Shown: one piece after another, positions 1 through 36,383 of the stretch
How the letters are laid out: each line of letters opens with the position of its first letter
Position numbering within the stretch: position 1 is the stretch's first letter
Assembly (NCBI GenBank): GCA_937980285.1
Contig: CALJQI010000063.1
Coordinates: 1-36,383, forward strand
Reading direction: 5' to 3'
From: an uncultured Gammaproteobacteria bacterium
GTDB lineage: Bacteria; Pseudomonadota; Gammaproteobacteria; GCA-001735895
DNA: 36,383 nt
The notes under the pieces: model-generated
The model's database searches: none
Seen by the model: the letters and a program-made list of their open reading frames with translations, nothing else
What the model was told of the DNA's origin: nothing
Made by a program: the position numbers and the translations under genes

Positions 1-355
1 TCCTGCTGAATCGGAGATCTCAGGGTAATGCTCTCGACGGCACCGACATCATGGGCCAGAAGGCTTGCCAACCGCAAGATCAAAGCCGGCCGGTAAAACT
101 GAATCAAGGGCATACTCCTCGAGCTACCGATTTGAGATCCCCCCATGATAGCGCAGATTTCCGCGATTCATATCTGTCGCATCACAAATACCCGGCATAC
201 ACGCTTGCCATAGCGCCTACAGGCGAATTTCATGCCGATGCCGCCCACAACCTGTCGATGCAGGACTACACCGACCTCGGAAATCTCATGCAAACCCCGA
301 GCGACGGATTATTCCAGGTCGTTCTCTGAACGGGCAACGGCAAAGTCTCCTACGC

Positions 356-931
356 TCAGGGTTTCTTTGCCACCACGCGCGCGCTGGCGACTCGTTCGCC
401 GTCTTGTTCGCCGATTTCGATCGATTCCTCGTACAGCAGCAATTCGAGGCCGGCGACCGCCCCGCGTAACGCACCCGGCGCCACGCGGAAATCGTCGCTG
501 CTCGGCCCGATGACATCTTCGGCGGTGATCAGGTGCTCCTCGCAGACCAGGAACCCGCCGGGCGCCAGACAATCGCACAGCCGCGTAACCAGCTCGAGAT
601 TGACGTACCACATCACCAGGATCACGTCGTAGTCGCCATCGAACTCGAACGGCCGGTCGAAGTCGTGCTCTATCCAGTTGACTTCCACTCCCTGCTCGGT
701 GGCGCTCTGGCCCGCCTTCTTCAGACCCTCGGCGGAAATGTCTATGGCGTCGACGCGGTACCCGGCCGCAGCCAGGAAAATAGCGTTGCGGCCCGCGCCG
801 CAGGCCACGTCGAGCGCCTTGCCAGGAGGCATTTTCGGCAGCCATTCGGCCACCAGGGTCACAGGGTTGTTCTTGCGATAGCTATCCTCCCGATAACGCT
901 GCTGCCACTTGATACGGTCCAGTTCGCTCAT
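356..931 (-). CDS. class I SAM-dependent methyltransferase
   Basis: ORF 356..985. SAM-binding motif I, LDVACGAGRNAIFLAAAGY. Start trimmed to the ATG at 931 (MSELDRIKWQ), which has GGAG about 9 nt upstream and lies 13 nt after the stop of the upstream gene. Confidence 0.75.
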   Translation of the reverse strand: MSELDRIKWQQRYREDSYRKNNPVTLVAEWLPKMPPGKALDVACGAGRNAIFLAAAGYRVDAIDISAEGLKKAGQSATEQGVEVNWIEHDFDRPFEFDGDYDVILVMWYVNLELVTRLCDCLAPGGFLVCEEHLITAEDVIGPSSDDFRVAPGALRGAVAGLELLLYEESIEIGEQDGERVASARVVAKKP

Positions 932-944
932 GAAACAGGCTCCT

Positions 945-3107
945 TCAGTACAGATAGTCGCCGACAATTTCAACCAGGTGATCAACCCAGCGTTCCGGAA
1001 TGCGTTCGATCAATTCCGGCGACAGCTCGAAATCCGGCTCGAACAACCGCTCCATCAGTTGCCCGCTCAGCGCGGGGTCGGAACTGGCGATATTCAGCTC
1101 GCGGTTCAGGCGCAGGCTGAAACGATCGAAATTGGCCGATCCGACGCAGGCCCAGCCGTCGTAAATGGCCGCCTTCACGTGTGAGAATCCGGGATAAATG
1201 TATACCCGAATGCCGTTATCCAGCATCACGTTGACCGCCAGTACGTTGCTGCGGGTTATCGGTCCGTGATCGGTTTCCATCGGCACCACTACGCGCACGT
1301 CCACCCCGCGCCGGCGCGCCAGCACCAGTTCGCGCAGCATGCGATCATCGGTGAAATAAGCGTTCTGGATGTAAATATGGCTCTGCGCCCGGCGTATGGC
1401 CCTCAACTGAGCGTCGTAAATTTCGTAATTTCCCGGTGCGGTGAGCAAGATCCGCATCGGGAATCCGCGCTCGCGGTTGCGCTCGTCGAAAGGCCGGGCA
1501 TGGCCGACCAGGAATCCCAGGTCGCCCATCGGACCCGCGTGCGACCAGGAGATATCGAATTCGCGCGCCAGTTTATCGACCACCGGCCCGCGCAGCTCCA
1601 TCATCAGGTCGTGCCAGTCGTAGCGATACTCGCGCCCGATATTCATACCGCCGACATAGGCGACGTTTTGATCGATCACAATCGATTTGACATGATCACC
1701 GGTGAACCAGGGATTGGTTTTCTGGCGTACCTCGACCTTTGAATCCGATTCCAGGAACCGTCGCACCGAAGGAGGCGGCACGTGAAATTCCGGCAGCGTC
1801 TCGGATTCGGACATGGTTCCGGCGATGGTGCCGAAACCATCGAGCAGCACCCTGACTTCAACGCCTTCGTTGGATCGCCGCTTCAGCAATTCACCTATCT
1901 GTACCGCGTAGTCGTCGTTATCGAATATATAGGTCTGCAGGCGAACCGACTCCTGCGCTATCGTCAGGCTGTCGATAAAGCGCGGGAAGAACTCTTCGCC
2001 ATCCACCAGCAACTCGACACTGCCGCTCGTCTGCGGGCGGCTGCCAACCCGGTCTAGCTCGAGCTCCCATTGCCGAAGGTCCATCGGCGGCAGGTCGGCG
2101 AGCGGCGGAACCGGCTTTTCGGCGAGACCGGTGGCCCAGTCGAAACGTACCGTCGCCACCGCGGTATCGGTGACCACGAAGAACAGGCGGTATAGCGACG
2201 ATACCGGTCGCAGCAGCAAATTACTCAGGTGGCTGCGCGTCAGGTGCCCGAAAGCCTGGCTATTGCGCACGCCGGCCATGCGCGTGACCGCAACCGGCTC
2301 CAGCGGCAGGTTTCTGACGAACACCAGCAGTTTGAGCTCGGTGTTTACATAGAGAAACGGCAACGAATACCAGCCGGCGTCACCGGTGTTGAATACGAAT
2401 TCGGTTTCGGTAATACCCTGCTGCAGCAGGTACTGCTGCAGTATCGGGCGCCCGCGGCGCATGAACTCGTCGAACTGCAGCACCGATTGAACCCGGTAAT
2501 TGGGCGGTTTGTCCTGCAGGCGGCTAACCCAGAGTTCGCCGCTCGGATCGTTATATAGAAAATATTCCGCATGCCCGAAATCGACTACCACGCCGGTACC
2601 ATCGTTGGGCACCACGCTGCGCAGCAGGCGATCCCTCAACAACTGCCATTGATCGGCGCCGAAGATCGGAATTTCAACGGCCTCGGCCGGCAAGCCTTGC
2701 CAGGGTTCAGACTGGCGATACTGCATCGGCACCAGGGTTGGCACGGCAAAATTCGCGGCTGGCGTGCCCGGCCGCTCTACCAGTTCGACGCGTTCGCTCC
2801 AGTTACCGCCGCTGTAATATATACGCCCGCCAAGCTGATACTTGACATAAAAATGCCCGTCGCCCCGATAGCCTTCTAGTGCAACCATCGGCAGGGTTTC
2901 CAGCTCCGAACTGTCATCCAGAACCGACAGATTCGACGACCCGCTGGCGCAGCCGGCGAGCAGCAAAATGCCGGCCACAAGCAGCGACGGCAATATCGGC
3001 GGGCGCTCGACGTTCGAACGCCGGCCACGATCCTTCGGTTCACAGGAGCCGACTTGCGCAAGCCATTTCATCTGTACATCATGGCAAACGGGCATCCGCT
3101 TTGACAA
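945..3107 (-). CDS. phospholipase D / cardiolipin-synthase-family lipoprotein with a large N-terminal domain of unknown function
   Basis: Two HKD motifs: HVKSIVIDQNVAYVGGMNIG and HVKAAIYDGWACVGSANFD. Lipobox LLLAGC|ASGS near the N-terminus. Start is uncertain: TTG 3107, ATG 3095 or ATG 3071. Confidence 0.8.
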   Translation of the reverse strand: MSKRMPVCHDVQMKWLAQVGSCEPKDRGRRSNVERPPILPSLLVAGILLLAGCASGSSNLSVLDDSSELETLPMVALEGYRGDGHFYVKYQLGGRIYYSGGNWSERVELVERPGTPAANFAVPTLVPMQYRQSEPWQGLPAEAVEIPIFGADQWQLLRDRLLRSVVPNDGTGVVVDFGHAEYFLYNDPSGELWVSRLQDKPPNYRVQSVLQFDEFMRRGRPILQQYLLQQGITETEFVFNTGDAGWYSLPFLYVNTELKLLVFVRNLPLEPVAVTRMAGVRNSQAFGHLTRSHLSNLLLRPVSSLYRLFFVVTDTAVATVRFDWATGLAEKPVPPLADLPPMDLRQWELELDRVGSRPQTSGSVELLVDGEEFFPRFIDSLTIAQESVRLQTYIFDNDDYAVQIGELLKRRSNEGVEVRVLLDGFGTIAGTMSESETLPEFHVPPPSVRRFLESDSKVEVRQKTNPWFTGDHVKSIVIDQNVAYVGGMNIGREYRYDWHDLMMELRGPVVDKLAREFDISWSHAGPMGDLGFLVGHARPFDERNRERGFPMRILLTAPGNYEIYDAQLRAIRRAQSHIYIQNAYFTDDRMLRELVLARRRGVDVRVVVPMETDHGPITRSNVLAVNVMLDNGIRVYIYPGFSHVKAAIYDGWACVGSANFDRFSLRLNRELNIASSDPALSGQLMERLFEPDFELSPELIERIPERWVDHLVEIVGDYLY

Positions 3108-3256
3108 TGACGCCGATCAATAACGCAACGCCGGCAAGATCTCGAGTCGCCGATTTCGCTGCAACAAAATAAACAGACGTCATCCCGCGTAACCGGGAAT
3201 CCGGTAATGATGGCGCCGTCACAACCCCCGGCTTGCCCGGAGATGACGGCCAGGCT

Positions 3257-3823
3257 CTAGGTTACACCGCGGTCGATCAGGTACTTGCTGTACTGCTTGT
3301 CGGTGCCGTTGATGTGATTGATGAGCCAGTTGCGCAGAAAATCGATCGCGTTTTGCATCGCGGTATCCGGATTTTTCTGGTACTCGACCAGCACCTGCTC
3401 CACCCTGGCGATCATCAGCTCATGCTCGGCTCTGTGCGTGGTAAAATCCGGGTAATCATTCTTTTCCATCAGGTCTTCTTCGTAACTGAAGTGGGTTTTG
3501 GTGTAATCCACCAGCGCATCCAGCGCCTCTTGCTCGTAATCCGCGCCGGCCGAATAATCAATCGCGGTCTGCAGGCTGTTGATCAGGCCGATCAGCTTCT
3601 TGTGCTGGCGGTCGATGGAATCGATGCCGACGCTGTATTCATCCTTCCATTCGACATACTGCCTGGCGGTCAACTTGCGGTGCAGGAACGGCAATAACAC
3701 CACCAGCGCCACCAGTAACCAGGTCAAAGGATTCGACGGGCTGCTGACAAGCCCCAAAATGGCCGCCGTGATCAACGTCAGGATCAATATGGCGACACCA
3801 AACATTCGTACTTTGTTGTTCAT
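3257..3823 (-). CDS. membrane-anchored bacteriohemerythrin (hemerythrin-like metal-binding domain)
   Basis: Di-iron ligand motifs: DRQHKKL, HFSYEE, HRAEHEL and WLINHINGTDKQY. Two N-terminal hydrophobic segments. Start set to the ATG at 3823 (MNNKVRMFG) with GAGG upstream. Confidence 0.85.
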   Translation of the reverse strand: MNNKVRMFGVAILILTLITAAILGLVSSPSNPLTWLLVALVVLLPFLHRKLTARQYVEWKDEYSVGIDSIDRQHKKLIGLINSLQTAIDYSAGADYEQEALDALVDYTKTHFSYEEDLMEKNDYPDFTTHRAEHELMIARVEQVLVEYQKNPDTAMQNAIDFLRNWLINHINGTDKQYSKYLIDRGVT

Positions 3824-3896
3824 TCGACCGGCCTCGTTACCGCCTCGGAAACATACATGACAACGGGATTCTAGCCGACCCGACACCGCGATGTGG

Positions 3897-3910
3897 TTGA
3901 CATTTATCAA
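3897..3910. promoter_or_regulatory. FNR/Anr/Dnr-type binding box shared by divergent promoters
   Basis: TTGACATTTATCAA matches 9/10 of the consensus TTGAT-N4-ATCAA. A -10-like AATAAT (3933-3938, + strand) and a TAGAAT (3873->3868, - strand) each lie 32-33 bp from the box centre. That is class II (-41.5) geometry in both directions. Confidence 0.7.
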
Positions 3911-4025
3911 ATACAAATTCGGGCCGACTATCAATAATAACGCTCAATTATCAGAGTTACGTTAAAAAAACAGCAATTCGATAAAAAAGGTCCTGAATTT
4001 CAGACCATTACGGCAGGTACATTGT

Positions 4026-4832
4026 ATGACAACGAAAGGTTTTGTTTCACTGGTCGGCGCCGGTCCCGGCGACCCTGAATTGCTCACCATGAAAGCGCTT
4101 CGCCTGATCCACCAGGCCGATGTCGTGGTTTACGACCGCCTTGTCAGCCCGGAAATCATGAACATGGTGCCGCACGGCGTAAGCCAGATTTCAGTCGGCA
4201 AATCACCCGGCAAGCATTGCGTGCCACAGGACCAGATCAATGAAACTCTCGTCGGACTGGCATCCTCGGGTCGGCGCGTAGTGCGGCTCAAGGGTGGCGA
4301 CCCCTATATTTTCGGGCGCGGCGGCGAAGAAGCACTGGTGCTGCGGCAGCACGGCATCCCGTTCGAAGTCGTACCCGGCGTTACCGCCGCGGCAGGCTGC
4401 AGCGCCTATAGCGGCATTCCGCTGACCCATCGAGGCCTCAATCACGGCGTGCGTTTCGTTACCGGCCACCTGCAAAACGACGACAAACTCGATATCGACT
4501 GGAACAAGCTCGCCGACCCCGACTGTACCCTGGTGATCTACATGGGGCTCGCCAACCTGCGGGAAATCTGCGGCCAGCTGATCGACGCCGGCCTGCCCGC
4601 GGCCACGGCCGCGGCCGCCATTCACGGCGGCACCACCCGCGAACAGCAAAAGGTCATTTCAAGCCTCGCCGAACTCGCCGACGCGGTGGAAAGCGCCTGC
4701 ATGAAGTCGCCGGCCACGATCATCATCGGAGAGGTGGTGACGCTCAGCGACGAACTCGACTGGTTCGATCCCGCCAGCCGCAGCAGCGCCGAGATTACAA
4801 GCTATGAAAGCTATCACCTGGCTCGCGCTTAG
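4026..4832 (+). CDS. nirE: uroporphyrinogen-III C-methyltransferase (SUMT; heme d1 pathway NirE/CobA type)
   Basis: VSLVGAGPGDPELLTMKALRLIHQADVVVYDRLVS and GGDPYIFGRGGEE motifs. First gene of the nir d1 cluster. Confidence 0.9.
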   Translation: MTTKGFVSLVGAGPGDPELLTMKALRLIHQADVVVYDRLVSPEIMNMVPHGVSQISVGKSPGKHCVPQDQINETLVGLASSGRRVVRLKGGDPYIFGRGGEEALVLRQHGIPFEVVPGVTAAAGCSAYSGIPLTHRGLNHGVRFVTGHLQNDDKLDIDWNKLADPDCTLVIYMGLANLREICGQLIDAGLPAATAAAAIHGGTTREQQKVISSLAELADAVESACMKSPATIIIGEVVTLSDELDWFDPASRSSAEITSYESYHLARA

Positions 4833-5127
4833 TCTTATCCTGTCGGCATCGCCCGTTGCCGCCGCGGATGGCATCAGCGGCGAGCGCGAACAGGAATTGC
4901 AAAACCTGCTAATCCAGGACTGCGGCTCCTGTCATGGCCTGCAGATGAAGGGCGGGCTGGGGCCCGCGTTGCTGCCGGAAGCGTTACGCGGCAAATCCGC
5001 CGAATACCTGAGCACGGTCATCCTGCACGGCAGAACCGGAACCGCGATGCCGCCCTGGCGATTCCTGCTGTCAGAAGCGGAAGCGCGATGGATGGCCGAG
5101 CGCCTGCTGCAGGGGGTAACGCAATGA
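4804..5127 (+). CDS. nirC: periplasmic mono-heme cytochrome c (c55X, NirC-like)
   Basis: Signal peptide, CGSCHG heme motif and a distal Met (GTAMPPW). Position between nirE and nirF. Overlaps the nirE 3' end. Confidence 0.8.
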   Translation: MKAITWLALSLILSASPVAAADGISGEREQELQNLLIQDCGSCHGLQMKGGLGPALLPEALRGKSAEYLSTVILHGRTGTAMPPWRFLLSEAEARWMAERLLQGVTQ

Positions 5128-6290
5128 TCAGGGTTATCGCCAGCCTGGCCTTTCTGTTATTGATCAACACCCCGGCGATGGCACGCGGCACCGGCGATCT
5201 GGGCCTGTTTATCGAACGCGCCAGCAGTAGCGTGCAAATCGTCGAAACCAGCAGCAACACCAGTATCGGCAGCGTCGCCGGGCTCGGCGACCTGTCGCAC
5301 GCCTCGGTGGTCTACTCACGCGACCAGCGTTACGCCTACATCTTCGGGCGCGACGGCGGACTGACCAAGGTCGACATTCTCAAAGCCGAAATCAGCCAGC
5401 GCAAGCTGCAGTCGGGCAACAGTATCGGCGGCGCGATCTCGCAGGACGGCCGCCTGGTCGCGGTATCCAACTACAAGCCCGGCGGCGTCAAGGTGTTCGA
5501 TGCCGATACGCTCGAGCTGGTGGCCGACATTCCCGCCACATTCGGCGACAACAATCAACGTTCCAAGGTCATCGGGCTGGTCGACGCGCCCGAGGGCAAG
5601 TTCGTGTTCGCGCTGTGGGACGCCGGTGAAATCTGGGTACTCGACATGAGCCAGCGCGACCGGCCTGTCATCGAAAAATTCAAAAACATCGGGCGCAACC
5701 CTTATGACGCGCTGATTACCGGCGACGGGCGTTATTACATAGCCGGCCTGTTCGGCGAAGACGGCATGGCGATGCTGGACCTGTGGAACCCGTCGGCCGG
5801 GGTTAAACGCATTCTGCCGGACTACGGCAAAGGCGAACAGAAACTGCCGGTTTTCAAGATGCCGCACCTGGAAGGCTGGGCGGTCGCCGGCGATCTCGCT
5901 TTCGTGCCGGCGATCGGCGCTCACGAGGTACTGGTAATCAATATGCGCGACTGGCAGGAGGCCGGCCGCATCAAGGTGCACGGCCAGCCGATTTTCGTCA
6001 TGGCACGCCCCGACGGTCGCCAGGTGTGGGTTAATTTCGCCATTCCCAACAACGATACCATCCAGGTAATCGACACCCAGACGCTTGCCGTAATCAAGCA
6101 ACTCAAGCCCGGCAAGGGCGTGTTGCACATGGAATTCGAGCCCCGCGGCGAGGAAGTCTGGCTATCGGTGCGCGACGAGAACCGGGTCGAGGTTTACGAT
6201 ACCCGCAGCTTCGAACGCCGCAACACAATCCCGGCCACCAAACCCAGCGGCATATTCTTTACCGCGCGCGCGCACAGGATCGGGCTATGA
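5124..6290 (+). CDS. nirF: cytochrome d1-domain protein NirF (heme d1 biosynthesis)
   Basis: About 390-aa beta-propeller-like protein with a signal sequence (MIRVIASLAFLLLINTPAMA). The ATG at 5124 overlaps the nirC stop (ATGA). Position matches the nirCFDLGHJ order of Pseudomonas. Confidence 0.8.
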   Translation: MIRVIASLAFLLLINTPAMARGTGDLGLFIERASSSVQIVETSSNTSIGSVAGLGDLSHASVVYSRDQRYAYIFGRDGGLTKVDILKAEISQRKLQSGNSIGGAISQDGRLVAVSNYKPGGVKVFDADTLELVADIPATFGDNNQRSKVIGLVDAPEGKFVFALWDAGEIWVLDMSQRDRPVIEKFKNIGRNPYDALITGDGRYYIAGLFGEDGMAMLDLWNPSAGVKRILPDYGKGEQKLPVFKMPHLEGWAVAGDLAFVPAIGAHEVLVINMRDWQEAGRIKVHGQPIFVMARPDGRQVWVNFAIPNNDTIQVIDTQTLAVIKQLKPGKGVLHMEFEPRGEEVWLSVRDENRVEVYDTRSFERRNTIPATKPSGIFFTARAHRIGL

Positions 6291-6745
6291 GACAGTTTTC
6301 CAAACTGGAGCAACGCCTGCTCAACGAATTCCAGCAGGGCATGCCGCTGACGCCGAATCCCTACGCCGATATCGCAAGGCAGCTGGGAGTTTACGAAACC
6401 ACGGTACTGGAAACGCTCTCTCGCCTGCAGACCGAAGGCGTAATCAGCCGAGTCGGCGCCGTGTTTCGACCCAATCGCGTCGGCGCCAGCACGCTGGCGG
6501 CAATGACGGTTCCGGAAAGCGAAGTCGAAGCGGTTGCCGCCATCATCAATGATTTCGACGAGGTTAATCACAACTACGAGCGTGAACACGAATTCAACCT
6601 GTGGTTCGTGGTAGTCGCGGAGGACGAAGACCGACTGCAGGCGGTGCTTGCGGAAATCGAAGCGGCCTGCGGTTACGCGGTGATGGACCTGCCGCTGGAA
6701 GACGAGTTTTTTATCGACCTGGGGTTTGATCTGAAATGGACATGA
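6287..6745 (+). CDS. nirD: siroheme decarboxylase subunit NirD (AsnC/Lrp-like)
   Basis: LLNEFQQGMPLTPNPYADIA N-terminal HTH-like module and the HNYEREHEFNLWFVV motif. ATGA overlap with nirF. Confidence 0.85.
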   Translation: MRQFSKLEQRLLNEFQQGMPLTPNPYADIARQLGVYETTVLETLSRLQTEGVISRVGAVFRPNRVGASTLAAMTVPESEVEAVAAIINDFDEVNHNYEREHEFNLWFVVVAEDEDRLQAVLAEIEAACGYAVMDLPLEDEFFIDLGFDLKWT

Positions 6746-7272
6746 TCAAGGACACCGCCTTCGAATGCGCGCTGATCGAGATCATCAGCAAGGGCCTGCC
6801 GCTGGTGAGCCATCCCTACGCGGCTATTGCCGAACAGCTCGGCAGCAGCGAGGCCGAGGTCATCGACGGCATCCAGCGCATTATGATGCGCGGCGACCTG
6901 AAGCGGTTCGGCGTCGTCGTCAGGCATCGCCAGCTGGGCTATCGCGCCAACGGCATGGTGGTATGGGATATTCCTGACGATCGCGTCAAGGAAGTCGGTC
7001 ACTGCCTCGGCCAGTACAGCTTCGTAACCCTTTGCTATCAGCGCCCGCGCCGGCTTCCGGACTGGCGTTACAACCTGTTCAGCATGATTCACGGCCAGGA
7101 TCGCGACGCGGTCGCCGAACAGGTAGAGCTGGTCGTCGAACAATGCGGCCTGCAGGGCATCGATCACCAGATACTGTTCAGCCGTCGTTGCTTCAAGCAG
7201 CGCGGCGCCAGTTACAGCCGCCGGCAGTCCGGCGAGTTCGGCAGCCGCCGTGGAACCGCCCTCAGTGGATGA
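6736..7272 (+). CDS. nirL: siroheme decarboxylase subunit NirL
   Basis: IISKGLPLVSHPYAAIA module and a PDWRYNLFSMIHG motif paralogous to NirD/G/H. Overlaps neighbours on both sides. Confidence 0.8.
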   Translation: MDMIKDTAFECALIEIISKGLPLVSHPYAAIAEQLGSSEAEVIDGIQRIMMRGDLKRFGVVVRHRQLGYRANGMVVWDIPDDRVKEVGHCLGQYSFVTLCYQRPRRLPDWRYNLFSMIHGQDRDAVAEQVELVVEQCGLQGIDHQILFSRRCFKQRGASYSRRQSGEFGSRRGTALSG

Positions 7273-8242
7273 GCTGGCGCGACAGTTTCTCAATCGCTAC
7301 CAGGGCGGTTTTCCGATTGCCGAACAGCCTTTCGTCGACATCGCCGAAGCGCTCGAGACCGATGTCGAAACGCTGATCGACAGCATCCGGCAACTGCTGC
7401 AGGACGGCACGCTAAGCCGCTTCGGTCCGCTTTACGATGCGGCCAGCATGGGCGGCAGTATTACGCTGGCCGCCCTGTCGGTACCGCAGGAGCGCTTCGA
7501 CGAGGTGGCGGAAATGGTAAACGCCATGCCCGAGGTGGCGCATAATTACCAGCGCGAGCACGAACTCAACATGTGGTTTGTCATCGCCACCGAGTCCCCT
7601 GAACTGCTGCAACAGGCGATCGGCCAGATCGAGCAAACCGCCAACCTGCCGGTTTACAACTTCCCCAAGCTGCAGACTTTTTATCTCGGCCTGCAGATAT
7701 CGCTGGACCAGGCGGGCAATGTCGGCACGCAACCGATTCCGGGCCCGCTGAAACAGGGCGGCATGATCATCGATGAACTCGATCGCAGCATCGTACGGGC
7801 GACCCAGGAAGGCTTGCCGGTACAGAAAGCGCCCTATACCGAGATCGCCTCGATATGCGGCTGCGACACCGACACCGTGCTGCGGCGCATGCGGCGCATG
7901 ATCGACCGCGGCGTGATCCGGCGCATCGGCGCGATTCCGAACCATTATCGCCTGGGGCTGCACGGCAACGGCATGTCGGTGTGGGACGTCAATGACGACA
8001 AGCTGGCGGAACTCGGCGCGCGCGTCGGCCGCCTGGATTTTGTCAGCCACTGCTATGAACGCCCGCGCCACCTGCCGCGCTGGCCCTATAACCTGTTTGC
8101 AATGGTGCACGGCCACGACCGCGACGAAGTAACCGACAAACTGAGCGAAATAGCCAGCCTGCTAGGCTCCGACTGCCGGCAACACGATGTGCTTTTCAGC
8201 ACCCGAATACTCAAGAAAACCGGATTGAGGTTAGTAGACTAA
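7250..8242 (+). CDS. nirGH: fused siroheme decarboxylase subunits NirG-NirH
   Basis: 330 aa carrying two tandem NirD-like modules: FLNRYQGGFPIAEQPF...HNYQREHELNMWFVI, then IVRATQEGLPVQKAPY...PRWPYNLFAMVHG. Start is GTG 7250, or possibly GTG 7265. Confidence 0.8.
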   Translation: MEPPSVDELARQFLNRYQGGFPIAEQPFVDIAEALETDVETLIDSIRQLLQDGTLSRFGPLYDAASMGGSITLAALSVPQERFDEVAEMVNAMPEVAHNYQREHELNMWFVIATESPELLQQAIGQIEQTANLPVYNFPKLQTFYLGLQISLDQAGNVGTQPIPGPLKQGGMIIDELDRSIVRATQEGLPVQKAPYTEIASICGCDTDTVLRRMRRMIDRGVIRRIGAIPNHYRLGLHGNGMSVWDVNDDKLAELGARVGRLDFVSHCYERPRHLPRWPYNLFAMVHGHDRDEVTDKLSEIASLLGSDCRQHDVLFSTRILKKTGLRLVD

Positions 8243-9468
8243 TGTTTAGATTAAGCCGCTATATGCATGCCCTGAACCAGGGCGCAATCGTACCGCCAAA
8301 ACCGAAATCCGTAATGCAGGGCAGCGGCCCGGTGGTAATCTGGAACCTGATCAGGCGTTGCAACCTGACCTGCAAACACTGCTACGCGACTTCGGCGGAT
8401 ATCGACTTTCCCGGCGAACTCGACACCGAAGAGGTATACGCGGTGATGGACGACCTCAAGGCCTTCGGCGTTTCGGTGCTCATCCTGTCGGGCGGCGAGC
8501 CACTGTTACGCCCCGATATCTTCGATATCTCACGGCGCGCCAAGGAGATGGGCTTTTACGTTGGCCTGTCGAGCAACGGCACCCTGATTACCGAAGACAA
8601 CATTGCGGCAATCGACGCCATCGGCTATGACTACGTCGGCGTCAGCCTCGACGGCATGCGCGACACCCACGACTGCTTCCGCCGCAAACAGGGCGCTTTC
8701 GACGAGTCCATGCACGGCATCCGCCTTTGCCGCGAAATCGGCATCAAGGTCGGCTTGCGCTTTACCCTGACCCAGGACAACGCCGCTGAACTGCCCGAGC
8801 TGCTGCAGCTGATGAAAGACGAACAGATCGACAAGTTTTACCTGTCGCATCTGAACTATGCCGGCCGCGGTAACCGCAACCGCGACAGCGATTTGCACCA
8901 CCAGATGACGCGCAATGCGATGGACCTGATGTTCGAAACCTGCTGGCGGGACGTCGAGGACGGCATCCGGCGCGAATTCGTCACCGGCAACAACGATGCC
9001 GATGGCGTTTACCTTTTGCAATGGGCCGAAAAGCATATCCCGCAACATATCGAAACCCTGCGCAAGCAACTGCTGCGCTGGGGCGGAAACTCTTCTGGTA
9101 TCAATATCGCCAACATCGACAATCTCGGCACCGTGCATCCGGACACCATGTGGTGGGATTACAGCATCGGTAACGTCAAGCAGCGGCCGTTTTCGGAAAT
9201 CTGGCAGGATACTTCGGATCCGCTGATGGCGGGACTGAAATCCGCCCAGCGCCCGCTCGAGGGCCGTTGCGCCGAATGCCAGCACCTGTCTATCTGCGGC
9301 GGCAATTCGCGCACCCGCGCCTGGCAACTAACCGGTAATCCCTGGGCGGAAGATCCGGGCTGTTATCTCAGTGACGAAGAAATCGGGGTCATCGATATGC
9401 CGCAAAGGGTCGAGCTGACGCCCTACCGACGGCTCGAGGAAGCGCAAAAGGAGCTGCAGTCTTCCTAG
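8242..9468 (+). CDS. nirJ: radical SAM heme d1 biosynthesis protein NirJ
   Basis: CNLTCKHCY radical-SAM cluster motif and a C-terminal Cys-rich SPASM-like region (CAECQHLSICGG). The ATG overlaps the nirGH stop. Confidence 0.9.
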   Translation: MFRLSRYMHALNQGAIVPPKPKSVMQGSGPVVIWNLIRRCNLTCKHCYATSADIDFPGELDTEEVYAVMDDLKAFGVSVLILSGGEPLLRPDIFDISRRAKEMGFYVGLSSNGTLITEDNIAAIDAIGYDYVGVSLDGMRDTHDCFRRKQGAFDESMHGIRLCREIGIKVGLRFTLTQDNAAELPELLQLMKDEQIDKFYLSHLNYAGRGNRNRDSDLHHQMTRNAMDLMFETCWRDVEDGIRREFVTGNNDADGVYLLQWAEKHIPQHIETLRKQLLRWGGNSSGINIANIDNLGTVHPDTMWWDYSIGNVKQRPFSEIWQDTSDPLMAGLKSAQRPLEGRCAECQHLSICGGNSRTRAWQLTGNPWAEDPGCYLSDEEIGVIDMPQRVELTPYRRLEEAQKELQSS

Positions 9469-10145
9469 TCTGAACTGCTCAGGCTGATCATCGCGTCGCG
9501 GTCATGAATCGTGACGTTGCGCCCGTCGATACTGACAATTTCCTGCTCGTGCAGGTGTTTCAAAATACGGGAAAAAGTTTCAGGCTTGACCGACAGCCTC
9601 GATGCGATAACGCTTTTGGCGACTTTCAGATCAAAACTATCAGCCTCCTCCGGCGCCTGCGCCAGCAGGTAGGAAACCGTGCGCACGGTACCGGTGTCGA
9701 GGCTGAGGGCGTCGATTTCGCGGATCAGGCCGCGCAGGCGGAAGCTCATCTTGGCCAGCATCAGGAAACAGGTATCGACCGAATCGCGCAGCATCGCCTT
9801 GAAATCCCTGCTGTTGATGCCGACTACCCTGCTCGGCGCCAGCGCGGTCGAAGTAACCGGGTAATGCGGCTCGTCCTGAAACATCAGGGCCTCGGCGAAG
9901 GTCGCGTCCTTTTCCAGGATTTCGACGACTTTTTCCTTGCCCTCGGGAGAAACCCGGTAGAGCTTGATTCGACCTGACAGCACCAGGTAAAAACTGACCG
10001 CGTCATCGCCCTGGAAAAACAGCGATTCGCCTTCGACCATATCGATAATATGGGAATGCCGCCGCACGCGATCGAGCTGCGTTTCGGTAAGCTCTGAAAA
10101 CATGTGGCAGCCGCGCAAGGCTTCAAGCAGTTTTTGCGAATCCAA
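9465..10145 (-). CDS. dnr: Crp/Fnr-family transcriptional regulator, Dnr/NnrR type
   Basis: cNMP-binding-like fold plus a C-terminal HTH with the FNR-class recognition motif ETFSRIL. No N-terminal Cys cluster, so not an Fe-S FNR. TTG start with GAGGGA upstream. Its stop overlaps the nirJ stop in a shared CTAG. Confidence 0.8.
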   Translation of the reverse strand: MDSQKLLEALRGCHMFSELTETQLDRVRRHSHIIDMVEGESLFFQGDDAVSFYLVLSGRIKLYRVSPEGKEKVVEILEKDATFAEALMFQDEPHYPVTSTALAPSRVVGINSRDFKAMLRDSVDTCFLMLAKMSFRLRGLIREIDALSLDTGTVRTVSYLLAQAPEEADSFDLKVAKSVIASRLSVKPETFSRILKHLHEQEIVSIDGRNVTIHDRDAMISLSSSD

Positions 10146-10247
10146 AATCGTCCCTCGAGCGAACAGGGTTTGCGGAAAAAATCCGATATTGACATGAAAA
10201 ATCTAGCTTTGCATCGAATATCGACCGCCCGACAGCGGCTATCGCGA

Positions 10248-11066
10248 TTAGCCTCGATCGAGCAGGCGCCGGCGAATGGCGCCCAGCTTGAGCGCATGAT
10301 TGGTGAAAACCCAGTCCACCCCGCGGTTCAATTCGCGGTAAAAACACTGGCGCGAAGCCGGGAATCCGCTGCCCAGTTTTTGCCCGCGCGCCTGATGCCG
10401 CTCGATAAGGGTCTTGCTCATCAGCAAATACTGGCCGCATAAGCCGCCGTAACCGTGCTCGATGACCTGCTGACTGAAGCGGTTAATATCGAGTTCGGCC
10501 ACCAGCAGGCAGGACGAGGCCCCGGCGAATGCGGCCGGCTCGAACAGGTCGGCCTGCAAGGCGAGGAAATGAAAATCCCGTCCAGCCTGCAAGGCAGAGA
10601 AAATTATCGCCAGCCGTTCGGCCTTGCTCTGGTCCCGATCGAGCCGATCGCGCTTCAACTCCACCATCAGGTGGGTATGGCCGCCAAACTCCGCGACCAC
10701 TTCCTCGAGGGTCGGTATTTCAGGTATCTGCCGGCGCAACTGCTGCAGGCTGACATCGGCAACGCTCAGGTCCTTGTCGAACACTCGCCCGCTGGTCGGA
10801 TCGTGAATAACAACCGGATGCAGATCCCGGGTCCAGCGCACATCGAATTCGATTCCCCAGATGCCAGCCTCCGCCACCGCGCGGAACGCGGCCAGGGTAT
10901 TTTCCCTGGTTCGCCGGTTATCGTGTTCACCGCGATGCGAAACCAGCCGGCAATCCGCCAGGCGCTGGCGCGACGGGCGTTTTCGCGGGATTAACATAAA
11001 GCAGAAATCGGCGATGCGCTGGGCTAGTGTCTCGAGATAGAAAATCGTCTTCACAGCGCCTGCCAT
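10248..11066 (-). CDS. glycerophosphodiester phosphodiesterase (GDPD) family protein
   Basis: VSHRGEHDNRRTRENTLAAFRAVAEAGIWGIEFDVRWTRDLHPVVIHD. Alternative start at ATG 10997. Confidence 0.75.
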   Translation of the reverse strand: MAGAVKTIFYLETLAQRIADFCFMLIPRKRPSRQRLADCRLVSHRGEHDNRRTRENTLAAFRAVAEAGIWGIEFDVRWTRDLHPVVIHDPTSGRVFDKDLSVADVSLQQLRRQIPEIPTLEEVVAEFGGHTHLMVELKRDRLDRDQSKAERLAIIFSALQAGRDFHFLALQADLFEPAAFAGASSCLLVAELDINRFSQQVIEHGYGGLCGQYLLMSKTLIERHQARGQKLGSGFPASRQCFYRELNRGVDWVFTNHALKLGAIRRRLLDRG

Positions 11067-11299
11067 TCGAGGCCCAGGCGGGGTGCCGGATAAGTCGGCA
11101 TGACCTGTTTACCGTAGAGCAGTGACAGCCTGACCTGGCTGACGGTGCCGTCGGCCGCCGCCAGCAGCGGTGTTTGCAGGTCGCTATCCAGCTTCGATTT
11201 GACGATTATTCCATGACCCTGCTTGTAGTAGACACCGCAGCCGGCAGGCAGCAGCAGTAATAAAAAGCTCGCAATAAAAAGATTGATCGGCACCGGCAT
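11051..11299 (-). CDS. small putative lipoprotein
   Basis: Signal peptide with lipobox LLPAGC. No recognisable family. Confidence 0.45.
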   Translation of the reverse strand: MPVPINLFIASFLLLLLPAGCGVYYKQGHGIIVKSKLDSDLQTPLLAAADGTVSQVRLSLLYGKQVMPTYPAPRLGLEWQAL

Positions 11300-11449
11300 A
11301 ACGGAACTCTAATTCAATCGGACTGCAATTAAAATGGCCGCGGCAAACTGCTTGCCAGTGGTTTTGATTCAAGGCCGCGGCGAGAGGAAGTAAGTCAAAT
11401 GGGGAGCGCCGTCCCTGGCGTCGAGGGGAAGTCGGAAACTGGCGGATTG

Positions 11450-11683
11450 CTAGGGAACATTTGCCTTTTCGCGTACCGAGTGCAGGCGCTTGTTGAGAAA
11501 GCGCAGTTCGGAAATGAGGTATCGCCTGCGACTGGGTTCGAGATGCATGGCGTTACTCATTCTGACCTGTTCGGTGAGGTTGTCTATCGATCGTACGAGC
11601 TTGATTTCTTCAATCGCGAGGCCGAGGTAGCGCAATACACAACTCGTCGACTGCGGATCGATGTGGATATTTGTCTGGCTCAT
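11450..11683 (-). CDS. hypothetical small protein (77 aa)
   Basis: ATG at 11683 preceded by GAGG at a 7-nt spacing. Lies in an AT-rich islet. No recognisable motif. Confidence 0.4.
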   Translation of the reverse strand: MSQTNIHIDPQSTSCVLRYLGLAIEEIKLVRSIDNLTEQVRMSNAMHLEPSRRRYLISELRFLNKRLHSVREKANVP

Positions 11684-11836
11684 GGAATACCTCAACTTAT
11701 AAATTGAAGTAGGTATATAGAAACGGGCATTGGCTTTATCTGTGACTCAATTCCGATCCAACTGTAAATTTCTTCACCGCCGAGGAGGGAATTGCATGCG
11801 CTTGTGACGAGGATCTATTTTAATTTGAGCATCGGG

Positions 11837-12676
11837 TCACATTTCGATTCGACCGGTCTCGCTGTCGTCACCCCGGATAGCCGCATTTAATGTCCTGGCG
11901 CAATCGGTCTCGAGCTTTAATCCGATCAATTCGTCGGCACGGGTTTTACCGCGGTTGATGGCCGCAATCGGCAACCCCGCCCGCGAAGCCTCGCGTACGA
12001 AGCGAAAGCCCGAGTAAACCATTAGCGAAGAACCAACGATCAGCACCGCATCGGCCTGCCGCAGAGCATCGTAACAGGACTCGACCCGCGCCTTCGGCAC
12101 CGATTCGCCGAAAAACACGACCGCGGGTTTGAGCCTGCCGCCACAGGCCTTGCAGCTGGGCACATGGATTTCGGTTTCATCGTAGTCGTCTAACACCGCG
12201 TCGCCATCCGGCGCCGGTTGCGCCGTCAAATGCGCCAGCAGCGGGTTGCCCGCCAGCAGGCTTTGCTGCATCGACGCGCGCGGAATCTGCGCGGCGCAGT
12301 CCAGGCATTCGACGGTGGTCAGCGAACCGTGCAGTTCGGTGACCCGCCGGCTGCCGGCACGCTGGTGAAGCCCGTCGACGTTCTGGGTTACCGTGCGGAT
12401 CAGCCGTCCCTGGCGCTCGAGTCGGGCGAGCGCGAGGTGGGCGGGATTCGGGCTTGCGTGTTGAAACCGCTGCCAGCCGACAAACGAGCGCGCCCAATAG
12501 CGCTGCCTGGCCCGGTGCGAACCGACGAAATCCCGGTACTCCATCGGCTTGCGGTGTTTCCACTTCCCGCTCTCGTCGCGGTAGTCCGGAATTCCGGAGG
12601 CGGTACTAATGCCGGCGCCGGTCAATACGAACAGACGTTGGTGGCGGGCGAGAAATTCGCTTAATCTGGCAGACAT
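11837..12676 (-). CDS. cobB: NAD-dependent protein deacylase, Sir2 family
   Basis: VLTGAGISTASGIPDYRD, TQNVDGLH, and a Zn ribbon CLDC...CKACGG. Confidence 0.85.
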   Translation of the reverse strand: MSARLSEFLARHQRLFVLTGAGISTASGIPDYRDESGKWKHRKPMEYRDFVGSHRARQRYWARSFVGWQRFQHASPNPAHLALARLERQGRLIRTVTQNVDGLHQRAGSRRVTELHGSLTTVECLDCAAQIPRASMQQSLLAGNPLLAHLTAQPAPDGDAVLDDYDETEIHVPSCKACGGRLKPAVVFFGESVPKARVESCYDALRQADAVLIVGSSLMVYSGFRFVREASRAGLPIAAINRGKTRADELIGLKLETDCARTLNAAIRGDDSETGRIEM

Positions 12677-12749
12677 GCGGCGTATTTTAGCAGTCGCTCG
12701 AGGCAAACAGGACTTTTATCCCGGCGCCCGCTTCAACTATCATACGGAG

Positions 12750-13808
12750 ATGGCGATTCGCACTACCTGTATCGGGGCATATCCCAAGCCGGACTATATC
12801 GAAATCGGCAACTTCGCCGAAACCGATGATCAGGACGAGGGCTCGACACGCGCCTTCACTTACACCCAGGACGACGCGGATCAGGTCGAAGAGAACTTAC
12901 TGGTTGACGCCACGCGCGCGGCAATCGAGGACCAGCTGGCCTGCGGGATCGATATTCCGACCGATGGCGAACAGCGGCGCGAGAACTACATTCATTACCA
13001 CTGCCGCAACCTGGCCGGCATCGATTTCGTCAACCTGACCAACAAGGTGCACCGTAACGGCGCCGCGGTAGCCGACCTGCCAACCATAACCGCTCGTATC
13101 GAACCCCGTGGAAATCATTTTCTCGACCGTGATTACAAACTCGCGCAGCAGTTCAGCGATAAACCCGTCAAACTCACCGTCCCCGGTCCACTATCGATCA
13201 TCGACACAACAGCCAACAGTTTTTATAGCCGCGAGCGCGAACTCGCCTTCGATCTCGCGGACGCGCTCAACTACGAAATCCGCGCCCTCGCCGATGCCGG
13301 CTGCAAGTACATCCAGGTCGACGAGCCCTTGTTCGTGCGCAAGGTCGATGACGCGCTCGCCTTCGGTGTCGAGTGCCTGGATCGATGCTTCGACGGTATC
13401 GACGCCGGCGTCACGCGGGTGATGCACATGTGCTGCGGCTACCCGGGTCACGTCGACGACGACGATTACCTGAAAGCGGACCCCGATTGTTATTTCCAGC
13501 TGGCGCGAGCGGTCGACGGTTCGAGCGTGGACCAGGTCTCGATCGAAGACGCACACTGCCTGAACGATTTGACCTTGCTCGAGCATTTCCGGCAAAGCGC
13601 CGTCATCCTCGGCGTGGTGACCATTGCCAGCAGCCGGGTCGAAAGCGCCGACTATATCCAGCAGCGCCTGCAAAACGCTTTGCGACACATCGACCAAGAT
13701 CGCCTGCTGGCTGCACCCGACTGCGGTCTGATGATGCTCGGGCGCGAACTGGCGATGGCGAAGCTTGCCAACATGTGCCGCGCCGCACAGGCGATTGATC
13801 GCGCCTGA
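12750..13808 (+). CDS. cobalamin-independent methionine synthase-like protein (MetE catalytic-domain only)
   Basis: TTCIGAYPKPDYIE N-terminus. Zn-ligand motifs MHMCCGYPG and APDCGLM. Start trimmed to ATG 12750 (GGAG upstream) to remove the overlap with the divergent cobB. Confidence 0.75.
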   Translation: MAIRTTCIGAYPKPDYIEIGNFAETDDQDEGSTRAFTYTQDDADQVEENLLVDATRAAIEDQLACGIDIPTDGEQRRENYIHYHCRNLAGIDFVNLTNKVHRNGAAVADLPTITARIEPRGNHFLDRDYKLAQQFSDKPVKLTVPGPLSIIDTTANSFYSRERELAFDLADALNYEIRALADAGCKYIQVDEPLFVRKVDDALAFGVECLDRCFDGIDAGVTRVMHMCCGYPGHVDDDDYLKADPDCYFQLARAVDGSSVDQVSIEDAHCLNDLTLLEHFRQSAVILGVVTIASSRVESADYIQQRLQNALRHIDQDRLLAAPDCGLMMLGRELAMAKLANMCRAAQAIDRA

Positions 13809-13850
13809 AAACTATCGTATAAACGATCAGGGTTTAATCAGGGAGCCGCT

Positions 13851-14846
13851 ATGTCTGTCGATTTAAGCAATAAGAAAATAATCATGGTTCACGGCCTGGC
13901 ATCGAAGCCGCCGCGCGACATCACCCACGAACTCTGGCGCAAAACCCTGGTGGAGAACATTCGGGTCGACCAAGGCCAGCTGGCGAAAAGCCTCGATGCC
14001 AATCCACAGCTGTTCGAATCCGCTTACTGGGCCGACGCCGTGCCCCACCATATTCCGGATGACAGGGCATACTGCAAAAAGCTGGAAGCGCAGGTCGACA
14101 AGGTTATCGCCGAGCGGCGCGAAACCAAAGACAGTTTCCACGTCGGAGCCGGTGAAAAGCTAGGCAGCTTTTTCAAGGATCGCGGTCTCGACCTGGCCAA
14201 ATTGCTGGCCGGCGCACTGACCGTAAAGGACGACGTGATGACCCATTTTTTGCGCGAGACCGAACTTTACGACCAGGACCAGTACATCGCAGACCGTATT
14301 CGCGCACCGCTGGAAGACGCGCTGCGCAGGGCCTGGGACGAAGGCTGCGAGCCGGTGATTCTGTCACACAGCATGGGCAGTTTCATCAGCTATGACGTGT
14401 TGTGGCGCTTCGCCCATCGCAAAACCGAAGCGTTCAACAAATACGCTAACAGGCGCGTCAAAATGTTCGTCACCATGGGTTCTCCGCTGGGCGACCCGAC
14501 GGTCAGAGACCTTCTGTTTGCAAGTCACCACCAGGATCATGGCCGACGCCAGTTTCCGACCAACATCGAACGCTGGCATAACTACGCCTGCCTCGGCGAC
14601 GTGGTATCGCACCAGAAAAATTTTCATGAAGCCTTCTACCAGCCGATGCGCAAACTTCAGATATTCCCGGCCGGCAAGAAATTCCGCAGCATCGATTACG
14701 TCGATTTGCACAATCCCTTCGAAGTCGTAACCCATGCCGGCAACCGCAAAAAGGAAAAGCGCAACCCGCACAAGTCTTATGGCTACCTGGCGCAGCCGCG
14801 CCTGGGCAGCTGGGTCGCCGATTACCTGCTCGACAGGCTGCGTTGA
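13851..14846 (+). CDS. alpha/beta-hydrolase-like protein (lipase-type nucleophile elbow), function unknown
   Basis: IIMVHGL oxyanion-type motif and a GxSxG-like SHSMGS. GGGAG SD upstream. Confidence 0.55.
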   Translation: MSVDLSNKKIIMVHGLASKPPRDITHELWRKTLVENIRVDQGQLAKSLDANPQLFESAYWADAVPHHIPDDRAYCKKLEAQVDKVIAERRETKDSFHVGAGEKLGSFFKDRGLDLAKLLAGALTVKDDVMTHFLRETELYDQDQYIADRIRAPLEDALRRAWDEGCEPVILSHSMGSFISYDVLWRFAHRKTEAFNKYANRRVKMFVTMGSPLGDPTVRDLLFASHHQDHGRRQFPTNIERWHNYACLGDVVSHQKNFHEAFYQPMRKLQIFPAGKKFRSIDYVDLHNPFEVVTHAGNRKKEKRNPHKSYGYLAQPRLGSWVADYLLDRLR

Positions 14847-15085
14847 CGGGGTCTCGGAGGCGGACAGGCGGTCGACCCGCTTCGCCGTCGGTTTCCGCGT
14901 GGGGAATTTCGCTCTCGGGCCCTTTTTTCAGCCAGTCGGATAATGCCCTGCTATACTTGTCGGCAAAGTCGGGTTTTCAGGCCCCGGGGCATTCGCCATA
15001 CGGGTCTGAGTGGCATTTATCGGGTACGCAGTAGCGCGATCGAATCGCCGCAGGGCAGCTTACAGTTGGACAGTTCACATAAGCA

Positions 15086-16789
15086 GTGCAAATGAAGGTT
15101 GAAATCAGGCAAATCGCTTTACTGGCGCTGCTGTGCCTGCAAACTTCTATCGCCGTCTCAGTCGACTCGCCCGACCTCGGGTTAAGCGAGGAGGAACGGC
15201 AATGGCTGAACGAAAATCCGACGGTCAGTTTTACCGGCGATCCCAACTGGTTGCCATACGAGGCGTTCGATGCCAATGGCGAATACATCGGCATCGTCTC
15301 GGAGCATCTCGAACTAATCGCCGAGATGACCGGCATCAGCTTCGCGATGAGTCCGAGCAAGACCTGGACCGAGTCGACCATCAAGGCGAAACAGGGCGAT
15401 GTCGACATTCTCTCCGAAACCGACGATTCAGATCTCAAATCACACCTGGTTTTTACCAATAGTTACCTGTCCAACCCCATCGTCATCGCGATGCACAACC
15501 GCGAGAATTATGTCGAAAGCATTTCCAGGATACGCGAGCGAAAAATCGCGCTGATCAGGGATTACGGTTACGCATCGAAAATCAGGCGAAAGTATGCAGA
15601 TATCGAGTTCATCACCGTGGATGACATCCAGCACGGACTGGTTGCGGTATCCACCGGTGAAGTCGATGCGCTGCTGTGCACGCTGGCGCTTTGCAGTTAT
15701 ACCATCGCCGAGCTGGGCCTGAATAATATCAGGATCGTCGGCAAAACCGAGTTCGACACCAAGCTGGCGCTTGGCGTACAGAAAAACCTGCCGTTACTGG
15801 TTTCGATATTGAACAAGGCCATAGGCAATATCCAGCCGGGCCGGCAACAGGTCATTCTCGACGCCTGGATAAAACAGAAGTTTGTCGAGCGCACAGACTA
15901 TACCCTGGTTTACCAGGTAGTCGGCATAGCGGTTTTACTGATCGCCGTTTTCGTTTTCTGGAATCGCCGCCTGTCGCGCGAGGTAGGCCTCAGGGTGGCG
16001 ACGGAAAACGTGCTGAAAAAGGAAATGGCGCATCGCGAAAAGGTGTCCGCCGAGCTCGAGAACCAGAACGCGGAACTGGAACGCTTTGCCTACATGGTGT
16101 CTCATGACCTGAAGACACCGCTGGTTACGATAAAGGGCTTCATCGGTCTGCTCTCCAGGGATATCGCCGCCAACGACTCCGCGCGGATCAGCGCCGACAT
16201 AGAGAAAATCAACGGTGCCGCCGATACCATGGGACAGTTGCTGAACGACCTGCTCGAACTGAGCCGAATCGGTCGGGTGATGGGAGAACCCGAGGCCTGC
16301 TCGCTGAGCGAAATCGCCAACAAGGCGCTCGAGCTGGTGCGTTCCGAGATCGACCACAAGAAAATAGAGATCGAGGTCGAAGACATGCCGCAAGCCTGGG
16401 GTGATCAAACCAGGCTGATCGAGGTTTATCTGAACCTGATCGAAAACGCGGTCAAGTTCACTGGAGAGCAGCCATCGCCACGGGTGCTTGTAGGCGCCGA
16501 AGAAAGGGGCAACAAGATCTATTGCCACGTCCGCGACAACGGTCTCGGAATCGCTCCGGAATTCCAGTCCCAGGTTTTCGGGCTGTTCGAGCGACTGGAC
16601 GCGAAGGTAGAGGGTACCGGTGTCGGGCTGGCGCTGGTAAAGCGAATTATCGAGGTGCATGGCGGCGAAATCTGGATCGAGTCCGAAGGCATCGGTCACG
16701 GTTGCAAGGTCGTATTTACCCTGCCAAAAGCGCCGGCGTCAAGCGAGCACCGTGAAGACGAGCAGCCCAGGCTCGAGTCAATCGCTTAA
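15086..16789 (+). CDS. sensor histidine kinase with a periplasmic solute-binding (SBP_bac_3-like) domain
   Basis: Signal/TM segment, a solute-binding-like domain of about 240 aa, a TM segment, the H-box FAYMVSHDLKTPL, and N/G boxes (LIENAVKF, DNGLGI, GTGVGLALV). Start is GTG 15086 or ATG 15092. Confidence 0.85.
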   Translation: MQMKVEIRQIALLALLCLQTSIAVSVDSPDLGLSEEERQWLNENPTVSFTGDPNWLPYEAFDANGEYIGIVSEHLELIAEMTGISFAMSPSKTWTESTIKAKQGDVDILSETDDSDLKSHLVFTNSYLSNPIVIAMHNRENYVESISRIRERKIALIRDYGYASKIRRKYADIEFITVDDIQHGLVAVSTGEVDALLCTLALCSYTIAELGLNNIRIVGKTEFDTKLALGVQKNLPLLVSILNKAIGNIQPGRQQVILDAWIKQKFVERTDYTLVYQVVGIAVLLIAVFVFWNRRLSREVGLRVATENVLKKEMAHREKVSAELENQNAELERFAYMVSHDLKTPLVTIKGFIGLLSRDIAANDSARISADIEKINGAADTMGQLLNDLLELSRIGRVMGEPEACSLSEIANKALELVRSEIDHKKIEIEVEDMPQAWGDQTRLIEVYLNLIENAVKFTGEQPSPRVLVGAEERGNKIYCHVRDNGLGIAPEFQSQVFGLFERLDAKVEGTGVGLALVKRIIEVHGGEIWIESEGIGHGCKVVFTLPKAPASSEHREDEQPRLESIA

Positions 16790-16798
16790 CTACGGTAT

Positions 16799-18361
16799 TT
16801 AATCACCGTAATCGAAACGGCAGATGCGGTTGCGGCCACCCTGCTTGGCCTGGTAGAGCGCGATATCGGCCTGCTCGATCAACAACGTGCAACTTTTTTC
16901 ATAAATCGGCAGCATGGCCGCAACGCCGATACTGACCGTAACATAAGGCGCTACCGACGAGGTCACGTGAGGGATTTTTGCCGCCAGCACCCCGTCGAGG
17001 CAATCCTGAGCCACTTTCAACGCGCCGTCGAGTTCGGCCTGGGGCAGCAATGCGACAAACTCCTCGCCGCCGTAGCGCGCGATCAAATCGCCCGGGCGCT
17101 GCATGCAATTCTCGAGTATCTGAGCCACCGCGACCAGGCAATCGTCACCGCGCAAGTGGCCATGGTGATCGTTGTACTCCTTGAACTTGTCGACGTCGAT
17201 CATCAACAGCGCCAGGGTATGATCGGAGCGCGCGCCGCGGCCCCATTCGGCCAGTAGCCGCATATCGAACTCGCGCCGATTGCAAACCGAGGTCAGGGCA
17301 TCGACGCGCGCGATATTGTTGAGCTGCTGTTGCGAGCGGCGCGCCTGTAAGTGCATGTTGAGCCGCGCCCTAAGCACCCTGGGATGGAACGGTTTGGCGA
17401 TAAAATCGGCGGCGCCGTTTTCAAACGCCGAGACCTCGGCTTCGGTGGTTTTATCATCGGAAACGAAAATAACCGGCACTGCTGCCTCGAGGTCGGAGTC
17501 GGTCGAGTTGCGCCACCAGTCGGTACTGTCGATCCCCCCTAGCAACACGGTATTGACGATGACCAGGTCCGGCATGCCGAAGTTCAGCGCCGATGCCACC
17601 AGCCCGGTAAACTCGCCGACGACCTCGACCTGCGCATCCCGCATTTGCTCGACTATCATTTGCAGGCTTTCGACATCCTTGTCCAGCACCAGTATCCGCT
17701 GTCGTTCCTCTCGCTCGCAGACGCCTGGTTTAACCGCATCCGAAACCAGTGACCCGGTTTGCAGAAACGCATCCAGTTCGGGCTCGAGCGGGAAGCCGAT
17801 TACGGTCTCGCCGCTGCCACTGACGACGATCGGAATATTTCGATCGAACTCGGGATTGGCATCCCATTCGTCTTGCCAATTACTCAAGGTCTCTTCATCC
17901 GAGGCATCTTCCCGCGGCGGATCGATCTCGAGGTCAGACAGCAACGAATTCAGTAAATCCGGCCTCGATATATCCTGCCCCTCCAGCCATAACGCACGAT
18001 AGATACGCTGCCGCAATTGCGGAGCTTTTATCGGGTCAGACTGGGTGACGGCGTTTACCAGGCTCGATGCTGCGGCCGAGTTCGGTCTGAACATGGGTAC
18101 ATTGATTCGAATCGAATGCGCGCGTCGACGCAGCTCGGCGACTTCGTTGGTCAACTCGCTGATAATTTTGTAGCCGCTGCGGCTACTAGAAGCCGACGGC
18201 GCATGCTGAATCGTACGAAACTCAACCCGGTGGTCCAGGCCCATCGCGTGCAGACGTTCGTTTAATGCGTAACAGAATGGACAGTTAAAATCGGCGTAAA
18301 CGATGAAATCCCCGACACCGTTCTCGTTTAGCTGCTCCCCTGTTTGTGATGCATTACCCAT
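16799..18361 (-). CDS. DsbA-like thioredoxin-fold domain / degenerate receiver / GGDEF diguanylate cyclase
   Basis: N-terminal FNCPFCYALNERL (CxxC). REC-like middle domain with LVIVNTVL (Asn where the phospho-Asp is expected). C-terminal RPGDLIARYGGEEF, i.e. an RxxD I-site plus an active GGEEF. Confidence 0.8.
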   Translation of the reverse strand: MGNASQTGEQLNENGVGDFIVYADFNCPFCYALNERLHAMGLDHRVEFRTIQHAPSASSSRSGYKIISELTNEVAELRRRAHSIRINVPMFRPNSAAASSLVNAVTQSDPIKAPQLRQRIYRALWLEGQDISRPDLLNSLLSDLEIDPPREDASDEETLSNWQDEWDANPEFDRNIPIVVSGSGETVIGFPLEPELDAFLQTGSLVSDAVKPGVCEREERQRILVLDKDVESLQMIVEQMRDAQVEVVGEFTGLVASALNFGMPDLVIVNTVLLGGIDSTDWWRNSTDSDLEAAVPVIFVSDDKTTEAEVSAFENGAADFIAKPFHPRVLRARLNMHLQARRSQQQLNNIARVDALTSVCNRREFDMRLLAEWGRGARSDHTLALLMIDVDKFKEYNDHHGHLRGDDCLVAVAQILENCMQRPGDLIARYGGEEFVALLPQAELDGALKVAQDCLDGVLAAKIPHVTSSVAPYVTVSIGVAAMLPIYEKSCTLLIEQADIALYQAKQGGRNRICRFDYGD

Positions 18362-18540
18362 GCCCTGGGTTCCTAGGTTATTCTGATTATTGCGATAAAA
18401 TCGCGCTTTACCACCGGCGATTATATGTCATTGTACGTCGCTTTCGAAGCGCTCATTGCCCGCCAGGTGTAACGGGTACCGCAATACCCGGCGCCGTGCT
18501 AAGGTTCGAAGCAGGCAAGCGACGCTGGCCGGGAAATAAG

Positions 18541-19848
18541 ATGGAACCACGACAAATCTTCATATCGATCACGATTGTCATTTTGTCCACGCTTGCTCTG
18601 TACTTACTGATCGCCTGGCAACTGTTGCAGGACCCTGCGCAGGAATCTTTACGGGCCGATAAAAACGGCTCGGCAACCATTGTCACTGCTGCTCCAGCGG
18701 AAAAACCAGTCGATACAGGCGCAACGCCGAAGGCCAGCAGGCCTGAGCCGGTTGCCGACAGCCAGGCCGGCGGCCGCAAAATACTGGAAATCTTCGGCCG
18801 CGTTACTGATACCGACGGCCAGCCGATCGAAGGCGTGCTGATCGCCGAAGAGCGTTACTTCGCCAACGCTCGCAGCGACGATACAGGCCACTACAGGATA
18901 CTGCTCGATATTCCGCGGCATCGCTACCCGAACCTGCATTTCCTGCGCAGCGGGTATGACGGCCAGCGTATTCGACTGGGTAAAAAAGAGCTGCAGCAAA
19001 CACCGCTATACGAACTGGACGTCAGCCTCGAAGATGCGCTCGACTCGGTTGATCTCGAAGGATGGATAGGCAACGAAGCCGGCTTCGGTCTGGAGGGCGC
19101 CCGCGTCGAGCTCAGCGCCAGCTATACCCGCAACCGCGACAGCTTCTACCTGACCGATTTCACCGACAGCAACGGTAACTTCGCATTCGAAGGCGTACGC
19201 TCCGGCGAAACCTACAAGTTTTCGGTCAACCTGACGCCCGAGTACCCCTACTATGAAGACCTCGATTTTCGCGTCACGCAAAATCCCGAGCAAATCAGTA
19301 TCGTGCTCAAAAAACTCAGTTTCGTCGACATAGACGGCATGATCCTGGATCGTAGCTCGACACCGGTACCCGATTACGAAATGTACATCAACAACGTCAC
19401 CACGGGCATTCACACGCGCAAGATCGTCAGCGACTCGTCGGGATATTTCTCCCTGCCCAACTTCCCGCTGGGCGAAGTCAGGCTGTCGACGCGCGGTGCC
19501 GAGTTTTTCAAGATTTCGGGATTACAGATAACCGGGAATAGCTACCAGAACCTGAAACTCGTGGTCGATCGCGGCAATCATTATCTCTCCGGATGGGTCA
19601 GCGACAACAACGGCGTCGCGGTGGGAAGAGCCATGGTCACGCTCGACCGCAAGTTTCACAACGCCGGCATCGAGCACAGCAGCTACCGTTCACAGGCCAC
19701 CGACAGCAACGGCGGATTCGCTTTCGAAAACCTCGGCGATGGCGACTACCACGTTACCGTCTACGCGCTCGGCTATGTAAAACAGGACTTCAATCACCGC
19801 TTCGACGGTCAGTCCGACGAGATATTCATAACCCTGAAACGCGACTAG
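18541..19848 (+). CDS. membrane-anchored protein with repeated carboxypeptidase-regulatory-like (CarboxypepD_reg) domains
   Basis: N-terminal TM segment (IFISITIVILSTLALYLLIAW). Four repeats of the G-x-V/I-x-D-x-x-G-x-P/A-hydrophobic-x-G/A-A type (GRVTDTDGQPIEGVLI, GWVSDNNGVAVGRAMVTL and others). Start set to ATG 18541. Confidence 0.6.
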   Translation: MEPRQIFISITIVILSTLALYLLIAWQLLQDPAQESLRADKNGSATIVTAAPAEKPVDTGATPKASRPEPVADSQAGGRKILEIFGRVTDTDGQPIEGVLIAEERYFANARSDDTGHYRILLDIPRHRYPNLHFLRSGYDGQRIRLGKKELQQTPLYELDVSLEDALDSVDLEGWIGNEAGFGLEGARVELSASYTRNRDSFYLTDFTDSNGNFAFEGVRSGETYKFSVNLTPEYPYYEDLDFRVTQNPEQISIVLKKLSFVDIDGMILDRSSTPVPDYEMYINNVTTGIHTRKIVSDSSGYFSLPNFPLGEVRLSTRGAEFFKISGLQITGNSYQNLKLVVDRGNHYLSGWVSDNNGVAVGRAMVTLDRKFHNAGIEHSSYRSQATDSNGGFAFENLGDGDYHVTVYALGYVKQDFNHRFDGQSDEIFITLKRD

Positions 19849-19990
19849 CCGGATCGCCAAAATCGACAGGTTTCGAGTGATCGCGCCAGGCTGGAGCTGC
19901 GTATAAATTGCAATCGACATTACTATGAAAGTGGCACTGGCGCAGGTTCTCATCCCTGCGCAGGCACGACAGGGAACGAGAGCTGACAAC

Positions 19991-21772
19991 ATGATTTTTT
20001 CGCAAAATTATCATTTCGATTTCGACCACCCGGTGGACAGCCTGTGGGCCGTGGTTTCCGATACGCCACGCTGGGGGGAAGCCCTGGGCATGCCCCGATA
20101 CCAGGTCAGCGAGGAATTGCAGACCAATGGCAGCGTCAGCGTTTTCGGCAAACTGGAAATCGCAGGAATTACAATTGCCTGGGAGGAACCTCCAGCCAAC
20201 TGGATCGCCGAGCGCTGGTTCGATCAGCAGCGTATATTTAGCCGAGGACCGATTAACAGCATGACCACCCGCGCCAGGCTGGAAGATCATGGCGACCGTA
20301 GCGAGCTGGCTCTGGAACTGGAGTTCGATACCCGCAACCTGATTGGAACCTTTATCGGAAAACGCATGCTGGCGGTCTACGAGAATAAAATCAACGCATT
20401 GCTGCAGACCGCAGACCGCTTGATCAGGGCGGAGCAATCGAGCCTGTTCGAATCCAACTACCAGCCCTCCCAGGCGGCGCAGGCGAGGGCCGCAAAACTG
20501 GTCGACTCGATCGCCGACACAGCCTACGGACATGGCCTGGGCCAGCGCCTGGTGGACTACATCAACCACAGCCAGGAGGTCGATTTGTGGGCGATGCGCC
20601 CGATCGAGATTGCCCGACACTGGGGAACCGGCAGCCGTGAAACGATAGAACTGTTCCTGCAATCGGTGCGCTCGGGACTACTCGAATCTCGCTGGGACAT
20701 TTTGTGCCCGCGCTGCCGCGTAACTAAATCGACGTCGTCGAGTATCGGTGAATTACCGCAAGCTGTGCATTGCGATGCCTGCAACATCGATTTCGAATCT
20801 GATTTTGCCCGCAACGTCGAGTTGAGTTTCAGCCCCAGCCCGTCGATACGCCAGGTCGGGTACGGCTTTTACTGCCGCTCCGGCCCCGGCGTTACGCCGC
20901 ATATCAAGGGTCAGTGTGTGCTGGCCGCCGGGGAACGTCGCTCCTTGCCGCTGGCCTTGCAACCCGGCGATTACCGCCTGCGCACGCTCGAAGCCGGGGA
21001 CGAGATCGAAGTAAAATGGGGTGGAGGCCCCTTCCCCGAAATTCACGTTGCCGATGACGAGGTGACAATCGGCGGCGACTCCGCGGACGGCTCAATCTTC
21101 ATAGCGAACGACGGCGAACTTTCTCGCAGTATTGTTATCGAGGAGCAAAACTGGCTGCGAGATGTTCTCACGGCTGAACACGCGACCACGATGCAGGCGT
21201 TTCGTGACCTTTTTTCAGACCAGGTCCTGCGCCCCGGCGACGAGGTCAGCATCCGTAACATCGCCTTCGCGTTCACCGATCTGGTCGGCTCCGCGGATCT
21301 GTTTTCACGCATCGGCGACGCCGCGGCCTATCAGCTGGTGCGTGAACACTTTGCCGAGTTCGGAGAAATCATACGCCGTCACCGGGGTAATATTGTCAAA
21401 ACCGTCGGCGATGGAGTGCATGCCGCATTTCGAAGCCCCGACGACGCCCTGCTCGCATCGATAGAAATGCAACTGGGGATGCCGCAATTCAATCGCCGCT
21501 TCGACTCGAGTGACATCGCCATCCGCATCGGCTTGCACGCCGGCAGCAGTATCGCGGTGACGCTGAACGATCGTCTCGATTACTATGGCGAGGCGGTAAA
21601 CCTGGCGGCGCGACTCGAAGGCCGGGGCGAGGCCGGCGATATCGTCATGTCAAAAGCGTTTACCGCTGACCCGGCGGTTAGTGATATTCTGGCGGCCTAT
21701 GATCTACAACAGCAGGACCTGAGACTTAAGGGGTTCACCGACCCCGTCACCGCCTGCCTGATACACCCGTAA
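19991..21772 (+). CDS. class III adenylate/guanylate cyclase with an SRPBCC-like N-terminus and a Cys4 ribbon middle region
   Basis: C-terminal cyclase motifs FAFTDLVGS and KTVGDGVHAAF. Middle region CPRC...CDAC. Start set to ATG 19991. Confidence 0.8.
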   Translation: MIFSQNYHFDFDHPVDSLWAVVSDTPRWGEALGMPRYQVSEELQTNGSVSVFGKLEIAGITIAWEEPPANWIAERWFDQQRIFSRGPINSMTTRARLEDHGDRSELALELEFDTRNLIGTFIGKRMLAVYENKINALLQTADRLIRAEQSSLFESNYQPSQAAQARAAKLVDSIADTAYGHGLGQRLVDYINHSQEVDLWAMRPIEIARHWGTGSRETIELFLQSVRSGLLESRWDILCPRCRVTKSTSSSIGELPQAVHCDACNIDFESDFARNVELSFSPSPSIRQVGYGFYCRSGPGVTPHIKGQCVLAAGERRSLPLALQPGDYRLRTLEAGDEIEVKWGGGPFPEIHVADDEVTIGGDSADGSIFIANDGELSRSIVIEEQNWLRDVLTAEHATTMQAFRDLFSDQVLRPGDEVSIRNIAFAFTDLVGSADLFSRIGDAAAYQLVREHFAEFGEIIRRHRGNIVKTVGDGVHAAFRSPDDALLASIEMQLGMPQFNRRFDSSDIAIRIGLHAGSSIAVTLNDRLDYYGEAVNLAARLEGRGEAGDIVMSKAFTADPAVSDILAAYDLQQQDLRLKGFTDPVTACLIHP

Positions 21773-21779
21773 TCTGACA

Positions 21780-22052
21780 ATGAGCAAACAAACCGATAAT
21801 TGGTCGCTTTACATCATCGAAGCCAGCGACGCCTCGTATTACACCGGCATTACCACCGATATCGAACGCCGCTTCGACGAGCATCGCCAGGGACAAAAAG
21901 GCGCCAAGTATTTCAATGGCCGCAACCCGCTCGGGGTGGTCTACCGCGAGGACGGCCACAGCCGCAGCAGCGCCAGCCGCCGCGAGGCCGAAATCAAGAA
22001 ACTGTCGCGCAGCGAGAAGCAAAGCCTCATTGCCGAGGCGGGCCTGAGGTGA
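21780..22052 (+). CDS. GIY-YIG nuclease-superfamily small protein (YhbQ/UPF0213-like)
   Basis: WSLYIIEASDASYYTGITTDIERRFDEHRQG followed by a conserved R/E (RREAEIKK). Confidence 0.75.
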   Translation: MSKQTDNWSLYIIEASDASYYTGITTDIERRFDEHRQGQKGAKYFNGRNPLGVVYREDGHSRSSASRREAEIKKLSRSEKQSLIAEAGLR

Positions 22053-22669
22053 CCACACCCCAACTGCTCGGTGACGGTGGAGTCGAACGACTGCCGCTAT
22101 TGGATGCCGATCTGTTGCTGTGGCCGGCGGTCGATCTCGGCCAGGACTACGATTCGCTGCTGCGACGGCTAATCGATACCACCGAATGGCGTCAGCAGCA
22201 GATTACCGTTTACGGCAAGTCCTGCCTGCAGCCTCGCCTGAGCGCCTGGCATGGCGATCTTGCATACAGCTATTCCGGCATCAGGCTCGAGCCTCGGCCC
22301 TGGACTCCCGTCCTGCAAGAACTCAGGCGGCAGGTCGAATCCCTGACCGGGCAGGAGTTCAACAGCGTTCTGCTCAATTATTATCGCGATGAAAACGACG
22401 GCATGGGCATGCACAGCGACGATGAACGCGAGCTCGGCGAGCAACCGGCGATCGCGTCGCTAAGCCTTGGGGAAACGCGTGACCTGGTGCTCAAGCACCG
22501 CAGCCGCAAGGATCAGAAAACCGTCAAACTGCCGCTACCCGCGGGCAGCCTGCTGCTGATGCAGGGCGATACCCAGCGACACTGGCGCCATGGTATCAAC
22601 AAGCTGCGGCGCCCCTGCGCCGCGCGCATCAACCTGACCTTCCGCAAAATATTGCCAATCAAACGATAG
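22049..22669 (+). CDS. alkB: Fe(II)/2-oxoglutarate-dependent dioxygenase AlkB
   Basis: MHSDDE (HxD), HWRHGI (distal His) and RINLTFR (2OG Arg). The GTG start at 22049 overlaps the GIY-YIG stop (GTGA). The upstream part of ORF 21800..22669 is out-of-frame overlap with the GIY-YIG gene. Confidence 0.85.
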   Translation: MTTPQLLGDGGVERLPLLDADLLLWPAVDLGQDYDSLLRRLIDTTEWRQQQITVYGKSCLQPRLSAWHGDLAYSYSGIRLEPRPWTPVLQELRRQVESLTGQEFNSVLLNYYRDENDGMGMHSDDERELGEQPAIASLSLGETRDLVLKHRSRKDQKTVKLPLPAGSLLLMQGDTQRHWRHGINKLRRPCAARINLTFRKILPIKR

Positions 22670-22788
22670 CTTGACGTACAGCAAGTCGCGCCGCTGGTAC
22701 AGTCGCCGGTTACGGGTATAATCGTTTAACGCCCGTGGCGCACGCGCTGACGGGACTACTAACCGCAGCTCAGACTTCCGGAGCCAGC

Positions 22789-23145
22789 ATGACAGACATC
22801 GAACTGATCGAACTCACCAAAGCCTATGTCGCGTTATCCAATGCGCATCGCATAGACCTGATCATGCAGATGTTCGCCGCCGGCGCGCGTTACACCACCA
22901 CCACCGGCGGCGTATTCCGCGGGCGCGCCGCCATCGCCGACATGACGCAGGGCTATTTCAGGCGCTATCCCAATGCGCACCTGCATACCAGCAACTACCA
23001 ATGCGCCGACAACAGCGTCAGTTTCGATTTCACGATGAAGGCCAACGACGTCGACAGCGGCGAAGAGATAGAACACAGCGGTAACGAACAGTTCGAATTC
23101 ACCGCCGACGGATCGATTAAAAAAATTACCGTTGAAACCAGCTGA
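22789..23145 (+). CDS. SnoaL-like / NTF2-fold protein, copy 1
   Basis: 118 aa, about two-thirds identical by eye to copy 2. GGAG SD 5 nt upstream of ATG 22789. Confidence 0.65.
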   Translation: MTDIELIELTKAYVALSNAHRIDLIMQMFAAGARYTTTTGGVFRGRAAIADMTQGYFRRYPNAHLHTSNYQCADNSVSFDFTMKANDVDSGEEIEHSGNEQFEFTADGSIKKITVETS

Positions 23146-23172
23146 CTTCCCGCGCGCGCCGCTTAGTCGACA

Positions 23173-23271
23173 TCAATCGACCGCTGCCAGACAGCCGCTG
23201 CCTGTCGCCGAAAACGGCGGCCCCGGTTCCGCTTCGGGATATAAACGCGCGATCCACAGGGTAAATACATC
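23173..23271 (-). pseudogene. fossil 3' end of the downstream membrane-protein gene (paralogous to 23673..23771)
   Basis: Translates in frame as ...FTLWIARLYPEAEPGPPFSATGSGCLAAVD*, against the intact ...FVAWIARQVPELELDLPFSAIGSGYVAQAD*. No upstream remainder of the gene is present. Confidence 0.75.
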
Positions 23272-23280
23272 GCAACCAGT

Positions 23281-23637
23281 ATGACCGACACCGAATTGAT
23301 CGAACTGGCGAAAGCCTATGTGGCGCTGTCAAACTCGCATCGAATAAACCTGATCACGCCGATGTTCGCCGCCGGCGCGTGTTACAGCTCGTCCGCGGTC
23401 GGCGAGCATCGCGGACGCGCCGCCATCGGCGACATGATGCGCGGCTTTTTCAGCCGCTACCCCGACGTCTACTGGCAGGCGACGAACTATCGATGCGAGC
23501 GAAACCGCGTCAGTTTCGATTTCACCATGTCGGCGCATGAGGCTGGCAGCGGTGAGCGCCTCGAACGCAGCGGTCACGAGCAGTTCGAATTCACCGCCGA
23601 CGGATTGATCGAAAGGCTCGAGGTCGAAACCGCCTGA
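23281..23637 (+). CDS. SnoaL-like / NTF2-fold protein, copy 2
   Basis: 118-aa paralogue of 22789..23145. No clear SD; the position equivalent to copy 1's GGAG reads GCAA. Confidence 0.6.
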   Translation: MTDTELIELAKAYVALSNSHRINLITPMFAAGACYSSSAVGEHRGRAAIGDMMRGFFSRYPDVYWQATNYRCERNRVSFDFTMSAHEAGSGERLERSGHEQFEFTADGLIERLEVETA

Positions 23638-23672
23638 CGGGCAGAGCTGCCCGGTGGGCGGGCATAGCCACT

Positions 23673-24227
23673 TCAATCGGCTTGCGCGACGTATCCGCTG
23701 CCGATCGCCGAAAACGGTAAATCCAGTTCCAGCTCGGGGACCTGCCGCGCAATCCAGGCGACAAAGGTATTGCTGTTCGGACCGGGAAAAGCCTTGTATT
23801 GCGTTGACCAGGGGTAGCTGCGAGCGGCAACCTCGACAGCGTCGATCAGCAGTTCTGCCGACGGCCCCTGATGCGCCTTGAGCAGGCGCGGCCTGGCGCC
23901 GTACCAGTAACGATCCGGAACATCCCGATAAATGCCCGTCACCCGCTGGCCGTTACGACCTCGCCATCCGATCACATCGTAGAGGGTGTAGTGATTTTCG
24001 CCTTTACGCTTGGCGGCAATCCAGGTGTGGATCGCGAACCAGCCGCGCCAGCCCCAGGCATCGGCGCCGTAAACATGCAGCACCGCTTCGCTGGTCAGCG
24101 CCGGATCGGGCGCTATACCCGCCGACTCGCGGCTAGCCGTGCGCCAGTCGCCGCGCGAAGCGAAACTGAACAATGCCAGCGCGATTAACAACAGAACAAA
24201 AAACAGTTTCAAAAAACTCATCGTCAA
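23673..24227 (-). CDS. membrane-anchored protein of unknown function (resembles the DUF3750 family from memory)
   Basis: N-terminal TM segment, then WGWRGWFAIHTWIAAKRKGENHYTLYDVIGW. The family assignment is by recollection only. Confidence 0.55.
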   Translation of the reverse strand: MTMSFLKLFFVLLLIALALFSFASRGDWRTASRESAGIAPDPALTSEAVLHVYGADAWGWRGWFAIHTWIAAKRKGENHYTLYDVIGWRGRNGQRVTGIYRDVPDRYWYGARPRLLKAHQGPSAELLIDAVEVAARSYPWSTQYKAFPGPNSNTFVAWIARQVPELELDLPFSAIGSGYVAQAD

Positions 24228-24404
24228 TATGACAGCCGCCTGATTGAGAAATTCAATTCCGAGTCAGTCAAAAATCATCGCTGGCGGAGCTATAGTGGCC
24301 GAAGGAAAAAAACTCATACAATGGCGCCTGCCCGCAAATCGATGCCGGGATTAATCCTCGGTGGAAATTGAATCGTCGTCAAGGCCGAGCGGCCGCACAC
24401 GAAT

Positions 24405-25016
24405 TCAGGCGGCAATCAGCCTCGACGCCAGCGCCCTGGCCCGTTCTCTGGATTTGCGTGACAGTCGCTGATGTTTTTCCGCGCTGGCCAGGCCGGTAAA
24501 CAGTGTGCCAACCGATTTCGCGCCAATGGTCTTCGCGGCCGTGTCGAGCTGCCGCCCGCTGGCAAACAGCCAGCGCCCCATCCATGACGGCGCGGCGCTC
24601 GACGAGATCAACATCGCTGGTTTCTGCGTCAGGCCCTGTTTACGGAACTTCGGGTAGGGTTTATCCCAGGGCCAGTAGGCGTAGGCCACCAGGCGTTCCA
24701 TGAAACGTTTGAAGATCGCGGTAACCGAGCTGAAATTGGTCGGCGACGCCAGCACGTAGGCCTGCGACGCCTCGATTTTATCGATTAGTTCATGCATGCC
24801 GTCGTCAAGTACGCAGCGGCCCGGGCTGCTGCCGGGTTGCTGCGTGCATTCACGGCAATTCAAACAGAATTCGATCGGGTAATCGCGCAGGTTGATGACT
24901 TCGGTATCCGCACCAGCCTCGGCCAGGGCCTCGACCGTCACTTCGAGCGCCTGATCGGTGATGCCATCGTCACGATACGATCCGTTGATCACCAGTACTT
25001 TAATCTGATTTGTCAT
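24405..25016 (-). CDS. flavodoxin-fold NAD(P)H-dependent FMN reductase family protein
   Basis: KVLVINGSYRDDGITDQ N-terminus and the Cys motif CLNCRECTQ. GAGGGA SD. Confidence 0.7.
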   Translation of the reverse strand: MTNQIKVLVINGSYRDDGITDQALEVTVEALAEAGADTEVINLRDYPIEFCLNCRECTQQPGSSPGRCVLDDGMHELIDKIEASQAYVLASPTNFSSVTAIFKRFMERLVAYAYWPWDKPYPKFRKQGLTQKPAMLISSSAAPSWMGRWLFASGRQLDTAAKTIGAKSVGTLFTGLASAEKHQRLSRKSRERARALASRLIAA

Positions 25017-25060
25017 GATTCCCTCTGCTACTAAACTACGCCCAGCTCCGCTGGGCCACT

Positions 25061-25074
25061 TTGATGCATATCAA
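25061..25074. promoter_or_regulatory. perfect FNR/Anr/Dnr consensus box
   Basis: TTGATGCATATCAA is 10/10 of TTGAT-N4-ATCAA. It lies in the divergent intergenic region. A weak -10 TAGTTT (25038->25033, - strand) lies 32 bp from the box centre, facing the flavoprotein gene. Confidence 0.65.
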
Positions 25075-25144
25075 GCACTCGCAAATAGCCCGTGAAATGC
25101 GCCGCCGGGTCGCATAGAATCAGCGCGACAAAACAGGATCAACC

Positions 25145-26677
25145 GTGCCGACAACTCTGGAAAATCTGATTCAGCGACACGCACGCTATCGCGGCGACAG
25201 GCTGGCGGTCATCTGCGGCGATCAACGCCTCGACTGGGCGCAGTTCAACGCCACCGTCAACCGCGTCGGCAACGCGCTGCAGGCGCGCGGCATCGGCAAG
25301 GGCGACAAGGTCGCGACCGCACTGCCCAACAGCATGAATTTACTGGTCATTTACTGGGCCACGATTTCCATCGGCGCGGTGCTGGTGCCGCTCAGCCCGT
25401 TGCTCAAGGCCAGCGGGCTCGTCAATCTGCTCAATAACGCCGACGCCCGCCTGGTTTTCCTGGACCAGGCGTTGCTAACCGAACTGGGCGAGCGGTGCGC
25501 CGAGATCGGTGGTATCGACAGCGCCAACTACATCACGCTCGGCGATGCCGCCAGTGGCGACAGTAGCTATGCCGCGTTCATTGCCGATAGCCCCGAGACG
25601 CCGCCCGAGCGCCCCGAAATCAACCAGGACGACCTGTTCAACATCGTCTATTCCAGCGGCACCACGGGTTTGCCCAAGGGCATCATGCATAGCCACCAGG
25701 TGCGCGCCAATTACGGCAGCCACTTCGCTGCTTCATTCCGCATGACTCCCGAAAGTATCGTGCTGCACACCGGTTCGATCGTATTCAATGGCGCCTTCGT
25801 CACGCTGATGCCCTGCTTTTTCCTCGGCGCGCGTTACATCCTGCATCCGTATTTCGATGTCGAGGCGATGATCGAGACCGTGGCGCAGGAGAAAGTCACC
25901 CATATCATGATGGTGCCATCGCAGATTATCTCGCTACTGCAGAGCCCGAATTTCAGCCAGCACAACATGCAGTCGATGGAAATGCTGCTGACCATAGGCG
26001 CGCCGCTGCAGCAGCAGTACAAGGAAGCCGTCAACGCGGTAATTCCCGGCCGCTTTTACGAGCTCTACGGCCTGACCGAGGGCTTTGTTACCATTCTCGA
26101 CCGCAACGATTTCGATCAGCAGCCGGGCTCGGTCGGCTGCCCGCCGCCGGGATACGATATCCGTATCGTCGATGACCGCGGCAATGACCTCGAGCCCGGT
26201 CAGATTGGCGAAATCGTCGGCCGCGGACCGATTCTCTCTTCGGGTTACTACCGCCAGCCCGAACTGACGCGCGAGACTTTTCGCGGCGGCTGGCTGTTCA
26301 GCGGCGATCTCGGTTACCTCGACGACAGCGGTTTTTTGTATCTCGCCGGTCGCAAGAAAGAGTTGATCATTTCGGGCGGCGTCAACGTTTATCCGCAGGA
26401 CATCGAGGAGGTCGCCGGCGCGCATCCGCAGGTGCTCGAAGTCGCCGTGTTCGGCATCGATTCGGACAAGTGGGGAGAGTCCCCGGTGGCGGCGGTAGTA
26501 TTGCAAGCCGGGGCGTCATCGTCCGAGGGGGAGTTGAAGCAGTGGATCAACGAACGCGTCGAGGCGCGCTTCCAGAAAGTGTCGGATGTCGTCGTGGTCG
26601 AACAAATGCCGCGCAATGTCGCCGGCAAAACCCTTAAACACGAACTCAAGGAAAACTATCTTGCAAATCAAAAATAA
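25145..26677 (+). CDS. AMP-dependent acyl-CoA synthetase/ligase
   Basis: AMP-binding motif IVYSSGTTGLPKGIMHSH, plus GWLFSGDLGYLD and the C-terminal NVAGKTLK. GTG start. Confidence 0.85.
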   Translation: MPTTLENLIQRHARYRGDRLAVICGDQRLDWAQFNATVNRVGNALQARGIGKGDKVATALPNSMNLLVIYWATISIGAVLVPLSPLLKASGLVNLLNNADARLVFLDQALLTELGERCAEIGGIDSANYITLGDAASGDSSYAAFIADSPETPPERPEINQDDLFNIVYSSGTTGLPKGIMHSHQVRANYGSHFAASFRMTPESIVLHTGSIVFNGAFVTLMPCFFLGARYILHPYFDVEAMIETVAQEKVTHIMMVPSQIISLLQSPNFSQHNMQSMEMLLTIGAPLQQQYKEAVNAVIPGRFYELYGLTEGFVTILDRNDFDQQPGSVGCPPPGYDIRIVDDRGNDLEPGQIGEIVGRGPILSSGYYRQPELTRETFRGGWLFSGDLGYLDDSGFLYLAGRKKELIISGGVNVYPQDIEEVAGAHPQVLEVAVFGIDSDKWGESPVAAVVLQAGASSSEGELKQWINERVEARFQKVSDVVVVEQMPRNVAGKTLKHELKENYLANQK

Positions 26678-27425
26678 TACATTTGTTGTCACCGGCGCCG
26701 CACAGGGCCTGGGCGAAGCCATCAGCCTGTCGCTGGCGCAACACGGCGCCAGGCTCGCGTTACTCGACGTCAACGCCGAGCGGCTCGACCAGGTTCTGAA
26801 CGCCTGCAAGCAGGCCGGCGCCGCCGACTGCTTCGCTTTTACCTGCGACGTCTCCGACGAGACCAGCGTGCGCCGCTGTTTCGTCTCGATCGAGGAACAC
26901 CTGGGAGCGATTTCCGGACTGGTCAACAACGCCGGCATCCTGCGCGACGGCATGCTGGTCAAGGTCAAGGATGGCGAAATCGTCGACCGCATGTCGCTCG
27001 AGCAATGGCAGTCGGTGATCGACATCAACCTCACCGGGGTATTCCTGTGCGGACGCGAGGCGGCGACCAGCATGATCCGCAGCGGTGAGGGCGGCGTGAT
27101 CATCAACATCTCCAGCATCAGCCGCCACGGCAATCCGGGGCAGTCGAACTATGCCGCCGCCAAGGCCGGCGTCACCGGGCTGTGCTCGACCTGGGCACAG
27201 GAACTGGCGCGCTACAACATTCGCAGCGCGGCGATCGCACCGGGCGTATTCGAAACCGAGATGGTGGCCTCGCTCAAACCCGAGGCCCACGAACGTCTTG
27301 CCAACCTGGTCGCGCTCAGGCGCACCGGCGCGGTCGAGGAACTGGCGCATGCGGTCGAGTTCATCATAGAGAACGATTACTTCAGCGGCCGAATCCTCGA
27401 ACTCGACGGCGGCATGCGTTTTTAG
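26661..27425 (+). CDS. short-chain dehydrogenase/reductase (3-oxoacyl-ACP-reductase-like)
   Basis: VVTGAAQGLGEAI (TGxxxGxG), NNAG and YAAAKAG (YxxxK). TTG start at 26661 with AAGGAA 8 nt upstream. The longer ORF from 26586 only overlaps the ligase gene. Confidence 0.8.
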   Translation: MQIKNNTFVVTGAAQGLGEAISLSLAQHGARLALLDVNAERLDQVLNACKQAGAADCFAFTCDVSDETSVRRCFVSIEEHLGAISGLVNNAGILRDGMLVKVKDGEIVDRMSLEQWQSVIDINLTGVFLCGREAATSMIRSGEGGVIINISSISRHGNPGQSNYAAAKAGVTGLCSTWAQELARYNIRSAAIAPGVFETEMVASLKPEAHERLANLVALRRTGAVEELAHAVEFIIENDYFSGRILELDGGMRF

Positions 27426-27496
27426 CAAGCCACGATAATCTGGATCAGGGTAAGAGCTTCACCCTGGTTCGGGGGTGTCAGGCACCGTCGCAGCGG

Positions 27497-27970
27497 TTAG
27501 TTTTGGCCGATCGCGAGCGCGTGTTTCATACCGGCTTCGAAATGCCCCGGTATATTACAGGAGAACACGACCGTGTCATTACCAAGGAATTGCCACGACA
27601 GCCGCGCCTGTTCGCCGGGCTCGAGCGAAACCGTATTCGGGTCCTCGTGTTTCATTGCAGGCATATTGCGCATCATTTCGGCATGCCTGGCCTGATCCTC
27701 GGCGTTGCCGATCGAAAACTCGTGCGCAAGTTTCCCATCGTTGCGCACGATGAATTCAATGGTTTGACCATGCCGCAATTATTCAAGGCTCGGCTCGAAG
27801 GTAAAACGCATGTTGTCCGTCATCGATACTTTTATCTGGCGATCCGGCTTGCCCTGACCCGGCTTGCCGACGCTAAATGCTTCATGTCCATGACTGTGCT
27901 CCCCGCTGCCGGCGGCCAGCGCCGCAACGGGAAAAACACCCAGGCACATCATTAAGATTAGTTTATTCAA
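27497..27970 (-). pseudogene. periplasmic cupredoxin (type-1 copper-site protein) interrupted by an in-frame TAA
   Basis: ORFs 27779..27970 and 27497..27778 are contiguous and in the same frame. They read ...MRFTFEPSLE-TAA-LRHGQTIEFIVRNDG.... Signal peptide, His-rich N-terminus, Met-rich HAEMMRNMPAM, and Cu ligands H(AHEF)...CNIPGHFEAGM. TTG start with GGAGAG SD. Confidence 0.75.
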
Positions 27971-28032
27971 TTTTGCTCTCCTCTCTCATTCTAAAATTCG
28001 ATAATCGTAAGCGCGCGCTATTCGAACGCGGC

Positions 28033-29136
28033 TTATTGCAACAAAAACGGAATCAATTCCTGGTAGGGACGATAGCCCTCTATTTTTTCGCCGCTGGCGG
28101 TAAACAATGCCGGAGTTCCGCTAATGCCGGCCTGATTGCCGGCCCGGTAGCCGCGATCGATCATGGCCGAGCGGCTGCAATCACCGGGCGGCAGGTCGTC
28201 GAAACGATTGTTCTTGGCCTCGGTCATCGCCCGCTTGCGATCGTCGGCGCACCACACCGACTTTAGCGTCTGGTAACCCGGCCCGCCGGAGCCGCCGCGG
28301 GGATACGGCAGGTAACGAACCGTGATGCCCGCCGCCTGCAGCCTGTCAATTTCGGCGTGCAGCTTCTGGCAATAGGGACAGGAGGTATCGGTAAACACGT
28401 CGAGCGTGGCCCTGGTCTCGCCCTCGGCTTCGAAAACCACGAGATCCTCGTCGCGAAAAGCCGACAGCAGCGCGACAACACCGGTACGGCGCGCGATTTC
28501 GGTCAGATTACGTCCATTCTCGAGATTGACCAGATCGCCCATCAGCGCGTACTTGCCGCCGTCGAGCAGGTAAACATAGCGATTGCCGATTTGCACCTGC
28601 CAGACATCCTCGATTCCGGTTTCGCTAACGTCATCGAGTTTCGCGTTACCGATACGTTGGCTCAGCAACCGGGTCAGCGGGCGTTTCGCGGCGACCACGA
28701 TATCGGTCAGTGACGGCATATCGGAAACTTCGAAGTTGGCGGCCCACTTGCGGTAAACCTCCTCGGGCCACTTCGACTGGAAAAAAGCGATCGCGCTGTC
28801 GATATCTTCGGCACTCAATCGATCGGCAAAAGCCGGCATCACGCCACCGAGTTGCTTACCGCCTTCGCGAACGGTTCTGCGCAAAAGCGCCAGATCGTGA
28901 TGCCAGGCGTGCGCGCTGCCATTTAGCGGCGGCGGCGGGAAGTTGCCGTTGGCATCGCGCTGCTTCCAGTTCGCGGTCGCTTCCGCATTCGGCCCGTGAC
29001 AGGCCGCGCAATTCTCACGAAATATGACTTCGCCGCGCTCAACCTGCCGACTGCTGTACCAGCGATCTCCCTCGGCCGCGTAGGTATTAGCCGATGACGC
29101 CAGCAACACCAGAAAAATCAGGCTTCTGCTTTTCAT
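28033..29136 (-). CDS. fusion protein: N-terminal mono-heme cytochrome c domain + DsbC-type thiol:disulfide isomerase
   Basis: Signal peptide MKSRSLIFLVLLASSANTYA. CAACHG heme motif with GVMPAF. Then a DsbC-like dimerisation region, the TDTSCPYCQKLH active site, ITVRYLPYPR, WCADDRKRA and GTPALF (cis-Pro). Confidence 0.8.
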   Translation of the reverse strand: MKSRSLIFLVLLASSANTYAAEGDRWYSSRQVERGEVIFRENCAACHGPNAEATANWKQRDANGNFPPPPLNGSAHAWHHDLALLRRTVREGGKQLGGVMPAFADRLSAEDIDSAIAFFQSKWPEEVYRKWAANFEVSDMPSLTDIVVAAKRPLTRLLSQRIGNAKLDDVSETGIEDVWQVQIGNRYVYLLDGGKYALMGDLVNLENGRNLTEIARRTGVVALLSAFRDEDLVVFEAEGETRATLDVFTDTSCPYCQKLHAEIDRLQAAGITVRYLPYPRGGSGGPGYQTLKSVWCADDRKRAMTEAKNNRFDDLPPGDCSRSAMIDRGYRAGNQAGISGTPALFTASGEKIEGYRPYQELIPFLLQ

Positions 29137-29149
29137 AAGATCTACCCCG

Positions 29150-29521
29150 CTAGTAAAGCTTTTTCTGTCGCTGGTAGTAGCGAACAAAGGGTATGACGGC
29201 ATCCATTTTCTTCGGAGTCATGCCCTCCACCGGTTTCATATCGCCGAAATTCCAGTGGTGCTGTTTCGTGCCCTGCAGCACGGCGCGGTAAAACGACTTG
29301 TCGCTATGATGCGAGGGCTTGTAAAACGGATGCACTAGCGGCGGACCCTGGTCGCTGCCGTCGAGCTGCAGGCCGTGGCAGCTACTGCAGTATTTTTCGT
29401 AGAGCAGCTGGCCTCTCGCCATTTCAAAGGGAATTTCGATCTCGTCAGCGGCGCTGACTGTGGCAGCGGCGAAAACCGCGGATAACACGAGGCTGACTAA
29501 CAGAAATTTATTTGTATCCAT
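29150..29521 (-). CDS. periplasmic class I cytochrome c
   Basis: Signal peptide (…AAATVSA) and a CSSCHG heme motif. Confidence 0.75.
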   Translation of the reverse strand: MDTNKFLLVSLVLSAVFAAATVSAADEIEIPFEMARGQLLYEKYCSSCHGLQLDGSDQGPPLVHPFYKPSHHSDKSFYRAVLQGTKQHHWNFGDMKPVEGMTPKKMDAVIPFVRYYQRQKKLY

Positions 29522-29577
29522 GAATTCACCCGGGTAAAGATTTAAAGAATGCGCTGTCTAGCGCTCGAAATCTTAGT

Positions 29578-29901
29578 TCAGGCGATTGGCGGTCGGTATA
29601 TCGAAAATACGAGTTGGGAAAAGAATCGAGGCTCGGGTAGATCGAGACGGATTACAGCCGTGGCCTCGGGATAAGGCTCGATGGCGGACGCGGGCAAGCT
29701 ACAGCCGAAGCCGCAATGGCCGCTGACGGACAGACAGATTTCGCCATCACAAGCGTCTTGGCCGCCGCCTGCATGGTTATCGCATCCACCGCAGTCGGCC
29801 GACATGTGATCGCCGTGATCCGCATTCGCAGCATAGCCGCCGCCGAGTGGCAGCACCCCGAGACAGAGGATTAACAGGTAATGGACGAGGCGAATTTTCA
29901 A
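29578..29901 (-). CDS. small secreted Cys/His-rich protein (8 Cys in a 33-residue stretch), unknown family
   Basis: Signal peptide, then HGDHMSADCGGCDNHAGGGQDACDGEICLSVSGHCGFGC. Only a TTG start preserves the signal peptide. First gene of the redox operon. Confidence 0.5.
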   Translation of the reverse strand: MKIRLVHYLLILCLGVLPLGGGYAANADHGDHMSADCGGCDNHAGGGQDACDGEICLSVSGHCGFGCSLPASAIEPYPEATAVIRLDLPEPRFFSQLVFSIYRPPIA

Positions 29902-30051
29902 TGCGATTCCAGCGTAATTAACCGTTTATATCGAATCATTAAACTTCAGACTATAAGAATCTAGCACAGTTCCGCGCATAGGGATAATCTCGAACCCGGA
30001 TTAATCTCCGCGCAATTCGACACCGAGTTAGAAACGAACGAATCCGGTTTT

Positions 30052-30681
30052 CTAGATTTCCGAAAAATCACCGACCTGGTAAAACACCCTGCCCAGCAAG
30101 GCATGATCGACCTGCAGAGAAAACCGGAAACGGCCTGCGTTCAGCGCCTGCTGCTTGACGATAGTCTTGCCGGGCGTAAGCAACGAAGGTATGGAGATTT
30201 TGAGACCGCCCAGTTGCCAGAAAAATCGCTTGCTTTCAAATACGATGGCCTGATTTTCCTCGTACACCGTGAGATGCATGCCAAAACCGAAGCCGACAAC
30301 TTCGACCATCCCGGCCTTCGGCAGAATGCATTTCGTGGACCGGACCCGGTTCAGCTTTTTGCCCGCGTAATAGTAAAAACGGTCCCAGGTCATACCCTGT
30401 AATTTCCGGTCCGGATACACCCTGACTTCCATCGCTACGTTACGCTCGGAATACAACGCCAACGGAGTGCCGATCAGCCGGCACAGTTGCGCCAGCAGTC
30501 TGCCGGCAAATGACAGGTAGACTTCGTACATAACGCCGCCGTAGGTAACACAGCGGTGGGCATTGGCCAGGGAAAAGCGCTTCTGGATATCCGGATGCAA
30601 TCGATTCCAGTCGCGCTCACCGACTAACTTGCGATAGTCAATTTCTAGCGGCCATTCGATTGGCGGAGGATTCTTAGACAT
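30052..30681 (-). CDS. DUF4166-like protein
   Basis: The start ATG at 30681 follows GGAGG and overlaps the upstream gene's stop by 8 nt. The family call rests on the recalled DUF4166 pairing with saccharopine-dehydrogenase-like genes. Confidence 0.6.
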   Translation of the reverse strand: MSKNPPPIEWPLEIDYRKLVGERDWNRLHPDIQKRFSLANAHRCVTYGGVMYEVYLSFAGRLLAQLCRLIGTPLALYSERNVAMEVRVYPDRKLQGMTWDRFYYYAGKKLNRVRSTKCILPKAGMVEVVGFGFGMHLTVYEENQAIVFESKRFFWQLGGLKISIPSLLTPGKTIVKQQALNAGRFRFSLQVDHALLGRVFYQVGDFSEI

Positions 30682-31804
30682 GGCAGACCTCCTTTTGATA
30701 AATTCCCCAACGATCCGCGACCTGTAAAAACTCGCCCAGCTCAAACAGACCCAGGCAGGGCATGGCGCCTTTTCGGCACCCGCCGGTCGCAATCTTATCG
30801 ATCACCAGCTCCGCCGCGATGGTCGGGATATTGGGACCTACACCGTTCTCCGCTACCAGCTGCCAGGATACTCGGCGGCGGTGACCGCCCGCGACCAGGC
30901 CCTCGATTTCGACAAACATCGCCCCGCAATCACTGCCCCGGGATAGAAACCAGTTGCTCATGCGCGTCAACGGCGCGGCAAACCTGGCCAGGTTATCGAC
31001 TATTCCGATACGGCTTAACAGCGACAGCGACCAAAGCCCGAGGTGCAAAATCGACACTTCGAGTCCAGCCTGGAAACGCAGGGTTTTTAGATCGGGATAT
31101 TTGGCCGGTAACAGTTCGAGATCGGGGATATCGCAATTCCCCATCCATCGACGGTTGACCGGTGCACCGAGATCGACCCGACGCAGGTTTTGCCAGCCAA
31201 ACAGCGGTTGACGAATGCCGTCGGTCAGCGTGTCGAACGGGCGACCGGTGTAAGACAGTATCGATGCCACCGTCGCCGCGCCGCGTTCACTTCGATTACC
31301 GGGTGAAATGCCGTAATCGATTTCCTCCAGCGCCGTGAATCGGGACGAGTAATGGTCCAGCACCGCGCCGGTCAGACCCGGTACGGTGCTGGCGCCCGTG
31401 ACCAGGCACACTTCGTTGTCCGTCGCCAGATCGTCGAGGGCCGCGGAAAACTCACAGACATACCGCCGGTCGTCTGCAAGGTCGACATAGTGGACGCCGT
31501 TTTCCGCGCAGCTGCGCGCAACCCGGTAATTGCCCGCGCCAGCCTGCAGTTGAAACGGCCCGGAGGCATTTACCACCATATCGACCGCCAGATCGGAGAA
31601 AATCCTTGTCAAATCCGAGTCAACGACGTCGAGCCTGGCGATTGCGGGGGTTTTACCCGTTTCCCTGCGGCAGCACTCGATGAACGCGCAAGCCTTGCTT
31701 AACGATCTGCCGGCGATGATTATTTCATGATCGTAGTGGCACAACAGGCTGTGCACCAGACGCTTGCCAAAATTGCCATAACCACCGATGACCAGGATTT
31801 TCAT
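30674..31804 (-). CDS. saccharopine dehydrogenase-like NAD(P)-binding protein
   Basis: Rossmann motif MKILVIGGYGNFGKRL. 376 aa. Confidence 0.7.
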   Translation of the reverse strand: MKILVIGGYGNFGKRLVHSLLCHYDHEIIIAGRSLSKACAFIECCRRETGKTPAIARLDVVDSDLTRIFSDLAVDMVVNASGPFQLQAGAGNYRVARSCAENGVHYVDLADDRRYVCEFSAALDDLATDNEVCLVTGASTVPGLTGAVLDHYSSRFTALEEIDYGISPGNRSERGAATVASILSYTGRPFDTLTDGIRQPLFGWQNLRRVDLGAPVNRRWMGNCDIPDLELLPAKYPDLKTLRFQAGLEVSILHLGLWSLSLLSRIGIVDNLARFAAPLTRMSNWFLSRGSDCGAMFVEIEGLVAGGHRRRVSWQLVAENGVGPNIPTIAAELVIDKIATGGCRKGAMPCLGLFELGEFLQVADRWGIYQKEVCHV

Positions 31805-31805
31805 A

Positions 31806-32357
31806 TCATCCGCCGCTGCCCGACTTCCCTCTGCGGGAGGGCACCAGTTTGGCTATGGTGGCGCCCATTTTCATCAGCGCTACCAGCGTGGATCGCGGCA
31901 GGCCCTTGATTTGATCGAACCATTCGGTCAAGGTCGAAACGAAGCTCAGCATCGCCTCGATTTTATCCTTCACCTGTTGCGGCGTTTCCTTGTCGGCTTC
32001 CATTTCCAGAACGCATTGCCGCAGCAGCGTCAGGGTCGGTTCGAGTTCACGCTTTTTACGCTCCTCCATGATCGTCATCAGCATTTCCCAGGTATCGCCG
32101 CGCGCGACGAAGTAATCCCGACGGTCCCCCAGCACCGGCTCTACCGCAACCAGGCCCCAGGACTGCAACTCCTTGATGCTGGTACTCACGTTAGAGCGTG
32201 CTATCGACAGCATTTCAGCGATATCTTCAGCATTCAATGCCTCGGGTGACAGGTAGAGCAAGGCGTGTATTTGCGAGACGGTTCGATTGACGCCCCAGCG
32301 CGTACCCATTTCACCCCAGTGGAGGATGTATTTCTGCATTAACGGCGTTGGCTTCAT
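31806..32357 (-). CDS. GbsR/MarR-family transcriptional regulator
   Basis: WGVNRTVSQIHALLYLSPEALNAEDIAEMLSIARSNVSTSIKELQSWGLV winged-helix region. Its stop is 1 nt from the next gene's start. Confidence 0.8.
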   Translation of the reverse strand: MKPTPLMQKYILHWGEMGTRWGVNRTVSQIHALLYLSPEALNAEDIAEMLSIARSNVSTSIKELQSWGLVAVEPVLGDRRDYFVARGDTWEMLMTIMEERKKRELEPTLTLLRQCVLEMEADKETPQQVKDKIEAMLSFVSTLTEWFDQIKGLPRSTLVALMKMGATIAKLVPSRRGKSGSGG

Positions 32358-32363
32358 TATATT

Positions 32364-32393
32364 CAGTAATTTCTGTATTTACAGAAATTACTG
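32364..32393. promoter_or_regulatory. perfect 14-bp-arm inverted repeat (candidate operator)
   Basis: CAGTAATTTCTGTA-tt-TACAGAAATTACTG, 6 nt (32358-32363) upstream of the GbsR-family gene's annotated ATG. Confidence 0.6.
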
Positions 32394-32540
32394 TAATAGA
32401 GAAAACGCTCTTTGTCAAACGCCAGGAATTCAATGACAGGCAAGAATGGCCATGGCTCCCTGCTCCAGGCCGGATACCCGCGGGAGGGACTTATCTGTTT
32501 TCGATAGTTTCGATGTGTTCGCCACAGTCATGCTTGCTCC

Positions 32541-33449
32541 TCAATAGCCTTCGATATAGATGAACTCGACGATGTATCCGACAGCCGAACGCCTGAGATG
32601 CAGGGTCGCAGTCATCTCGCCAGCAGGAAGGCGATCGAACTCATCACCCGCGATACAGTATTGAAATCCAAAACTGTCGATCGACCGAGGTTGCAGTTTA
32701 TAGGGACAGAAAGTGCGCCTCGAGCCCAGCTCCTTGACCACCAGGTCCTGCTCGGTCAAGTGTTTACCCATCATATGGGTATAAGCCTGCGGTATTGCCA
32801 CGGCCAGGTTTATCCACAAAATGCCCCATAAAAACAGCGCGATGCCGGGTATGACCAACAGGTAGTGTTTGCTTGCCGAGGTTTCATAAAAACTGATTTT
32901 GGGCCTCCACAGCTTGCGTTCGTGTAAATACTCGATCGTCACCATCAAACCGACGGTCAAAATAATCGAGATATAGATCATCAGCTGCGCGACCCCGGGA
33001 TGCACCACGAATCCCGGATAAACCGCGTATGGCAGGATAACGCCCGCACAGAGCAGGAGCATGATTAATATCCCGATTTTCTGCGGAAAAGGCGTACCGC
33101 GTGCCCACAGCAACTCAGGCGATTGCGGTTCGGATCGAGGCTCGACCTCGACTGACCGATTTTCCAGGCGTCGAGTGGCGATCGGCCGCATCCGTCTTGC
33201 CTGCAGCAGGCGATTCATTCGCAGGACGTGCTCGCTGTTACCAAACCCGCTGACCGGCTTTTTTATTTTCCGTAACAGCCTCTGCCACATGAAGTATCGA
33301 ACAATCCCGAACAGCGCAATGATCACGCCAGGAATCGCCAGCGCCGCCTCCGGGCCATAGTTAGCGGAGACGGCTAGCACGACAAGCAGCAGGATAAAGA
33401 ATGCGGCGAGAAGCGCGAGCAGTCTCAACAGCCTGATAACTAACTTCAT
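32541..33449 (-). CDS. hypothetical polytopic membrane protein
   Basis: At least five hydrophobic segments and a basic linker. No recognisable motif. Visibly lower GC than its neighbours. Confidence 0.5.
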   Translation of the reverse strand: MKLVIRLLRLLALLAAFFILLLVVLAVSANYGPEAALAIPGVIIALFGIVRYFMWQRLLRKIKKPVSGFGNSEHVLRMNRLLQARRMRPIATRRLENRSVEVEPRSEPQSPELLWARGTPFPQKIGILIMLLLCAGVILPYAVYPGFVVHPGVAQLMIYISIILTVGLMVTIEYLHERKLWRPKISFYETSASKHYLLVIPGIALFLWGILWINLAVAIPQAYTHMMGKHLTEQDLVVKELGSRRTFCPYKLQPRSIDSFGFQYCIAGDEFDRLPAGEMTATLHLRRSAVGYIVEFIYIEGY

Positions 33450-33600
33450 GCCACGTTATCCCTGCTCAATGTCAGCAACTGCGATTGCCAGCATTTTCGG
33501 CGGTAGCGGCTGACACGGCCCGGATGCCCAGGGCAGACAATACGAGCGCAATCAGGGTTTTCGGTTTCATGGTTGGCATCCCCGTCAACGTCAAGCCGGT

Positions 33601-34209
33601 TTAATCGAGCAGCAACTGCCCTATTGCAAGCAACTTCTTCTTGTCTCGCGGCGTTAACTGCGCATACAGCGTCAGCAGGTCCTGCATGTCTTCGGCCAGG
33701 TAAGGCCCCGCTTCGGCGCCCGCGACGGGCGCGTCTATCCAGCCGCGGCGCTGGCCGAGAAACTTTTCGCAGCGCCTGGCCATAAGATCGGGGATTTTGG
33801 CGTAGGGATTATTGCGAAATTTACGCATGCGTTCGAGCGGTAATTTTATCGCCGCCAGGTACTCGGGCAGGATGCCTTCTTTCTCGGCCCGATCGAGCGC
33901 ATCGATGAATTTGCGGTAGCGATTGGAATGCACTTCCGCCGGCCGCGGTGCGCCGATGCCATAGGTCAGCCAGCCCGGATCGATGTTGAGCGCCTCACAG
34001 AATTGCAGCGTCTCATCGACGCCCGGCGTCGACAACCCGGTTTCATAATTGTGGATGCGTCCGGCGCTCCAGCCGAGGCGCTGGCTGAGTTCTCGGCTGT
34101 TGGTTTCCTTTGCCATCAGGCGTGCCTGGCGAATGCGCTTGCCGATCTTGAGGTAGAGTGGATTGCGCGCGGATTTGTCTTTGATCAGAGCTGGTTTTTT
34201 AACTTGCAT
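33601..34209 (-). CDS. XRE-family helix-turn-helix transcriptional regulator with a C-terminal domain of unknown function
   Basis: HTH region IGKRIRQARLMAKETNSRELSQRLGWSAGRIHNYETGLSTPGVDETLQFCEAL. Start set to ATG 34209. Confidence 0.8.
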   Translation of the reverse strand: MQVKKPALIKDKSARNPLYLKIGKRIRQARLMAKETNSRELSQRLGWSAGRIHNYETGLSTPGVDETLQFCEALNIDPGWLTYGIGAPRPAEVHSNRYRKFIDALDRAEKEGILPEYLAAIKLPLERMRKFRNNPYAKIPDLMARRCEKFLGQRRGWIDAPVAGAEAGPYLAEDMQDLLTLYAQLTPRDKKKLLAIGQLLLD

Positions 34210-34227
34210 GCACGCGAGTTTAACAAA

Positions 34228-34279
34228 ATCCAAATTTCTTGGATATATTTCTTGCAATATCCAAATTTTTGGCTATTAT
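34228..34279 (+). promoter_or_regulatory. sigma70-type rightward promoter flanked and overlapped by two related operator repeats
   Basis: -35 TTGCAA (34252-34257), a 16-nt spacer, and -10 TATTAT (34274-34279). Operator-like ATCCAA-ATTTC-TTGGAT (34228-34244) and ATCCAA-ATTT-TTGGCT (34259-34274), the second inside the spacer. The 10-mer ATCCAAATTT recurs 31 nt apart. Confidence 0.55.
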
Positions 34280-34331
34280 ACGCTGCCACTGAAATCAGGC
34301 GACAGTGCGCCACATTAAACTGGAAAGAGAA

Positions 34332-34487
34332 ATGTTTTCATTACAGCCATCGCAAATATCCACCTACCGGACAGGTTATACCAGCCTGACGGGCGGCTGT
34401 GCGCATGACTGGAACAGAAAGCAACCCAGTTTTGTGGCGCTTGATCTCCGCCCCGAAGGCAATCTGAAAGGAATTGATATGCGGTAA
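34332..34487 (+). CDS. possible 51-aa leader / Cro-position small ORF
   Basis: ATG preceded by GGAAAGAG. The TAA stop ends 1 nt before the hairpin at 34489. Codon third positions are not GC-biased as in neighbouring genes, so coding status is doubtful. Confidence 0.25.
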   Translation: MFSLQPSQISTYRTGYTSLTGGCAHDWNRKQPSFVALDLRPEGNLKGIDMR

Positions 34488-34548
34488 TCCTCCGTCTTCA
34501 TACGGGAGGTTGCTGCAACGCAGACACCTCCCGAGTATCTTCCGAGAA

Positions 34549-34594
34549 CCCCGGTTGGTGTCTTCAAAACGCATCACCGGGGTTTTTGCGTTTT
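34549..34594 (+). terminator. intrinsic terminator
   Basis: 11-bp stem CCCCGGT(T)GGTG / CATCACCGGGG with an 11-nt loop, followed by TTTTTGCGTTTT. Confidence 0.7.
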
Positions 34595-34615
34595 ACGACT
34601 TAAAAAAAAGCCCCG

Positions 34616-34652
34616 CGCTGACCTCGTTCGGCAGCGTGTAGCTCTTTAACAA
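34616..34652 (+). promoter_or_regulatory. rrn-type antitermination signature: boxB-like hairpin + boxA
   Basis: Hairpin 34616-34620/34632-34636, plus 34622-34623/34630-34631. Three nt later comes AGCTCTTTAACAA (34640-34652), 12/13 identical to the E. coli rrn boxA TGCTCTTTAACAA. Confidence 0.6.
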
Positions 34653-34659
34653 TCTGGAA

Positions 34660-35116
34660 TACTGAATTGGCCGTCGCAAGGAGCGATGGCCGGTAAGCCG
34701 CTCCCGTGGACCCGAGGGGGCGGCTGTATGGCGCATCGGGTCAGCGGGATGGGTGAGCCGGAGACCCGAAAGCGCAGCCGGCAGCGCCAGAGAATTTCGT
34801 GGTCTGGCACGGATAAATTGCGCAAGCAATGAAAGGGGGAAATCCTTCAGTACCCCGCCCGGCAACGGGTCGACCCAGAAAAACCTCGTCCCCTCGCCTT
34901 CAGCTCGGCTGGAGGTAGCGATCAACACTCGCCAGGGATAAGGGGGAGCGCTTTCAGTCCGAGCTTCCCAGACAAGGGCGGAGCGCAGTTCCAGGGGCGC
35001 GGGGTATCGCAGGATAGCCCGCATCCCGAAGAGCACCTGGCGATCGAACAGAAAATTCGAACACCATTTTTAACAGGATTCCTGCTCACGCGGGAATGAC
35101 TGACTGGATCCTTTTT
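34660..35116 (+). ncRNA. candidate large structured RNA / structured rtcB leader (unclassified)
   Basis: No credible ORF. At least 9 hand-foldable helices with strand-specific G-U pairs. Two GCAA tetraloops. The 19-nt motif AAGGGGGA-N5-TTCAGT occurs twice. Three TTCAG-containing loops at 53-54-nt spacing. Ends are inferred, not observed. Confidence 0.45.
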
Positions 35117-35145
35117 CATTAAACTAAAGCCACAGGAGGTTAATC

Positions 35146-36336
35146 ATGATCAAGATGAAAATGACCAAGGGAAAGTCGCCGGTACTGGTGTGGACCGACG
35201 ACGTTGAATCATCCGCGCATGATCAACTGGCACGCATGGCTAACCTTTCGATCGTGCACAGCCACATCGCGGTGATGCCCGACGTCCACATGGGCAAGGG
35301 CGCCACCGTCGGCTCGGTCATCCCGACGCGGGAAGCGATCATCCCGGCAGCGGTCGGAGTCGATATTGGCTGCGGTATGTGTGCGCTGCGAACCTCGCTG
35401 CATGCCGACCAACTGCCGGAATCACTGCGTCAGCTGCGTAACCAGATCGAACGCGACGTTCCGGTCGGTTTCGACATGCACAGCAACCGCCGTGCACGCT
35501 TCGAGGCGGCTGCCGCGGTCGAACCCGGACTGAAGCAGATCCTGGATCGACATCCCGGCATCGCTTCGAAATCACGCAACAAGGATGCCTGGGCACGCCA
35601 GATCGGTACCCTGGGTGGCGGCAACCACTTCATCGAGCTGTGCCTGGACGAAGAAGACCGCGTCTGGGTCATGCTGCATTCCGGCAGCCGCGGCATCGGT
35701 AACAGAATCGGCCAGTACTTCATCGAAAAGGCAAAGGAGGTGATCGCTAAAACCGACGTTCAACTGCCGGACAGGGATCTGGCTTACCTGGTCGAGGGAA
35801 GCGGCCTGTTCGCCGACTACTGGCAGGCGCTGACCTGGGCGCAGGAGTACGCGTCCCGCAACCGGCAGGAAATGCTGGATATCGTGCTCGAGGCGCTAGC
35901 AAGGCATTTGCCGCCGTTCGAGCTGGATGAAGCAGCGATCAACTGCCACCACAACTACGCGGCCAGGGAAGTCCATGACGGCACCGAAATCTACGTTACC
36001 CGCAAGGGCGCGATTCGTGCCGGCGCCGGAGAGCTGGGAATCATTCCCGGCTCGATGGGGGCGAGGTCTTACATCGTACGCGGCAAGGGCAACGCGAAAT
36101 CGTTCTGTTCCTGCGCGCACGGTGCCGGACGGCGCATGTCGCGTAGCGCCGCAAGGAAGCACTTTACCCGGGACGATCTGCTGGAGCAGACCGAGGGCGT
36201 CGAATGCCGCAAGGATAAGGGCGTCATCGATGAAATCCCGGGGGCCTACAAGGACATCGACCAGGTCATGGAAAACCAGGTCGACCTGGTCGAAACCGTG
36301 CATACCCTGAAGCAGGTGCTGTGCGTCAAGGGCTGA
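35146..36336 (+). CDS. rtcB: RNA 3'-phosphate/5'-OH ligase RtcB
   Basis: AGGAGG SD (35134-35139). Motifs MPDVHMGKG, GVDIGCGM, GTLGGGNHFIE, HSGSRGIG, PGSMG and CAHGAGR (nucleophilic His). Confidence 0.92.
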   Translation: MIKMKMTKGKSPVLVWTDDVESSAHDQLARMANLSIVHSHIAVMPDVHMGKGATVGSVIPTREAIIPAAVGVDIGCGMCALRTSLHADQLPESLRQLRNQIERDVPVGFDMHSNRRARFEAAAAVEPGLKQILDRHPGIASKSRNKDAWARQIGTLGGGNHFIELCLDEEDRVWVMLHSGSRGIGNRIGQYFIEKAKEVIAKTDVQLPDRDLAYLVEGSGLFADYWQALTWAQEYASRNRQEMLDIVLEALARHLPPFELDEAAINCHHNYAAREVHDGTEIYVTRKGAIRAGAGELGIIPGSMGARSYIVRGKGNAKSFCSCAHGAGRRMSRSAARKHFTRDDLLEQTEGVECRKDKGVIDEIPGAYKDIDQVMENQVDLVETVHTLKQVLCVKG

Positions 36337-36347
36337 CCGGGGTCCTG

Positions 36348-36377
36348 GAGCCGGGCGGGAATCCGCCCGTCCGGCTC
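36348..36377 (+). terminator. strong hairpin after rtcB (possible terminator; U-tract weak and truncated by the window end)
   Basis: 12-bp stem GAGCCGGGCGGG / CCGCCCGTCCGGCTC-type pairing with one G-U, followed by ATTTCA and then the window end. Confidence 0.4.
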
Positions 36378-36383
36378 ATTTCA

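What the first reader, a model, noticed from the sequence alone, without database searches (positions are those of the whole stretch)
34616..34652. rrn-type boxB/boxA antitermination signal outside any rRNA operon
AGCTCTTTAACAA (34640-34652) matches 12/13 positions of the E. coli rrn boxA (TGCTCTTTAACAA), the NusB/NusE loading site. It is preceded 3 nt upstream by a hairpin, which is the boxB-then-boxA order of rrn leaders.

It lies at the entry to about 500 nt of untranslated, structured sequence, which would otherwise be a natural Rho target. A boxA here implies that the long untranslated transcript is deliberately protected so that transcription reaches the end of the RNA and/or rtcB. No rRNA gene is present in the window.
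Basis: partly seen in the sequence, partly recalled or inferred. Interest (0 to 1): 0.6.

Follow-up and report, generated by a model that had tools for sequence, protein, structure and literature searches.

The report
rRNA-type boxA before RtcB operon
The flagged 13 bases are very likely a genuine copy of the signal that ribosomal RNA operons use to load anti-termination factors, here heading a repressor-controlled operon of a large folded RNA, in relatives a string of tRNA genes, and the RNA-repair ligase gene rtcB.

Summary
AGCTCTTTAACAAT (34640-34653) follows a 9-bp hairpin (34614-34638). Its core equals the boxA in the rrn leaders of four same-genus genomes; the window's own genome bin (MAG) has no assembled rRNA. 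It also fits the published gammaproteobacterial consensus GYTCTTTAANA.

The element sits at the same place in all 24 homologous loci that reach that far (22 fit the consensus). Its columns are 97% conserved, against 65-69% for the flanks. It recurs in two distant families whose regulators are only 27-29% identical, and in one of them it equals that host's rrn boxA over 19 nt.

The operon reads: XRE repressor, leader ORF, attenuator terminator, boxB/boxA, ~390-nt covarying RNA, 0-15 tRNA genes (none here), rtcB.

A new point: the boxA 3' half plus the next 17 nt pairs with a trailer just past rtcB in 11 of 11 loci (-28 to -43 kcal/mol). This resembles an rrn leader-trailer helix.

NusB and Rho genes are present. 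The RNA is G-rich, so "natural Rho target" is unproven. This scan noted the same architecture before on other DNA (tRNA arrays, phages). It is a new member of a known kind.

The parts
33601..34212 (-). Divergent XRE-family helix-turn-helix regulator (203 aa), the presumed repressor of the operon.
   Evidence: Pfam HTH_19 and HTH_3. Conserved upstream of the operon in every locus that reaches that far. Distant homologues in three other families head similar operons.
34228..34279 (+). Sigma-70-like promoter (TTGCAA, 16 nt, TATTAT at 34252-34279) overlapped by two TCCAAA(N4-5)TTGG inverted repeats, the presumed operators.
   Evidence: Consensus scan and the sequence itself. The same layout is seen in G022. 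No other promoter-like site lies between here and boxA on the + strand.
34332..34487 (+). 51-codon leader ORF ending in an invariant ATG-CGG-TAA.
   Evidence: Conserved at protein level (37-83% identity) with an in-frame 15-nt indel in G022. The end of the ORF is invariant in 18 distinct leaders. No Pfam family.
34488..34594 (+). Mutually exclusive hairpins followed by an intrinsic terminator (stem about 34543-34588, then a U-run), forming the attenuator.
   Evidence: The fold of 34480-34660 has z = -5.2. Conserved in 18 leaders and in the distant loci G422, G292 and G302.
34614..34638 (+). boxB-like hairpin (9 bp, hexaloop).
   Evidence: Predicted. Pair counts with double changes at two pairs. 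rrn leaders of the same genus and of G422 also place a hairpin directly before boxA.
34641..34652 (+). boxA: GCTCTTTAACAA, with A before and T after.
   Evidence: 97% column conservation. Fits the consensus GYTCTTTAANA of PMC5725501. Unpaired in the local fold.
34645..34669 (+). Leader strand of an operon-spanning leader-trailer helix. It overlaps the 3' half of boxA.
   Evidence: Complementary to a trailer about 50 nt past the rtcB stop in 11 of 11 loci. In this genome the trailer lies on contig C340 (locus L031, 1500-1530). The end of C340 overlaps the end of the window over 40 nt with 1 mismatch.
34655..35036 (+). About 390-nt structured non-coding RNA. Its 3' end (GAAGAGC, 35028-35034) can pair with boxA bases 1-7.
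   Evidence: Alignments and consensus fold. Variable inserted hairpins in G060, L059 and L063. No Rfam match. The 7-bp closing helix is kept at 5-7 of 7 pairs.
35146..36336 (+). rtcB, encoding the RNA 3'-phosphate ligase.
   Evidence: Pfam RtcB, E = 7.5e-133.
36348..36377 (+). G+C-rich hairpin after rtcB without a proper U-run. The trailer strand follows it off-window.
   Evidence: Sequence. Same arrangement in 10 other loci.

Best explanation
The element is a functional rrn-type boxA, with a boxB-like hairpin before it.

Proposed course of events:
1. Transcription starts at the XRE-controlled promoter near 34286 and runs through a 51-codon leader ORF.
2. It must then pass an attenuator terminator at about 34543-34594.
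3. Polymerases that get through next transcribe the hairpin and boxA.
4. The boxA RNA binds NusB-NusE(S10). Together with NusA, NusG and SuhB, this converts the polymerase into a processive, Rho-resistant form.
5. The polymerase can then cross the untranslated folded RNA (and up to about 1.5 kb of tRNA genes in relatives) and still reach rtcB.

Because boxA stays tethered to the polymerase, the adjoining leader strand is at hand when the complementary trailer emerges after rtcB. The two then close a helix of about 25 bp around the whole unit, as in pre-rRNA. That helix is a likely RNase III substrate, and it would also bury boxA at the end of the operon.

Shown here: sequence identity with rrn boxA, positional conservation, the operon layout, and the complementarity of leader and trailer. 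Inferred: factor binding, anti-termination, and processing.
For: 1. Match to rrn boxA. The core and the following T equal the rrn-leader boxA of four same-genus genomes. Two of these loci run into 16S rRNA, and two are near-identical leaders cut at contig ends.
2. Published consensus. The element is a perfect fit to GYTCTTTAANA, derived for gamma-proteobacteria (PMC5725501).
3. Conservation in close relatives. It is present at the same place in 24 of 24 homologous loci (16 GCTCTTTAACAA, 6 GTTCTTTAACAA, 2 with one further change). Column conservation is 0.97, against 0.69 for the spacer before it and 0.65 for the hairpin after it.
4. Conservation in distant relatives. In G422 and G302 the regulator is 27-29% identical and (G422) RtcB 64% identical, and G302 is visibly A+T-rich. 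Both keep a boxA just after the attenuator terminator and before the RNA and tRNAs. In G422 a 19-nt stretch, CGGGATGCTCTTTAACAAT, is shared with that genome's rrn leader 147 nt before 16S.
5. Conservation not explained by pairing. boxA bases 1-4 stay fixed although the trailer is often not complementary there.
6. Setting. The downstream stretch before rtcB is long and untranslated: 0.5 kb here and up to about 2 kb in relatives.
7. Host factors. NusB and Rho genes are present in this genome.
8. Precedent. boxA acts outside rrn at suhB and at CRISPR arrays (PMC5725501; PMC7862264 citing Stringer 2020). In this genus a boxA also lies 105 nt before a CRISPR repeat.
9. rrn model. boxA anchors the leader strand so that it meets the trailer (PMC10250234).
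Against: - No experimental or transcript evidence.
- The window's own rrn operons are not assembled, so the comparison rests on congeners.
- The same bases take part in two RNA helices, which could account for part of their conservation.
- The RNA behind boxA is G-rich and tightly folded, which makes it a poor Rho substrate. tRNA genes are also poor substrates, so the need for anti-termination is not obvious.
- There is no boxC-like TGTGTGGG after boxA, unlike the rrn leaders.
- One distant homologous operon (G292) has no boxA within one mismatch of the consensus.
- Two close loci carry changes inside the core (L056 C4T, L065 A8C).
Confidence: 0.72

Rival explanations
1. The bases are conserved only as one strand of RNA helices: the leader-trailer helix, plus a 7-bp helix closing the folded RNA. 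On this reading the likeness to boxA is incidental and no Nus factors are involved.
For: The leader-trailer duplex is present in 11 of 11 loci at -28 to -43 kcal/mol. It shows two compensatory changes: L056 changes C-G to U-A, and G060 swaps A-U to U-A. boxA bases 1-7 can pair with the RNA's 3' end at 5-7 of 7 positions in all loci.
Against: Pairing does not demand this sequence, yet it equals the lineage's rrn boxA in two separate lineages. The trailer varies opposite boxA bases 1-4 and at A7 (A-C mismatch in half the loci) while boxA does not change. G422 keeps boxA but has no detectable trailer within 9 kb.
Confidence: 0.13
2. boxA does bind Nus factors, but it acts negatively as at suhB. 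It would promote Rho termination or block translation, giving feedback from Nus or ribosome status onto the operon.
For: boxA-dependent repression is documented for suhB and hisG (PMC5725501; PMC12360218). The operon is linked to translation stress by its leader ORF and attenuator, and by analogy with PMC8421152.
Against: At suhB the boxA lies close to the ribosome-binding site. Here it is 495 nt from the rtcB start, and up to about 2 kb away in relatives, with stable RNAs in between. The rrn-like order (hairpin, boxA, leader strand) points to the rrn mode.
Confidence: 0.07
3. The element is a phage-type nut site that needs an element-encoded N-like protein bound to the hairpin.
For: The layout recalls lambda pR-cro-nutR: a divergent repressor, a small ORF, then the hairpin and boxA. 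The hairpin loop is semi-conserved as NNGTTC or NNATTC.
Against: The order is boxB then boxA, and the boxA is a full rrn-type one rather than the weaker lambda type. No N-like gene was found: the 51-aa ORF has no arginine-rich motif and no Pfam hit. There is no similarity to phage or plasmid records.
Confidence: 0.04
4. The match is a chance occurrence with no function.
For: A match with up to 2 mismatches arises in 31 of 100 shuffles of the window. The 12-mer is about as frequent as its reversed control genome-wide.
Against: Positional conservation in 24 of 24 loci and in two other families.
Confidence: 0.02

Closest known systems
rrn operon leader of Gammaproteobacteria: boxB-boxA-boxC, the rrn antitermination complex (NusA/B/E/G, SuhB, S4), and the leader-trailer helix cut by RNase III
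   Same: Same order of hairpin then boxA. The boxA sequence is identical to rrn leaders of the same genus and of G422. A leader strand next to boxA pairs with a trailer kilobases downstream (model in PMC10250234). The product is largely stable, untranslated RNA.
   Different: No rRNA is present. There is no boxC motif, and the leader strand starts inside boxA instead of 18-19 nt after it. The unit enclosed contains a protein-coding gene (rtcB). Entry is gated by a repressor and a leader-ORF attenuator instead of growth-rate-controlled P1/P2 promoters.
boxA upstream of CRISPR arrays (Stringer et al. 2020, eLife 9:e58182, as cited in PMC7862264)
   Same: A boxA placed before a long untranslated, repetitive RNA outside rrn, thought to prevent premature Rho termination. 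This genus has one too, 105 nt before a CRISPR repeat (L015).
   Different: Different cargo. No leader-trailer helix has been reported there, and no attenuator lies upstream.
suhB 5'-UTR boxA and other mRNA-leader boxA elements (Baniulyte et al. 2017, PMC5725501)
   Same: Same consensus GYTCTTTAANA, and a non-rRNA target linked to translation and RNA metabolism.
   Different: Those lie within 50 nt of a start codon and repress. This one lies 0.5-2 kb upstream of the first gene and heads stable RNAs.
Long tRNA gene arrays co-regulated with rtcB under translational stress (Anabaena; PMC8421152), and tRNA arrays carrying GOLLD RNA (Morgado 2020, cited in PMC12286853)
   Same: Accessory tRNA arrays next to or co-regulated with rtcB. 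A large structured RNA lies beside the tRNAs.
   Different: No boxA, attenuator or leader-trailer helix is mentioned in the Anabaena paper (0 occurrences). Regulation there is through direct repeats in promoters. The window itself has lost the tRNAs. The Rfam GOLLD model gives no match here.
Phage lambda nutR/nutL
   Same: boxA plus a hairpin in an early transcript, downstream of a repressor-controlled promoter and a small ORF.
   Different: Order reversed. The boxA is of the full rrn type, and there is no N-like protein.

Membership tests
rrn-type boxA (NusB-NusE loading site) | Sequence fits the gammaproteobacterial boxA consensus GYTCTTTAANA. | tested here: met
   GCTCTTTAACA at 34641-34651. 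The consensus is quoted from PMC5725501. 22 of 24 homologous loci fit it.
rrn-type boxA (NusB-NusE loading site) | Same sequence as the boxA of the organism's own rrn leaders. | tested here: inconclusive
   The window's own genome bin (MAG) has no assembled 16S or 23S. Four same-genus rrn leaders carry GCTCTTTAACAAT, identical to the window. In the distant G422, the operon boxA equals the rrn boxA over 19 nt.
rrn-type boxA (NusB-NusE loading site) | Lies in the sense strand of a transcribed, untranslated leader and is single-stranded when made. | tested here: met
   It is downstream of the only predicted + strand promoter and in the operon's orientation. It is unpaired in the local fold.
rrn-type boxA (NusB-NusE loading site) | Conserved in position across homologous loci while the flanks vary. 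| tested here: met
   Found in 24 of 24 loci. Column conservation is 0.97 against 0.65-0.69 for the flanks. Also found in two other families.
rrn-type boxA (NusB-NusE loading site) | The host encodes NusB and Rho. | tested here: met
   PF01029 and PF07497 matches above the cut-off in G000.
rrn-type boxA (NusB-NusE loading site) | Binds NusB-NusE, and mutation abolishes Nus/SuhB recruitment and read-through. | not testable with these tools
   Needs gel shift, ChIP or reporter assays.
rrn leader (boxB-boxA-boxC) | boxC (TGTGTGGG) 18-19 nt after boxA. | tested here: not met
   Present in the genus's and G422's rrn leaders. Absent after the window's boxA, where TCTGGAATACTGAAT follows.
Leader-trailer helix of stable-RNA operons | More than 17 bp of complementarity between the leader and a distant trailer, kept across relatives. 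| tested here: met
   20-27 bp in 11 of 11 loci. Free energy is -28 to -43 kcal/mol against a shuffle mean of -10 to -16. There are two compensatory changes and recurrent U-G pairs in the sense strand. Not found in G422.
Leader-trailer helix of stable-RNA operons | Cleaved by RNase III, or needed for maturation. | not testable with these tools
   Needs RNA end mapping in wild-type and rnc strains.
GOLLD RNA (Rfam RF02032), for the RNA behind boxA | Match to the family covariance model. | tested here: not met
No match at E up to 10 in the window, in four homologous loci or in five whole genomes. The model may not represent the variable 5' domain.

The most novel reading that the evidence does not exclude
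The island copies the whole rRNA biogenesis scheme for a stress-induced stable-RNA unit. boxA loads the Nus complex only on polymerases that escaped a translation-sensing attenuator. The tethered leader strand then captures the trailer after rtcB, so that one helix of about 25 bp encloses the folded RNA, the tRNAs and the rtcB message. That helix would do three things at once. It would bury boxA and so dissolve the anti-termination complex at the operon's end. It would give RNase III a site that frees the unit from the leader ORF. It would also hold the two ends together, where the operon's own ligase, RtcB, could in principle join them.
Probability: 0.25. Interest if true: 0.75.

Novelty: new member of a known kind. 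Interest (0 to 1): 0.55.

Why it matters
boxA-directed Nus complexes were long seen as dedicated to rRNA. The documented exceptions are few: suhB, some mRNA leaders, and CRISPR arrays. This locus adds an accessory tRNA/large-RNA/RtcB operon that is gated by a repressor and a leader-peptide attenuator. It shows the element tracking the host's rrn boxA in separate lineages.

It also offers a natural case in which a leader-trailer helix encloses a protein-coding gene, which is a way to ask what such helices and the Nus complex do beyond ribosome assembly.

On the practical side, any attempt to express these tRNA/RtcB islands, or the large RNA, should keep boxA and both helix strands.

Tried and rejected
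- **Known RNA families.** Rfam found nothing at gathering thresholds across the window. A permissive scan of 34150-35250 gave only noise-level hits. GOLLD (RF02032) gave nothing at E up to 10.
- **Own rrn boxA.** No 16S or 23S is assembled in this 66%-complete genome bin, nor in G046, so I used congeners.
- **Genome-wide motif counts.** The 12-mer and the 11-mer consensus occur about as often as reversed controls. Counts alone carry no weight.
- **Minus-strand ORF 34593-35036 (147 aa) as a gene.** Rejected. It has no Pfam hit, and indels of 1-2 nt plus inserted hairpins separate the homologues.
- **Inverted repeat as the ends of a mobile element or an invertible segment.** The repressor and leader ORF always lie outside it. 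All 11 loci show one orientation. In five of ten distinct loci the two copies differ by T versus C at one position, which gives U-G in the sense RNA. Judged unlikely but not excluded.
- **Pairing of TCTGG (34653-34657) with CCAGA inside the RNA.** Not supported. The TCCGG variants give C-A mismatches.
- **Second promoter between the terminator and boxA.** None found.
- **Phage or plasmid relatives of the RNA.** None found.
- **Trailer strand in G422.** No specific duplex found.

Full report
**What is there**

The window is contig C63 of a 66%-complete gammaproteobacterial genome bin (MAG). AGCTCTTTAACAAT occupies 34640-34653. It is the only match in the window to the E. coli rrn boxA with up to 2 mismatches. 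Such a match alone is not significant, since 31 of 100 shuffles also give one.

Directly before it, positions 34614-34638 form a 9-bp hairpin. No rRNA or any other Rfam family is found in the window.

**The surroundings form one operon**

- A divergent XRE-type regulator lies at 33601-34212.
- A sigma-70-like promoter with two inverted-repeat operators lies at 34228-34279.
- A 51-codon ORF runs from 34332 to 34487.
- Alternative hairpins and an intrinsic terminator end near 34594.
- Then come the hairpin and boxA, a folded RNA of about 390 nt ending at 35036, and rtcB at 35146-36336.
- No other promoter-like site lies between the first promoter and boxA. boxA is therefore reached only by polymerases that pass the terminator.

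**Relatives**

Four same-genus genomes (G046, G022, G069, G060) and 22 metagenome contigs carry the same operon.

The RNA is non-coding and structured. Homologues differ by 1-2-nt indels and by inserted hairpins. The consensus fold has 21 pairs with double changes.

The main surprise is what lies between this RNA and rtcB. Relatives carry arrays of 2 to 15 tRNA genes there. The window and contig L050 are variants without tRNAs. The unit behind boxA is thus up to about 2 kb of untranslated stable RNA followed by one gene.

The operon is accessory. It was found in 5 of 60 other genomes of the genus that were searched.

**Is the motif a boxA?**

The bin lacks rRNA. Four congeners, however, have GCTCTTTAACAAT preceded by a hairpin and followed by TGTGTGGG. 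In two of them 16S rRNA begins about 80-150 nt downstream. The window's element is identical over these 13 bases. It also fits GYTCTTTAANA, the consensus derived for gamma-proteobacteria (PMC5725501).

All 24 homologous loci that extend far enough have the element at the same place:

| Variant | Loci |
|---|---|
| GCTCTTTAACAA | 16 |
| GTTCTTTAACAA | 6 |
| GCTTTTTAACAA | 1 |
| GTTCTTTCACAA | 1 |

In 18 distinct leaders, the boxA columns are 97% conserved. The spacer before the hairpin is 69% conserved and the first helix of the RNA 65%. The hairpin keeps its pairs, with double changes at two of them.

**Distant relatives**

A search of 400 genomes of the class with the regulator found three remote homologues at 27-32% identity. 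Each heads a similar unit: leader ORF, terminator, tRNAs, and (in two of them) an RtcB 63-64% identical to the window's.

Two of the three have a boxA just after the terminator. These are G422 and the visibly A+T-rich G302. G292 has none. In G422 the stretch CGGGATGCTCTTTAACAAT is shared between this operon and the genome's rrn leader, 147 nt before 16S. An element that stays equal to the host's rrn boxA while everything around it diverges is hard to explain except by recognition by the same factors.

NusB and Rho genes are present in the window's genome.

**A second role for the same bases**

In every one of the 11 loci that extend past rtcB (10 distinct), a sequence about 50 nt after the stop codon is complementary to the boxA 3' half plus the next 17 nt. 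The window coordinates are 34645-34669, and the arms lie 1.7-3.4 kb apart.

Duplex free energies are -28 to -43 kcal/mol, against shuffle means of -10 to -16. In this genome the trailer lies at the end of contig C340, which overlaps the end of the window.

Two loci show compensatory changes. A recurrent T/C difference between the copies gives U-G in the sense RNA. This favours an RNA helix over a DNA-level repeat.

The arrangement parallels the leader-trailer helix of pre-rRNA. There, boxA bound to NusB is thought to hold the leader strand near the RNA exit until the trailer appears (PMC10250234).

A weaker 7-bp helix may join boxA bases 1-7 to the 3' end of the folded RNA.

These pairings could explain some of the conservation, but not all of it. 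boxA bases 1-4 stay fixed where the trailer is not complementary. G422 keeps boxA without a detectable trailer. A degenerate locus (G074) has lost the regulator, boxA, the trailer and most of the RNA together.

**Limits**

Nothing here shows binding or read-through.

The statement that the RNA is a natural Rho target is doubtful on composition. It is G-rich (C/G 0.88), with one C-rich window at 34826-34925 that is predicted to be paired. The Nus complex may matter here as much for speed and for folding or closing the long-range helix as for blocking Rho.

There is no boxC.

**Relation to what is known**

boxA outside rrn is established for suhB and other leaders (PMC5725501) and for CRISPR arrays (Stringer 2020, cited in PMC7862264). 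A congener has a boxA 105 nt before a CRISPR repeat.

Accessory tRNA arrays co-regulated with rtcB under translational stress are described in Anabaena (PMC8421152). tRNA arrays with the large GOLLD RNA are also described (PMC12286853). A full-text search found no paper linking boxA with tRNA arrays or GOLLD.

Earlier notes of this scan describe the same architecture on other DNA: boxA, an end-joining helix, and a leader ORF plus terminator before tRNA arrays, some of them in phages. One note calls the RNA here half a GOLLD. The Rfam GOLLD model does not match it, so I leave that open.

**Verdict**

It is a new member of a known kind, with an rrn-like leader-trailer helix as an added feature.

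Noticed in passing
L029 (G022) 5102-6134; L038 (G046) 6696-8075; L039, L040; metagenome loci L046-L066: Relatives carry 2-15 tRNA genes between the folded RNA and rtcB. Lys(ttt), Asn, His, Asp, Cys, Arg, Gln and Tyr recur, which are the tRNA classes cut by known anticodon nucleases. The window and L050 are tRNA-less variants of the same operon.
   Followed up: partly
window 34645-34669 and L031 (own genome, contig C340) about 1500-1530: A 20-27-bp inverted complementarity brackets the RNA-(tRNA)-rtcB unit in 11 of 11 loci. The window's contig ends inside the hairpin just before the trailer copy.
   Followed up: yes
window 34479-34487 and 18 homologous leaders: The leader ORF always ends ATG-CGG-TAA (Met-Arg-stop), immediately before mutually exclusive hairpins and the terminator. 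This looks like a ribosome-sensing attenuator.
   Followed up: partly
L015 (G010:C151) 1369-1512, minus strand: A perfect GCTCTTTAACAAT lies 105 nt upstream of a single type I-F-like CRISPR repeat (Rfam CRISPR-DR4). No further repeats were found in the next 1.3 kb.
   Followed up: partly
L041 (G074:C116) 857-2400, minus strand: A decayed copy of the operon. It has a fragment of the RNA about 130 nt long, a tRNA 3' fragment and an intact rtcB. It has no regulator, no boxA and no trailer.
   Followed up: partly
L074 (G422:C34), oriented positions 2143-2215: ARAGORN calls a tRNA with anticodon tta (an ochre-suppressor type) inside the distant homologous operon. In G302 the array also holds a tRNA-like gene with an abnormal anticodon loop.
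   Followed up: no
L029 (G022) 2915-3502, minus strand: Directly after the trailer strand lies a 195-aa ORF whose Cys/His pattern looks HNH-nuclease-like by eye. No family search was run. The gene after the trailer differs between genomes.
   Followed up: no
window 34614-34638 and homologues: The loop of the boxB-like hairpin is semi-conserved (NNGTTC or NNATTC), more than a mere spacer hairpin would need.
   Followed up: no

What the first reader, a model, noticed from the sequence alone, without database searches (positions are those of the whole stretch)
34660..35116. Candidate novel ~450-nt structured RNA encoded directly upstream of the RNA ligase gene rtcB
**No coding signal.** Between the terminator at 34549-34594 and the rtcB SD there is no sense ORF longer than 62 aa.

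**Dense helices folded by hand:**
- 34669-34677/34683-34691: 9 bp, AAGGA loop.
- 34697-34705/34716-34724: 9 bp.
- 34729-34734/34784-34789, enclosing 34737-34742/34763-34768.
- 34817-34821/34826-34830: GCAA tetraloop.
- 34835-34838/34853-34856.
- 34857-34861/34866-34870: GCAA tetraloop.
- 34943-34949/34963-34969.
- 34999-35003/35018-35022, stacked on 35005-35008/35013-35016.

**Strand specificity.** G-U pairs at 34673-34687, 34702-34719, 34857-34870 and 34946-34966 would be C-A mismatches on the opposite strand. The fold is therefore specific to the rtcB-sense strand.

**Repeated motifs.** The 19-nt motif AAGGGGGA-N5-TTCAGT occurs twice (34833-34851 and 34940-34958). Each time the G-run forms a 5' stem arm and TTCAGT sits in a 13-14-nt loop. 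A third hairpin loop (34899-34906) carries CCTTCAG. The three TTCAG pentamers are 53 and 54 nt apart, which looks like a reiterated protein- or RNA-docking module.

**Precedent and comparison.** RtcB acts on RNA, and Y-RNA-like genes (yrlA/yrlB) lie just upstream of rtcBA in Salmonella, so an RtcB-linked RNA has precedent. By eye this sequence does not resemble Y RNA/tRNA-like modules, RNase P, tmRNA, 6S or SRP RNA.
Basis: partly seen in the sequence, partly recalled or inferred. Interest (0 to 1): 0.8.

Follow-up and report, generated by a model that had tools for sequence, protein, structure and literature searches.

The report
Half a GOLLD RNA before rtcB
The stretch upstream of rtcB does encode a large, conserved, folded non-coding RNA, but it is related to the front half of the known giant bacterial RNA GOLLD, which here occurs without its usual back half inside a repressor-controlled tRNA and RNA-repair operon.

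Summary
Window ~34611-35043 (+) is non-coding and conserved in about 21 distinct homologous loci. It folds into two covarying domains: about 91-93% of cells are paired, against 38-46% in slid controls, and 19-27 pairs change on both sides. The TTCAG "docking repeats" are not conserved.

The interpretation needs revising. The RNA is tied more closely to a divergent XRE repressor gene than to rtcB. That unit also holds a leader ORF, a terminator and an rrn-type boxA, and in nearly all relatives a tRNA array that the window has lost. Only 2 of 80 RtcB loci carry the RNA.

In four related loci the same RNA sits 17 nt upstream of a match to Rfam GOLLD, a model that covers only GOLLD's 3' domain. 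My covariance model also hits 13-20 nt upstream of that domain in two GOLLD-bearing phages. The window RNA is therefore a homologue of the GOLLD 5' domain that lacks the family-defining 3' domain.

This is a new variant of a known kind, in a new setting: chromosomal, with RtcB, HNH and stress-type tRNA arrays. Its function remains inferred.

The parts
33601..34257 (-). XRE-family HTH repressor gene, divergent from the operon. Homologues are ~202 aa, so the true start is probably near 34209.
   Evidence: Pfam HTH_19/HTH_3. 177 homologues at 60-93% identity. It lies next to the RNA in every locus long enough to show it.
34228..34279 (+). Operon promoter with two operator-like palindromes: ATCCAA-N5-TTGGAT (34228-44), -35 TTGCAA (34252-57), ATCCAA-N4-TTGGCT (34259-74) and -10 TATTAT (34274-79).
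   Evidence: Promoter scan. The block is conserved across 15 loci. Repeats confirmed.
34305..34487 (+). Leader small ORF: 60 aa from the GTG at 34305, 51 aa from the first ATG at 34332. It ends in Gly-Met-Arg-stop.
   Evidence: The frame is open (49-61 aa from the first ATG) in 14 of 15 homologues despite many indels. In the 15th (L119) the frame is open but the first in-frame ATG lies only 2 codons before the stop. The stop lies 15-20 nt before a conserved hairpin. No family match.
34503..34594 (+). Conserved hairpin (34503-34533) followed by a 14-bp intrinsic terminator with a U-run (34549-34594). Together with the leader ORF this looks like an attenuator.
   Evidence: Sequence. Conserved in the alignment. 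The promoter/terminator scan missed it because its loop exceeds 8 nt.
34614..34638 (+). boxB-like hairpin P0 just before boxA.
   Evidence: 7-bp helix, 91.6% paired, 3 pairs with changes on both sides.
34641..34651 (+). rrn-type boxA, GCTCTTTAACA. 34640-34667 is also the leader arm of a 28-nt complementarity with a trailer 53 nt past the rtcB stop, which lies outside the window at coordinates 36389-36416.
   Evidence: The only match in the window to GYTCTTTAANA (consensus from PMC5725501). Present at the same place in the RNA-bearing loci; L105 and L106 carry a variant. Trailer complement found in 12 loci, including the window's own contig.
34668..34877 (+). 5' subdomain of the RNA:
- P1 34669-77/83-91
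- P2 34697-705/716-724
- pseudoknot 34709-15/36-42
- P3 34731-34/72-75
- P4 34750-54/64-68
- pseudoknot 34757-61/78-82
- P5 34798-801/808-811
- GNRA hairpin P6 34817-21/26-30
- P7 34835-38/53-56
- GNRA hairpin P8 34857-61/66-70
   Evidence: Alignment A3 (18 sequences): 90.8% of cells paired against 38-41% when slid; 27 pairs change on both sides against 10-14; 0 of 500 shuffles reach the observed value. The subdomain is variable: partly absent in L010 and L105, and P2-P4 is replaced by a tRNA-Gly in L110.
34878..35043 (+). 3' subdomain, the universal core:
- junction CCUCGUCCCC
- H1 34897-904/908-915
- H2 34917-21/29-33
- conserved AGGGAUAAGGGGGAG
- H3 34948-52/82-86
- H4 34957-60/76-79
- H5 34963-65/70-73
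- H6 34988-91/35031-34
- H7 34994-97/35024-27
- H8 34999-35008/35013-22
   Evidence: A2: 92.7% paired against 39-45% slid, 19 pairs with changes on both sides. Model R1 gives 173.9 bits in the window and finds about 21 loci. A4: 25 pairs with changes on both sides. R1 hits directly upstream of GOLLD 3' domains.
35044..35145 (+). Non-conserved spacer ending in the rtcB Shine-Dalgarno sequence (AGGAGG, 35134-35139). It occupies the place where relatives carry 2-26 tRNA genes.
   Evidence: Alignment with L001 and L090 breaks down after 35043 and resumes at the SD. No tRNA in the window. tRNA arrays in relatives.
35146..36336 (+). rtcB, the RNA 3'-phosphate ligase gene, last gene of the unit in the window.
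   Evidence: Pfam RtcB, E 7.5e-133. NCBIfam RtcB-family matches fall below the equivalog cut-offs.

Best explanation
Window ~34611-35043 (+) encodes a ~430-nt structured non-coding RNA. It is a homologue of the variable 5' ('cap') domain of GOLLD RNA and lacks GOLLD's conserved 3' domain.

**The transcription unit.** The RNA is the first non-coding gene of a chromosomal operon read divergently from an XRE repressor gene. The order is: repressor-controlled promoter; leader ORF; hairpin plus terminator; boxB-like hairpin and boxA; this RNA; a tRNA array (lost in the window's lineage); rtcB; a sequence complementary to the leader; and often an HNH nuclease gene.

**Shown.**
- The RNA's conservation, fold and strand.
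- Its fusion to GOLLD 3' domains in relatives.
- The operon architecture and its conserved signals.

**Inferred.**
- On de-repression, and on read-through of the leader terminator, a Nus-modified RNA polymerase transcribes the long untranslated stretch.
- The RNA is released as a discrete stable molecule. Release would occur by tRNA-processing enzymes, by a terminator that follows the RNA in some loci, or by cleavage of the leader-trailer duplex.
- It acts in trans, together with the co-expressed tRNAs and RtcB, in a response to damaged translation. It is not a cis-regulator of rtcB.
- By analogy with the GOLLD cap, it probably self-associates. How it works beyond that is unknown.
For: **Structure**
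- 91-93% of cells paired against 38-46% in slid controls; 19-27 pairs change on both sides; 0 of 500 shuffles reach the observed value.

**Family and linkage**
- The RNA is present next to the XRE gene in every sufficiently long locus from nhmmer and the covariance model.
- It is present in only 2 of 80 RtcB loci.

**GOLLD link**
- RF02032 matches begin 17 nt after the R1 match in four related loci:
  - L106: 152.8 bits
  - L123: 154.8 bits
  - L105: 144.3 bits
  - L110: 82.4 bits
- R1 also hits 20 nt upstream of RF02032 in phage phiCbK (E 7e-7) and 13 nt upstream in phage Bajun (E 2e-7). nhmmer gives E 3e-10 against phiCbK.
- RF02032 and the published alignment cover only the 3' end.
- GOLLD is described as a conserved 3' domain (P14-P27) plus a variable 5' domain, with tRNAs embedded in the linker.
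- No GOLLD 3' domain was found in the window, its contig L126, or seven 5'-only loci.

**Trans-acting rather than cis-acting**
- In L123 the RNA lies between tRNA genes inside a 20-tRNA array.
- The distance to rtcB varies from about 100 nt to about 3 kb.
- L115-L117 have no rtcB adjacent.

**Operon signals**
- boxA.
- Operators and promoter.
- Leader ORF.
- Leader-trailer complementarity.

**Functional parallel**
- In Anabaena, silent tRNA arrays, rtcB and an HNH gene are co-repressed and induced by translational stress.
Against: - There are no expression data, so transcript ends, processing and stability are all inferred.
- The matches to phage GOLLD 5' regions are modest (24-26 bits). A third phage, CcrBL9, gave only a weak, misplaced hit. 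I could not map my helices onto the published P1-P13.
- The family-defining 3' domain is absent, so GOLLD-like assembly is an extrapolation.
- Some loci (L081, L089, L102, L090) have a terminator-like hairpin right after the RNA. That would also fit a regulatory leader.
- XRE/rtcB loci without the RNA exist (L120, L122, L125), so the RNA is dispensable for the system.
- The window itself lacks both tRNAs and HNH.
Confidence: 0.72

Rival explanations
1. A cis-acting leader, either a riboswitch-like sensor or an attenuator. The folded RNA senses a signal, for example damaged or uncharged tRNA or an alarmone, and controls read-through into the tRNA array and rtcB.
For: - In the window the RNA lies in the 5' untranslated region of rtcB.
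- Several relatives have a terminator-like hairpin plus U-run immediately after the RNA (L081, L089, L102, L090; alignment).
- The operon already uses one leader ORF with a terminator, and boxA.
Against: - The terminator after the RNA is not universal (L001, L085).
- In L123 the RNA is embedded between tRNA genes.
- In four loci it continues into a GOLLD 3' domain.
- Its distance to rtcB varies from about 100 nt to about 3 kb, and rtcB can be absent.
- Its size and two-domain architecture exceed those of known riboswitches (own knowledge).
Confidence: 0.15
2. One reading: a new RNA class that is a dedicated partner or substrate of RtcB, analogous to the Y-RNA-like yrlA/yrlB next to rtcBA in Salmonella.
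For: - Adjacent to rtcB in the window, and in the same operon as rtcB in most relatives.
- No Rfam match in the window.
Against: - Absent from 78 of the 80 closest RtcB loci.
- Present without an adjacent rtcB in L115-L117.
- Homologous to the GOLLD 5' domain.
- No YrlA or Y_RNA match in the window, and only sub-threshold tRNA-driven YrlA hits in relatives.
- No Ro-like gene in the gene tables.
Confidence: 0.08
3. A decaying remnant. The 5' half would be left over after a full GOLLD lost its 3' domain, and in the window also its tRNAs, and would no longer be functional.
For: - The family shows a reduction series: full GOLLD (L105, L106, L110, L123), then 5'-only, then minimal (L010), then none (L120, L122, L125).
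- The window lineage also lost the tRNA array.
Against: - The 5'-only form is the majority and has diverged to about 75% identity while keeping its helices through compensatory changes. That indicates purifying selection on the structure.
- Conserved single-stranded motifs are retained.
Confidence: 0.05

Closest known systems
GOLLD RNA (Rfam RF02032; Weinberg et al. 2009; cryo-EM structure in PMC12286853)
   Same: - Homologous to the region directly 5' of the conserved GOLLD 3' domain. It is fused to that domain in L105, L106, L110 and L123 and matched in phages phiCbK and Bajun.
- About 420-430 nt, the size of the env-38 5' region (nt 1-420).
- Ornate fold with GNRA loops and pseudoknots.
- Sits in or next to tRNA arrays, and tRNAs can be embedded within it.
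- Has a conserved part and a variable part.
   Different: - Lacks the family-defining 3' domain (P14-P27), so Rfam does not detect it.
- Not in a phage or prophage. It lies in a syntenic chromosomal operon with an XRE repressor, leader ORF, boxA, rtcB and HNH.
- The ~100-nt extension of the H2 loop found in the full-length relatives is missing.
- The window copy has no tRNAs nearby.
Silent long tRNA arrays (L-arrays) and the TrcR regulon of Anabaena (PMC8421152, PMC10272220)
   Same: - A transcriptional repressor with operators over the promoter controls a tRNA array together with rtcB, an HNH endonuclease gene and a Band_7/slipin gene.
- The system is proposed to respond to translational stress.
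   Different: - A different phylum. Relatedness of the repressors was not tested.
- In Anabaena the genes are dispersed, whereas here they form one unit.
- Neither paper, in the passages returned by my term searches, mentions a large structured RNA, boxA or a leader ORF.
rRNA operon leaders (boxB-boxA antitermination and the leader-trailer helix)
   Same: - Perfect gammaproteobacterial boxA preceded by a hairpin.
- A long untranslated transcript containing tRNAs.
- A 19-28-nt leader segment complementary to a trailer that brackets the unit.
   Different: - No rRNA is present.
- The bracketed unit contains an mRNA (rtcB).
- Mismatches in the leader-trailer duplex are A-C as often as G-U, so selection at the RNA level is not shown.
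ROOL RNA
   Same: A large ornate RNA of unknown function that lies near tRNA islands and forms cages.
   Different: No sequence or model match. Its 5' and 3' parts are intertwined rather than forming separable domains.
YrlA/YrlB Y-RNA-like RNAs next to rtcBA
   Same: A non-coding RNA gene in an RtcB operon.
   Different: No model match in the window, no Ro-like gene, about four times larger, and no tRNA-like module detected.

Membership tests
GOLLD RNA | Conserved 3' domain (P14-P27), which is what Rfam RF02032 models | tested here: not met
   No RF02032 match in the window at the gathering score, at E<=10 in 34400-35250, or at E<=0.01 in its contig L126. None at E<=0.1 in seven other 5'-only loci. 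rtcB starts 103 nt after the RNA ends.
GOLLD RNA | Variable 5' domain lying directly upstream of the 3' domain | tested here: met
   The window RNA is homologous to the segment that ends 17 nt before RF02032 matches in L105, L106, L110 and L123 (R1 68-120 bits). R1 also hits 13-20 nt upstream of RF02032 in phiCbK and Bajun. Helix-by-helix mapping onto P1-P13 was not done.
GOLLD RNA | Located in or next to tRNA gene arrays, sometimes with an embedded tRNA | tested here: inconclusive
   Met for the family: 2-26 tRNAs downstream in nearly all relatives, the RNA lies inside the array in L123, and a tRNA is embedded in L110. Not met for the window itself, which has no tRNA gene.
GOLLD RNA | Encoded in phages or prophages | tested here: not met
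   No similarity in 50,697 phage records or in plasmids. Two pattern scans of viral contigs returned 0 hits. The flanking genes (Pterin_4a, Na/H antiporter, SDR) are syntenic across relatives, as in a chromosome.
GOLLD RNA | Homo-oligomeric nanocage, with 5' domains forming the cap | not testable with these tools
   Needs in vitro transcription followed by mass photometry or cryo-EM.
rrn-type Nus antitermination leader | boxA matching GYTCTTTAANA, preceded by a boxB-like hairpin | tested here: met
   Single match in the window at 34641-51, with 0.06 expected by chance. Same position in the homologous loci. The preceding hairpin covaries. NusB/NusE binding is not testable here.
Y RNA / YrlA | Match to the Y_RNA or YrlA model and an adjacent Ro (Rsr) gene | tested here: not met
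   No such match in the window. No Ro-like family was seen among the neighbouring genes or in the gene tables.
Riboswitch / cis-regulatory leader | Fixed position upstream of the regulated gene, with an adjoining expression platform | tested here: not met
   Distance to rtcB ranges from about 100 nt to about 3 kb. The RNA is embedded between tRNAs in L123, fused to a GOLLD 3' domain in four loci, and a terminator follows it only in some loci.
Protein-coding gene (intact or decayed) | A conserved reading frame or a family match | tested here: not met
   No Pfam match for the 62-aa sense ORF or the 147-aa antisense ORF. Indels of 1, 2, 4 and 5 nt occur between homologues. The antisense frame is broken in L001. 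Substitutions preserve base pairs.

The most novel reading that the evidence does not exclude
The GOLLD 5' domain is an autonomous functional module. Expressed alone with stress-induced tRNAs and RtcB from a repressor- and attenuator-controlled chromosomal operon, it would self-assemble, for example into a cap-like ring. It would then store or protect the array's tRNAs, or decoy tRNA- or ribosome-targeting nucleases. If so, this operon would supply the first functional setting for GOLLD: a response to damaged translation.
Probability: 0.25. Interest if true: 0.85.

Novelty: new variant of a known kind. Interest (0 to 1): 0.6.

Why it matters
GOLLD is among the largest bacterial non-coding RNAs. 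High-resolution cage structures now exist, yet its function has been unknown since its description in 2009.

- **The 5' domain can stand alone.** Here it persists under selection without the 3' domain that defines the family and that Rfam models. Such half-molecules are therefore invisible to standard annotation.
- **The genetic setting is interpretable.** The RNA lies in an XRE-repressed operon with a leader ORF and terminator, rrn-type boxA, tRNA arrays, the RNA ligase RtcB and an HNH nuclease. This matches the gene set of the translational-stress regulon described in Anabaena.
- **A testable hypothesis follows.** GOLLD-type RNAs may work with spare tRNAs and RNA repair.
- **Small constructs become possible.** A ~380-430-nt RNA, or a ~250-nt minimal form in Thiodiazotropha, is available for structural and genetic work.

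No paper in the searchable library mentions both GOLLD and RtcB.

Tried and rejected
**Searches that found nothing**
- Rfam over the whole window at gathering score, and over the region at E<=10: only chance-level hits (sR49, CopA-like on the terminator hairpin, CRISPR-DR57).
- tRNA/tmRNA scan of the window.
- blastn against phages and plasmids.
- Two pattern scans of viral contigs. The first pattern was too strict at CCAGGGA.

**The RtcB-anchored search**
- I first expected the RNA in RtcB loci generally. nhmmer and the covariance model found it in only 2 of the 80 loci, so I switched to the XRE protein as the anchor.

**Structure prediction**
- RNAalifold on the MAFFT alignment gave a partly implausible long-range structure, including a CCCC 34611-14/GGGG 34942-45 pairing. 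I replaced it with helices derived from column-pair statistics and then tested them.
- Pairing of the invariant CCUCGUCCCC with AGGGAUAAGGGGGAG was considered. It cannot be tested because both segments are invariant, and the changes in L105 and L110 gave no consistent compensation.

**Ideas considered and set aside**
- rRNA-fragment mimicry, RNase P RNA, tmRNA, 6S, SRP and HEARO/omega RNA (because of the HNH gene): no Rfam support.
- A promoter between the terminator and boxA: that segment is not conserved and has no -35/-10.
- The leader-trailer repeats as transposon ends: no transposase and no target-site duplication seen, but a DNA-level role cannot be excluded.

**Not achieved**
- The first test of the 34730-34/34785-89 pairing was off by one register and was repeated correctly.
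- The Morgado 2020 GOLLD paper is not held.
Full report
**1. What is in the window.**
- Between a conserved intrinsic terminator (34549-34594) and the rtcB start (35146) there is no sense ORF longer than 62 aa.
- rtcB is confirmed (Pfam RtcB, E 7.5e-133).
- The 147-aa antisense ORF and the 62-aa sense ORF have no Pfam match.
- The + strand folds better than its shuffles (z -3.83) and better than the - strand (z -2.76).
- Rfam 15 finds nothing at gathering score in the whole window, and only chance-level hits at E<=10 in 34400-35250.
- ARAGORN finds no tRNA or tmRNA in the window.

**2. The RNA is linked to the XRE unit, not to rtcB in general.**
- I fetched the 80 closest RtcB loci from one genome per species. 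nhmmer found a homologue of the region in only two of them: L001 (RtcB 89% identical) and, weakly, L010 from Ca. Thiodiazotropha endolucinida.
- In L001 the homologue is not adjacent to rtcB. Ten tRNA genes lie between them.
- Both loci share the window's upstream genes: a divergent XRE-family repressor, a small ORF and the terminator.
- Using the XRE protein as anchor, I retrieved further loci (177 and 187 homologues; loci).
- Every XRE locus of the window's clade (XRE identity to the window's protein about 49-93%) that extends far enough upstream carries the RNA. That makes about 21 distinct loci. More distant XRE loci (L120, L122, L125) lack it; see section 5.
- In nearly all of them, 2 to 26 tRNA genes in the same orientation follow the RNA. 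The window and its nearest relative L090 have lost the array.
- L115-L117 have the RNA and five tRNAs but no rtcB next to them.
- L120, L122 and L125 have XRE and rtcB but no RNA.

**3. Structure and covariation: 3' subdomain (34878-35043).**
- On 13 sequences (A2), 92.7% of cells are paired against 39-45% when the 3' partners are slid.
- 19 of 42 pairs change on both sides, against 3-7 in the slid controls. 0 of 500 shuffles reach the observed value.
- A covariance model, R1, realigned 24 matches. 25 pairs change on both sides.
- Helices: H1 34897-904/908-915; H2 34917-21/29-33; H3 34948-52/82-86; H4 34957-60/76-79; H5 about 34963-65/70-73; H6 34988-91/35031-34; H7 34994-97/35024-27; H8 34999-35008/35013-22.

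**4. Structure and covariation: 5' subdomain (34605-34882).**
- On 18 sequences (A3), 90.8% of cells are paired against 38-41% slid. 27 pairs change on both sides, against 10-14.
- Supported elements are P1, P2, P5, the GNRA hairpins P6 and P8, and P7.
- Two pseudoknot pairings are also supported: 34709-15/34736-42, and 34757-61/34778-82 (G-C to A-U in four sequences).
- Several G-U pairs are invariant, which fixes the strand as +.
The region 34729-34811 has competing pairings that the data cannot separate.
- The TTCAG repeats are peculiar to the window's closest relatives, and one of them is a stem strand.
- Conservation ends at about 35043. The remainder, up to the rtcB Shine-Dalgarno sequence, is a non-conserved spacer.

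**5. Modularity.**
- The 3' subdomain, together with P5 and the junction CCUCGUCCCC, is universal.
- L010 has only boxA, one hairpin, P5 and the 3' subdomain, about 250 nt in all.
- L105 lacks P0 and P1. In L110 a tRNA-Gly replaces P2-P4.
- L081 and L102 carry a ~170-nt hairpin insertion.
- L105, L106 and L110 carry a ~100-nt extension in the H2 loop. The 254-nt R1 span in L123 implies a similar insertion.

**6. The link to GOLLD.**
- A gathering-score Rfam scan of related loci gave GOLLD (RF02032) matches in L123 (154.8 bits) and L106 (152.8 bits). Relaxed thresholds added L105 (144.3 bits) and L110 (82.4 bits).
- In all four loci the GOLLD match starts 17 nt after the end of the R1 match. 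In L105, L106 and L123 the GOLLD match encloses a tRNA gene; in L110 a partial tRNA match lies within it.
- RF02032 has 416 positions. The published alignment row is labelled 'GOLLD_env-38_3end'.
- The literature describes GOLLD as a universally conserved 3' domain (P14-P27) plus a less conserved 5' domain. In env-38 the 5' domain is nt 1-420 and forms the cap of the nanocage. tRNAs are sometimes embedded in the linker.
- In those four loci, therefore, the RNA family is by position the 5' domain of a full GOLLD.
- As an independent test, I fetched three phage loci listed in the published GOLLD alignment. With filters off, R1 hit:
  - phiCbK at 1867-2022 (E about 7e-7), 20 nt before its RF02032 match at 2043-2529 (165 bits);
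  - Brevundimonas phage Bajun at 1417-1626 (E about 2e-7), 13 nt before its RF02032 match.
- These hits share motifs such as CAGUUCGAGGGGUGC...GUCCUGAAGAGCAGUCGAGUA. nhmmer also hits phiCbK (E 3e-10).
- The third phage, CcrBL9, gave only a weak, misplaced hit.
- R1 gave no comparable hit in about 780 kb of other loci.
- The window, its own contig L126, and L001, L010, L100, L102, L113, L115 and L119 have no GOLLD 3' domain even at relaxed thresholds.
- The window RNA is thus a GOLLD 5'-domain homologue without the 3' domain.
- The H2 extension is seen in the four loci that keep the 3' domain and in none of the 5'-only loci examined.

**7. Operon signals around the RNA.**
- *boxA.* 34641-34651 is the only match in the window to the gammaproteobacterial boxA consensus GYTCTTTAANA (consensus from PMC5725501). 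It occupies the same place in the homologous loci and follows a covarying hairpin. In L123 boxA heads the array while the RNA lies two tRNAs further on. boxA therefore belongs to the operon leader.
- *Promoter.* It lies upstream, in the XRE-proximal intergenic region: -35 TTGCAA and -10 TATTAT, with two ATCCAA...TTGGAT palindromes, all conserved.
- *Leader ORF.* The ORF ending at 34487 stays open (49-61 aa from the first ATG) in 14 of 15 homologues and ends in Gly-Met-Arg-stop in most. In the 15th (L119) the frame is open but lacks an early ATG. Its stop lies 15-20 nt before a conserved hairpin and the terminator. This resembles a translation-sensing attenuator, but that reading is inference only.
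- *Leader-trailer complementarity.*
  - A 19-28-nt reverse complement of the leader (boxA plus the next ~16 nt) lies about 50 nt after the rtcB stop wherever the contig reaches that far, and 4.5 kb downstream of boxA, just upstream of the HNH gene, in L123, which has no rtcB (12 loci in all).
  - That includes the window's own contig, where it falls 6 nt beyond the window end.
  - L123 uses a different sequence but keeps 14 bp of complementarity.
  - 92% of cells pair, against 20-43% when slid.
  - The mismatches are A-C as often as G-U. An rRNA-like leader-trailer helix and a DNA-level inverted repeat therefore remain equally possible.

**8. Functional setting.**
- Downstream genes in relatives are an HNH nuclease, an HslV-like protein, a Band_7 protein and a SEC-C peptide. 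The HNH protein gives weak PtuB and Cas9/IscB HNH-domain hits.
- In Anabaena, a silent 26-tRNA array, rtcB, an HNH gene and a slipin gene are co-repressed by TrcR and induced by translation inhibitors (PMC8421152, PMC10272220).
- The flanking genes here are syntenic chromosomal genes. No phage or plasmid similarity was found.
- No paper in the searchable library mentions both GOLLD and RtcB.

**9. Verdict.**
- It is a new variant of a known kind: a stand-alone GOLLD 5' domain in a chromosomal, repressor-controlled tRNA/RtcB operon.
- Identity and architecture rest on tool results.
- Excision, action in trans and self-assembly are inferences from GOLLD structures and from the RNA's position within tRNA arrays.

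Noticed in passing
window 34640-34667, and L126 5244-5271 (window coordinates 36389-36416, just past the window end): A 28-nt leader segment (boxA plus 16 nt) has a reverse complement 53 nt after the rtcB stop. The same holds in 12 loci, and L123 keeps the complementarity with a different sequence. It could be an rRNA-like leader-trailer helix or a DNA-level inverted repeat. Mismatches are A-C as often as G-U, so this is unresolved.
   Followed up: partly
window 34305-34594: The small ORF is open in 14 of 15 homologues (about 49-61 aa) and usually ends in Gly-Met-Arg-stop. Its stop lies 15-20 nt before a conserved hairpin (34503-33) and a strong terminator (34549-94). This looks like a leader-peptide attenuator that could sense impaired translation.
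   Followed up: partly
window 34228-34279: Two operator-like palindromes, ATCCAA-N5-TTGGAT and ATCCAA-N4-TTGGCT, bracket or overlap the -35 TTGCAA and -10 TATTAT of the operon promoter. They are conserved across the family and are presumably XRE binding sites.
   Followed up: partly
L001 4683-5715; L100 2555-3670; L081, L101, L102, L113, L119: The tRNA arrays after the RNA largely share the order Asn-Lys-Tyr-His-Asp-Cys-Ile-Arg-Arg-Gln-Met-Leu. From my own knowledge, many of these are targets of known anticodon nucleases (PrrC: Lys; colicin E5: Tyr/His/Asn/Asp; colicin D: Arg). Enrichment was not tested statistically.
   Followed up: no
L110 851-926: A tRNA-Gly(GCC) gene occupies the place of the P2-P4 pseudoknotted subdomain of the RNA. 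This parallels the embedded tRNAs reported for GOLLD.
   Followed up: partly
L105 3537-3806, L106 3521-3775, L110 447-711, L123 4585-4838: A ~100-nt extension of the H2 loop is present in the four loci that also keep a GOLLD 3' domain and absent from all 5'-only loci examined. It contains ACGGGUGGUGCCG, which also occurs in the env-38 GOLLD 5' region. It may contact the 3' domain.
   Followed up: no
L081 ~7160-7340 and L102 ~3635-3815 (shorter in L089): A long, near-perfect hairpin of about 170 nt is inserted between the conserved CCUCGUCCCC junction and helix H1.
   Followed up: no
L033 236-4394: A Verrucomicrobia MAG has a 24-tRNA array upstream of a related rtcB but no match to the RNA model. 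tRNA-array and rtcB linkage therefore extends beyond this RNA family.
   Followed up: no
L127 1216-1534 and L129 1936-2248: In phages phiCbK and Bajun a permuted tmRNA gene lies next to the GOLLD RNA.
   Followed up: no
window 35044-35100: The spacer that replaces the tRNA array contains the palindrome TTCGAA-N7-TTCGAA and the hairpin 35079-35098. The TTCGAA motifs may be remnants of tRNA T-arms left by deletion of the array.
   Followed up: no
L001 7315-7902; L081 3689-4270; L113 474-1055: The HNH protein encoded after rtcB gives weak matches to PtuB (Septu/retron nuclease) and to the HNH domains of Cas9 and IscB. An HNH gene is likewise conserved next to the Anabaena tRNA arrays.
   Followed up: partly
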